DNA of 64,000 nucleotides. Origin: Octopus sinensis (lineage: Eukaryota). The stretch covers positions 57,474,001 to 57,538,000 of the forward strand of contig NC_043006.1 of NCBI RefSeq assembly GCF_006345805.1, in the 5' to 3' direction. Below, piece after piece: positions 1 to 64,000 of the stretch; position 1 is the stretch's first letter; the number at the start of each line of letters is the position of its first letter. Made by a program: the position numbers and the translations under genes. Under the pieces are notes generated by a model. The model was not told the DNA's origin and searched no databases. It was given only the letters and a program-made list of their open reading frames with translations.

Positions 1-32
1 CCAAAATAAATATCAAATGGAAATTGTAGTTG

Positions 33-327
33 TGATGCCTGTGCTGGTGCCACGTAAAAAGCACCAACCAAACATGGCTGATACCAGTGCCACCTTGACT
101 GGCTTCTGTGCTGGTGGCATTTAAAAAGCACCAACCGATCGTGACCGCTGCCAGACTCCCCTAGCACGTAAAAAGCACCCACTACACTCTCAGAGTAGTT
201 GGTGTTAAGAAGGGCATCCAGCTATAGAAACACTGCCATATCAGACTGGAGCCTGGTGTTGCCTCCTGGCCGAACCGTCCAACCCATGCTAGCACGGAAA
301 ACGGATGTTAAACGATGATGATGATGA
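33..327 (+). mobile_element. SINE-like repeat family A (GTGCCAC subrepeats, AGGAAGGGCATCCAG, (GAT)n tail); further copies 3037-3360 (-), 11500-11790 (-), 12080-12337 (+), 13440-13650 (+), 26690-27100 (-)
   Basis: At least six related copies in the window, all with the same terminal motif CCATGCTAGCA..GGACGTTAAACGATGATG. Confidence 0.75.
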
Positions 328-901
328 TACATACATATATAAATAAAGCTGGACCTCTTTCTGTCAGGTGTCCCAGATGAACCAACTTCACGGCAGGAGG
401 TGCAGATGAGGGCAGCTGCATCAAACTCTCTCATGCACCAAATGTCAATTGCTAAAAAGCATTTGTGAAGTAAAATCAAGTAGCAACACCGAATGGCGGT
501 GCCCCAGCACGGCCACAGCTCGTGAGCTGAAACTAGATGAAATGAAAAAATGAAAAAAATGAATACGAGAAGAAACTGGATGTAAATAACAAGGAGAAAC
601 TTGACGGTTTCGCTTGTATGTCGTTAATATATATATATATATGTGTGCTGAAGATATTTACTAAAACTAGTAAATTGAAACGATCGTAAATGCTACCTTC
701 TTTGTTCATTAATTAAATTAACGACATACAAGCGAAAACGTCAAGTTTCTCCTTGTTATTTACATCCATTTTCTTCTCGTATTCGTTTTTTTCATTTTTT
801 CATTTCATCTAGTTTCAGCTCACGAGCTGTGGCCGTGCTGGGGCACCGCCATTCGGTGTTGCTACTTGATTTTACATGATATATATATACATATATACAA
901 A

Positions 902-945
<44 letters not shown>

Positions 946-1351
946 TAATACATACATACAAAATAACCTCTGTCTCTTTTTCTCTGTCAATCACTCACTA
1001 CAAAAAGTGAATAAAAAAAATTTCATTTATCTCTCTCTCTCTCTCACACACACCAGTAGCATTACTCTCTGTCTCTTCACATACACACCACACTTTCTGT
1101 CACACACACTCCATCAAACACGCACACACACATGGTACGCCAACTTCAAAAGAACTTCCCTGATCCAATCGCGCTCTCTCAGTCTCTTTCGCTTTCACGT
1201 CGACTTCAAAAGATCTCCTTTCCCCCTTCCCTTCATCCCACATATGCAAAAAAATTTTTTAAGTTTACGGAAAGCGACGATTGTCTTCAGAAAAATAAAT
1301 ACATGTGCTTTAAGAAGTGATAAACACGATTCTCATATCGAAAGATCACTG

Positions 1352-1415
<64 letters not shown>

Positions 1416-1416
<1 letters not shown>

Positions 1417-2196
1417 CTATATTATAATTCTGAAATGCGAAAAGTTTGTTTGTTTGTTTGCTTGTCTGGTTTTGGCATTGAGAACGGGTTAAAGGCCACT
1501 AGATCCCGTCGGATTGACTCCAAAATTTATAGGGACATGTAAAATGAGGTGAGGATGCGAGTGGGCTAGGTTAGAAATCTCCATCTTAAAAGGTGCCGTT
1601 GCTGGGGCCAAAAACGCACTTTGACAAAGTCTACTCTCATTCTTTTATGTATCTGTCTTCCTCCATCACTCACTCTCTTTCCTCCCTTCCCATCACATTC
1701 TATCTATAATGTCGTTTCACAGCGTCCTACATCTCTTCCTTTCACTTTCTCTCTATAACGTTATAGAGAGAATGTGAAAGGAAGGGAAAATGTAATAATG
1801 AATGAATGAGAATAACGATGAAGGGTTTTAAAAGCATAAAAATATTTTCTTTCTCAACTTACTCACGATCTTTTGTTGTTAATAAATGGGAGAGAGATAG
1901 ATAGAGAGTAAGAGAAAGCGAGGGAAAGTTTACTATCTTTCCCCTGCCACCTTCACCAGTGCTGTCACACACACTCTCTCTCTATGTCTGTCTGCATTCA
2001 TAGAGAGAATTATCATCGCCACCACCACCACCACCACAATCATGAGAACAAATATATATTATGAATCAGATATTTATTGGGTTAATTTATATATGTGTGT
2101 GTGTTCTATATATAAATATGTATATATACAAAGTGTATATATCTGTATTTATATATATATATATACAATTTGTATACATTTATGTATACAATACGT

Positions 2197-2237
<41 letters not shown>

Positions 2238-3421
2238 AATAATGCATATATATGTACTTCTATATATATATAATGTGTGCATTATGTGGTCGGTTGAGCT
2301 GAAAATATGCACACCTATGTTAAAAGTGCTGGCGAGTTTGCATGGCAACTATTTTTTTCCTCAAATGAAAGGCGTAACCTATAGGACAAAATTCCTCATC
2401 TTATAAAATGTGGCCCAATTAGACCCGAATGAAATCGGGTTATATTAAGGGGTCTAAATGGGGCTGGAAGGGGATTAAAATTTACAGGAGCGGGTGTTTA
2501 GGAATTTTCTGTTACATCAAGCTAAAAAATTGGCTCCAGCCTTTTAAATCGTCAATGTTTTGCCGTCCATGATGAAGAAGTTTTGAATGCTTGCCATGGT
2601 GAGTCTACTGTCGTGAGAAAGAATCACTTCAAAACTTGGTGTTTAGGAATTTTCTTTTACATCAAGTTCAAAATTTTACGCCAGCCATTAAACTGCCACT
2701 ATGTTGCTGTCCGTCGTTAAGAAATGCCAGCCATGGTGACTCTACTATCTTCAGATTCCATCCCTTCAAACTTTGGTTTCCAATATTCTTTTTTTTCAGC
2801 TCGCAAGTTCGTCTGTCCCTTTTAAATATTAGTGTTTTGCTTTCTGCCTTGAAGCAGACCTTTCCGTTGTCACTGTCTGATATTTATGATTGATCTTTCA
2901 AACTACTTTCTTTCTCAACTTACTCAAGATCTTTTGTTGTTTATAAATGGGAGAGAGAGATAGATAGAGAAAGATAGAGAGTAACAGAAAGCGAGGGAGA
3001 GTCCGAGAGAAAGGAAGAGAGAAACAAAGAGGGAGAATCATCATCATCATCGTTTAACGTCCGTTTTCCCGTGCTAGCACGGGTTGGACGGTTTGACCGG
3101 GGTCTGGGAAGCCAGGAGGCTGCACCAGGCTCCAGTCTGATCTGGCAGTGTTTCTACAGCTGGATGCCCTTCCTAACGCCAACCACTCCGTGATTGTAGT
3201 GGGTGCCTTTTTCGTGCCACCAGCACAGGTGCCACGGGGGTAGGGGCGCTGGCAGCAGCCACGATCGGTTGGTGCTTTTTACGTGCCACCGGCACTGAAG
3301 CCAGTCAAGGCGGCGCTGCCATCGGTCACGTTCGGATGGTGCTTTTTACGTGCCGAAAGGATGCAACAGAAAATAACAACCACACTCTTACCCGCGCGTA
3401 GAGCGGGTCACCTTAAGCTAG
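1416..3421 (+). mobile_element. Non-autonomous Helitron-like element containing a SINE insertion
   Basis: 5' TC in an (AT)n context. 3' GC hairpin ACCCGC-GCGTAGA-GCGGGT at 3390-3408, then CTAG|T. Internal direct repeat (1845-1925 and 2905-3000). Confidence 0.65.
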
Positions 3422-4029
3422 TATATATATAATATATATATATATTATATATATAATATATATATATATTATATATATATATATATATATGCTTCATCCT
3501 CATACATACATATTTGTGTAAGTTTCACGAACATGTGTACTCTACATTATTCTCAGGTAAAGTTCAAGACAAAACGGAGCTTTGGATTCTAGTTAAATTG
3601 ATTCACAGAATCTGCATTTTTTAAAAAAAATGAAGTAAAAAATCTGAAAATCGGTTATATTGATGTAGTTTTCCACTCTTATTGTTGTGAATCCATGATC
3701 TTGTGGAGAAAAAATTTGGGGAAAAGTTACAGATGTTTAGAAATCGAAAAACCTGTGTATTTTTAGCGGTGTCAACTTAAAGGTTGTACCCTGTGAAATT
3801 TACTTTTGCGTCTGTGAAATGACCTGTTACCTGTGTTTACTTTATGCGTATTTCTGTATTATGTATACCTGTCATGTACATCATTAATATATAAGTTCAT
3901 GTATTCATATGTAAGTTTATATGTACATGTGAATCGATTTAACAAGATCCCACACACAACATACACATAGGAACGCACATATATACCACCCTCATACACA
4001 TATACCCCACATTATATTGTATTATATTG

Positions 4030-4405
4030 GCATCCTTTCTGTCTCGGGAGTCAATGGAGTTGCGCATTTTTTTTTTTTTTTTAAAGTCTAGTCCGGCTTT
4101 TATATTTCATGTCCTGATACATTTCCTGCTGTGGCTGTGTAGTCCTATCCTAGACAAACACTCCCTCTGGCAGGTACCGCAAATGTAGCGAAGACTGTTC
4201 CTGGCTGGTTGTAGTGCCATAGTCTCTTGTTTACGTCTCTTCCTTTCTTTCCATTTCTCCTCTCTCTCTCTGTCACTCCTTTGTATTCCCTCTTTTACTG
4301 TACGTCGCCATTCTCCACAGTTGCCGGCAACTGCCTCCCAACCGCTAATATTGATGTTGCAGGCCTTCGTATCCCTTTTGCAAACATCCCTGTAACGTAA
4401 GATCG
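4030..4405 (-). mobile_element. RTE (BovB-like) LINE 3' fragment
   Basis: RDVCKRD..WEAVA...WR..V and terminal C..C...CLSRIGLHSHSRKC, typical of the RTE C-terminus. Confidence 0.8.
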
Positions 4406-4649
4406 GTCTACCCACAGACCTAGTACCCCACATACACACATATATACCCACACACGAACGCACATATACCTTTCCACATAACATCTACTCATACATGCAC
4501 ACACATATACATGCAGCACTGAAGTGAAACACAAGACAACTTGCGGTTGTAATGGTAACAAGTTGTTAATACTTCGCTGTCTGTTGATTGGCTAAAATTA
4601 CTCAGATTTTCCCAACTTTAATTCCAAATATCAGATTCTTTAATTTACG

Positions 4650-5068
4650 GGCAATCTTTCGTCTCTAGTAGACCTTTCCGTCGATTTCCGTAAAATTTTT
4701 TTTTTTTTTTTACATATGGGCTTGCGGGAACTTTTGAAGTAATGAGAGCGAAAGAGACTAAGAGAAAGCGATTGTATGACGAGGGAAGTTCTTTTGAAGT
4801 TACCGTGCATGGGAAGCATTGATGTACATGTGTGTGTTTGATGGGGTGTGGGAGACAGACAGTATGTTGTGTAAGTGAAGTGCTTCTGTTAGTATGTGTG
4901 AAGAGACAGAGTAATGTGTGAAAGAAAGAGATAACTGAAATTTTTTACTCGGTGTATGTGTATATGTATGTATATTACTTCAAAAGTTCCCGCAAGCCCA
5001 TATGTAAAAAAAAAATAAATTTTTTTACGGAAATCGACGGAAAGGTCTACTAGAGACGAAAGATCGCC
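4650..5068. mobile_element. MITE with ~95-bp TIRs starting GG and an 8-bp TSD (Merlin-like)
   Basis: TIRs GGCAATCTTTCGTCTCTAGTAGACC.../...CTACTAGAGACGAAAGATCGCC. AATTTACG directly repeated at 4642-4649 and 5069-5076. Confidence 0.8.
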
Positions 5069-5707
5069 AATTTACGTGATAAAGTAATTTGTTGATCGTA
5101 ATCAAAATTCAGAGTTGCATCGATACACTAAAATTGAAAGCCATCTAAGCAAATTTAAAGGGGGCTTATTTTGTGAATCAATTTAACTAGATCCATAGAC
5201 AGGCTTTGGTAAAGATCCTAAAATTTGCTTAAGATGCCACGCCTTTTTTAGACTCGGTCTATTTCGGACAACATTACCTTATGTCATCTTTTAAAAAATA
5301 TAATAAAACGATAGCAGTGTTCTAGTTTACAAGATAAAACTGATTTTATTTAAGAATATTTCAATAAGAATTTAGGGATATCCAAATTTAGAACAAGCTG
5401 CAAAAGTGAACAGTAAGAAAAGACACATGCAGGAATAAAGGAGAATAGTAAATAATAATCAAGATTAAAGAGATATGCATTTCCTAAACAATACATCATG
5501 CTAGGGATTTGGTTGCTATTTCTAGTAAGTTTATAGTAAGTTTCCCCTCTCGTATTCGCTTATTGCAACGGCCCATCAGTTTTTCTAGGCCTTGTAAAAG
5601 AACTCAAAAGTTTGGGCCACCAATCAGGCCTTTCGCAACACTCTTAAAATCAGTAACATCCACTCGTAAGTGGTGTGCCGTAGAAGAAAAAAAAGAGGAA
5701 CAGAAAG

Positions 5708-5784
<77 letters not shown>

Positions 5785-6808
5785 CGCACGCACACACAAT
5801 TAAATCAGATATGAAATCCTCTTAAAGAGTTGTTAGCATCCAAAGTTCGCCGGTTTTATCCAGCATCAGTGAAAAAACAAAGATGTTAGTTTCGCATTGA
5901 TTGATATGGATATAAATTATTTAAGAATAGAAAAAAAAGCCCCAGAGAATCTGTTGTATAGGCATCAATTTATTTGAATTTATTCAATTCTGTACAATAT
6001 CAAATTCTTTTGATATTGTACAGAATTGAATATGTTCAAATAAATTGAAATATATATATATATAGTCAATAATAATAAAGGGCAAAATTAATTAATTAAT
6101 TAGTAATTAATAATTTTACCAAGCAGTGTTCAGTATGTAAAAGGACCATTTATGGTAAATTTAAACATTACTTTATATAATTAGGGTTCAGCAAAAACAT
6201 TTGCTTTACCACATACCGAACTTTTAGAAATAGCAGCCCAAAAAATTAGCTATTTCTTCTACTGTGGTAAAGCAAATTTTTTTGCTGGACCCTAATTATA
6301 TAAAGTAATGTTTATATATATATATATGGCAATCTTACGGTTCTAAATATGAATTAGAGATAAAAACAACACTATTATGCAACTCAAACAGTGATAGACA
6401 TAAACCAATACATAAATAACAAATATATATATATATAATATATATATATATATTTATATAAAGGCAATAAACAAGAGAAATGTGTAAGAAAAGAAAATGA
6501 GAGGAAACGGTATTTATTAGAAGTTTATTACTACAAACGAAAGATCGCCTATATAATTTTTAAGACAAGTCTTTCAATATATAAATACAATGTTGCGAAG
6601 TGTTTATCAAATTTCAAATGAAGCGGTTTTGCTACTGCTTCGACAATAACCTGTTGTCATGAACAATGCGATACTACGCAGTTCAGCAATCACTGAACTC
6701 ATCTTACACCGCTTTACAAAATCATCATCGTTCTACCCTAACATTGAAACATTCACTAGCAACGATCAATCGTACTTTTTACAACCACGATTACCGAGTT
6801 CAGTTACT

Positions 6809-7470
6809 ATGGACTTGGCGAAATGTCTGAAGGCGAACGGGAATATACAACGGAAAAAATTCGAGTCGATATTCAGTCGATTTGACCGTACATTCAGTGA
6901 TTGTGAAGTTGTCGATTTAAATGAGTTGTTTACAGAGAGCGATCGAACAAATATTCCATCACAACGGAAAGCTACACATAAACCCTTGTCTCGCACAACG
7001 AAAAACAAGAGAAATCGCCGCAAACCTAGCAAGTTAGTGGTAGTCTCTAACAAAAAATTCCCGAAATATCAAACAAGGAGTGTAACCAAGAGAAAATGTT
7101 CAAAGTCTACAAAAGGCACCTCTACCCGCCTTGCGAGAAAATCAAAAACAGCGCGAAAATCGAATGGACGTGTAAAAGATATTTTCCCGAGTCCTTTACC
7201 TAATGGCAATATGGTGGGATCGGTCGTGTCGCGTAACAAAAGTATGTTCTGTGAACCACCAACCGTTATGGATCTAGATGTTTCGGATTCAGATGGCAGC
7301 GATAATATTTCTGATGTTGATACAAACGATGAAGGTTCTGACAAGAGTCAGTTCTGTACTCCCCCAACTATCATTGAAGTAAACCCTTCCATTAGCAGAA
7401 GTGGTTTCTGTACTCCACCGACGGTGATTAACGAAAAGCTGGACGGAAACTTTGACCTGAACAAGGAAAA
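6809..7470 (+). CDS. First coding exon of a Scm3/HJURP-like (candidate CENP-A chaperone) gene; alternative upstream in-frame ATG at 6659
   Basis: Only long non-repetitive ORF in the region (6659-7474). ATG 6809 has a good Kozak context (ACTATGG). MDLAKCLKANGNIQRKKFESIFSRFDRTFSDCEVVDLNEL matches the Scm3/HJURP N-terminal motif, followed by a basic tract and an acidic, TP-containing tract. Phase-2 donor AA|GTAAAG at 7470/7471 just before the in-frame stop. Confidence 0.7.
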
Positions 7471-8278
7471 GTAAAGTATTTCATTTTATTTTATTTTCAT
7501 TTTAAAATCCAAGTGTTAACATCAAGACACCGGCATGAGAATTATGATGTGCCGAAGCTTTTCGTTGAATAGTGGCACTTACACAGCCAAAACATTTTAA
7601 ATATTTTTTGTTGGAGGTATCGAAATCCCCCACCACCACTACCTCTTTTTATTTTTTTTATTTTTCCGGGTTCATGTTTTTAACAACGGGTATTACGATT
7701 TGTAAATTTCTGTATAGAAATTTTCAAAAATATCGGATTTGCTGTGTCTAACCGAAATGATCCATACTGAGATTACAGTTCTTGAATCTTTTTTTTTTCT
7801 TCAGAAATTTCAACTTTCAAAGCTTTTTACTACTTTACTGTACCCTGAAAAACAAGTATATATTTTCATTCATAAAATTTTTCTTCCGAAAACTTTAACA
7901 TAGAAAAATAGTAGTGTTGTCTACTGAGGCCTCATGGTCTAGGGGACCATTTGTGATCAATATTGTTGTGGTTTGCTCTCAATATATAAATACAGTGGGG
8001 CCCAGTGCATTGATTTGTTCAGGAGCCTATGCTGTTGAGACGGCCCTGTCAATTATTTTAATTCAATAATATAACGATGGTGTCTAAAAAGGAAAACAAT
8101 AATTGGCTATCTTTCATTTTGACTCGAATTTTGTCAACAAATTACTGGGTAATTTCTGTGAGCACGTGTTGTCTTGTTAAATATTTACCTATTCGTTTCG
8201 GTCATTCAGTTACTATTACCTTCACCCACCCGGGAACAAAAAGTAAAATAATAAACCAGTCTGTGGGGTACAAGCAAG

Positions 8279-9156
8279 TGTGTGGAAAACGAATATTTAA
8301 AAAAATGCGCGCTGATGATCCTGGGGGGTAGAAACGGGACTTTCGGAAAATTCACAAGATCCGATTTTTCCGTCATAAATTCGGGTAAAATGGATATATA
8401 GTGATTTATTTTTTTACAGAATCCCTCGTTTTTGGTTATGGAAGATCCGATTCTGAAAAAAAATTTTCAAAAATCGCATTTTCAAAATTTTATTATGTTA
8501 TCGCAGTTTTGTGAGATTTGGCTGTTATTTCTAGCATGTGCATAACCTGCTTGAAGGCCTGAGGGTATACTTTATCTTTTTCCTTGTTGAAAAATTGGAA
8601 TTTTACAAACAATTTTTTTTCAGAATCGTATCTTCGTATTTTGCTACATATTTCGGGGAAAAAAAAAGTTTAAAAAGGAAAGCTTAAAAAAAAAAAAAAA
8701 CTTTAATTTCACATGAATTACTTTGTCGTATTACTGCAGGGAGGGTTATATATATATATATATATATATAACCAAATAATATATAAACATATGCATATAT
8801 GGGTACAGGACACAATGAGAACGGAAAACATAAAAACAAAAACATGGAAACGGACTTTTTTTCAAACAACAAAAAACCAGAGTACAAGACATACAACACA
8901 AGGAATATTCCCCTTCTTCAGTTGTCCCTGTTTTGGCTACTCTGCATTTCGCAGGTAAGGACAAGACACGAAAAAATTTTTTCAGTAATGGATCCTCCAT
9001 AACCAAAAACATGGGATTCCGTAAAAATAAATCAATATATATTCATTTTACCGGAAGTTATGACGGAAAAATTGGATCTTGTGAATTTTCCGAAAGTCCC
9101 CTCCCCACCCCCAGGGTCGTCAGCGTACATTTTTTTTCATATTCGTTTTCCACACA
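8279..9156. mobile_element. Foldback/MITE-like element with ~190-bp terminal inverted repeats and an internal insertion
   Basis: 8279-8470 is the approximate reverse complement of 8970-9156. The internal 8760-8965 segment resembles the repeat at 51870-52100. Confidence 0.6.
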
Positions 9157-9309
9157 TTTTTTTACACCCATTGCACTATATTTTTTACATTAACCATTGT
9201 TATTTCTGATAGATGAATTGACTGCGTGGAGGATTTCTCGGTTAGAAAAAAGTTCTTCAAGTTCTGATCCAGCAGACCTATGTACTCCACTTTAGGTGGC
9301 ACCGGCACA

Positions 9310-9660
9310 GGACTCTTGCTGGCTCTTCACCAGGGGCAGCAGCCTTAACACTTCTGCTGTGGAGGGATGGGTCTTCTTGAGTACAGCAAGATGTCAAGCA
9401 TCTCGGTCCTAAGTCATCTTGTCTGAAATTTTTAGCATCCTGATGTTGTCTTTCAATACTTTGTCCCATGTTTTCCTGGGTCTGCCTCTTCCACGGGTTC
9501 CATCCACATTGAGTCATCTGCACTTCTTTATGGAGCTGTCAGCATCCATTTGCATCATAATACCAAGCCAGCATAATCACCACTCTTGCACACTGCATTT
9601 AATACCTCTTATGCCTAACTTCTTTCTCAATACACTTGCACTCTGTTGCACATGTACGCT
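9310..9660 (-). mobile_element. Degenerate RTE LINE 3' fragment
   Basis: Minus-strand DNA encodes GRGRPRKTW-like and downstream RTE C-terminal residues across frameshifts. Confidence 0.55.
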
Positions 9661-12600
9661 TACATTACACATTCCAGAGGAGCTGTGAGTTTTAATAAAA
9701 TTCATGTATTCACAAGAAATACAGATGCTATTTCTAGCATGTGTAGTGATTATATATAGTCAGTACCAGGTGTTGATGTGGCTGCGTGTATATTATTACA
9801 AGAGTTCATATAGAGATGAAGAATACATTCAAGACATATATATTTACTACATAAGAATATATTTTATTTACTGGTCGATGATGATGCATAGAATCAATAT
9901 GTAGAATCTAATTTAATGAAATAATCTATGCAAGAAAGTTCAGAGATAGAAAATGTAGAAATAACAACTAAATGAAAGTTTTCAATCGTGTGGTGTAGAG
10001 AAATAGATGGACACAGAAATGACGTGAATGGCTCTAAGTCTAATTGACTAAGAAGCAAAGAGCAGGCTTAGCAAGCTGTTTTTATTAATGGAACACTAGA
10101 CATTGTAGAAACTTCCAAGGGAAATGCTAAGCTTCTTGAATAATTAAGAATCATGTCTCGTGACACAGATGCTTCGAGAAATTTAGTAAAGGAAGGTTAC
10201 TCTATAATCCTTCTTGTAAGGGAGATCATTCAAATACTTAGCTACCAATACACATGTTTGCTACTAGCAGTATGGGATCTTTTCTGTTTGGCTGCCATTT
10301 CTTCAATTTTTGTTCTAATCGATTTTAGATTTGGCCTATTGATGTAGTTTTCTAGAGTAATCATTGATATAAAATTCATTTTGACCATAAATCAATAGAG
10401 AAAGAGTTAATAGCTTTTAAAGTTTGCAAATTTTGGGTAATTTTAGCCAATCGAAAGCCATAGTCATATAGGTGCCTGTTCCTTAGTAACAAGCCAAACT
10501 GTTCACCACATGTTCTTTTTGTTGCTTATTAAATGCTTGAAACATGTGGTATAAGATGTGCTAAAAATAACAGCTAAATAGGCCTTAAATCACGCACAAA
10601 TTTTTTTTGCATAATCGCATGAATTCCCATGTGTAGAATACTAATTCACAAAAATTTTTTTTTTAATTCCAAAAAATAAAAAAAGTTATGAGGGGTTATA
10701 TGGCATGTGTAAAGTAGAATTCCTCCAATATTTCATTTGTTTACTGTTGACAACATGTGCTGTCAACATACAAAATAACAGCTTCCAATCCCATTTTCTG
10801 ACTGAACTTTTTTAAAAAAATTTTCTGGGGAAAAAATGAGCCATCTCCTGATATTCAGTGTGGAAAATTAAATCAATACACCAAATTTTTTAAATTTCCA
10901 CTAAACTTTATAATTTCCACAGGTGCACCCAAACAGAAAATATCCACATTATGTATACACATACACAGAAATCGTTAGTTTAGCCCCAGACCTATTACTA
11001 AGGGTATTCTACATATTAATCACAGTGTGACAGGATTAGATGATTTGGAAGGTTGTGTCTTGTTCTAATGTCTATATTCACATGGTTTCAATGGCTTCAT
11101 ACTCTTCCTAACTCCAATCATTTTACAGAATGTATTGTGTGTGTGTTTTGTAATTCCATGACTCCTTTCAAGAGTAAAGGATCTAAAGAGGCTTCTTAAC
11201 TGTGGAAGAATTGGAGAGTTTGATGAGTTTATGTAAAGTGATGAGAGATGGTGGAGTATGATAAGAACGAATTACACACACACACATATGTACACTTATG
11301 TTAGCAATGCAGATTTATGAATGATTTCTAAAAGTTCAACAAGTCTTTTCAAAATAACACTGGATGAATACAATTTGAGGGTATGTGTGTTTATTTCAGC
11401 TTGGATTTCTACTCCTCACCCTTTTTTAAAATGTCTCTCTCTCTGTCTCTGTCTGTCTGTCTCTCCTCTCTCTCTCTCTCTAGATATATATATATATATC
11501 ATCATTATCATCATCGTTTAACGTCTGCTTTCCATGCTAGCATGGGTTGGATGATTTTGACTGAAGTCTGGCGAACCAGATGGCTGCACCAGAATCTGAT
11601 CTGGCAGAGTTTCTACAGCTGGATGCCCTTCCTAACGCCAACCACCCCGAGAGTGTAGTGGGTGCTTTTATGTGCCACCAGCACGAGGGCCAGTCGGCGG
11701 TACTGGCAACGGCCATGCTCAAATGGTGCTTTTTATGTGCCACCTGCACAGGAGCCAGTCCAGCAGCACTGGCAACGACCTCATTCATACTTGTTTCTGT
11801 CATTTGACTGCAGCTATACAAGAGTGCTGCCTCGAAGAGTTTTCGTAGAACAAATCGCCCCCAGGACTTATGTTTTTTTAAATCCTAGTACTTGCTGAAT
11901 TGCTAGATCACAGGAATTTAAACATCAATACCAGTTGTCAAGTGGTGATGGGTGGGGGTGGGCACCTTCAGATTTGCCCTGTACTCCCCAGTAGTAGTAT
12001 TATATGTACTTCCAGGTTTGCGTTTGGGCATATGCCATGTGTGAATAGATAATATATGTGGCCGTCCGCCAGCCTCGTCTGGCAATTGTGTCGGTGACAC
12101 ATAAGAAAACACCATCCGAGCGTGGCTGTCAGCCAGCCTCGTCTGGCACCTGTGTCGGTGGCACATAAAATCACCCACTACACTCTCGGAGTGGTTGGCG
12201 TTAGGAAGGGCATCCAGCTGTAGAAACACTGCCAGATCTGACTGGCCTGGTGCAGCCTTCGGGCTTGCCAGACCCCAGTTGAACCGTCCAACCCATGCTA
12301 GCATGGAAAGCGGACGTTAAATGATGATGATGATGATATATATATATTATAGAAGAATATTGTTGACAAGGTGTGGCTATGTGGTAAGTAGCTTGCTTAT
12401 GGACCACATGGTTCTGTGTTCAGTCCCACTGTGTGGCACCTTGGGCAAGTGTCTTCTGCTATAGCCTCGGGCTGACCAAAGCCTTGTGAGTGGATTTGGT
12501 AGATGGAAACTGAAAGAAGCCCATCATATATATGTATGTGTATATGTTTGTGTCTCTGTGTTTGTTCCCCCAGCATCTCTTGACAACCAATGCTGGTTTG

Positions 12601-13778
12601 TTTGCGTCCCCATAACTTAGCGGTTCGGCAAGAGAGACCGATAGAATAAGTACTAGGCTTACAAATAATAAGTCCTGGGGTTGATTTGCTCGACTAAAGG
12701 TGGTGCTACAGCATGGCCACAGTCAAATGACTGAAACAAGTAAAAGAGTAGAGTGGCTTTGAAATTTTGGCTGAAACTTCAAATCTCTGTCAACAACATT
12801 CTTGTGTAAGAATAATAAGTTTGAACTCTTCAAAAGTATAAAGCAACTCATCAGATTAATGTAAAATTGTTTATTATTATAACTGAACATAAAAACAAGC
12901 ATTAATATATATATATTGAGGCAGAAAAGAGAAGCAAACAGTTAGGTAAGACTTGACAAAGACGTTTAATTTAGCTATATAATAAAAGGTTTAGATAGTC
13001 TCTGACAGCTGTTCTCTAGAATATATCCCGGCTACTGGAACATAGTGTCGAGTGAGAATTCCATAGGCTGAGTATTTGGTCATTGGAGAGAGATTGGTTA
13101 AACATATGTAAGAGTGGATGAAAAGGTCTTCATAAGTGATAGTTATTGTCGTTTGTTATGTCTAGAAAGGGAGGAGAAATAAAATGAAAATAGGTATTCA
13201 CTATGTAAATCCATGAACAGAGAGAATTTTTCTCTTAGGTTTACAATCCGCCCAACGCTGTATTAGGTTTACAGTTCACCCAGCTTTGTTTGTTGGGTTT
13301 ATAGTATACCCAGCTCTGTTGTCAGCGTTATTTACAGTCCACTCACTTATACTGAGAATTTTATTCTGAGTAGGTTACAGTGAGTACAGAATCAACAGAA
13401 GGCTACATCCCTTGGCAAAGAAGATTGGCCTGCAAGAGTCCAGTGCCAGTTCCATTGAAATAAAGCTCTTGTGCTAGTGGCACATTAAAAGCACCTAACA
13501 CACAGTGTAAAGTGGTTGGCGTTAGGAAGGGCATCCAGTCATAGAAACCAAGCCAAATCAGACTGGAACCTGGTGCAGCTCTCTGGCTTGCCAACTCTGG
13601 TCAAACTGTCCGACTTATGCCAGCATGGAAGACGTTAAAAGATGAGGATGGTTTATTTTTACACATACAGGAAACAACATATTTCTTTTAAGACCTTAGT
13701 GATGCTTGTAATAATTAAGCTAAACCTTTTTTTTTTTTAATCATGTGAATTCTATTCTTTTTTTCTTTCTATTTGTAG

Positions 13779-13829
13779 ACAATCAGATATATGGCATGAA
13801 TGCTTCAGCAGATATTATGTTCCTACTAA
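13779..13829 (+). CDS. Probable internal exon of the Scm3/HJURP-like gene (K-QSDIWHECFSRYYVPT)
   Basis: Polypyrimidine tract plus TTTGTAG acceptor and AA|GTAAGT donor. 51 nt, phase 2 in and out, open frame continuing exon 1. Confidence 0.55.
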
Positions 13830-14921
13830 GTAAGTTTTTAACCCTTAAATTTATTGGTTTGAAATTTTGGCACTGCCAGCAGTTTTAGGGGAGGGGTAAG
13901 TTGGTTACATCAACTCTAATATTCAACTGTTACTTACTGAAGAGATGAAAGGCTAAGTTGACCTTGGCAGAATTTGAACGTGAAGATGGATGAAATGACA
14001 CTAAGTATTTTGTCTGGCATGCTAACGATTCTTATTTCTTTATTGCCCACAAGGGGCTAAACATAGAGGGGACAAACAAGGACAGACAAAGGGATTAAGT
14101 CGATTACATCAACCCCAGTGCGTAACTGGTACTTAATTTATCGACCCTGAAAGGATGAAAGGCAAAGTCGACCTCGGCGGAATTTGAGCTCAAATGTAGT
14201 GGCAGACGAAATACCTATTTCTTTAGTACCCACAAGGGGCTAAACACAGAGAGGACAAACAAGGACAGACAAACGGATTAAGTCGATTATATCGACACCA
14301 GTGCGTAACTGGAGGATGAAAGGCAAAGTCAACTTTGGTGGAGTTTGAACTCAGAATGTAACGGCAGACAAAATACCTCTTAGCATTTCGCCCAGCGTGC
14401 TAACGATTCTGCCTGCTCGCTGCCCCATATATATATATATATATGATGCCTATGGATAAAATGTCACTAAGCATTTTGTCTGGTGTGCTAACGATTCTGC
14501 CAGTTCATCACCTTACAAAAATATTTATTTATTTTCAAGAAATGCTATAATTCTAAAATTGTTAGCAAAATTAGTTTAAACATTTGTAATTGAATATTAT
14601 CTTCATCGTTTTAACATCCACTCTTCTTTGTTTGCATGGGTCAGATGGAGTTTACTGAGGCAGATTTTCTACACCCAGATCCCTTTCTTGTTGCCAATCC
14701 TTACCCATTCCTCAACAAGGTAGTATTTCTTTATGAAATAACTAAGGAGATAGTAAGAAATTCACATTGAAATTACAGTTGATTTATGGTGGAAAAAAAC
14801 TCTCATGTAACAAAAACAAAATGATAAAACTGTAAGATATCAATATTTAGGACATTGAGAAATATTAATATAATTAAAGTTTTATAATTGTTTGCTTTAA
14901 TTTCCTATATTTTACCCATAG

Positions 14922-14999
14922 GTCTATGCTAAATATAAATCAAAGAACCACAAAAGCTCTTTTAAAATGGCAGAAGCATTTTGCTCACATGTTTCCAAG
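14922..14999 (+). CDS. Probable internal exon of the Scm3/HJURP-like gene (K-SMLNINQRTTKALLKWQKHFAHMFP)
   Basis: TTTTACCCATAG acceptor and AG|GTAAGG donor. 78 nt, phase 2 in and out, open frame. Confidence 0.55.
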
Positions 15000-15461
15000 G
15001 TAAGGTTTTTAATTTTGTTTCAATCTAAGTTACATTAATTATACACACACATGCTCCCCACACACATACATACACACACACACACACATATATATATATA
15101 TGAAGGTGCATGGCTCAGAACTTATGATTGTGAGGTTGTGAGATTGAATCCCGGACCGGGTTGCTTGTTGTGTTCTTGAGCAAGACACTTTATTTCACGT
15201 TGCTTCAGTTCACTCAGCTGCAGAAATGAGTTGCGACATCATAGGTGCCAAGCTGTATCGGCCGTTGCCTTTCCCTTGGATAACATCGGTGGCATGGAGT
15301 ATGCATGGGTGACTGCTGGTCTTCCATAAACAACCTTGCCCGGACTTGTACCTGGGAGGGTAACTTTCTAGGTGCAATCCCATGGTCAGTCATGAATGAA
15401 GGGGGTCTCAGCAGCTCAGCAGCATATATATATATATATAGATATATATATACTCATATAC

Positions 15462-15496
<35 letters not shown>

Positions 15497-15627
15497 TATA
15501 TATCACCGTGATCACCGTAACCGACCAGGCTATCAGATGTTGCTACACATCGCTGGTCACAATGCGCTTCGCATTGTATTAGCCTTCAAATGACACCACC
15601 CCACTGGCTAAGCGAGCAGGCCAACAT

Positions 15628-15660
<33 letters not shown>

Positions 15661-15677
15661 CACACACATATATCTGT

Positions 15678-16547
15678 GCATGGTCTGATCAATAAGTATC
15701 CAGACTGTTGCCATAGTAATGAAGCTAAAGCATGAAGAGTGAAGCAGCTTGGCACGGATTGACATTGAACTCTGCTGTGCATGCACACTAAGTTTTAAAG
15801 CTCTAGCTCTTTTCCACTGTTTAGAAGGAGGGTGTGTAGCGTGTGATCATCGCATTGACCATGACACCGAAGGTAGAGCAAAGAATCTGCATCAAATTTT
15901 GCCGAAAGCTTTGCGATACCTGCTCAGAGGTCTACGCAAAGTTTTCAAAAAGTTTCCATCATTCTCGACAAAATCAAAGAGATCTTGTGCAACTGAAACC
16001 TGAGTGTCTTTTTCATCAGCTGAAAGCAGTTTTGGAACAAACTCGGCCAACATGCATCTCATACCCAAATCTTCAGTGATAATGGACTGAACTGAACCAT
16101 AACTAACCTCCACTCCTCTCATAACTCATGTATGGTGATTTGACGATTTCCCCTCAAAGCTGCATGTACGTCTGCGATGTTTTTCTCAGTTCTGCTAGTT
16201 GCGAGTCTCCCAGAAAGTTAGTTGATTTTAACATTTTTTTGGCTATCTTGGAAACGTCTGAACCACTCATACATTTGTGTGTGGCTCATACACTTTCTGC
16301 AACTTTGCATAGGCCTCTGAGCAAGTGTTGCCATGACCACTTTCTCTGTCATGGTCAATGCAGCAATCACACACTACACACCTTCCTTCCAAGCATGGCT
16401 GTAAACAATGGAAGTAAGCTAGAATGTTAAAACTTAGTGCATATGCACAGCAGAGTTCAAAGTCAATCTTTGCCTAGCAGTTTCGCTCTGCATGCTTTAG
16501 CTTTGTTACTATAGCAACAGACCGGATACTTATTGATCAGACCTTAT
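15678..16547. mobile_element. Palindromic mariner derivative built from two inverted 5' ends
   Basis: TIR GGTCTGATCAATAAGTATCC. Mariner N-terminus EQRICIKFC on +; N-terminus plus LGMR...FVPKLL on the - strand. Confidence 0.8.
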
Positions 16548-16600
16548 ATATGTATGTGTATATATATATATATGTATACATACATATATATATATATATA

Positions 16601-17060
16601 TCTTATTATAAAAGGCAGATTTTATCTGCCTCCCTTTGTCACTTATAGAAATCTACAATATAGGATTTCTTCAATTACAATTTACCTAGCATTTTTAAGA
16701 GTAGAATGCATCGGGTCATGCCAGGTCCAGTTTTTAAAATTTAAACTCCAATTAAGCAAAACTTACAGAAAACTCACATTCTGGTGTGTATGTCAAATGC
16801 TTTTCTTAGTCTGGTTTACAGCACACGCAAACGCACACACACAGTGTGCAACGAATAAAGTGAAACTAATTCACTGTGTGTTGACAGGTAGAAAATAGAA
16901 TGCGATGGCGATGGCGATGTAATATTTGTTTCTGTTTATGACGCTGATAGATACATGAGTAAAATGTATGGGAAGCTGAGAGATAAGAGTGAGTGAAAAT
17001 GTCCTTGGAAGAGAGTAAATAGCGAGAGTGATTTGAGGAAGACTTTACATTAAATAACCG
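16601..17060 (+). mobile_element. Possible Helitron/Helentron 5' fragment
   Basis: TC start after (AT)n and subterminal inverted repeat AGGCAGAT/ATCTGCCT. No 3' end found. Confidence 0.35.
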
Positions 17061-17084
17061 TAGTGGCTTGTATATATATATATA

Positions 17085-17360
17085 TATACATACATAAGAC
17101 AGTAAGGTGTGATTTGAGGGAGATTTGGCTGCTATTTCTACCATGTCTAGCTGCCATGTAGGGGTCTCCCTCATAGGCTCATACATACATATATACATAG
17201 ATAAGACAGTAAGGTGTGATTTGGGGGAAATTTGGCTGCTATTTCTACCAGGTCTAGCTACCATGTAGAGGTCCCCCTCATTGGCTCATATATATATACA
17301 TACATAAGACAGTAAGGTGTGATTTGAGGGAGATTTGGCTGCTGTTTCTACCAGGTCTGT
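17085..17360. repeat. ~110-bp tandem repeat, about 2.6 copies
   Basis: ATAAGACAGTAAGGTGTGATTTG...GGCTGCTATTTCTACC recurs three times. Confidence 0.8.
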
Positions 17361-18048
17361 TAGGCCTTCTCATGTAAACTCAAGCTTTCTCATGCCTTGA
17401 ACATAAGACCAAAGCAGAGAATGTATTCTTTTATTCTTCTGCTTTTTCCAGCCATTGGTCTGTGGCCATGCTGGGGCAATGCCTTGAAGAATTGTAGTTT
17501 AATGAATCAACTCCAGTTTTATTTTTGTAAGCATTGTACTTATTCTATCTGTTTCCTTTGTCAAACCACTAGGTGACAGGGATGTAAACAAACCAACATT
17601 CGTTGTCAAGCAGTGGTGGAGGACAATCACAAGCACAGACACGCACACACACACACATACATGCATACACATATACACACTTACATACATACATACATAT
17701 ATATATATATATATGTGTGTATATATATATTGCAGCGTGGAAAGTGTTTGTAAGCCATTTAAGAAACACACAAAAACCGTTAGATTCACTTCAACATTTA
17801 AATTTAATTTGCCAAAATATTTTCCTCGCTTTGAGACCGCGACATGTTCACTGACAAAAATATCGTGCTAACAGGTCGCGGTCTCAAAGCGACGAAAATA
17901 TTTTGACAAATTAAATTTAAATGTTGAAGTGAATCTAACGGTGTTTCTTAAATGGCTTATAAACACCTTCAACGCTGCAACTGTTTTCGTTCCAGCACAC
18001 GATCTCAGATCAAGTCACTTGCTATGCAAGTACATCTCTGTAACTATA

Positions 18049-18096
<48 letters not shown>

Positions 18097-18159
18097 TGGT
18101 AAAAACAGTAAGATAAAAAAAGAAAGAAAGAGACCTCAATATTATGTAAATAGAGGAAA

Positions 18160-18553
18160 TCTTTATATATAAAAGTGAGGTTGTGTGTCTGTCTCCTACG
18201 ATTTAGATTCCTAACTACTCCCACATTTTGCGGTGCAGTTTAACCAAAACCAGGTATCTTATAGTCGTGATTCATATCGAGACCGTCTGGGTATTAGCGT
18301 GCGTCTACGATGAGTCTACGATTTAAAAAAAATTTACCATCAATTTTTCCCATTTTTAATCCATTTTTGACATATATAAGGGAAGTAACTCTCTAAAATT
18401 TATTATTAAATCTCAGAACGTAAAAAGCTACAGTAACACCCCTCCCCCTTTGTGGTTAGCCATATTGAGATGGCTATTATACTTTACATCTCTAAAAATG
18501 CTTATATAATTATTTCCCTTACAAACCCGAGCAACGCCGGGCGATACTGCTAG
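18160..18553 (+). mobile_element. Short non-autonomous Helitron
   Basis: A|TC start, CCCG-AGCAACGC-CGGG hairpin, CTAG|T end. Same termini as the copy at 37142. Confidence 0.75.
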
Positions 18554-18554
18554 T

Positions 18555-18807
18555 ATATATATATATGTATACATACATATATATAATATATAATATATAT
18601 ATATATATTATATATATATATATATTATATATATATATATGTATACATACATATATATATATATATATTATATATGTATACATACATATATATAATATAT
18701 ATATAATGTATACATACATATATATTATATATATATGTATACATACATATATATATATATATATATATGTATACATACATATATATATATATATATGTTA
18801 TATATGT

Positions 18808-18839
<32 letters not shown>

Positions 18840-18869
18840 GTATACATACATATATATATATATATATGT

Positions 18870-18958
<89 letters not shown>
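18555..18958. repeat. Compound (AT)n / GTATACATAC minisatellite
   Basis: Directly visible. Confidence 0.9.
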
Positions 18959-18959
<1 letters not shown>

Positions 18960-20268
18960 GTGTGTGTATTTATTTATTCCCTTATTCTGTGTCCTCTAAT
19001 AAGTTCATTAATATAAACATAGGAATAGTTTCTGCTATTCACTCCCAGCCATAACCTGGTTGGTAGGGTTGTCTTTCACTGTGCTCTAAGTGTTAAATTT
19101 TCCCTTTATTATTCATCTGAAGAAAACGTTTTTTTGCATAACGTAACACTTTTGTTCATCAATAAAGAACACGTCTGAAACAGCTGTAGTGAACCTAAAC
19201 CCATCTGTGTTATTGTTTTTATATATATATATATACAAAATAAGATAGGGGTTATGGGTGTAACCCACTATGGGATAGCATTTATCCAATATACTGTTTG
19301 TACAGTACCCAGATTCTTAATACATGAATGTTTTTAATTGCAATTCAATTAACTCATTTATTGTATTAAACGGGTGAAGGTAAAGAAATATTTTTACCTT
19401 AAATCTATAATACAAATAAGAAAATGGAGAAACAAATTTAGTTTGTTCATCAACTTTCGGATATTAGAATGTTAGATTATTTATTCATTTAACAAAATGA
19501 GAACATCAAAGATATAAGACAAGAATACAAATTATAAAAGTCATAATATAAACTAAAGAAATCATTAAAAACACTTCTTACAGCTGTTTCAGCCTATGGC
19601 TAAAAGTAGATAATTTTATTTTCATTGCCTATAGGTGTCAACATACTGAGGTTGTAGGCATTTAAAAATAGGGTACTTATATATATAACCATAGACCTCG
19701 TCAGAGGTTATAAGGAACTTTAAAAATATTAATATTAATACATTAAACATGATACATGTATTATTTAATATATATAAAAAAATAAACAAATATCCATATA
19801 GACATATACATATATACACACATATACATACATAAGCAAAGTGTATATACTATATACATGCGTAAAATACATAAATAAACATAATTAAACAATAGGTTCA
19901 AGTAGATATACCATACGTCATATACATATATAAATACATTGGAACATATAAACACGTCTATGCTAATGGACAGATAAATAAAAATTAATTATTCATAATA
20001 ATAATATTATTATTATGATTATGATTATTATTATGTTTATCAATAATAACAATATTATAACACATCTATGCTTATGACCAGATAAATAACAATCAATTAT
20101 TATTAATAAAAATACTGTTATTAATATCAATATTTATATTATTATTATTATTGTAATTATGTTAATCAACAATAACAATATAATTATATTTATAGTAATC
20201 TTCACTATACCATACATATTATGATATATTCTAACATAGAAAATTACGATACAAGAATAAATATATAC

Positions 20269-20313
<45 letters not shown>

Positions 20314-20533
20314 CATCATCATCATCATCATTGTTTAACGTCCGTTCTCCATGCTAGCAATGGAGGAATAGATTTCTTTCAATCATCAACTACCAGATAA
20401 TACAAATTCATATAATTTATTAACTAATTATTTAGATTAAATAGGAACATCCAAATCCAACAGAATAATACAGAATAAAACAATTTACATCAATAAGTAA
20501 AATAATACCATAAGAATAATACATATAAAATGG

Positions 20534-20659
20534 ATCTTACAGCTGTTTCAGCCTGTAGATAATAGTATCTCATTATGCTCATATTAGTCAGATGTATTGA
20601 GGTAATATGTAATTAAAAATGAGTTACTTATATATATATCTCAAGGCCTCGTCAGAGAT
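20534..20659 (-). ncRNA. Minimal type-I hammerhead ribozyme motif (Penelope pLTR type)
   Basis: Minus strand ATCT-CTGACGA-GGCCT..AGGCT-GAAA-CAGCTG-TA-AGAT: intact core, 4-bp stem I, 5-bp stem II, palindromic stem III, GUA site. Confidence 0.6.
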
Positions 20660-21019
20660 TATAAAGATATAAAATGCAAATATGAATATTAAAGAAGGTA
20701 CACATATACAAGAATAAGCATATATACATATAAGTGTATATACACCTACATATACATATATATAAGTATATACATAATAATATACATACACATAAGGTTA
20801 CAGTTAATCAAATCTATATACTGGAATATAGTGGGTTACACTCATAACCCCTATCTCACTTTATATATATATATATATATATATTCATACATATATATGT
20901 ATACAAATATACATACATATAACATACAGTTAGAATATGGTTATCATTGCATACATTCTCATAATACAAACAAATTCAATTTTTCCGTCCAAGCTGAAGT
21001 TAAGCCACAATATTTATGC

Positions 21020-21210
21020 TTTATTTTATAAAATTCCTATTTAAGGTATATAAATAATTCTAGTAATCACCCTCCACAAATTAAAAAACCACTACTACTT
21101 AGCATAAGTAAAAGAATTTCTAACTTATCTTCGAATGAAGAGATATTTAATAGACATGGTGAAAAATATAACTCAGCATTACATAGGGCAGGATATAGTG
21201 GTAAAATATC
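21020..21210 (+). mobile_element. Penelope-like element fragment (region C-terminal to the RT core)
   Basis: Translates as SNHPPQIKK..SISKRISNLSSNEEIFNRH.EKYNSALHRAGY, matching the Penelope SNHPP motif region. Confidence 0.7.
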
Positions 21211-22313
21211 AGGTCCAAATATTCTACATTTCTTATGTTTAAACTGGCCAGATTTGGCCTTTTTTACCTACCCTACAATGTCATTTAAAAAAATAAATAA
21301 TCACATCATTGAAATCTCAAAGCTATGAGATAATGCATGATTAATAGCAAACAATGTGAATAAACAAATGTTATATTTGACTGAGTAATATAAATACTAA
21401 ACGGTTGATTGTTTATTTACTTTTGAGTTCGTCAAGATGGGTTTGGGGTCAGTGCCTACAGGAAAATATGCAAAGAAGACATTGCAAATATAGCCATTTA
21501 CCAACCAGTCAACTGCCTGTGCATAGACATAAGCAGTTAGCCACTGTGGGCTCTACTGGAGCCCTGCAGGAGGCCATCAGTTGACAAGAGTTTCAAAGCA
21601 TCCACTAACTTTGAAATGGAAACCTTGTCCCTGGATGCAGTTTTAGCAATGCATGTGCAGTTGCTGGTAAATAGTACTTTTCTGATCTTAATTTTTTTTC
21701 TCTTTTCAGGTCTTCTTCTCTATAAGGAGTCACAGAATGCAGCAGACTTATTTTCCAAAATCTAATTAATCATCAGTAATTTATGAGGAAAGAAGCACCA
21801 GTTGATTTAGTTGACACAATGCCAAGATAGATGGAAACTTATTTGTTCCTTCTTTGAAAAACTGTTGTCTTTTCTCTCTTTTTAACCATTCTGCCTTCAT
21901 TCTCTATGTTTGGAGTATGAGAAAATCTAATAACGTTGAACCATTGCTATTGGTCTTTGGTCTGCTTTTAAATTATTTTCTCTTGGCTGTCTTGGAATGA
22001 ATTAGCCTTCAAAATTTATATTTTGTATGGTACTCTGAAATGGCCAAAGCAAAATTTTAGAAACAATGTGAAGTTTTATTTGTGTTGCTCACTTCTTTTT
22101 ATGTCTAACATTGTGACTTTTATATGGTTGTCTGAAATATCAAGTATTGAAGCATCTGAGAGTGATTCGGTCTACTTTTACTCATGCTAAATATTCCTAC
22201 TGCACATATGGAAGAAATGTTACTGTTAGCATTAATTGACTAACTTCGAGAAATTTCATTCAAATCATTTATTTTAACCTCCTTTTGTAATTAATTTTAA
22301 AAACAGAGAAATA

Positions 22314-22622
22314 TAGAGTCTGATCAATAAGTATCCAGACTGTTGCTATAGTAACAAAACTAAAGCACAGAGAGTGAAGCCACTTGGCACAAATTGACCT
22401 TGAACTCTGTTGTGTATGCGCACTAAGTTTTAACATTCTTGCTCACTTCCACTGTTTACAGCAGTGCTTGGAAGAAAGGTGTGTAGTGTGAGCTAGAATG
22501 TTAAAACTTAGTGCACATGCACAGCAGAGTTCAAGGTTTATCTGTGCCAAGCGGTTTCACTCTGCATGCTTTAGCTTCGTTACTATGGCAACAGTCCCAA
22601 TACTTATTGATCAGACATTGTA
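22314..22622. mobile_element. Short mariner MITE, same family as 15678-16547
   Basis: Same TIR and ~130-bp arms; palindromic. Confidence 0.75.
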
Positions 22623-25112
22623 AATTTGCTATAGATGGTAGGATGCTGATCTAAAGACCATGTGTGAATCAAGTCTCACAGAATTCCTTGTCTTTTAATT
22701 GAATCCCTTTACCTTCTGAGATTGGACTCTACCAAGGTCAGCTTTGCTTTTCATTCTTCCGATGTTGATATAATCCATTATAACTCCCATTCTCACTCAC
22801 CAAAAGTGTTCTTTTTTACATTTTAATTAACATGTACATTTAGTCCATACGCAACTTTCATCAATATTTGCACCCTGTATCATGTTCAAAACAAGTCAAT
22901 ATTTATAAATTGAATTATTTTAATTGTATAATTTCTCTGACAAATTTTTCTTGCTGAGTTTTATTTATTATAAATATTACCCCAATTTAAATTTTAAACT
23001 TTGTTACAATATGTTTTTTTAATTTATTGTTTTATTCTCTTTTTTATTAATTTTGTGGCTGTGTGGTAAGTAGCTTGCTTACCAACCACATGGTTCTGGG
23101 TTCAGTCCCACTGTGTGGCATCTTGGGCAAGTGTCTTCTACTATAGCCTCAGGCGGACCAAAGACTTGTGAGTGGATTTGGTAGGCGGAAACTGAAAGAA
23201 ACCCGTCGTATATATGTATATATATGTGTGTGTGTTTGTGTGTCTGTGTTTACGTCCCCGTAACTTAGCGGTTCAGCAAAAGAAACTGACAGAATAAGTA
23301 CTAGGCTTACAAAGAATAAGTCCCGGGGTCGATTTGCTCAACTAAAGGCAGTGCTCCAGCATGGCCACAGTCAAATGACTGAAACAAGTAAAAGAGTAAA
23401 GAGTATTAGCAATGCTTTTAAATTCATATATGTAGGAAATGTAAAGGACTTTGGTTCAAGCATTTTAATTTCTTTATATATACATTACTAACAAAAGGTC
23501 TTAAGACTGTCATGCAGGATTTAGATCATAAAATTCCAAAATAACAACCATATACTTTTTCAATATGCTATTTAGCTGCACAGCACTAAAAGAATCAGAA
23601 ATTTAATTCCTCAAAGTGACCTTTCAGTGAAATGGCTACTGACATTTAGTAGTTACAATTTCCTTGTTGAGTGTGGCAGAACCTGAAAATAATCTGACAG
23701 TTTGCTGTTGCAGTGCATGTTGCATACAAATGGCACAGATACCACTGAAGCACTTATTTTAACTTTTGGCGTGGGACAGGCCGGAAGTAGAACTGTTGAA
23801 TATGCAGAAAAAGGAATAGATGAGAATTCCAAACAGTATCTAATGTAAATTAGGGTATAAAAGCACAATTCTTTGTTAACTGAATCCTTTTGTCTTATGG
23901 ATTTAACATCTCTGTTAGAAAGGATGCTGAAGCTGCAAAAAAATTTGCTTTGGAACCTTTTTGGCTGAATCCCATAAAAAAATTCTATCACTATTTTTAG
24001 GTGCAGACTTTGCTTCAGAAACATGATCTTGGGTTCAATCTCACTGTGTGGCTCTTTGGGTCTTCTATAGTCCTAAGCCGATGAAAGCCTTGTGAATGGA
24101 TATGGTAGATGGACTGAAAGAAGCCCATGGTATACATACATACATATATATATATATATATCACTTGGCTTAGTGGTTAGGGTGTCAGCATCATGATCAT
24201 AAGATTGTGGTTTCGATTCCTGGACCGGGCATCGCGTTGTGTTCTTGAGCAAAACACTTCATTTCACGTTGCTCAGCTGACAAAAATGAGTAACACTGTG
24301 ATGGACTGGCGTCCCATCCAGCCGGGGAACACATACACCATTGAAACTGGGAAACTGGGCCCATGAGCCTGGCTAGGCTTCAAAAGGGCGCATAAATAAT
24401 AATAATAATAATAATATATATACACACACACACACACACACACGTGTTTGTCTCCCATCAAAGATTGACGACTTGTGTTGCTTTGTTCATGTTTCCATGA
24501 CTTCACAGTTTGTTGAAGGCAACTGACAGAATAAGTACCATGATTTAAGAGAGTAAGTGTCCTGCAGTCATTTATTTGACTAAAACACATCAAGGCAGTG
24601 CCCCAGCATGGCCACAGTCCAATGACTGAAATGAGTAAAAGATAAAATGTGTATTTTGATAATTGTTTTTGTTGTCCTGCATGTACTTGTTTGTTCGAGA
24701 CTGCTTCCTAACAAAACAATATGGATGTGATATGATCTGTTTGAATCTGTGTAGTCTTCCTGTAGGCATGTAAGCATGTAAATTGAAGCACAAGTCAGCT
24801 GGGGAAAAAAATATGCAGACAGGAACACTTACAGCATCATCTGGTGTGCAAAGAAATTTTGATTCAAACATCCAGTTACAGGTGTCACCTTATTAAATTT
24901 TATTTTTTCTTTTATTTACTATATAAACCTTGCTCGGGTTTGTTTCGACCCTTTAGAATCGGAATTTTTGAAAAGTAAAAATTTTGCATTATGTAGCTTG
25001 TTATTCTCTTTAAGTGAACATTTTTCTGGTTGAAATACACCGAAAAAGGCGACACAGAAATCAAAATATCGTTAAAAAAATAGGGATTTTTATAGAAAAA
25101 AAAGCGTAGGAT

Positions 25113-25510
25113 TGGCTGTGTGGTAAGTAGCTTGCTAACCAACCACATGGTTCCGGGTTCAGTCCCACTGCGTGGCATCTTGGGCAAGTGTCTTCTGCTA
25201 TAGCCCCGGGCCGACCAATGCCTTGTGAGTGGATTTGGTAGACGGAAACTGAAAGAAGCCTGTTGTATATATGTATATATATATATGTGTTTGTGTGTCT
25301 GTGTTTGTCCCCCTAGCATTGCCTAACAACTGATGCTAGCGTGTTTACGTCCCTGTCACTTAGCGGTTCGGCAAAAGAGACCGATAGAATAAGTACTGGG
25401 CTTACAAAGAATAAGTTCCGGGGTCGAGTTGCTCGACTAAAGGCGGTGCTCCAGCATGGCCGCAGTCAAATGACTGAAACAACTAAAAGAGTAAAAAGAG
25501 AGTAAAAGAG
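25113..25510 (+). mobile_element. tRNA-headed SINE family B with CORE-like segment; further copies 12372-12750, 23055-23405, 42622-43082 (+), 33720-33870 and 62680-63050 (-)
   Basis: GGCTGTGTGGTAAG A box, GGTTCAGTCCC B box, CACCTTGGGCAAG CORE-like motif, (GTAAAAGA)n tail; repeated in the window. Confidence 0.75.
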
Positions 25511-25539
25511 TTTTTGATGTAAATAATTTTTGGTCTTAA

Positions 25540-26652
25540 TATAGTCCGATTTGAATTTTATCTTCTACGGAATGAAGAGCAAGCTTTCTATCATACTCTC
25601 AATTTTGTTCAACTTGCGCCGCAGGGTCTCAGAGGAGATAGTGTTAGTTGAAGGCTATCAAACCTGCCACACACAGACAACTTCAGCTGTGAACTTCCAA
25701 ATCAGGAAAATTCAGAGTGATCAACTAGTTCAAAGTCACAGTCATGCACAGCAGCCATTGAAACCAAGGACTTGTGTGCTGGAGCATTGTCTTTGTGAAA
25801 CAAGATCCCCTTTATTAGTTTTTCTGATTGTTTGGTCTTGATAGACTTTTGTAACTGCCTCAGCAAGTTGGCATAGTATTCTCCATTGATGGTGTGACCC
25901 TTTGGAAGTTAGTCAATAGAAATACAATGCCTTTTGCATCTCCGAAAAATGAGGCCATCACTTCTGCAAATGAAACAGTCCTGGCTTTCTCTGGAGCAGA
26001 TGAGGTGTGTTTCCACTACATTGATTGTATCAGTATTGAAACCAATACTCTTCCTGTGTTAGGAAACGTTCAAGGAAACCAGCTGGATCTGCCTTAGATT
26101 TTTCAGTGATATGATCAGGTGTCTGAAGCTGTGACACCCACTGAGCAGAAACCTTTGTCGTATCAAGTTCATTGGGCAGAATATTCTCAACTCTCTCACA
26201 GGATATACAAATAGCATTGGGTATTTGATTTATAGTCAATCGCCTGTCATCCATCACCATGAACGTTTTCTTTGGGTGGTGGCAGTTGCAGGACGTCTCG
26301 ACCTTGGGTCATCTTCAAGACTCTCTTTTCCCATCCTGAATTCAGCTGCCCATTTTTACACAGTTGATAAAGCTAGAGTATCATCCCCTAATGTAGCAAC
26401 CATGCCAACTTGAATGTCCTTGGGGGCAAAACTGTTTTCTGGAGGCATTTCATCACACGACGATGTCATATTTTGTCGATTTTCATGAGAAGTCGCTACT
26501 AGTTACTCTTGAAGTCTTCTTTGAACAGTCAGAGGTGAGTCTAATAACAATGCAGTTATTAATAAGTGTTGAAATTAATGCATACAAGGTTTCATAGCTC
26601 TAGCCTCACTCCTTCATTGATAGCCTGTGAACTTTTTAGCCAACCCTTGTGT
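25540..26652 (-). mobile_element. Degenerate mariner transposon
   Basis: DRRLT..I..., KVSAQWV (WVP motif), FLTQEE.W and FHKDNAPAH on the minus strand. Mariner-type TIR ACAAGGGTTGGCTAAAAAGT near 26650. Confidence 0.75.
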
Positions 26653-27129
26653 GCGCGCCGTGTCCTTCCTCCTCCTCCATCTTCCTCCATCATCATCATC
26701 ATTATTATCATTTAGCATGAGTTAGATTTGACTGAATTTGGTAATCTGGAGAGCTGCACCAGGTTCCAATCTGATTTTGCATGGTTTCCACGTCTGAATG
26801 CCCTTCCCATCGCCAACTATTTCAAGAGTGTAATGGGTGCTTTTTACGTGCCACCACCACGGGCACCAGTTACGTGACACCGGCATCGGCCACCACTACG
26901 ATTTCACTTGGCTTTAGTCTTCTCAAGCACGGCATATCGCCAAAGGTCTCTCACTTATCACCTCTGTGAGACGCAACGTTCGAAAGGTGCTTTTTACATA
27001 CCACCGGCACGGGTGCTTGTTACGTGACACCGGCACCAGCCACAACTACAATTTCACTTGGCTAGACGAGTTTTCTCAAGCACAGTATATCGTTAAAGGT
27101 CTCGGTTACTTGTCATTGCCTCCGTGAGG

Positions 27130-27660
27130 CCCAACGTTCAATGATCATGCTTCACTACCTCGCCCCATGTCTTCCTAGGTCTCCTTCACAGAGATCAGCA
27201 TTTTTTTACACAGCTCTCCTCGTTCATACGCATCACATGATCATATCAGCGCAGTCTTCTCTTGAACACCATACCTGATGCCCCTCATGTTCAGCTTTTC
27301 TCTCAAGATGCTTACACTTTGTTGTACATGCGCACTGGCATTGCACTTCCAACGAAACATACTAGATTCATTTCTTTCAAGCCTACGCATGTCCTTGACA
27401 GTCACAGCCCATATTCCACTGCCATGTAGCATGGCTGTTCACACACAGGTTTCATACAGTCTACCTTTCACTTTGAGGGAGAGGCCTTTCTTACCTAGAG
27501 AGGTAGGCGCTCTCTGAACTTTGCCTACCCTACTTTTATTCTTGTAGCTACGCTCTCGGAGCATCCGCATCCACTACTAATTTCGTCACCTAGATAACAG
27601 AAGTCATCAACTACTAGCTTCCCCCACTGGCATTTGTTGAAGTCTATTTTCTGTACGTTT
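27130..27660 (-). mobile_element. Degenerate RTE LINE fragment
   Basis: MLHGSGIWAV...RRLERNE.SM.RW, typical post-RT region of RTE elements. Confidence 0.7.
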
Positions 27661-28279
27661 TTTAGTGTTTACAGTACCTGTGCACCTTCCACACGCAAAA
27701 ACTAATTTCCCTGTTAAACTTCCTCTGATATTACTGCACCTCTTATGTGTTCATAGCTTACACCGAGTACATCTTATAGAGTTTCTACCTACGCTTTTTC
27801 TACATTTCGAGCGAGACAATGTACCTGAAGGAACTTGTGATTTATCCGCTTTCCTACTTTCTCAGACTGGTTTTTGCTTAATTAACTCCAAGGCTCTTTG
27901 ATTCTAGGACCTTGCTTTCATACCTGAAATATCTTCATTAGTTCTGGAAGTGATTCGGTTATAAGAGCTAAGTCATTAGTATAGAGAAGCTCCCAGAGGC
28001 AGCCCATCCTCTGTTATTACCTGGAGGACTATGATGAACAAGAGAGGGCTAAGGACTGATCAAACTTTTTTATTTGTTGATTAACAAGTCTACTATGGGT
28101 TTCATGTTGAGAATTCTCAGAAATTATTAAGCCTACCATATAGGATGTTGGTTTTTGTCTCCATCTTGGATTAGAATACAACAAAGCTACACGAGACAGC
28201 GGAATTTTGATTAAAGGAAATAATATAACATCAGGGAATTCAACTCCTAATTGTTATCTCCCTTGCATTAGTTCTAACC

Positions 28280-28470
28280 TGAAAGACCACAACCAATTTT
28301 ACGAAAAAATCCAGCTGTAGATCAAAGCAAAATAGGTATCATTAGCAAATCTATGATAGACAACATCATATGACACATCAGAGCCCCTTCAAACCTTAGG
28401 CAATGGATATGTAACAGCGCAACAAAGGATTATTCGTCTGTGGCAAGAAAAAAATGATTTATTTATCAAC
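28280..28470 (+). mobile_element. Heavily degenerate Penelope-like RT remnant
   Basis: LKDH...IGIISK..ID.I-like residues across stops and frameshifts. Confidence 0.4.
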
Positions 28471-31400
28471 GTCTAAAAAGCTCACCTTGAATACTTTCCT
28501 CTTCACTGTCCTGTGTCCTGGGGCACTAACAACATAAGCAGCTCCTGTGCACCAGATCTTTCTGATGCTTGACCATCTTTCAGAAGACTTCAAACTCTGG
28601 ATGTCAATACCTATTTCTTTACTACCCACAAGGGGCTAAACACAGAGGGGACAAACAAGGACAGACAAACGGATTAAGTCGATTACATCGACCCCAGTGC
28701 GTAACTTGTACTTAATTTATCGACCCCGAAAGGATGAAAGGCAAAGTCGACCTCGGCGGAATTTGAACTCACAACGTAACGTAGACGAAATACCGCTAAG
28801 TATTTCATCCAGCGTGTTAACGTTTCTGCCAGCTCGCCGCCTTTATGTCAATACCAATTGTGCTGAAGTCCCCGTCCCATCGTATAGTCACTGCCAAAGG
28901 AGATGTGCTTTTACAACTGCTCACTTCAGTATGCTGGATCAGAGAAGTATCATGTAGTTTTGGGTTAAGTAACTTATATGATTACATAACAGCTGCCTTT
29001 CCCAGATAAACTCTACAATTCCCAATCAAAACAGGAATTGTAGGCTAAATGATGAGGCAACTGGCTATCGTTACAGCATTATGTGCGCCAAAATTCAGCC
29101 AGCGCTCAACAAACTGTTAGAATCGGAAACATCTGTGCTCTTATGGGAATTGTGCTCCGAACTAGCGTCGGACCAGGGATATAGTGCTTCAATGTTAAGA
29201 TTCAGAGCAAACTCTACGCTCTTCTTGTATTGCAGTGATTGATCGCAAGTATGAAGAAATTTTTACATCCGTAAATCGGGTCTCGATGATTTCTCAAAGG
29301 GATCAGACCTTGTGAGCCATAGGGTTTGCAGAGTTTACAAAGAAGTTTGAAGATGATCGTTGAAATATTTTCGACGTTGTCATACTTCAAAGTAATCCAT
29401 TCAGTGAGTGAAAACGCGTGGCTTAGTGGTTAGAGTATTCAGGTCACGATCATAAGGTCGATAGTTCGATTCCCGGTGACATATTGTGTCCTTGGGCAAG
29501 ACACTTTATTTCTCTTTGCTTCAATCCACTCAGTTGGCAAAAACGAGTTGTACGCTGAATCTCCCGGAGAACTACCATAAGGGTACGCGTGTCTGTAGAG
29601 TGCTCAGCCACTTGCACTTTAATTTCACGAGCAGGCTGTTCTGTTGATCAGATCAACAAAGAACCCTCGTCGGACAGCCAAGCTATTCAGTGAATGCTGA
29701 AATAAAGGCGACAGTCAATATCTTAATGGATTTCATAATCAAAGTAATTGGAGACTATTAAGAGACTTCTGTGTCTGAGAGAAAGGCGTATATAATCCAC
29801 TTGTAAATCTAGGTCTCCTATAATAATACCACATCTTCAATGCGGCATACATATCCATTTCATTTATTCAAGGATAAAGCATTGATCTTGAAATAATGAT
29901 TAAAACAAGAAAATAGGTTAAAAGAAATAACAGAGGTGACCATGCAGAGACAGGAAAACTTGTACATATAGTTAGAGAGGTATGTCGGGTCAAGTCCATT
30001 AACGTTAGGGCTGACAAATGGTACTGTAATACTAAATAGTTTTTTAAAGGAAGCACTCCGTCGGTTACGACGACGAGGGTTCCGGTTGATCCGATCAACG
30101 GAACAGCCTGCTCGTGAAATTAACGTGTAAGTGGCTGAGCACTCCACAGACACGTGTACCCTTAACGTAGTTCTCGGGGATATTCAGCGTGACACAGAGA
30201 GTGACAAGGCCGGCCCTTTGAAATACAGGTACAACAGAAACAGGAAGTAAGAGTGAGAGAAAGTTGTGGTGAACGAGTACAGCAGGGATCACCACCATCC
30301 CCTGCCGGAGCATCGTGGAGCTTTTTAGGTGTTTTTTCGCTCAATAAACACTCACAACGCCCGGTCTGGGAATCGAAACCGCGATCCTACGACCGCGAGT
30401 CCGCTGCCCTAACCACTGGGCCATTGCGCCTCCACGATACTAAATAGTAGTAGGTGGATGACTGTCAACACATTTTGGTTACACCATTCGCCCATTAAGT
30501 AGAATGCGTTAAGAGTCAAACGACATTTCTGTACTGTTAGCTAATTTTGGTTTTAAATGCTGCGTGGCCTCGAGGCACTAATTTTGTAATATTGATTTCA
30601 AATTTTGGCACAAGGCCACCAGTTTCGGGGTAAGTCGATTACATCGACCCCAATGTCTAACTGGTACTTATTTTATGGACCCCTAAAGGATGAAATGCAA
30701 AGTCGACTTCTGCAGAATTTGAACTCAGACCGCAAAAGACAGGCGAAATGCCGTTAAGCATTTTGCCCCAGCTTGCTGATGTCTTCTTCCAATCAGGACT
30801 CACGCCATTAGCCACGGTGGCTTTTGACGGGTGGAGAGCTGAACCATCCTGGGGTACAGAGGATTCGCAATCTAGACTAGGATTCGTAATCTGAAAGTCT
30901 ACCACACCATGGTTCCTCTGCTTTGTGGCAGAAGTAGAAAGAAAGAGTGAGAGAAAGTTGTGGTGAAAGAGTACAGCGGGGTCCCTACCCCACCCGCCGG
31001 AGGCTCGTGGAGATTAGGTGTTTTTGCTCAATAAACACTCAATGCCCGGACCGGGAATCGAAACCGCGTTCTTACGACCGCGAGTCCGCTGCCCTAACCA
31101 CTGGGCCATTGCACCTCCACTGCATGCTGATGTTACTGCCAGCTCGCAGCTTTCTGCTTTTCTAATAATGAGGATGGTTGAAAATATGCCCAACCAGTGG
31201 TTTCTTTTGAGGTCTTTGCTTGAATCGTCGGCCTCCAAGTTCCCTGGTGGCTTTGTGCTACTCTGTACAAGATTTAATATGGAGGGCTTCTAGAGTCGGA
31301 TAGAAGGCTACCAGTGATTGAGAGGGTTGTTTCATGAATCGTTGTGGATACTTCATTATATTGTTAATAGAAGATAAAATAAATGGTAAAACAGGAAAAT

Positions 31401-32044
31401 AATACTCAGAAGTAGGTAAGTGAATAATCACAAGAATTGGACAGACTCAAAAAGAATGAAAGTATTAGGAGGGATAGCAGGCAGTACTTATGGTGATGCT
31501 AGCGAAAATGCATATACTACTGCGAATGAGCATTTGCTACAAAGAATATACATATATTATAGTGAATATACATACACTATGGTGAAAATACAAGTACTAC
31601 AGCAATTACTTTACATCAAATATACATAGAGTTTGGAGAAAAATGTAAATTCATTAGAGAATATATATACACTACGGCGAAAGGATGAAAGGCAAATCAG
31701 TACGTGTATATACGTACTGATTTCAAATTTTGGCACAAGGTCAGCAATTTCCTGTGAGTGGGTAAGTCGATTACATCGACTCAAATGCTCAATTGGTGCT
31801 TATTTTATTGACTCTGAAAGGATGAAAGGCAAATCAGTACGTGTATATACGTACTGATTTCAAATTTTGGCACAAGGTCAGCAATTTCCTGTGAGTGGGT
31901 AAGTCGATTACATCGACTCAAGTGCTCAATTGGTGCTTATTTTATTGACCCTGAAAGGATGAAAAGCAAAGTCGACCTCGGCGGAATTTGAACTCAGAAG
32001 AACGTAACGGCAGACGAAACACCGCTAGGCATTTCGCCCGGCGT

Positions 32045-32460
32045 GCAAGCGTTTCTTATTTCTTTACTGCTCACAAGGGGCTACACACAGAGGGGACAAA
32101 CAAGGACAGACAAACGGATTAAGTCGATTATATCGAGCTCAGTGCGTAACTGGTACTTATTTAATCGACCCCGAAAAGATGAAAGGCAAAGTCGATCTCG
32201 GCGGAATTTGAACTCAGAATGTAACGACAGACGAAATACCAATTTCTTTACTACCCACAAGGGGCTAAACACAGAGAGGACAGACAAAGGGATTAAGTCG
32301 ATTACATCGACCTCAGTGCGTAACTGGTACTTAATTTATCGACCCCGAAAGGATGAAAGCCAAAGTCGACCTCGGCGGAATTTGAACTCAGAACGTAACG
32401 ACAGACGAAATACGGCTACGCATTTCGCCCGGCGTGCTAACGCTTCTGCCAGCTCGCCGC
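32045..32460 (-). mobile_element. Nin-domain-like tRNA SINE family D (tandem dimer); further copies 14035-14425, 28615-28840, 30610-30775, 46760-46950, 47270-47645 (-), 35665-35810 (+)
   Basis: GCCTTTCATCCTTTCGGGGTCGATAAA..AGTACCAG central domain on the minus strand; tRNA-like head GGCGGCGAGCTGGCAGAA...GAGTTCAAATTC. Confidence 0.7.
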
Positions 32461-33015
32461 ATTAGCACGAGCAGATGAGCGGGACTGTGCTAGTGGCTGC
32501 AAGTTTCACATCGAGAGTTCGACGTTAACCACAAAGTAATCATATGGCTAAACTCGCACTTGTATACGTATTAAAAAGTGTATTGCTTTCCCATATTAAA
32601 ATATTGAGTAATGAAATCGGTTCAATCTTTTTGAATAACCTTGTATATACTGTTTGTATATTCTTTTATTCTTTTACTCGTTTCAGTCATTTGACTGCAG
32701 CCATGGTGGAGCACCGCCTTGAAGGGTTTTAGTCGAACAAATCGATCCCAGGACTTAAGCCTGGTACTTATTCTATCGGTCTATATATATACATACATAC
32801 ATATATATAATTATAATTTAGGGTACGCTGAAATAGCAGTCAAAACCTGACTCTAAAGCCACATTAAATGTTCATATAGCACCAGGATAGAAGACAGAGA
32901 GACAAAATAAACTAGCAAAGAAATTTTATTGGATAATTCCAGATCCTGGATTTCTGGCTTTGCATAAGAGATGCACTGCCTTCTTCAGTGGTATGTACTC
33001 AGATAGCACATAAAT

Positions 33016-33046
<31 letters not shown>

Positions 33047-36000
33047 CAACATACGATATACTTACATATACGAACGTCTATACATACATGTAACGAACTT
33101 AGTGTGAGTGAATATCTTGTCTTGTACTTTCGGGGTACAAGAAAGCAATCACTCACTAGCCGTTGCTTTAATAATCCAGAATTCTACTAGTCAGAAACAA
33201 CAAGACGCAGACGTAAAATATATATATACTACTTTATTCTCTTTCTTGGTAACAATAACAATAAGTGTGTTATCTGATGTCCTTGGTTCGGGGCGCGCAA
33301 GGCTGAAAGTAAATCGATTGTAATATTTACAATGTCCAGCCGCAAAAACAGAAACGGACTCAAGATGGCGTCGAACAATGGAGACGATGTTGGTCTGCAA
33401 CAATTTGGTTAAAGGCCTTTTGGTAAGGACTGCTAGAATCAGTTAGAACGGAGAGAAAATATTAACGTCCTGCTCCTTAGGTCGCTGCTGTCCCAAGTCG
33501 CCGCTTGCTGCTGCTAGTGGTCAAACGTTCTACGATCCCCCTGCCTTGGCCAGGGTCGTGCTTCCGGTGGTTCGCGCATGCGCGCGAGGGCCCTTCCTTT
33601 CTGTGCCTTGGTAAAGGCACCAACACGCGCGAAATACAAATGGACGGTGCGAGAGCGCGCACCGCTATAGGATCACTACAGATATGCACGTATGTACACG
33701 ACCAGTATATATATGATGGGCCTTTTTCAGTTTCCGTCTTGTAAATCCACTCACAAGACTTTGGTCAGCCCGAGGTTTTATAATAGAAAACACTTGCCCA
33801 AGGTATTACACAGCAGAACTGAACCCGGTACCATATAGTTTGGAAGCAAGCTTCTTACCACACAGCCACGAACTGTGAGAATTTCCCTAAAAATGGAAAT
33901 AAGTAGTTGTGATGAACGCAGGCCCGTCGCCAGACTTTGGAGACTGGGGCACTAATTTGTTATAATGCAAAAGTGGTGCTGCGATATAAGTGATCACTGT
34001 AAATCTGAGGGTGCACCATTGAATTATGAGAGGGGTAAGTATCGTCCAGTGTACCCCCTTAACGATGGACATGGCTGTAAGTGTTTTACAAATCGTAAGT
34101 GAAAAAAAAATACACTCGAGTTCAAGGAAACTTATAGTGGATAATCTGCATTGTCAACAATTAGTTCATTACCCTCGGCAAAGGAAATAAACACGTATGT
34201 AGTGAGCAGGATTAGAATCTAAAGTTTTTTTGTGTCCTTGTGGCCTACAAACTGAATTTCTTAGACTTCGGTTCAAACTGGGAACTGGGATGAAGTCGCA
34301 GTTTCGCTTTAGCGATTATTTAGAGTAACACTTTGGCGTACATTAAGTTTAAATAAAATTACGATTCATAGAAAGTTTAAGGTCTAAAAGCTGCCAAACA
34401 TGGGTGTGTGGTTAAGAAGTTTGCTTTGTAGCTATGTGGTTCGATTCCACTGCGTGGTAACTTGAGCATTTTTTCCACCATACATTCGGACTGAACTGAA
34501 TACTTTGAGGAGAATACCATGACAAATGTTTGTACATAAACGCACACACACAAGTCTGGTAAATACGAGTAAGACTATATATATCTCTGGCAAAGGCTAA
34601 TAATTCTTAAATATGTCCGGCTCCGGGGAAACATTACTTTGCTTAGAAACAGATGAGATCTGGCGACAGGAAAGGCACCCAACTGTAGGAAATCTTCCTT
34701 AACAACTGTCGGCTAAGGTAAAGAATACGCACACCCGGTGTTTAGGGTTAGGATTTTTGTTACGCCGAAAATGGGTGGTGCGCATACTCTATGCCTCTGC
34801 CTAATTATCACCTCTTTCGTGCAATCCTGGAATAGTGAACGTCAAAATGATGATGACGATGACAAAAATGATGATGATGGTGATTTATTCATTCGAAAAT
34901 CTAATTAATAGGAGTAACACTAAGCTTCGCTGGTAAGGTGTAATAATACTGAAGCAAGTCTAAATTTCTTTATCTTACCTTTAACAAGAATTATCGTTAC
35001 ATCAAATCATTTTTTTTTTCATTACAGTTGTAATTCTAGTTGAATATTTTTATTATTTTTTCAATAATAACTACGTGTAGTGGGGTGGGGTAAATGTTAA
35101 TGTTTACCTGTGTGTCGAAATGGTCTCTCTGTGTCAAAAACGTGGTTTTTAAGCGATTCGAGATGAATAGAGATCGCTCCAATAAATCACTAACTAATAT
35201 AAATGTCGAGATTAAACTGTCTGACTAAAACCCTTGAAGGCGGTGGCTCAATAACTGAAACCAGTAAAACATTCTAATGCTAATATTAGACATTATGATA
35301 AGGTATGGAGGCGCAATGGCCCAGTGGTTAGGGCAGCGGACTCGCGGTTTCGATTCCCAGACCGGGCGTTGTGAGTGTTTATTGAGCGAAAACACCTAAA
35401 GCTCCACGAGGCTCCGGCAAGGATGGTGGTGATCCCTGTGGTACTCTTTCACCACAACTTTCTCTCAATCTTACTTCCTGTTTCTGCTGTACCTGTATTT
35501 CAAAGGGCCGGCTTTGTCACTGAATATCCCCGAGGGTACACATGTCTGTGGAGTGCTCAGCCACTTACACGTTAATTTCACGAGCAGGCTGTTCCGTTGA
35601 TCGGATCAATCGGAACCCTCATCGTCGTAACCGACGGAGTGCTTCCATCCATAATAAGGTGCAGAAAGAATCGTTAGCATGCCGGGTAAAATGCTTAACG
35701 GCATTTCCTCCGTCTTTATGTTTTTAGTTCAAATTGCCTTAGCCTTTCATTCCTAGCGGCATCGATAAAATAAGTACCAATTGTGTATTAGGGTCAATGT
35801 GATCGACTTAGCCCTCCTCCAAAATTGATGGCTTTGGGCCAAAATTTGAAATTTGTTTTAGACATTACACTTCTTACCAGGGATTTTATTTAAAAAGAAA
35901 AAGACATTCTAAATACACTTCATTCGGTTTAAATCAACATTTCGGACTTTCAGAGTGAGCCATTATGAAGTTACTCTTTTAGTGTTTTGCGAGGGGAAAA

Positions 36001-36065
36001 TAGAGATATCACTAACGCAAAAACCTCCAGTACTTGTATTCTGTAGCAGTATTATTATCAACTGT

Positions 36066-36445
36066 GGAGGCGCAATGGCCCAGTGGTTAGGGCAGCGGAC
36101 TCGCGGTCGTAGGATCGCGGTTTCGATTCCCAGACCGGGCGTTGTGAGTGTTTATTGAGCGAAAACACCTAAAAGCTCCACGATGCTCCGGCAGGGGATG
36201 GTGGTGATCCCTGCTCTACTCTTTCACGACAACTTTCTCTCACTCTTACTTCCTGTTTCTGTTGTACCTGTATTTCAAGGGGCCGGCCATGTCACTCTCT
36301 GTGTCACGCTGAATATCCCCGAGAACTACGTTAAGGGTGCACGTGTCTGTGGAGTGCTCAGCCACTTACATGTTAATTCCACGAGCAAGCTGTTCCGTTG
36401 ATCGTATCAGCTGGGACCCTCATCGTCGTAACCGACGGAGTGCTC
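36066..36445 (+). mobile_element. tRNA-headed SINE family C; further copies 30051-30432 (-), 30940-31118 (-), 35307-35646, 38807-39176, 52143-52310 (+)
   Basis: GGAGGCGCAATGGCCCAGTGGTTAGGG A box and GGTTTCGATTCC B box; high identity among copies. Confidence 0.8.
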
Positions 36446-36591
36446 CTATCTATTATTATCAACAGTCTATCAGTATTTTATTTTGGCAGAATTCTGGTTT
36501 GAGCACCTCATGTAACCCCACATTTTTTTTTATTTTTTAGTTAATGAAAGTTTTGGTAAGTGTCTGTATATTTGCCGTAGTGTACATGAGT

Positions 36592-36783
36592 GGGTGCGGA
36601 AAAGTTCTTAGCTTCAAGGGTATCTCCGTAAGGCCTTCCGAGTTCTTTTACAAGGCTTAGGAAAACTGAATAGCCGTTGCAATAAGTGCGTGAATCTGAA
36701 AGGGGAATATGTTGGATGAAATCAAAAAGAAATGATCCTCTTGTATTTTCTTTTACCCAAAGCCAGGAACTTTTCAGCACCCT
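36592..36783. mobile_element. Small Tc1/mariner-type MITE
   Basis: Inverted termini GGGTGCGGAAAAGTTC / GAACTTTTCAGCACCC. Confidence 0.5.
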
Positions 36784-37141
36784 TTGTATATATTCGCTGT
36801 AATATTTGTATACTTCAGAGAATAAGCTTACAATCTATGTATACATGTCTGGGAGGAATTCTCTTATCACATTGATGTTGCCCGTGCAGAAGGTGGTAGC
36901 CACATTGAACACTTGTAAGACAGGAAATAAAAGTTGATTGTGAGTAAATACTTGTGACTTAGCTGGAGTTTTCTATTGCTTTTCCATATTAAAATATTGA
37001 GTAATGAAATCAGTTCATTCTTTTTGAATAACCCAGTATATATAAACACACACACATTTATGTGTGACTTCCAAGCTGCAATCGTTTTAGTTTCGACACA
37101 ATCTCTTTACAGACAAGTACACCTCTCTCTCTATATATATA

Positions 37142-37654
37142 TCTATATATATAAAACTGTAGTTGTGTGAGTGTCTGTTCCCTTCGATTTAGATTCCTAA
37201 CTCCTCCCACATTTTGCGGTGCAGTTTAACCAAATTCGGGTATCTTATAGTCGTGATTCATATCGAGTCCGTCTGAGTATTAGCGCGCGTCTACGATGAG
37301 TCTACGATTTTAAAAATAATTTAACATCATTTTTTATTCCATTTTAATGCATAATTTTTCGTGTGTCGATGGCGGCGGAGTTGGCGTCCATGGTCACACC
37401 TGCACCTGTTTGCTTCTCCCCCTTCTTCCCTCCCTCGTGAAGCTGTGGGGAAGGGAGTGTAGGGAAATCAACGTCGTAAAGCGTTGTCAAGGAGACCAGC
37501 GTTCTTTTAGAACAACGACTTCATAGCTTGAAGACACCAAAACAGAAATGGCTAAGAAAGCCCGAATTGGCATTTATAAGGGAAGTAACTCTCTAAAAAT
37601 GCTTATATAGTTATTTCCCTTACAAACCCGAGCAACGCCGGGCGATACTGCTAG
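37142..37654 (+). mobile_element. Short non-autonomous Helitron, same family as 18160; immediately followed by another TC-starting Helitron-like 5' end
   Basis: Shared 5' ~200 bp and 3' ~75 bp with 18160-18553; hairpin plus CTAG end. Confidence 0.75.
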
Positions 37655-38572
37655 TCTTATATAAAATCCGTTCTGTCTGTATGCCTGTCTGTGTGTGTCT
37701 TCTAGGATCTCGGGTATCCTCCCTCCGATTGCGCTCAAATTTGATAAGTAGATACCGACGGTATCAGGGCGTGTATAAGTCTTGAAAAAATTACAAAAAT
37801 CGAGGTGAGAATGCGATAGATAAAGTCGTTTTTGTCCTGCTTTTCTTCCTTCAACCTGTACATAACTGCACCTTCCATTTTTTGTTGTTTTTGTACTGCT
37901 TAAAGGCACGTTTCTTTCCTGCCAAGCTTACTGTTTAAACCATGTTTGTGTTCTCCCAGTCAACAGCCTTATCATTACTGGTACTTTAAACTGTTCGGTT
38001 GCATATTTGTATAATTAAAATCGTTTTTCTTTGGAATAGAAAAAAAGTCTATCTTTATTTTTTCTTTTGCTGGTGTCTCAAATTTAGGTTAAATCAGTGT
38101 TTCTCAAAGGGGAGGCCTATGGGACGGTTGGACAAGTTGTTTTGAGAAAATTTGGTTTAAATGTTTGACAACTCAGCACCGTCCATTGGACGGGGGTGGG
38201 GGCGTTTTGCTCGTATACACCCCCCCCACACACACATAATTCAGTTTTGGGGATTACTAGATATGCGGGTATTCTATTTCAGATAATACAAAAAACAAAA
38301 AAAAAACCTAATGAGTATATATATATAAATGCATATATGCAATCATCAGTTTTACAATTATTCCAACACGTCTTCAGGTTCTTTTTCAAAATATTATGAA
38401 TCTAATTTTACATCCCTTTAAAAATAAGCAATAAAATAAAGTATTAAAAATAAAAAATAAAAAATGTAAAATTAGATTCATAATATTTTGAAAAAGTGTT
38501 GAAGACGTGTGGAATAATTGTAAAACTGATGATTGCATATATGCATTTATATATGTATACACACACACAAAT

Positions 38573-38671
<99 letters not shown>

Positions 38672-38678
38672 TATATAT

Positions 38679-38807
<129 letters not shown>

Positions 38808-39620
38808 GAGGCGCAATGGCCCAGTGGTTAGGGCAGCGGACTCGCGGTCATAGGATCGCGGTTTCGATTCCCAGACCGGGCGTTGTGAGTGTTATTGTGC
38901 GAAAACACCTAAAGCTCCACGAGGCTCCGGCAGGGGATGGTGGTGATCCCTGCTGTACTCTTTCACTACAACTTTCTCTCACTCTTACTTCCTGTTTCTG
39001 TTGTACCTCTATTTCAAAGGGCCGGCCTTGTCACTCCCTGTGTCACGCTGAATATCCCCGAGAACTACGTTAAGGGTACACGTGTCTGTGGAGTGCACGT
39101 TAATTTCACGAGCAGGCTGTTCCGTTGATTCGGATCAACCGGAACCCTCATCGTCGTAACCGACGGAGTGCTTCCATATATATGTATACAATTGTGTGTA
39201 TGTATATGTATTGTAATCTTCCAATACTGAAACACGCGTAGTTCCTTCATAAAAAAGTAATATAAGTGTAAACTAAAGTAGGAGATTATTAAGGAAGTAT
39301 AATATATACCCTGCTGGTATAATGGTTATATCCTTTAAGTATTATTTCGTGATGTGCAATTGGATACCATGAGTTTACTTTCAGATATACTCGTTAGGTT
39401 ATTTTATTTTTTGTATTATCTGAAATAGAATACCTGCATATCTATTAATCCCCAAAACTGAATTATTATTGACTTTTATTAGACACTTTCTGTATTTCTA
39501 GATACATATATAAATATATGATAAATATGACCCCCAAGTTACGATATGCTGATGCATGTAATGCTGAAGGGTTGTACTTGATTGATTTGGAAATTCGTTT
39601 TCCTAAATTATTTAAATATA

Positions 39621-39658
<38 letters not shown>

Positions 39659-40081
39659 ATTTGGGGATGGTCATGTTGTCAGTTTAGTCAATATATATAC
39701 ATCGTAGGGGGATTTGATCTGAGATTGAGTGTTGAAACTAAAACGATATATATAACTTATAAAATGAGAGCAAAGAGAAAAATTCTAATGCCAAATATGC
39801 CGAAAAATAGACAAAAATTGTCAAAATTATAATGGTTATTGACAATTTTTGTCTTTTTTTCGGCATATTTGGCATTAGAATTTTCCTCTTGCCCTCAATT
39901 TATAAGTTATTTATAAATTTAACCTTTAAAGATATTTTTTGATATGCTGGGCATTGATAAAATTTTTTTCTTTCGAAAAATATCTTATCTTACATTAGTT
40001 ATATATATATATATATATAATATATATATATATATATTGTTGTATTTGGGGATGGTCATATCAGTTTAGTCAATATATATA

Positions 40082-40128
<47 letters not shown>

Positions 40129-41744
40129 GTAGGTCTGGCAGGGGATTTGATCTGAGACTGAGTGTTGAAACTAAAACGATATATATATATGTATATTCCT
40201 GTAATTTTATTTAACCCTTCGTAACAGATTTTTCAGCTTGTCTGTCTGTTTATCTGTTTGTCTCTCTCTCTCTCTTTCTCTCTTTCCCCTCCCTCTGCCT
40301 CTCTCTCCCTTCTCTTTCTCTCTAATTCTGTTAGCTGGTAAAATATCTTTTGTAACAGTGACCAAATCCTCATTGTTAGAAAGTTGAATAGGAAAGGACA
40401 CCGTTATTTCGTTGATTAATCACATGATTCTTCCCAATTGTCATAAACAATTTCTCTTTTCTTCCGTCACTTATTTTACTTCTTGTTTCTGTTTAGTTTT
40501 ATTCCTCAATCGAAGAACATAAAGTTTTTGGGACAATAAGACTTCCGGGTGTGACTACTTGCTAACTAATTTCTTCAACTGGCCAGAACATGTACAAGCA
40601 AATACATTACAGCAAACAGAAATCCTATAATAACTACGATTGCAGGTGATCTGATCTTAATCCGTTTTCATGTTATATATTTGTCTGGAAAGAAACTCTC
40701 TCTCCTTTTGTTCGTTTATATGTTTGTTCTTTAACGCTTATTTTTCTTCCTTTTGTTCTTCCTCGCCTCATCTCTTTTCTTTTTTGCTTAATTATTACTA
40801 ATTACTTCTATCGGTTAAGCTAAATGCTATTTGCTTAATCAAACCACACTTCCATCATTTAAGAAGCATAAGTGTTATCAAGACCCGTTACTGGTCAGTT
40901 GCAGTCGTCGTTCACTGAAGACCTTCCCTTCATGGCAACAACTAAATATTTTAGTGGTTGTGGAACTTTTGTTAGTCGTAGCACTAGTAGTAGTACTAGT
41001 AGTATAAGTAAAAGTAGTAATAATTTTATACCCTTTTCAATAGATTGATGGAAACTTCAGGAGAAAACAACACAAAAGTAAAAGAATAATTAGAGTTGAA
41101 ATTTTCTGGAGAAGATTGTCATGGAGTTTCTTGTAGATTAAATTTATTTTGCTCTTTGCCCACTTTCTTCTGAATTCACTTTTCTAGTTTCATCTTGCAT
41201 TCTCGTAATTTCTTACAATTTTTACTCTTAAACAATTACCAAGACGGAATGTGAGAAACTGTACAAAAAAAAAAAAAAGAAAAGAAAAGAAAAATTACTT
41301 CACAAACGAGAGAAGTAGCAGAGAAGAACTGACTTTAATAGAAAAAGATTTGTCAAAAGAAAAAAAAAGGGGGATATTATTGATCCTTCGGGGTAATATA
41401 ATTCGTGTAATATTCAGAAGAAATATTCCAAGCTAAAACCAGGAAGCTAACCGGTTTTGAGAATTTAACGCCCTCTAAAAATAAAATTCGAAAAGAAAGA
41501 AGGAATGAACGAAAGATTCTCAAGAAGTTTACTTTATTTTAAGACAAATTATAGCAAAAGGAAAATGAAATTAATCAAAAGAAGGTAAAAAAAAAAAACC
41601 CAAAAAATATTACCCTTTCATAACAAACGAAAAACAAGTATTCGCAGACGACACGTAGATAACCAGGAATATAAGAGGCCAGAAGCCAAAACACTAGATA
41701 TAAGGCGAAGAAAAACAAATTAGAAGAAAAATACCAAGGATAAA

Positions 41745-41787
<43 letters not shown>

Positions 41788-41821
41788 TTCACAAAAACTT
41801 TCCTGGACAAGAAAACCAAAC

Positions 41822-42030
41822 ATGAAGCCGTTGAACATTGTGTATTCGGTAATATTCCTCCTTTCGATTCTCTCTTCAACTTGTTATGGTCACAGGAAAT
41901 ACAAGATTGGCTTGCTGATCCCTCGCCATGGCTATCTCTCTACTTTCGGATGGACGACCAGCGTAGGTGCCATCACAATGGCCATTGAAACTATCGAGAG
42001 GGACAAGATATTACCCCCACAGTCTCTCAG
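41822..42030 (+). CDS. Coding exon 1 of an ANF-receptor-domain protein (natriuretic peptide receptor / receptor guanylyl cyclase-like): signal peptide plus start of ectodomain
   Basis: MKPLNIVYSVIFLLSILSSTCYG signal peptide, then KIGLLIP...GAITMAIETI typical of the type-1 periplasmic-binding-fold ectodomain. Donor AG|GTAAGC, phase 2. Confidence 0.85.
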
Positions 42031-42105
42031 GTAAGCTTTCACAAGGCATTGGTTCCTATTCAAGACGAATAATGCTCATCTGCTAGTCTACGTTTGAAAC
42101 TTCTC

Positions 42106-42106
<1 letters not shown>

Positions 42107-42173
<67 letters not shown>

Positions 42174-42218
42174 GTCTATCTGTCTATCTATCTGTCTATC
42201 TGTCTATCTATCTATCTG

Positions 42219-42285
<67 letters not shown>

Positions 42286-42306
42286 GTCTGTCTGTCTGTC
42301 TAGCTA

Positions 42307-42393
<87 letters not shown>

Positions 42394-42430
42394 CCTCTCT
42401 CTCTCTCTCTCTCTCTCAATCTATCTATCT
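42107..42430. repeat. (ATCT)n/(GTCT)n tetranucleotide microsatellite; a similar tract follows exon 2 at 50986-51230
   Basis: Directly visible. Confidence 0.9.
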
Positions 42431-42783
42431 AACTAGCTATAGTGTTCTTTCGCTCCATACCTTCTCCTTAATCCGTGTGTGTGTGTGTGTGTGCGTTCAT
42501 GTATGTGTGTGTGTAAAAGAAGGAAATAGTTTTTCTTTCTTGCGAATTATGTTAAAAACACGACTTTTACAGTTTTAATTATTTTATTCAAGACTAATAA
42601 GGAAGTCCCAGGAGTGACTGTGTGGCAAGTAGCTTGCTTACCAGCCACATGGTTCCGGGTTCAGTCCGACTGTGTGGCACCTTGGGTAAGTATCTTCTAT
42701 TATAGCCTCGGGCCGACCAAAGCCTTGTGAGTGGATTTGGTAGACAGAAACTGAAAGAAGCCTGTCGTATATATGTATATATA

Positions 42784-42850
<67 letters not shown>

Positions 42851-43600
42851 GTGTGGTGTGTGTGTTTGTGTGTGTGTATGTTTGTGTGTATGTGTTTGTC
42901 TCACCAACATCGCTTGACAACCGATACTAGTGTGTTTACGTCTCCGCAAAAGATACCGATAGAATGAGTACTAGGCTTACGAAGAATGAGTCCTGGGGTC
43001 GATTTGCTCGACTAAAGGCGGTGCTCCAGCATGGCCACAGTCAAATGACTGAAACAAGTAAAAGAATAAAAGAGTAAAAGAGACTGCAACATTTGTGAAA
43101 ATATCTGAAAAGCAAAAGTAAATATAAGGACCTTGAAATTGAGGTCTCAAAAATGTGATATCTCAGAACAACAGTTGTACTTGCGGTCATCGGGGTTATG
43201 GGAGATGTTATGAAATAGCGTTCTTAAAGACAATAACCAAATACCAAAAAGCCCCAAAGTGTCAGAACTATAAAAGATTGTTCTCATGGTTACACCCCGC
43301 ATCCCAAGAAAAACACTGCCTGGAAGGAAACTCTGTCCTTTTGTTCGTTTATATGTTTGTTCTTGAACGTTTTTAGAATCTTCCAAAATCGCAAATATTA
43401 CAGCAAACTTTTAACTAAATCTTAATTTTCAGTTTTTAATCTATTCACCCTGAAATTTATTATTGCTATTCGTAAATAACACCCACAATAAAACATCCGA
43501 CTTGTTGTTTCTTGAAGTTTCTGGATGTGGCTTGAAACAGTTTGTATAATACAAATCAACAACAATGGAAACATAATAATAATAATAATAATAATAATAA

Positions 43601-45233
43601 ATGTCATAAAAGAACTAGACCCAGCGGAGAGCTACAAGTACCTAGGGGTAATTGAAGGGAACGGAATAAGGCATTCAGAGATGAAGGAAAGGATCAGGAG
43701 AGAATGCTATCGAAGAGTGAGAGCAATACTCAAGACAGAGCTGAATGCAAGAAACAGGATCGAAGCAATCAATGCATTAGCTATACCAGTCGTGACTTAC
43801 AGTTTCAATATTGTTAACTGGTCAATTACTGAAATATGTCAGCTCGACAGAAAAATAAGGAAACTGTTGACAATGCATAGAATGCACCACCCTAAGGCAG
43901 ATACAGAACGACTCTATCTGCCAAGAAAGAGGGAGGCCGTGGTCTTTTGCAACTGGCAATAACAATGAAGATTGCTACAATTGGCCTAGACACCTACCTG
44001 AAAAACTCTGAGGACTGGATGTAAAACTTGTCTCAAAACATGAAAACAAGAAAGCATCATACTCAGTCACAAAACAGGCAAAGGAATATCTAAGTGAATT
44101 CCGAATACAACCAATTTCGGAATTAGAGATAGACATACAAGAAACAAGCACAGAAAAAGCTAGGCGCATGAAAACCCGTGCCAAAACTGCGGCCTTAGAT
44201 ATTCTGAATAATAAATGGCAAGAAAACCTCTCTACGGCAAATACCCAAAGAGAGCGAATAATGCAGATATCGACAAAGCCCTGACCCATCAATGGCTAAT
44301 GGCCTCTGGCTTAAAATCTGAAACAGAGGGGTTATCATAGCAGCTCAAGATCAATGCCTACCAACAAGAAACTACCAGGCCAACATATTAAAGATCAGAA
44401 GCAGTCCAACGTGTCGTGTATGCAAGCAACAAAATGAAACCATTGACCATGTGGTCTCCAAGTGCAGTCTTCTAGCGCCTACAGAGTATCTCAACAGGCA
44501 CGATAGAGCTGCACAATATATTCACTGGGTAATGTGTAAAACCTGGATTTGCCCCATGAAAAAAACTGGTGGAACACAAACCACCCCCAGTGCTTGAAAA
44601 TGACCACATCTCACTCCTCTGGAACTTCACCATTCAAACTGACAGGAAGATAGATGCAAATAGGCCAGACATCATATTGAAAGACTTCAAACAAAGAACA
44701 CCTCCTCATTGATATGACTGTCCCAATCGATAAAACGTATCTGTCAGGACCTACCAAAAACTGAGCAAATATAAAGATCTTGAAAAGAGAATCAGCAAAT
44801 GTGAAGCTGAAGACTAAAACAATACCTGTTGTCATAGGTGCCCTGGGAATGATAGCAAAAGGGGCTGATAGCTACCTAACTCAGATACCAGGAAACCAAA
44901 AATGGCAGAAGTTCAAAAGATAGTGCTCATGGGAACTGCTCATATCCTACGCAAAATACTCTCTATGTAACCTCAAGGTTTAAAACAACCATAATTTTCG
45001 GTTTAAAGAGGAAGGGAAAAAAAAAAGGGGGAGAAAAAAAAAAGAGAAAAAGGAAAAAAAAAAACCTTTTTTAATTTTTTTTTTAAACATTCATTAGTAC
45101 AACATCCCCACCCCCCAAATATATGGCACACTAGGCATAACAACAACATGAACTTCCAACCCTGTTGTCTCTTGAGGTCTCTGGGTGAGACTTGGAGCCA
45201 ACTTGTACAAATATAAAGCAAAAGTCAAACATA

Positions 45234-45234
<1 letters not shown>
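43601..45234 (+). mobile_element. 5'-truncated Dong/R4-clade LINE (end of RT, CCHC, restriction-like endonuclease) between (TAA)n tracts
   Basis: YKYLGV..., HHPKADTERLYLPR, CRVCKQQNETIDHVVS.C and RPDIILKD..LLIDMTVP (PD-D/ExK). Frameshifted; stop at ~44970; (AAT)n on both sides. Confidence 0.85.
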
Positions 45235-45284
<50 letters not shown>

Positions 45285-45865
45285 TGATAAATGCCCTGAT
45301 GTTGTACCAGGCAGTGGCCCTCGTGGCTTCTTATCTTAACTGATTGACGGTGTTATCCTGTACATTGTTTTGTCTTGGTATAAAAGATGGGCTAACAGCA
45401 AATATTCTGCTCAATACCACAGATTTGCTTGTCAGTTGCTTGACCTTAACCAGCTGAGCATGTCCCTTAGTGGCTGACGATGTGTGCATCTCTGATCACG
45501 AGCAGAAGTAGTGGGGGAGCATCATAGCCATGTGTTGTGACGGATTCTTTGGAGTTTGAATAATTCACCTCTGGAAACATGGGTGTTTCGTTCAACATCC
45601 ATAAACAACCCTTATTCAGGGACCTTTTGAGCGGGATGGGTTACTCGACCAGAAGAAAATTCTAACTGGGGCCCACCTGCAAGGTCATGCGCTGTTTATC
45701 TTGATACGAGATCACCATGTCGCGCACATATGGTTGTGATGCATGTGCCTGGTGTACCATTATCAGACGGGTAGTCATGATGGGTATACTGGGCTTCGAT
45801 GGCATACACTGCTCTCTCACACAATAATAATAATAATAACAACAACAACAACAGCAACAACTATT

Positions 45866-46720
45866 CCTATATAACCAGTAAGGGTTCACATAAAAAATGC
45901 ATTATGGACAACACAGGACAAAAACAATGTGGGGTTACATGAAAGTCGTGTAAACAATGAAAAGCAAAAACGATAATCGAATATAACAACAGAATTTCCC
46001 AAAAGAGGGTAACCTTCTAGGACTGCCTGTGAAAACCCCACAAGTCAACAAACTTTTTGACCACCAGGGTAAGTGCCTTTTCCACTTTGTCTAAAGGTGC
46101 ATGCTTAGAGTAAGTTCATTCACTTGGGTCATTCTTACGACATTCACCAACCTTTTCACAAAATTGCTGGGTTAGTGGTGGTGGTGGTGGTGGTGGCTGT
46201 TTTTGGGACAGAAGTTCCCTCTCCACCCTCACTTTCCTTTTCAAGTGAATTTTGAAAAGGTTGATGAGGGTTTGGCCAAAAAGGAAAGTATCTGTCTTCA
46301 GCCCTTTCAACCTGGTCCACCACACAACCTCTTTCGCTAAGGCTACCAGACAGAAAAACAGCCTGCCCTTCCCGACCAAAGGAAGGCGGTGGGACAATCT
46401 TCACAATGGACTCAGCCGATAACCGCATTCGTCTTACGCACAACAATAAGTGTTCGAAATAAACTCACAAGTCTGAAATACTCAAGCACTGGACGAGAGC
46501 GTGCAGAACGGTTTCGTCGTTCTTCGTGCATCTCGGACAAGTCCGGTTGACTGCACCTCCGTACCCGTAGAGTTTATCTCGAACAAGTTGCACTGCCAGG
46601 CCAAGAATTTCTAAAAATTATCTATAGGCTCCGGTCCGAAAGTTCTCCAGAACAGACCAGCCAACTCGTTCTTGTCGACGCCCAGAGTCGCACTTACCCG
46701 TCACTAATCCTCTATAGAAC
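45866..46720 (-). mobile_element. 3' fragment of a second, diverged Tx1-like LINE
   Basis: FFCLVALAKEVVWWTRLKGLKTDTFLFGQ is near-identical to the C-terminus of the 47716-50307 copy. Different 3' UTR and an internal (ACC)n expansion. Confidence 0.8.
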
Positions 46721-46955
46721 ACCATAATAATAATAATAATAATCCTTTCTACTATAGGTACAAGGCCTGGATTTTGTGGGGAGGGGGACAGTAAATCACA
46801 CCGACCCCAGTACTTCACTGGTACTTAATTTATCAACCCCGAAAGGATGAAAGGCAAATTCGTCCTCGGCAGAATTTGAACCCAGAATGTGAAGACGGAT
46901 AAAATACCGCTAAGCATTTTACCCGGAGTGCTAACGATTCTGCCAGCTCGTTGCT

Positions 46956-47016
<61 letters not shown>

Positions 47017-47204
47017 TAATAATAATAATGATAATAATAATAATGATAATAATAATAATATGTCCCGCACATATGGTTGTGATGCATGTGCCTGGTATAC
47101 CCTTATCAGACGGGTAGTCATGATGGGTATATTGGGCTTCGTATATTTTACCCCAGTGTCACTTTGATGGCATGAACTGCTCTCTCACTCTAATAAAAAT
47201 AATA

Positions 47205-47238
<34 letters not shown>

Positions 47239-47654
47239 AATAATAATAATAATAATAATAATAATTTCTATTAAAGGCACAAGGCCTGACATTTTGGGGA
47301 GAGAGGGATAGTCAATTACATCGACTCTAGTGTTTCACTGGTACTTAATTTATCGAAAGGATGAAAGGTTAAGTGGACTGCGGTGGAATTTGAACTCAGA
47401 ACGTGAAAACGAACAAAATACTGCGAAGAATTTTGCCCGCTTCATTCTGTCAGCTCGTTACTTTAATAATAATTCTTTCTACTATAGGCACAGGGCTAGA
47501 AATTTCTGGTACATAACTTATCAACCCCAAACGGATGAAAAGTAAAGTCTACGTCGGCGGAATTTAAACTCAGAACGTACAGACGGGCGAAATGGCCCTA
47601 AGCATTTTGTCCGGCGTGCTATCGGTCCTGCCAGCTCGTCACCTTTTTGATAAC

Positions 47655-47705
<51 letters not shown>

Positions 47706-47715
47706 TAATTCTTTT

Positions 47716-50307
47716 TATTGGCCACAAGGGCCGACACACATGATTAATAAACATAAAGGGATAAAACAGGACGAAAAGGTTACAAATGGTTTTGTCCGTT
47801 TTTGAAAAAATCCGAGTAAAAACTGTTTAACAACGAAAGATTATAACAATGAAAAACTCCCAATAGGGGGAGGCGCTTCGAAAGGTTCCTGGTGGAAAAA
47901 CCCCCATAAAAGCCAACGGGAGCCTGGTCAAAAGGGGGGTAGAGAGCCCCTTTCTCCTTTTATAAAACCTTTTTCAATCACAGGCGAAACCTGAGCATTG
48001 GTCCATTTATACTGGCCATTCTCGCACAATTCACCCACCTTTCAGAAAACTTGCTATCGGACAGCACTCTCCTCTCTAACCTCATCTTCCTTTTCAAGTG
48101 AAACTTGAAAAAGTTGATGAGGCCTTGACCAAAGAGGAAAGTGTCTGACTTTAGCCCTTTCAAACGGGTCCACCATACAATCTCTTTCGCCACAGCCACT
48201 AGGCACAGAAAAACGGCTTCGCCCTCCTTGTTAAAGGAGGTCGGCGGGGAAATCTTCATTATGGATTCGGCTGATAGCCGGATCCGTCCTATACGCGACA
48301 GTAGCTGTTCGACATAAACCCATAGTTCAGCAATACTCGGGCACTGGACGAGTGCGGGCAGAACGGTTTCGTCGTCCTGGCAACACCTCGGGCAGGCCCG
48401 GCTGACGGCACTTCCGTGCCGGTAGAGTTTATCCCGAACAGACAGAGCCCCTCGGTAGCACTGCCAGGCGAGCGACCTCTGGAAATTATCCATTGGCCCC
48501 GGCCCGAAAGTCCTTCCGAACAGACCGCTCAGTTCGTTATCATCAACGCCTAGAGTTTCCCCGAGAACGTCGTCGCATTTTTCCTCCACTAACCCTCTAT
48601 AGAACGCTAGAATGGAACTAAAACCGATCGCATTGCCCGCCTGGCGGAGGGCGGAGGGCGGAGAGAGTTTGACGGCACTCGAGGTGCCAAGCGCCCTTTC
48701 TCGGTCTACGTTTGATCTAGGTCTGCAGCTCTGTCAAAGAGACGAGCTGCGGAAAGTCGCGTCTGACAAAAGACGACCACACCTGATCACCGTCTAGGAA
48801 ACGCTTGAGATGTCGCAGCCTGAGCGCATGTCTGCGCATCAGTAACCACGGCATGCCAAGGCCTCCGTTCAGCGGTCGTTGACAGCAGATGGATCGCCTG
48901 ACCAGTGGCACCTGACCCTTCCACAAAAAGTCGAAGAGCAGGCGTACCAGCTTGGCCAACCAGCGGTTGGGACAAGGGACGACGGTCAAGCGGTAATAGA
49001 TGACGGATGCGATGTATGCATTCGCCACCTCCGCTCGACTTTTTAGGGACAGCTTCCTCTCGGCCCATTTCTGGGTGAGATGTGCCACCCTTCTCGTCAC
49101 TTCTTCCCAGTTTTTATCCATCTGGAGGTCCGGACCGAACCAGACCCCGAGCAGTTTAACGGGTCCGTCTGTCCAGCGCCCTACGACGCTGTTGGACGGC
49201 ATGGGCTTGCCTCTCCAGGTGCCCAGTTGCAAGCCCACAGACTTTTCCGCGTTAATCTTTGCCCCTGTCACTGCTTCGTACTCGTTTAGTGTCTCGCCAA
49301 TCAGGCCAATGTGCCTGTAGCTTGACACCATCACGGTGACGTCGTCGGCATAGGCAGACACGTTGTTTCCGCCTCCTAGATCGCGCGGGATACCCTTCAA
49401 AGCCTCCAACTTGCGCAGTAATGGCTTGAGAGTCAATATGTACAAGAGGGAGGAGAGAGGGCATCCTTGGCGGACCGAACGCGAGATGTCGAACGGTTCC
49501 GAAAGGTGACCGTTCACCCGTATCACCGAGAAGATGTTGCTGTATAAAGCAGCGATCCACCCGCGGAAGACTGGACCGAAGCCGGCTGCCTTGAGAACAG
49601 CTGCCAGGTACCGATGGTCTACCCTATCGAAGGCTTTACTCTGATCTAAATTTATCAAAGCCCCACCCACACCAGCGTCGTTACCCACCCTCTATGATGT
49701 AGCGCATGAGATGGAGGTTGTCGTGTATCGACCTGGTCGGCACGGCGCATGTCTGCGTCTTGCCAACCAGCTTGTCCACGACAAGCGCCAATCTCTTGGC
49801 TAGCACTTTGGCCAAAATCTTCAACTCTGCATTGAGCAGAGTGATGGGCCGAAAATTCCCTATAACGTCCCCCTTGTTTGGGTCCTTTTTTAGCAAAGCC
49901 ACCACCCCCCCGACAGACAAAAGCAGGAATTCTCCCCGTTTTGCTGCCAGTTGCAGTAGACGTTTGCCAACAGGCCCGCAACAAGTCTGGCATTGAAGTG
50001 TAAAGCTCGTAGGGCAGACATCCAAACCCGGCGATCTACCTCTCGTGCAACTTTTCATCGCTTCCTCCACTTCCCAGGCAGATATCGGTCCTTCGTAGAA
50101 CTCTGCCTCGCTGTTCGAGAGCCGCGGTAGGCCGTCCAGGTACACACTGAAGTCTTTACCGTTGGTGTCCGTTCCACCGCTCGTCCCAAACAGTTGAGCA
50201 AAGTGCCGCTGAAATACCGTACACATCTGCTTCGGCTCGGTAACTTCGCGCCCGTTCTGGTCCACCAAAGACCGAATGCTGGCTTTGTTGGTCGCTTTTG
50301 ACAGCAT
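47716..50307 (-). mobile_element. 5'-truncated Tx1-clade (L1 group) LINE with frameshifted ORF2 (RT plus C-terminal zinc finger)
   Basis: FRPITLLNAELKILAK, LDQSKAFDRVDH, VRQGCPLS, AYADDV and CPRC..DETVLPALVQC. GC-rich body; AATAAA followed by (ATT)n at the 3' end. Confidence 0.88.
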
Positions 50308-50867
50308 ATTCGAAGCATACTACTACGTATGCCTTGACCAGCTTGTCGCTACCCACTTCAACATTACAGGCCATTTCATCACTCACTTATCAGAGTGCAA
50401 CGTCGCCACACACCATGGATCCAATTTTCAAAGAAATGGAGGGATCAACGATTCGTGTTCAAACATGGCTCCTTGTCACCAACAGGAATATTTTTCCTTC
50501 TACTCCTATACCTCATTTTAATTCCTTAAACCTTTTCTTACCCTTCAACTCCCCTCTCTCCCCATCTTTTCCTCTCATTTCACTCTCGATTTTGGCCCCT
50601 ACTTATCATTCCATTACTCTTTTCTTTCTTCTTAAGCTGTTTCTCCTGCCACGTCATGTTCACGTACTAAGCTCACATAGTCCTGGGTTCCTTATCAGTG
50701 ATCACCAGACCCTGCTGTCTCTCATTAATTTCTCTTCTTTCAACGAAACGTTAGCTTTCCCACTCCTTACGACAAGTTCACTGTAGTCATGTTATCGCCG
50801 ATTTTATTACATAACAGGATTTTTGCCTATAAAATTCTTCACCTATCTGTTTGTCTTTCCTTTTCAG

Positions 50868-50977
50868 TGTTGTTTGGCGGGATACAAAAGGTGACCCGGT
50901 AAATGGTGCTGGCATGGCTGTCAAACTGAAATACACCGAAGATGTGGACGTCATCATTGGTCCACCATTTTCACACG
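50868..50977 (+). CDS. Coding exon 2 of the ANF-receptor-domain gene (S-VVWRDTKGDPVNGAGMAVKLKYTEDVDVIIGPPFSH)
   Basis: CTTTCCTTTTCAG acceptor and G|GTAAAT donor. 110 nt, phase 2 to phase 1. VDVIIGP motif characteristic of the family. Confidence 0.85.
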
Positions 50978-50986
50978 GTAAATGAG

Positions 50987-51050
<64 letters not shown>

Positions 51051-51052
51051 CA

Positions 51053-51131
<79 letters not shown>

Positions 51132-51371
51132 GTTATCTGTCTGTCTGTCTGTTTATCTATCTATTTATCTATCTATATGTCTGTCTGTCTTCCGTTCTTT
51201 CTTTCTTTCTGTCTTTCTTTCTTTCTGTTTGTCTATGTCGAAACTGTGATTTCTAGTCAATAACCGATGAGGAATTGAACACGTCCACATCCTTTGAGTA
51301 TGTTTCCCTATTTTCCGTATGTTCTTTTGTCGTCCTCTTTTGCTACTTGATACACACATACACACGCACGT

Positions 51372-51402
<31 letters not shown>

Positions 51403-51404
51403 CA

Positions 51405-51447
<43 letters not shown>

Positions 51448-51485
51448 TCCGTAAAAGTAAGATCAGCAACAAAATATTCCAACCA

Positions 51486-51489
<4 letters not shown>

Positions 51490-51560
<71 letters not shown>

Positions 51561-51571
51561 ATATATATACA

Positions 51572-51607
<36 letters not shown>

Positions 51608-51613
51608 ATATAT

Positions 51614-51653
<40 letters not shown>

Positions 51654-51697
51654 CATATATAATATATATATATAACATATATATATATAATATATAC

Positions 51698-51761
<64 letters not shown>

Positions 51762-51816
51762 TATATATTATACATATATATATAATATATATACATATAT
51801 ATATGCATATATATGC

Positions 51817-51875
<59 letters not shown>
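51490..51875. repeat. Long (AT)n/(AC)n microsatellite block; other large (AT)n blocks at 1355-1415, 38585-38795, 53000-53120
   Basis: Directly visible. Confidence 0.9.
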
Positions 51876-51876
<1 letters not shown>

Positions 51877-52103
51877 CGCCTTTACCTTCGAAACACGGAG
51901 TAGACGAAACGGAGGCGGCTGAAGAAGGGGAATTTTTCTTGTGTTATATGTCTTGTACCCTGTTTTTTCGTTGCTTAAAAAAATGTCCGTTTCCATGGTT
52001 CTGTTTTTATGTTTTCGCTTCTCATTGTGTTCGACGTTTTTCGGTGTAGGTACGTACATATATGTATGTATATATGCTTATGTTTTATTTATTATCTTGT
52101 TAT

Positions 52104-52143
<40 letters not shown>

Positions 52144-52398
52144 GAGGCTCAATGGCCCAGTGGTAGTAGGATCGCAGTTTCGATTCCCAGACCGGGCGTT
52201 GTGAGTGTTTATTGAGCGAAAACACCTAAATTTCTACGAGGCTCCGGCAGGGTGGTGGTGGCGATCCCTGTTGTACACTTTCACCACAACTTTCTCTCAC
52301 TCTTTCTTCTGTTGGCCTGCTCGCTTAGCCAGCGAGGTGGCGTCATTTCAAGGCTAAAACAATGCGCTTCGCATTGTGACCAGCGATGTGTAGCAACA

Positions 52399-52945
52399 CG
52401 TGAGACCCATACGCGATGTGAGACCCATATTGGAGTACGGGATTCAAGCCTCTTCTCCGTATCTCCTCAAAGACATACATCATCTCGAAAGAGTTCAGAA
52501 GCTGGCTAGCCTCATGGTTCTTGGCCTCAAGCATTTGTCTTATGAGGAAAGGCTGAAGACGTTCGACCTTTATTCTCTAGAAAAACGACGACGCCGTGGT
52601 GATCTTATTCTCGCTCACAACATCATAAGCGGAAAGTGTAACCTCTCGAAAGAGCTGTTCACTCCTGCTCCAAAGCGTCGGCTGCGGGGTCACTCCGAAA
52701 GGCTCTATCTGCGACAATTTCATCTCAATCGAAGGAGAGGGGCTTTCTCCGTCCGGGTTGCGGATCCGTGGAATAAGCTGCCGGACGAGATAGTGAAGAT
52801 GCCGACGACCGCTCGGTTCAAAGTCTCTCTTGACCAGAAATGGCCTGAACTCTTTGCATGAACACTCTCCCTGTACATAACTCCATGTCCCCCTACATGG
52901 CCCTGCTTTTTGCTTTTTGAGCCAAAAAATTAACTTAACTTAACA
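52399..52945 (+). mobile_element. 3' fragment of a CR1-clade LINE inserted into a SINE with AACA duplication
   Basis: VRPILEY..SPYL.KDI..LERVQK..LSYEERL..LYSLEKRRRRGDLI..FSVRV..WNKLP; (TTAAC)n tail; host SINE resumes exactly at 52946. Confidence 0.85.
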
Positions 52946-53031
52946 TCTGATAAGCTGGTCGGTCACGGTGATCACGTTGATATATATCTATATATGTATG
53001 TATATATATATATATACATGTATATATATAT

Positions 53032-53121
<90 letters not shown>

Positions 53122-53267
53122 GAGGAAAAATAAGAAAATGGTGATAAAATTGACAATTGATTAGCATCAATTATTATTTATTGATTATAAAATGACAATA
53201 TCTCATCTTACAGCTGTTTTTATTCGTTCTATTTTGGGCATAACCAGACTTAATTATTACGATAATA

Positions 53268-53317
<50 letters not shown>

Positions 53318-53699
53318 GTAATTGTAAATGATTATACCAACTTAAATAGTGGAAATTCATCATTATATATTAACCAACTGGTACTCCGTCGGTTACAACG
53401 ATGCGGCTTTCAGTTGATCCGATCAATGGAACAGCCAGCTCGAGAAATTAACGTGCAAGTAGTTGAGCACTCTACAGACATGCATACTCTTAACGTAGTT
53501 CTCGGGGAAATTCAGCGTGACACAGGATGAGACACAAGGCCAGCCTTTTGAATTACAGGTACAGCTAATTTTTTTCCAGCTGAGTGGACTGGAGCAGCGT
53601 GAAATAGAGTGTCTTGCTTAAGGATACAACGCATCGCCGGGAATTGAACTCACGACCATACGATCGTGAGCCGATTACCCTGGCCACCGAGTCACGCGC

Positions 53700-53737
<38 letters not shown>

Positions 53738-54228
53738 TAATACAAACGAAGATTGGTTTTACCCAGTCAGAAAACAAGATCTGTACGTGATAGCCGTGAT
53801 AAAGTGAAAGTAAAAGTTAGCTGTCGAAGCTGTAAACAAAATGAAAGCAATGCACGGGAGATAATACAAAGACACCGAGGGGGATAAAGAGTGTGGTAAA
53901 TAACAGAGAGAGACAGATAGAGAGAGAGAGAGTGAGAGTGAGAGAAGGAGAGAGATTGATTGTGATAGACAAAGAGAAGGAGATTTGTAGATCTAAGTGT
54001 TCTGCTATTTTTCGTAGTAAATTATATATTTTTATTATTATTTACGGATGACATTCTCTTTGGGACGCAGATTTAAAAAATGAAATTTGTTTCTCTCGAC
54101 GACGCGGCCTTTCAGAGCCTTTCGGGGTTAAACTTAGATAAACTTAGATGTGTTTCGACCAAAGATTGGTCCAGGCCATGTCTAACTTAATAGCACCACC
54201 TGATAGGATTATTCGAATCCTGTTTAAG

Positions 54229-57200
54229 TCAAGTTTTGTTTATGCTCCATTCAAGTAGTGAGATTTTGTTGGGTGAGTTGTATCCAATTATGGGTGGCTT
54301 ATCTGGTATTCTTTGAAGGAATCTATCCAGACTCCGTTTAAAGTTGACGGGATCCTTTTCCTCTTTGATCTCTTTCGGGACAATGTTAAATAGGGCAGGG
54401 CCTGTTGAGGAAAAGAAATTATGTTGCAGTGTACATGTATGCTGTGATCTTGAATTGGACAGGGGACGTATGGCCCGTGGTCCCAGTCTTGGATGAACCT
54501 TGAAGCTAATGTTCAAGTCGTTTGGGCAAAGTTGGCGGTATATTCTCCACATCGTACAAATGATGTTCCGCTCACGGCGACGCTGGAGAGAGTAGACTTT
54601 CAAGGCTTTAAGGCGATCCCAATAATCGAGAGCAGCCATGCCTTCAATTCGTTTAGTGAGTGCCCTCTGGGTTGCCTCAATTCTGGAGATGTTTTGTCTT
54701 GTGTGAGGAGACCACAGTGGGCAGCAGTATTCGAGGTGTGGCCGTACAAAGGAGGAGAAAAGTGGTATGATGACACCTTGTTCTCTGACCGGAAAGTTCT
54801 TAAGATCCAGGAACTCATCCTACGAGCTATATCGACCTTCTTGTTGATGTGTGCACTCCAACTGAGATCGTCATCAACAATTACACCCAGGTCTCTGATA
54901 TTGTTAGAGGCTGTGAGCGGTTCCCCTGAAGGAAGAGAGTATGGCTGTTTTAGTGAGGAATTTCTTCCAAAATGCATAAGCTCAAATTTTCCCTCGTTCA
55001 GTTGCATTTTGTTTCTGTCTGACCATTGACTCACAGCATATAGATCAGACTGGAGTTGAGTTCGGTCTGCTTCTTCATTGACGATTTGCTGGAGTTTAGT
55101 GTCATCAGCAAATATTTTCACTTTGCAATAATGTACGTCACTGGAAAGGTCGTTTATGTAAATTATGAAGAGTAGCGGACCCAAGACAGTCCCCTGGGGA
55201 CACCGCTGGTGACTTTTGATGGGCTTGAGTGGACTCCATCAACTACAACATGTGTTCTATTCGCCAGGAAATACTTAATCCAGTGTAGAACTTTTCCACG
55301 GATTCCAACATTTGCCAATTTTGAGAGTAGGATATTATGGTCTACCCTGTCGAACGCTTTACTGAAGTCAAGATATATGACGTCAGAGTTCGAACCTGTT
55401 CCCAATGCTTTGAGTACATCTTCAATGTGGTGTAAGAGCTGTGTTAGACAGTCCCTGCCACAGCGAAAGCCATGCTGATTTGCATTTAGGAGTTTGTGGG
55501 TCTCCAGTAAGTCAGCTATCCTTGATCTTAACACTCTTTCAAACACTTTAATGATGTGGGAGGTGAGTGAGATTGGGCGATAGTTGAGTGCGAGGGATCT
55601 GTTTCCCTGTTTGAAAACCGGGATGACTGACTGGGATAGAAACTGTTTCGGTATATAACCTGCGTCTAACGAATTTCTCCAGAGGTTGGTCAGAGGGACT
55701 GCAAGTTGGCGTCTACATTCCTTCAGGAGACTAGCGGGGAATCTATCAGGGCCTACAGCAGAGTAGTATTTGACCTCATTTATTGCTGCTACGATGTCAG
55801 TGGCAGTGAAGGTTATGTCTGAGATTTTATGTTGGGAGTCAACTTCGTTCGCTTCTTTTACGTCAATATCAGTGGGAACACTAAAGACAGAGCAGTATTG
55901 TTTCTGCAGTATTTCTGCCATTTCTTTAGCATCGTGTTGGGGAATGCCGTTATTATCAATCAATGGCCCAATGGGTGAGACAGTGGTTCTATGCTTATTT
56001 GCATAAGAATAGAACACTTTTGGGTTCTGTTTGATGTTTTTGATTACCCACTGTTCCTCCACAGCTCTTTGATTTTCAATGGAGGTTTTCATGTCGGTCT
56101 GCAGATGAAGTTTTTCCAGCTCTAGATTTTCATTGTTGTTGAATGTGGATGTTGTGTGTGGGAATATTTTAATTGGTTGATTTTTTTGTTGAGTCTTTTG
56201 ATGCGCTGATGAGTGTTTTTTTTCTTTTTAAGGAGCCGGTTTCTGTTTGTGATAGTAGATTTCGTGGGAGCGTGTTTAGAGCATGTATAGGTGACAATGT
56301 TTTCAAAGTGCTGCCATGCGGTCTCAATATGGGTGGAATTGAGAGTAAAAGACCAGTCGATGAAAGACAGATCCTTTCTGATTGCTCCCCAGTCCGCTTT
56401 GTGGAAGTTTATGTTGTCAAATGGGTGCCATGGAGTGGGATTGGCTGGTTTGGTTTTTATATGTCGGGAATTAAAATTGCGGAGTACCATGTCGTGGTCT
56501 GAGAAGAGAGTTTTTTCAACTGAAATACTGTGAACGAAGCTAGAGTGATTGGTCAATACCAGATCCAAGATAGTTTTATTCTGTCTCGTTGGTTCGAGCA
56601 CTAGCTGAGTCAGGAAGTATTCATCCATTAGATTAAAGAGCAGTTCTGCTGCTTCTCTATCTGATGTAGAGCATTTGCCTAACTTTAGAGTATTTGTGGG
56701 CCAGTTCACATGAGGGAGGTTAAAATCACCCATCACTAGTATGTTTCCGGAGTGGTACTTCCGAAGGAAGGGCTTGACTTTGCTAAGGCACTCTTCAAAG
56801 CACTTTAGAGGTGCTTGGGGAGGCCTGTAAAGACCAACAATGATTATGCCCTTGGCCTTGCTGAATAGTGATACCGATTCACAGTAGCCATTGGAAAATA
56901 TGTCCTTGGCATCAAGTGAAAAGGAGTCATGGATAAAGATGGCTGTCTCTCCCTTATTTCGGTCTGCGCGATCCGCACGAACAATGGTGAAATCTTTTAT
57001 TTTCACCTCGGCGTCCATATGGGTGTTGTTCAGGTGAGTCTCGGTAAGGATAAAGAAAGGGAAGCAATGTGCCGTTTCGGCAAGCCAACTCTCTATATAT
57101 GGGATCTTCCATTTTTGGGCAATAATTGATGGGTTGATGTCACGTACATTTAACAGGAATGTCGAGGTAAGGGAAGTTTGATGTTTGCATTGTTCTAAGT

Positions 57201-57306
57201 TATGTTTTATGTTGTTCAGTGGTAACAATGTGGGTAGTTCTTGTATGGAGCTGTGTGTGTATGATTTTCTTGTTGGTAGTGGGTGTGTGGTCCTTGTGAT
57301 TTGCAT
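54229..57306 (-). pseudogene. LINE ORF2 (apurinic endonuclease plus reverse transcriptase), split over four ORF-track pieces
   Basis: APE motifs LTETHL, YRPP, MGDFNLP, LDLVLTN, SDH. RT motifs YRPISLTS, YLDFSKAFD, SGVP..GPLLF, FADDTKL. Pieces 56122-57306, 55163-56092, 54600-55184, 54229-54639. Confidence 0.88.
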
Positions 57307-57445
57307 AGGTGGTTGCTGATAGCTCGTTGGATCTCCTGGCTTAGGTCGGCCTTCATATTTTCTAGGTAAGTCAGTAAAAAAGATTTACCTCTTTGGTTTG
57401 CCACTTGGTCAGAGGATACATATTTCATGTTGGTGTTATTTGGTG

Positions 57446-58402
57446 TTATGGTTTTTTCATGGTTCTGTCTACGTTGTTTGATTGTAGGAGGGGAAAGGTG
57501 GTTGTATTTTGTTCTTGTTGTTGTCGTAGATTTCCTCTGTTGCTGTTTATTTTATTTTGTGATCGTTTTGTGCCCTTCAGATGGTGGTGGTTGCATTCTG
57601 GGTTCAGGCACATCCTTTGTGACACAGAAGTTTGGCACAGTTTAGGATGGAAGAAGGTGCATCCATTGCCTTTTGTGCATCCATATTTGGGATCAGGACC
57701 ATGGACTCTGTATTTAGGACAGTATTTGGGGTGGAGGTGAGGGCAGTTTTTTCCCGTTATACCATATGGACAGGTGCCCTTAACAAGTCTACGACATAAT
57801 GTAGGATGGGAAAAAGCACAGCGTCCATTGTTGTTGGTGCCGCTGGGGCCAAATCTACAGCTGCCTTGAGAATAGTAACGGCAGGATGTTTTATGTGGGT
57901 GTAGTAGTGGTTTTTCTATTCTGGTTGTAGTAGCAGTAGCAGAGTGTTGTTGTTGTTGTTGTTGCTGTAGCAGTAGTGAAACTTGACTTGGAATCGGGTC
58001 ATCAGGTATTGGTTCCAATGTAGTGGCAGAAGCAGGCTGTTGTTTTTGTGATAGTGGGTTCTGGCTTGCCAGAATGGGCGGAATTAGGTCAGATGTTTGT
58101 TGCTGGCTATCGGGTCGTTGAAGTGACCCCTGACCTGTTGGAGTTGGGTCATTTGGTGCACTGCATTCATTGGCAAGAATGGCTTCTAGTGTTGTCATGT
58201 GCGTGTGGAAAATAGACAATATTCTTTTAATATCTTTTATTTTATTTTCGATCTGTTTTACAGATCTGTGAAAGGATTGTTTCGCTAAGTTTTCAGCTAT
58301 TTTACTGTAAACTTTAGCTTCGTTGTGGTGAATGAACCAAGCGTTTATCATTGCAGTAATTTCATTTTCAACCCAGTGGCGTTTTTGAATATTATTGGCC
58401 AT
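57446..58402 (-). CDS. LINE ORF1: Myb/SANT-like trihelix domain, poly-Q linker, tandem CCCH-type zinc fingers; probably continues by frameshift to ~57216
   Basis: ATG at 58402 (MANNIQKRHWVENEITAMINAW...VYSKIAENL...FHRSVKQIENKIKDIK). CRYYSQGSCRFG...CAFSHP and three further C-C-C-H units. Confidence 0.7.
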   Translation of the reverse strand: MANNIQKRHWVENEITAMINAWFIHHNEAKVYSKIAENLAKQSFHRSVKQIENKIKDIKRILSIFHTHMTTLEAILANECSAPNDPTPTGQGSLQRPDSQQQTSDLIPPILASQNPLSQKQQPASATTLEPIPDDPIPSQVSLLLQQQQQQQHSATATTTRIEKPLLHPHKTSCRYYSQGSCRFGPSGTNNNGRCAFSHPTLCRRLVKGTCPYGITGKNCPHLHPKYCPKYRVHGPDPKYGCTKGNGCTFFHPKLCQTSVSQRMCLNPECNHHHLKGTKRSQNKINSNRGNLRQQQEQNTTTFPLLQSNNVDRTMKKP

Positions 58403-58874
58403 ATTCAGTGGGACAGTATTATACACTGTACGCCAGTTATTGATGGCTTGATGTAAAATAGTGAATACACCGTTGAAAAGTTTGTATCGAAATATTCGGA
58501 AATGCGTGGCTTGTGTGCGGGAGAGTTCAGTGTATTTAGTACAATCAGGATGAGCGGTGTGTTTAATACAGATCAAGAAAAAAGAATTGTTCTCACGGGA
58601 CTAGTTTTAGAACTAGTCTTCGGTTTAGTTTTGGTTTATATTTCTTTCTCCAGGTTGTGTATAGATTTGTATAAATTTATCCTCCGATGGTAGTATAAGA
58701 GTAGAATAGTAGAATTGTAGAATTCAAAAGTTCTGGGACTAAAAACAAGGAGAGTTTCTGCTGGCTTGAGTTGGAATATGCTTCTTTGGCTACTGACCGG
58801 AGCTATGAAAAGTACGTCTTGTCACGACGAATGCCTGCGCTATAAACACATATACATAACTACATACACTCGCA

Positions 58875-58929
<55 letters not shown>

Positions 58930-59339
58930 GTATGTATATATATATATGTATATATATATAAGTATATATATATATATGTACATACACACACACATATATG
59001 TATGTAGTAAATTCGAAACCTAATCGACATTTTTTACACAAGTCATCGGCCTATTGTTTTCGCCTATTGGACTAAGAAATTTACGCCAGTTTACGCGAAC
59101 ATTCTAAATGAAAAATCACGTAATATTTGCGATTTTAGACTTGGAGATGCGCTTCGTCAGACTTGCATCGAAGGTGTGCTGTTACATTGTGCGTCTTTGA
59201 GAAATTTGAAAAGAAAATACGAAACCGTTTTTCTCTCCAAAAACTATGTTACTATACACAAAATTTTCAAACATTTTTCTAACATAACGACTTAATATAT
59301 TATTTAACCTTATAACACAAGCCTTCTGTAGTTTTTTCA

Positions 59340-59394
<55 letters not shown>

Positions 59395-59750
59395 GTGAAA
59401 TAGAAGATGATATCTTGTAGTAGATTAATCAAAAGTTTAACCGATACCTTAGTAGCAAAAATCACAGCAGTGAACAGCACGGTGGAGGTACAACCATCTG
59501 GCGTTGCAACCGTGCGTTGGTTGCGGATAATTGAAATTAAAACATTATTGGTGAATGAAGAAATGGAGCTGAACGCAGATTGAACAGAAATCGTTTTATT
59601 TCATTCTACACTTTTTTCGAAAGGCACAAATTACCAAAGTCCCATTATTCAATCGGATTTTGGTAATTGTGCCTTTCGAAACACGTGTAGAATGAAATAA
59701 AACGATTTCTGTTCAATCTGCGTTCAGCTCCATTTCTTCAATTCACCAAT

Positions 59751-59782
<32 letters not shown>

Positions 59783-59955
59783 GTCTATCTGTGTTTGCTC
59801 CCCCATAATTTAGCGGTTCTGAAAAAGAGACCGATGGAATAGTACCAGGCTTAGAAAATAGAAGTACTGGAGGCGAATCATTCGGCTAAAAATAATTCTA
59901 GGCGGTGCATGGTCGCAGTCTAATGATTGAAATAAGTAAAAGACAGTAGATGAAA

Positions 59956-60003
<48 letters not shown>

Positions 60004-60009
60004 TATATG

Positions 60010-60606
60010 CCGTAAATCCTCGAGTATAGTCCGGCCTTGAGTATAATACGCAGGGGATTTTTAGGGGGCTATACCCCTGAAAAACCTAAACCTTGTGTAT
60101 AATACACACCCTTCTCTAACTTGAGTCAAGGAGGTCTATATAACGTCCTTGGTTTGTAAAAATGTATACGGTAACGTCCTTTATTATTGCCTTCTTTATC
60201 TTTGGTATCTGTTTAATTTCATCTTTATTTCTTCTCCATAACCTGACATTGCTTCCGTCAACATCAAATTTTCTTCCGGCGGCCCTATTACCATGCTCTT
60301 CAGCATATGATATAATTTCAAGTTTAAACATAGCCGAATAAGATCTACGAGGCATTTTATGGGCATGTAATGTATAAAATGTTTTATTGGAAATTAATGT
60401 ACAGGTTTAAGTCCCGCTTATAAAAAATCCTAGTAAACCCTAGACTTCACAAAATGCGTCTGAATAAATATTGCTGGACAGCAAATAGAGACTCGGACAT
60501 TGCTTAGAAAATATTTTTCATTTTTAACCTTGTATATAGTACGCACTAGGGAATTTGACCTTTAAATTTTGGAGAAAAAATGCGGATTATACTCGAGGAT
60601 TTACAG
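60010..60606 (-). mobile_element. pogo/Tigger-type internal deletion derivative retaining the Brinker-type DNA-binding ORF (60116-60355)
   Basis: TIRs CCGTAAATCCTCGAGTATAGTCCG / CGGATTATACTCGAGGATTTACAG followed by TA. ORF MPRRSYSAMFKLEIISYAEEHGNRAAGRKFDV...VRLWRR resembles BrkDBD. Confidence 0.8.
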
Positions 60607-61202
60607 TACACGGGAATGGTGAAACTTTAAGCAGATAAAACTATAAATAATAGTGTGTAGATATTAAGCTTAAAAAATCCCATCGGATTAAAAAAAAGTT
60701 GAGCCTGTTCGTGGGACTCGATCTCGAAATAATCCTTCGAATTTTTAATCGGTTATAGAAACTTTATTCTCACCATAAGATGTGGTCCCACAGGGGAGCC
60801 TTCGATTACCTAGCTGCTCTACATCGAGAAAAGTAGTTACCCGATTTTCCGACAAGAAACTAATAAAAGTTTAAATGGAATGTCCGCTACATTAATACAT
60901 GGAATAACATGGTTGTTACATCCTACTATCAATGTCTTGTAGTATTCAGTTTTATTTCTTCATAGCCCGAGTTCAACCCCGACTGAGTTGATTTCAGTTT
61001 ATCACCCCGGTTCAATGAACTAAATACCATAAATGCATATCTATTATGGTAATCGATTCGATCAACTATTACTCCTTTTTTAAAACTAAATATGACGTCT
61101 TTTCCTCAATCCCTCACAATCTATTTCAACAATTACTCATCTTCATTTTATAATTATTCATGCTCAGGTTTCTCTAATTCTGATTTTTCTCTCTCTCTTT
61201 AG

Positions 61203-61406
61203 TTAACATTCCTGTTGGCTACCTGACAGCATTCTGGAACTTGCCCCACATCACGTGGGTAGCAACGGACCCGACACTCGCCGACAAATCTGTGTTTAAT
61301 ACTCTGATCCGAACCATGGGCCCTTTCAACAAGGTCGGCATGTTTCTCGTGCAGTTTTTCCGTATATTCAAGTGGAAGCGAGCTGGCATGTACAGTGGCA
61401 CTTCAG
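61203..61406 (+). CDS. Coding exon 3 of the ANF-receptor-domain gene (VNIPVGYLTAFWNLPHITWVATDPTLADKSVFNTLIRTMGPFNKVGMFLVQFFRIFKWKRAGMYSGTS)
   Basis: CTCTCTTTAG acceptor. 204 nt, phase 1 to 1. W-x-x-P-x-I, L-x-R-T and F-x-W motifs. The donor CAG|GTCTGG is the only one in phase with exon 4. Confidence 0.82.
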
Positions 61407-61764
61407 GTCTGGTAACACACTGTGAGACATACATGCACATTCTTATATATATATATATACACACATCGACACACAGATATACAGGCGCTCACATACACAC
61501 ACAAACGCACACACACAAACGCTCTCTCTCTCTCTATCTTTGTCTCTCCCTCTTTCTCTCTTTCTCTCTCTCACACACGCTGAAATACCTGTACACCCTT
61601 CGTGTACACAAACATTTGCAGTTAAGCATTCTGTTTGTTAACAGATACATGTGATTTCAAACATCTACCAACCTACCTACCTACCTACCTACCTATATAC
61701 ATACACACACACACACACACACACACACCACACACACACACGCACTCACACACACACACACACA

Positions 61765-61810
<46 letters not shown>

Positions 61811-62458
61811 GTATATGTATATATATTTATATACATATGTATAGATGTACACATACATATATAAACTGAACACGTGTATACACAAGCACATACGCACGCA
61901 CTCACAACACGCACGCACACACACGCATAAGTAGAATAAATAATTCAGTAGAAATTGTTCTATAATGTGTGATATATACGATGCAATTTCAAATTAGCAA
62001 ATAGTTTATACATTATCTGTATAAACTTCAGGCTAGCGATCCCGATTTCGTTTCGGAGGTGAGTCGAGTGAACAGCGTTGATAAACCGCAACCACGGCGA
62101 AATACTGTATTAGCCGTTTACGTTTTCACTTCTGGAGAGATTTCAGTTCGACTAGCTTCGAAGTATACTTTGCTTTTTAACACTATACATATTTAACGGA
62201 TTTTTTTCCCCTGAATTTTTCCCATTTTAACAATATATACGTCAAGTGAGTGGTATTGGATATAAGTAATACACACACGTGCAAATACACACATACACAT
62301 GGCTACACATGTTCATACCTGTGCGTCTGTGATATATTTGTTTGGAACACCAGCATCTATAGTTTTAATGCTTCCCCATATTTCAAATAACAAATGTCGT
62401 CTTGATGATCTCTTCAGTTACTATTTCATCTCACCTCTGTATCTTCACATTTTCACAG

Positions 62459-62605
62459 GGTTTTGCTCTTTTGCTGGTGGTGGTGTACGCAAGCAATTCG
62501 AGGAGAACAACCTGACCGTCACAGAAGATATAATGTTCATTGAAGAAACACTCACCGATTCTATTATGGATTTTCACCTAAAGAAACTAAGTCGGGATTC
62601 TAGAA
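62459..62605 (+). CDS. Coding exon 4 of the ANF-receptor-domain gene (GFCSFAGGGVRKQFEENNLTVTEDIMFIEETLTDSIMDFHLKKLSRDSR); gene continues beyond
   Basis: TTTTCACAG acceptor and A|GTAAGT donor. 147 nt, phase 1 to 1. Ends at the family-typical (A/S)R-I junction. Confidence 0.8.
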
Positions 62606-63081
62606 GTAAGTGAATACTGAGCTTGGGGTATGGACTTTGGATACTGCTGGTTTTTTGTAACGCAGTATAATGGGGCCTTTCTTTTATCTTTTACTTGTTT
62701 CAGTCATTGGCCCGCGTCCAAGCTGGGGCACTGTTGTCAAGGGTTTAGTCGGACACATTGACCCCAGTTCTTGTATTTTTTATAAAAGTCTGGTACTTAT
62801 TCAATTGGTCTCTTTTGCCGAACCGCTAAGTTACAGGAACGTAAACAAACCAACAGCGGTTTTCAAGTGGTGGAGGCGGGATACAAGCGCTCACTCACTC
62901 ACACACGCACGCACAATTGCATACGTACACACACGCACATACGGCTGACTTTCACGCAGCTTCCAATTACCATTTGGTCGGCTCGGGTCTATAGTAGAAG
63001 ACACTTGTGTAGGTATTGCGCTGTGGGACTGAACCTCAAATCACGGGATTGCAAAGTGTATTATTTAAGAGATGAGGAATT

Positions 63082-63243
63082 ATGTACATTATTTACATTT
63101 GATGAATATTTGTCCTCATCTTGTTTGTTGTTAACACAACGTTTCGGCTGATAGACCCTCCAGCCTTCATCAGGTGTCTTGGGGAAAATTCGAACCTGGG
63201 CTCTCATTCTTAAAGTATTTATCGATATTGTTGTTGTTGTTGC

Positions 63244-63311
<68 letters not shown>

Positions 63312-63650
63312 TCACTGACTGAAATCTAACTCGGAATCTTGGGGTTAGTAGCCCGCGCTCTTTACCACTACGGACATATGGCGTAGTGGTTAAGAGCGCG
63401 GGCTACTAGTCCCAAGATTCCGAGTTCGATTCCAGGCTGTGACCTAAATGATAATAATGATAATAATAATAATATAATAATAATAATAATAATAACAACA
63501 ACAACATCGAAAAATACTTTAGGAATGAGAACCCAGGTTCAAAATTTCCCCAAGACACCTGATGAAAGCTGGAGGGTATATCAGCCGAAACGTTGTGTTA
63601 ACAACAAACAAGATGAGGACAAATATCCGTCAAATGTAAATAATATACAT
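63082..63650. mobile_element. Head-to-head palindromic pair of a tRNA-headed element with a Penelope-type hammerhead tail
   Basis: Arms 63082-63372 and 63382-63650 are reverse complements. Each has A box, B box, (AAT)n and a hammerhead-like core. Confidence 0.75.
63554..63599 (+). ncRNA. Minimal type-I hammerhead ribozyme-like motif (extra A after the core); mirror copy at 63133-63178 on -
   Basis: GACAC-CTGATGA-A-(A/G)GCTG..CAGCC-GAAA-CGTT-GTGTT: stem I GACAC/GTGTT, stem II, palindromic stem III AACGTT. Confidence 0.55.
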
Positions 63651-64000
63651 CATAGTATTGCTGGATGGACCTGGCAATGGCGTAGCGTGGGATGTTTTGG
63701 ACGTGCGGCCCTCTGTGGGTGACCAATTTTTACATGATTATTTTTCTGAAATTGAAGGTATATTGTGTTTAACACTTTAGTATTCATATTAGTTTGTCAA
63801 ATGTAATGCTTATATATGCACATTGTTTCGAATTAATCATATATTATATTGCAGCTTTGAGATTTTGATGACGTGATTATTTTTAGAATGACATTTCAGG
63901 GTAAAGGTGAGAGGCCTGATTAGTTTAAACATAAAACAGGTAGAATATGACCGATTTAAATGCTAAAGAGCTGAGGAAGAGGCAGATAAAACTATGCTAC

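What the first reader, a model, noticed from the sequence alone, without database searches (positions are those of the whole stretch)
6809..6931. Candidate mollusc Scm3/HJURP-family CENP-A chaperone
Seen: the protein from ATG 6809 begins LAKCLKANGNIQRKKFESIFSRFDRTFSDCEVVDLNEL. It aligns without gaps to the human HJURP N-terminal Scm3 domain as I recall it (LLQKLRASRRRFQRRMQRLIEKYNQPFEDTPVVQMATL). The hydrophobic spacing is kept (F..IF.RF...F.D..VV.L..L vs M..LI.KY...F.D..VV.M..L), and it also resembles the fungal Scm3 pattern FE.IF.KY...F....D.IDL. The motif sits at the extreme N-terminus followed by disordered basic and acidic tracts, as in HJURP. Established: Scm3/HJURP deposit CENP-A, were classically known from fungi and tetrapods, and Drosophila uses CAL1. 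Orthologues in other animals are hard to detect, so this gene would likely be annotated as uncharacterised. Inference: this is the cephalopod CENP-A loading factor. I cannot tell whether remote-homology surveys already include it.
Basis: partly seen in the sequence, partly recalled or inferred. Interest (0 to 1): 0.85.

Follow-up and report, generated by a model that had tools for sequence, protein, structure and literature searches.

The report
Octopus Scm3/HJURP-like CENP-A chaperone gene
This octopus gene, annotated as uncharacterised, starts with a short domain that most likely matches the one yeast Scm3 and human HJURP use to load the centromere histone CENP-A, but a 2026 survey already found such genes across animals, including a snail.

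Summary
ATG 6809 opens a 221-codon exon that begins MDLAKCLKANGNIQRKKFESIFSRFDRTFSDCEVVDLNELF. It aligns without gaps to human HJURP residues 17-55, checked against PDB 3R45 chain C.

- **Homology evidence.** Each hit is weak alone, but all agree.
  - Pfam Scm3 (PF10384) is the top hit for the window protein and two octopod orthologues (E 0.036, 8e-4, 0.014). All fall below the 24.3-bit cut-off.
  - HJURP is the best PDB hit for the octopod profile (E 0.12).
  - hhalign against mammalian HJURP gives P 2.2e-5, with 0 of 300 shuffles reaching the score. That beats the yeast Scm3 versus HJURP yardstick.
  - All registers put octopus R24-F25 (Argonauta R-Y) on the KY motif.
- **Gene model.** It has three coding exons and encodes 264 aa. 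The same layout is kept in Argonauta hians: N-terminal helix, basic tract, three FCxPPT motifs and a conserved C-terminal tail. dN/dS is 0.59 overall and lowest (0.30) in the N-terminal domain.
- **Verdict.** This is a probable octopod Scm3/HJURP orthologue (about 0.75). CENP-A binding was not tested.
- **Novelty.** Low. Hollis et al. 2026 report Scm3/HJURP orthologues in most metazoan lineages, including the mollusc Biomphalaria.

The parts
6809..7470 (+). Coding exon 1 (aa 1-221, phase-2 end; donor GTAAAG at 7471)
   Evidence: ORF and sequence. It is 99% identical to O. vulgaris 'Hypothetical predicted protein' and 73% to a Logan octopod contig. Upstream of 6809 the reading frame is not conserved between species, so ATG 6809 is the start rather than the annotated ATG 6659. 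The Argonauta protein also starts only a few residues before the motif.
6815..6928 (+). Scm3-like domain (aa 3-40). An amphipathic helix (about aa 3-23 in AF2) is followed by R24-F25 at the KY position and the acidic/short-hydrophobic stretch SDCEVVDLNEL.
   Evidence: Pfam PF10384 is the top hit over aa 15-43. Ungapped HMMER alignment to 3r45_C HJURP. hhalign P 2.2e-5 with 0 of 300 shuffles. Same register against yeast Scm3. Lowest dN/dS in the exon, 0.30.
6962..7174 (+). Basic, serine/threonine-rich disordered tract (about aa 52-122; aa 46-143 hold 30 K+R and 1 D+E). Probably a nuclear localisation and/or DNA-contacting region (inferred).
   Evidence: Composition. AF2 pLDDT below 50. Partly conserved in Argonauta.
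7247..7267 (+). FCxPPT motif 1 (FCEPPTV, aa 147-153)
   Evidence: Read from the sequence. Aligned with FCDPPTL in Argonauta.
7271..7342 (+). Acidic/serine tract (about aa 155-178)
   Evidence: Composition. An acidic tract follows each motif in Argonauta as well.
7352..7372 (+). FCxPPT motif 2 (FCTPPTI, aa 182-188)
7406..7426 (+). FCxPPT motif 3 (FCTPPTV, aa 200-206)
13779..13829 (+). Coding exon 2 (completes K221, then QSDIWHECFSRYYVPT and the first two bases of the next K). Acceptor tttgtAG, donor GTAAGT.
   Evidence: Conserved with Argonauta exon 2 (IWNEHFKNFFVST).
14922..15003 (+). Coding exon 3 (SMLNINQRTTKALLKWQKHFAHMFPR plus TAA). The stop lies in the 'donor' used by the O. vulgaris annotation. 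It sits at the same position as the Argonauta stop (FAHLFPK-TAG).
   Evidence: The annotated fourth exon (about 17271 onward) falls in a 107-bp tandem repeat.
6580..6587 (+). TATAAATA, a possible TATA box just before the block conserved with the other octopod (starts at 6594). Weak evidence.

Best explanation
Window 6809-15003 (+) holds a three-exon gene for a 264-aa, basic (pI 9.9), mostly disordered nuclear protein. It is the octopod orthologue of the Scm3/HJURP family of CENP-A chaperones.

**Proposed mechanism (inferred from the family).**
- The N-terminal amphipathic helix (about aa 3-27) packs antiparallel to helix alpha-2 of the CENP-A histone fold in a pre-nucleosomal CENP-A:H4 dimer.
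- R24-F25 takes the place of the KY dipeptide.
- The acidic/short-hydrophobic stretch D31-L40 (DCEVVDLNEL) forms the strand that pairs with the CENP-A targeting domain.
- The chaperone thereby holds the dimer off bulk chromatin and delivers it to centromeres.
- The octopod-conserved parts outside the domain are the three FCxPPT motifs and the C-terminal IW.E.F...W...FAH.FP[RK] tail. They are the likeliest centromere-targeting or cell-cycle-control modules. They would be analogous to the Mis18-binding repeats of HJURP or the CENP-C-binding C-terminus of CAL1.

**Shown here:** the sequence, the gene model, conservation across octopods and statistical similarity to scm3 domains.

**Inferred:** CENP-A binding, centromere targeting and the roles of the motifs.
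For: - **Pfam.** Scm3 is the top hit of 24,736 families in three diverged orthologues, at the same register: E 0.036, 8.2e-4 and 0.014.
- **PDB.** The octopod profile's best hit is HJURP 3r45_C, ungapped over 39 residues, E 0.12. Argonauta alone gives the same top hit.
- **Profile-profile.** hhalign against mammalian HJURP gives P 2.2e-5 and probability 76%, with 0 of 300 shuffles reaching the score. This is stronger than the yardstick between accepted homologues, yeast Scm3 versus HJURP, at P 0.005.
- **Consistent register.** The octopus-human, octopus-yeast and yeast-human alignments all place R24-F25 (R-Y in Argonauta) on KY.
- **Matched hydrophobic positions.** L3, L7, F18, I21, F22, F25, F29, V34, V35, L37 and L40 match HJURP L18, L22, M33, L36, I37, Y40, F44, V49, V50, M52 and L55.
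- **Architecture.** It fits the family as described in PMC13322267: an N-terminal scm3 domain, a polar unstructured remainder, fast evolution and a short conserved C-terminal motif.
- **Selection.** dN/dS is 0.59 overall but 0.30 in aa 1-45.
- **Real coding gene.** Indels in exon 1 are in multiples of three, and the exon structure and stop position are conserved with Argonauta.
- **Circumstantial.** In Argonauta the gene sits head-to-head, 2.1 kb away, with the kinetochore kinase gene BUB1.
Against: - No hit reaches Pfam's gathering score (14.2-19.5 bits against 24.3).
- Database-wide E-values are only 0.1-0.4 for the PDB.
- A shuffled control produced an unrelated hit at E 0.032.
- The three orthologues are not independent tests.
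- The tyrosine of KY is F in Octopus.
- The fungal DxGxL motif and the TLTY box are absent.
- There are no HJURP mid or C-terminal domains.
- No orthologue was found outside octopods in 1.8 and 5.8 billion-protein searches, so no bridge to the reported gastropod candidate could be made.
- The AF2 monomer models are low confidence (pLDDT 40-43) and show only the helix.
- No test of CENP-A:H4 binding was possible.
- I could not check whether the octopus proteome holds a better Scm3 candidate.
Confidence: 0.75

Rival explanations
1. Chance resemblance. The gene encodes an octopod-restricted disordered nuclear protein of another function. Its N-terminal amphipathic helix only mimics the scm3 pattern.
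For: All Scm3 hits are below Pfam's cut-off. PDB E-values are 0.12-0.43. Chance hits at E of about 0.03 do occur. The three orthologues share ancestry, so repeated hits are correlated. No intermediate sequences link it to accepted members.
Against: The same family comes out on top in Pfam, in the PDB and in profile-profile comparison. hhalign gives P 2.2e-5 with 0 of 300 shuffles. The register is consistent across human, yeast and octopod, including KY and the acidic/hydrophobic strand. The N-terminal position and overall architecture fit the family.
Confidence: 0.15
2. A true scm3-domain protein that is a paralogue or derived relative and not the main CENP-A loader. For example, it could be germline-restricted, or it could chaperone another H3 variant.
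For: The octopus proteome was not searched for other candidates. dN/dS is high at 0.59. CAL1 and Cid paralogues exist in mosquitoes (reference list of PMC13322267).
Against: Only one cluster of relatives was found in database-wide searches. Hollis et al. report a single strong hit in most deuterostome genomes. The gene is retained with the same architecture from Octopus to Argonauta.
Confidence: 0.07
3. Not a functional gene: a decaying pseudogene or an annotation artefact.
For: The O. vulgaris model has a doubtful N-terminal extension and a doubtful fourth exon in a tandem repeat. No transcript evidence was available. The Logan contigs are genomic.
Against: The frame stays open, with indels only in multiples of three, at dS 0.22. 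The N-terminal domain is constrained (dN/dS 0.30). Three exons, their splice sites and the stop position are conserved with Argonauta at 29-41% protein identity.
Confidence: 0.03

Closest known systems
Human HJURP scm3 domain (PDB 3R45 chain C; Pfam PF10384)
   Same: The domain is N-terminal. Aa 2-40 align without gaps to HJURP 17-55, and 11 hydrophobic positions match. K39-Y40 corresponds to R24-F25, F44-E45-D46 to F29-S30-D31, and V49-V50-x-M52 to V34-V35-x-L37. The remainder is disordered and polar.
   Different: Identity is only about 21%. There is no TLTY box or beta-domain after the strand, and no HMD or HCTD repeats (no Pfam hits). The protein is 264 aa; from memory, HJURP is 748 aa.
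Budding-yeast Scm3 (S. cerevisiae 2L5A, K. lactis 2YFV)
   Same: RKKFESIFSRFDRTFSDCEVVDL aligns with RKVWSNIISKYESIEEQGDLVDL at 30% identity, in the same KY register and with the same VDL strand.
   Different: Support is weak (P 0.02). The DxGxL/TGEI continuation is missing. In Scm3 the domain is central (S. cerevisiae numbering from memory), whereas here it is N-terminal.
Metazoan Scm3/HJURP candidates of Hollis et al. 2026 (for example Biomphalaria glabrata KAI8798300.1, Capitella ELT94853.1, C. elegans NEFR-1, Drosophila CAL1)
   Same: The type of evidence and the architecture are the same. There is a short scm3 helix-strand with KY or a conservative variant, an unstructured fast-evolving remainder, and a lineage-specific conserved C-terminal motif.
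   Different: No cephalopod is named in the text I could read, and table S1 was unreadable. The Biomphalaria hit was far stronger (HMMer E 3.9e-15) than anything obtained for the octopods. I could not compare the sequences directly.

Membership tests
Scm3/HJURP (scm3 domain, Pfam PF10384) | Sequence-profile match to the Scm3 model at Pfam's curated cut-off (24.3 bits) | tested here: inconclusive
   Scm3 is the top-ranked family in all three orthologues, but every score is below the cut-off. The scores are 14.2 bits (E 0.036), 19.5 bits (E 8.2e-4) and 15.6 bits (E 0.014). Shuffled controls gave no Scm3 hit.
Scm3/HJURP (scm3 domain, Pfam PF10384) | Profile-profile (HHpred-type) match to a solved scm3 domain. 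Hollis et al. accepted E values 'generally below 1'. | tested here: met
   hhalign of the octopod profile against mammalian HJURP gives P 2.2e-5, probability 76% and 38 ungapped columns. None of 300 shuffles reached the score. This was a pairwise run, not a database-wide HHpred.
Scm3/HJURP (scm3 domain, Pfam PF10384) | Reciprocal search returns a published Scm3/HJURP as best hit | tested here: met
   The best PDB hit of the octopod profile and of Argonauta alone is 3r45_C HJURP (E 0.12 and 0.43). The hit is weak. The P0002 orthologue alone did not find it.
Scm3/HJURP (scm3 domain, Pfam PF10384) | Amphipathic alpha-helix with hydrophobic residues spaced 2-4 apart, at or near the N-terminus in metazoans | tested here: met
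   AF2 models a helix at aa 3-23 (Octopus) and 6-31 (Argonauta), at low pLDDT of 50-59. Hydrophobic positions match HJURP. The domain starts at residue 3.
Scm3/HJURP (scm3 domain, Pfam PF10384) | KY dipeptide (contacts a glutamate on CENP-A alpha-2); conservative changes at K are tolerated | tested here: inconclusive
   The aligned residues are R-F in both Octopus-like sequences and R-Y in Argonauta. K to R is conservative. Y to F loses the hydroxyl.
Scm3/HJURP (scm3 domain, Pfam PF10384) | Alternating acidic and short hydrophobic residues after KY, forming the strand that pairs with the CENP-A CATD | tested here: met
   SDCEVVDLNEL in Octopus and SECDAVDINAI in Argonauta align to EDTPVVQMATL (HJURP) and QGDLVDLKTGE (Scm3). 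AF2 shows only an isolated strand/bridge at low confidence.
Scm3/HJURP (scm3 domain, Pfam PF10384) | Fungal DxGxL motif and TLTY box | tested here: not met
   Both are absent after L40. Hollis et al. state that both are poorly conserved in Metazoa, so they do not define the family for animals.
Scm3/HJURP (scm3 domain, Pfam PF10384) | Specific binding of a CENP-A:H4 dimer (predicted complex or pull-down) | not testable with these tools
   Only single-chain prediction of window or database proteins is offered. The monomer models are disordered.
Scm3/HJURP (scm3 domain, Pfam PF10384) | Centromere localisation and requirement for CENP-A deposition | not testable with these tools
   Experimental.
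Scm3/HJURP (scm3 domain, Pfam PF10384) | Sole or best scm3 candidate in the genome, co-occurring with CENP-A | not tested
   No octopus proteome could be searched. The database-wide searches found one orthologue cluster only.
Tetrapod-type HJURP architecture | HJURP mid domain and C-terminal (Mis18-binding) repeats | tested here: not met
   No Pfam hit to these domains in any of the octopod proteins at E up to 10. Per PMC13322267, deuterostome HJURPs as a whole share only the scm3 domain, and other metazoan orthologues show very little homology outside it. The gene is therefore filed as Scm3/HJURP family, not as tetrapod-type HJURP.

The most novel reading that the evidence does not exclude
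Octopods have replaced the known centromere-targeting parts of the chaperone with their own modules. The known parts are the Mis18-binding repeats of HJURP and the CENP-C-binding tail of CAL1. The octopod modules are three [KR]S.FC.PPT motifs, each followed by an acidic run, and a terminal IW.E.F...W...FAH.FP[RK] tail. Together these would define a new way of coupling CENP-A delivery to the centromere or the cell cycle in cephalopods. The gene may also share a bidirectional promoter with BUB1, as in Argonauta.
Probability: 0.25. Interest if true: 0.45.

Novelty: new member of a known kind. Interest (0 to 1): 0.3.

Why it matters
It puts a name and a testable function on an octopus gene annotated as 'hypothetical' or 'uncharacterized' (LOC115216700-type). 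It adds octopods to the picture of a near-universal Scm3/HJURP chaperone in animals. It also corrects the gene model: the start is at 6809, and the stop is at 15001-15003 rather than in a repeat-borne fourth exon. The octopod-specific FCxPPT motifs and C-terminal tail are handles for asking how the chaperone is targeted in a lineage where nothing is known about centromere assembly. It does not change the general view, because a 2026 study already showed the family to be widespread in Metazoa, including a mollusc.

Tried and rejected
- **Single-sequence PDB search.** phmmer of the exon-1 protein against the PDB found nothing. Only the profile, and Argonauta alone, found HJURP.
- **Searches for squid, gastropod or bivalve orthologues.** The word-indexed search (E up to 10) and the full HMMER scan of 1.84 billion representatives returned octopod proteins only. 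They also returned one unrelated-looking tandem-repeat ORF (P0004). No bridge to other molluscs could be built.
- **HJURP family search.** It returned only 17 short mammalian fragments. The family profile used for hhalign is therefore mammalian only.
- **AF2 monomer models.** pLDDT was 43 for Octopus and 40 for Argonauta. That is too low for a meaningful fold search, so none was run.
- **Logan contigs as transcript evidence.** Rejected. They start in a (GT)n microsatellite and follow the intron, so they are genomic.
- **BUB1 synteny in Octopus.** No BUB1 exon was found in the window or in the 10 kb upstream in O. vulgaris. The Argonauta adjacency stays an aside.
- **DUF4313 hit.** E 0.056, aa 144-206, seen only in the near-identical Octopus sequences and absent from P0002 and Argonauta. 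Treated as noise.
- **Supplementary table S1 of Hollis et al.** It is not held as text. I cannot say whether an octopus protein is listed there.

Full report
**What is in the sequence.** Window 6809-7471 (+) is an open frame of 221 codons.

- The frame stays open upstream to ATG 6659, and the O. vulgaris annotation starts there.
- That stretch is not coding. In a 73%-identical octopod contig, the conserved upstream DNA falls into a different reading frame.
- The Argonauta orthologue starts only a few residues before the motif.
- A TATAAATA sits at 6580-6587, just before the block conserved between the two species.

**Gene model.**

- Exon 1 ends at 7470 with donor GTAAAG.
- Exon 2 is 13779-13829, and exon 3 starts at 14922. 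All splice sites are canonical.
- Exons 2 and 3 encode QSDIWHECFSRYYVPTK and SMLNINQRTTKALLKWQKHFAHMFPR.
- This tail is 39% identical to the C-terminus of the Argonauta hians protein (pairwise E 4e-10).
- Argonauta has the same three-exon layout.
- Read through the donor used by the O. vulgaris annotation, exon 3 stops at once (FPR-TAA, 15001-15003). Argonauta stops at the same place (FPK-TAG).
- The annotated fourth exon lies in a 107-bp tandem repeat. I regard it as an artefact.
- The product is 264 aa with pI 9.9.

**Whose gene is it.**

- The exon-1 protein is 99% identical to 'Hypothetical predicted protein [Octopus vulgaris]'.
- The window DNA is 95-98% identical to the O. vulgaris assembly OX597822.1. 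The window therefore comes from a very close relative or a divergent haplotype.
- The Argonauta protein GAB1601124.1 is named 'uncharacterized protein LOC115216700'.
- Nothing beyond octopods was found in a word-indexed search of 5.8 billion proteins or in a full HMMER scan of 1.84 billion representatives.

**Is the N-terminus an scm3 domain.** Each test is weak alone. They converge.

1. **Pfam.**
   - Scm3 (PF10384) is the top hit for the window protein (E 0.036, 14.2 bits), for the second octopod (E 8.2e-4, 19.5 bits) and for Argonauta (E 0.014, 15.6 bits).
   - The hit is always over the same residues and profile positions, and always below the 24.3-bit cut-off.
   - Ten shuffled or reversed controls gave no Scm3 hit. 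One gave an unrelated hit at E 0.032, so a lone E of about 0.03 proves nothing.
2. **PDB.**
   - A three-sequence octopod profile searched against 177,635 PDB sequences ranks HJURP (3r45_C) first, at E 0.12.
   - Argonauta alone also ranks it first, at E 0.43.
3. **hhalign against HJURP.**
   - The octopod profile against an alignment of mammalian HJURP N-termini gives score 27.9, P 2.2e-5 and probability 76%.
   - Three hundred column shuffles gave mean 9.4 and maximum 18.8.
4. **Yeast Scm3.**
   - Against S. cerevisiae and K. lactis Scm3 (sequences verified), the score is 14.0, P 0.02.
   - As a yardstick, the accepted homologues yeast Scm3 and HJURP score 17.0, P 0.005, in the same test.
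5. **Register.** The three pairwise registers agree. Octopus R24-F25 (R-Y in Argonauta) falls on the KY dipeptide. SDCEVVDLNEL falls on the acidic/short-hydrophobic strand that follows it.

**Fit to the family description.** These are the features that Hollis et al. 2026 (PMC13322267) give as diagnostic.

- **Diagnostic features.** A helix with regularly spaced hydrophobic residues, KY with conservative changes at K, and alternating E/D and I/L/V residues downstream. These sit in an otherwise unstructured, polar, fast-evolving protein.
- **Structure.** AF2 monomer models are disordered (pLDDT 40-43). The exceptions are the N-terminal helix and, in Argonauta, short helices in the C-terminal tail.
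- **Selection.** dN/dS between the window and the second octopod is 0.59 overall. It is 0.30 for aa 1-45 and 0.70-0.83 for the rest. This fits a constrained scm3 domain in a rapidly evolving chaperone.

**What could not be shown.**

- Binding to CENP-A:H4 and centromere localisation are untested. The structure tool takes single chains only.
- I could not search an octopus proteome for a better candidate.
- I could not fetch the gastropod candidate for a direct comparison.
- The Y to F change at KY in Octopus, the absent DxGxL and TLTY motifs, and the sub-threshold Pfam scores all keep this at 'probable'.

**Other conserved parts.**

- Octopus and Argonauta share three copies of [KR]S.FC[DET]PPT[LIV], each followed by acidic residues. 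They also share the C-terminal tail.
- No known domain matches either.
- By analogy with the Mis18-binding repeats of HJURP and the CENP-C-binding C-terminus of CAL1, and with the conserved C-terminal motif reported for nematode NEFR-1, I infer that they serve targeting or regulation. This is inference only.

**Comparison with what is known, and novelty.**

- Hollis et al. (Sci Adv 2026) used PSI-BLAST and HMM searches, HHpred and AlphaFold-Multimer to find Scm3/HJURP orthologues in most metazoan lineages.
- Their set includes the mollusc Biomphalaria glabrata (KAI8798300.1) and the annelid Capitella. They also show that CAL1 is a diverged orthologue.
- No cephalopod is named in the readable text, and their table S1 is not available here.
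- No paper in the library links HJURP to octopus.
- The gene is therefore a new, or at least not visibly reported, member of a known kind.
- My estimate that it is a true Scm3/HJURP orthologue acting on CENP-A is about 0.75. Chance resemblance gets about 0.15.

**Verdict.** Interest 0.3.

Noticed in passing
L006 1-7902 (-) and 10001-13317 (+) (Argonauta hians BAAFZT010000018.1): The Argonauta orthologue lies head-to-head, 2.1 kb away, with a BUB1-type kinetochore checkpoint kinase gene (Mad3_BUB1_I + Pkinase; first exon MEWELSKENV...). This suggests a shared bidirectional promoter. No BUB1 exon was found in the window or within 10 kb upstream in O. vulgaris.
   Followed up: partly
window 8594-14849; L004/L005 (O. 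vulgaris OX597822.1): In the O. vulgaris assembly, the intron-1/exon-2 segment matching window 8594-14416 is present twice in tandem, about 12 kb apart. The same 318-aa protein is recorded at two overlapping gene positions. The window has one copy. This could be a real segmental duplication or an assembly artefact.
   Followed up: partly
window 17078-17358: A 107-bp unit is repeated about 2.7 times. The fourth coding exon of the O. vulgaris annotation (RSPSL) maps inside it. The conserved stop at 15001-15003 makes that exon doubtful.
   Followed up: yes
P0004 (ENA contig, 345-aa ORF): An ORF made of five tandem 69-aa units. Each unit contains FCTPPQVRVNESIRRSG, which resembles window aa 176-205 (SQFCTPPTIIEVNPSISRSGFCTPP) at E 1.3e-7. 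A piece of this gene family may have been amplified as a tandem repeat in some genome. The source organism is unknown.
   Followed up: no
window 47978-50307 (-) and 55163-58576 (-): Fragments of non-LTR retrotransposons. Pfam hits are reverse transcriptase (RVT_1), endonuclease (Exo_endo_phos_2), zf-RVT and a Myb/SANT-like domain. The ORFs are broken into pieces.
   Followed up: partly
window 18554-18957, 38587-38794, 51489-51835, 42106-42440: Long (TA)n/(AT)n and (ATCT)n microsatellites. The first accounts for part of the very low G+C (0.24-0.27) at 18-22 kb.
   Followed up: no
window 6610-6620; L006 about 9790-9800: A TTTGAAA/TTTCAAA element, resembling the CHR element of G2/M genes, lies about 190-200 bp upstream of the ATG in both Octopus and Argonauta. 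In Octopus it falls inside the block conserved with the other octopod. A six-base match is expected by chance, so this is only a hint.
   Followed up: no
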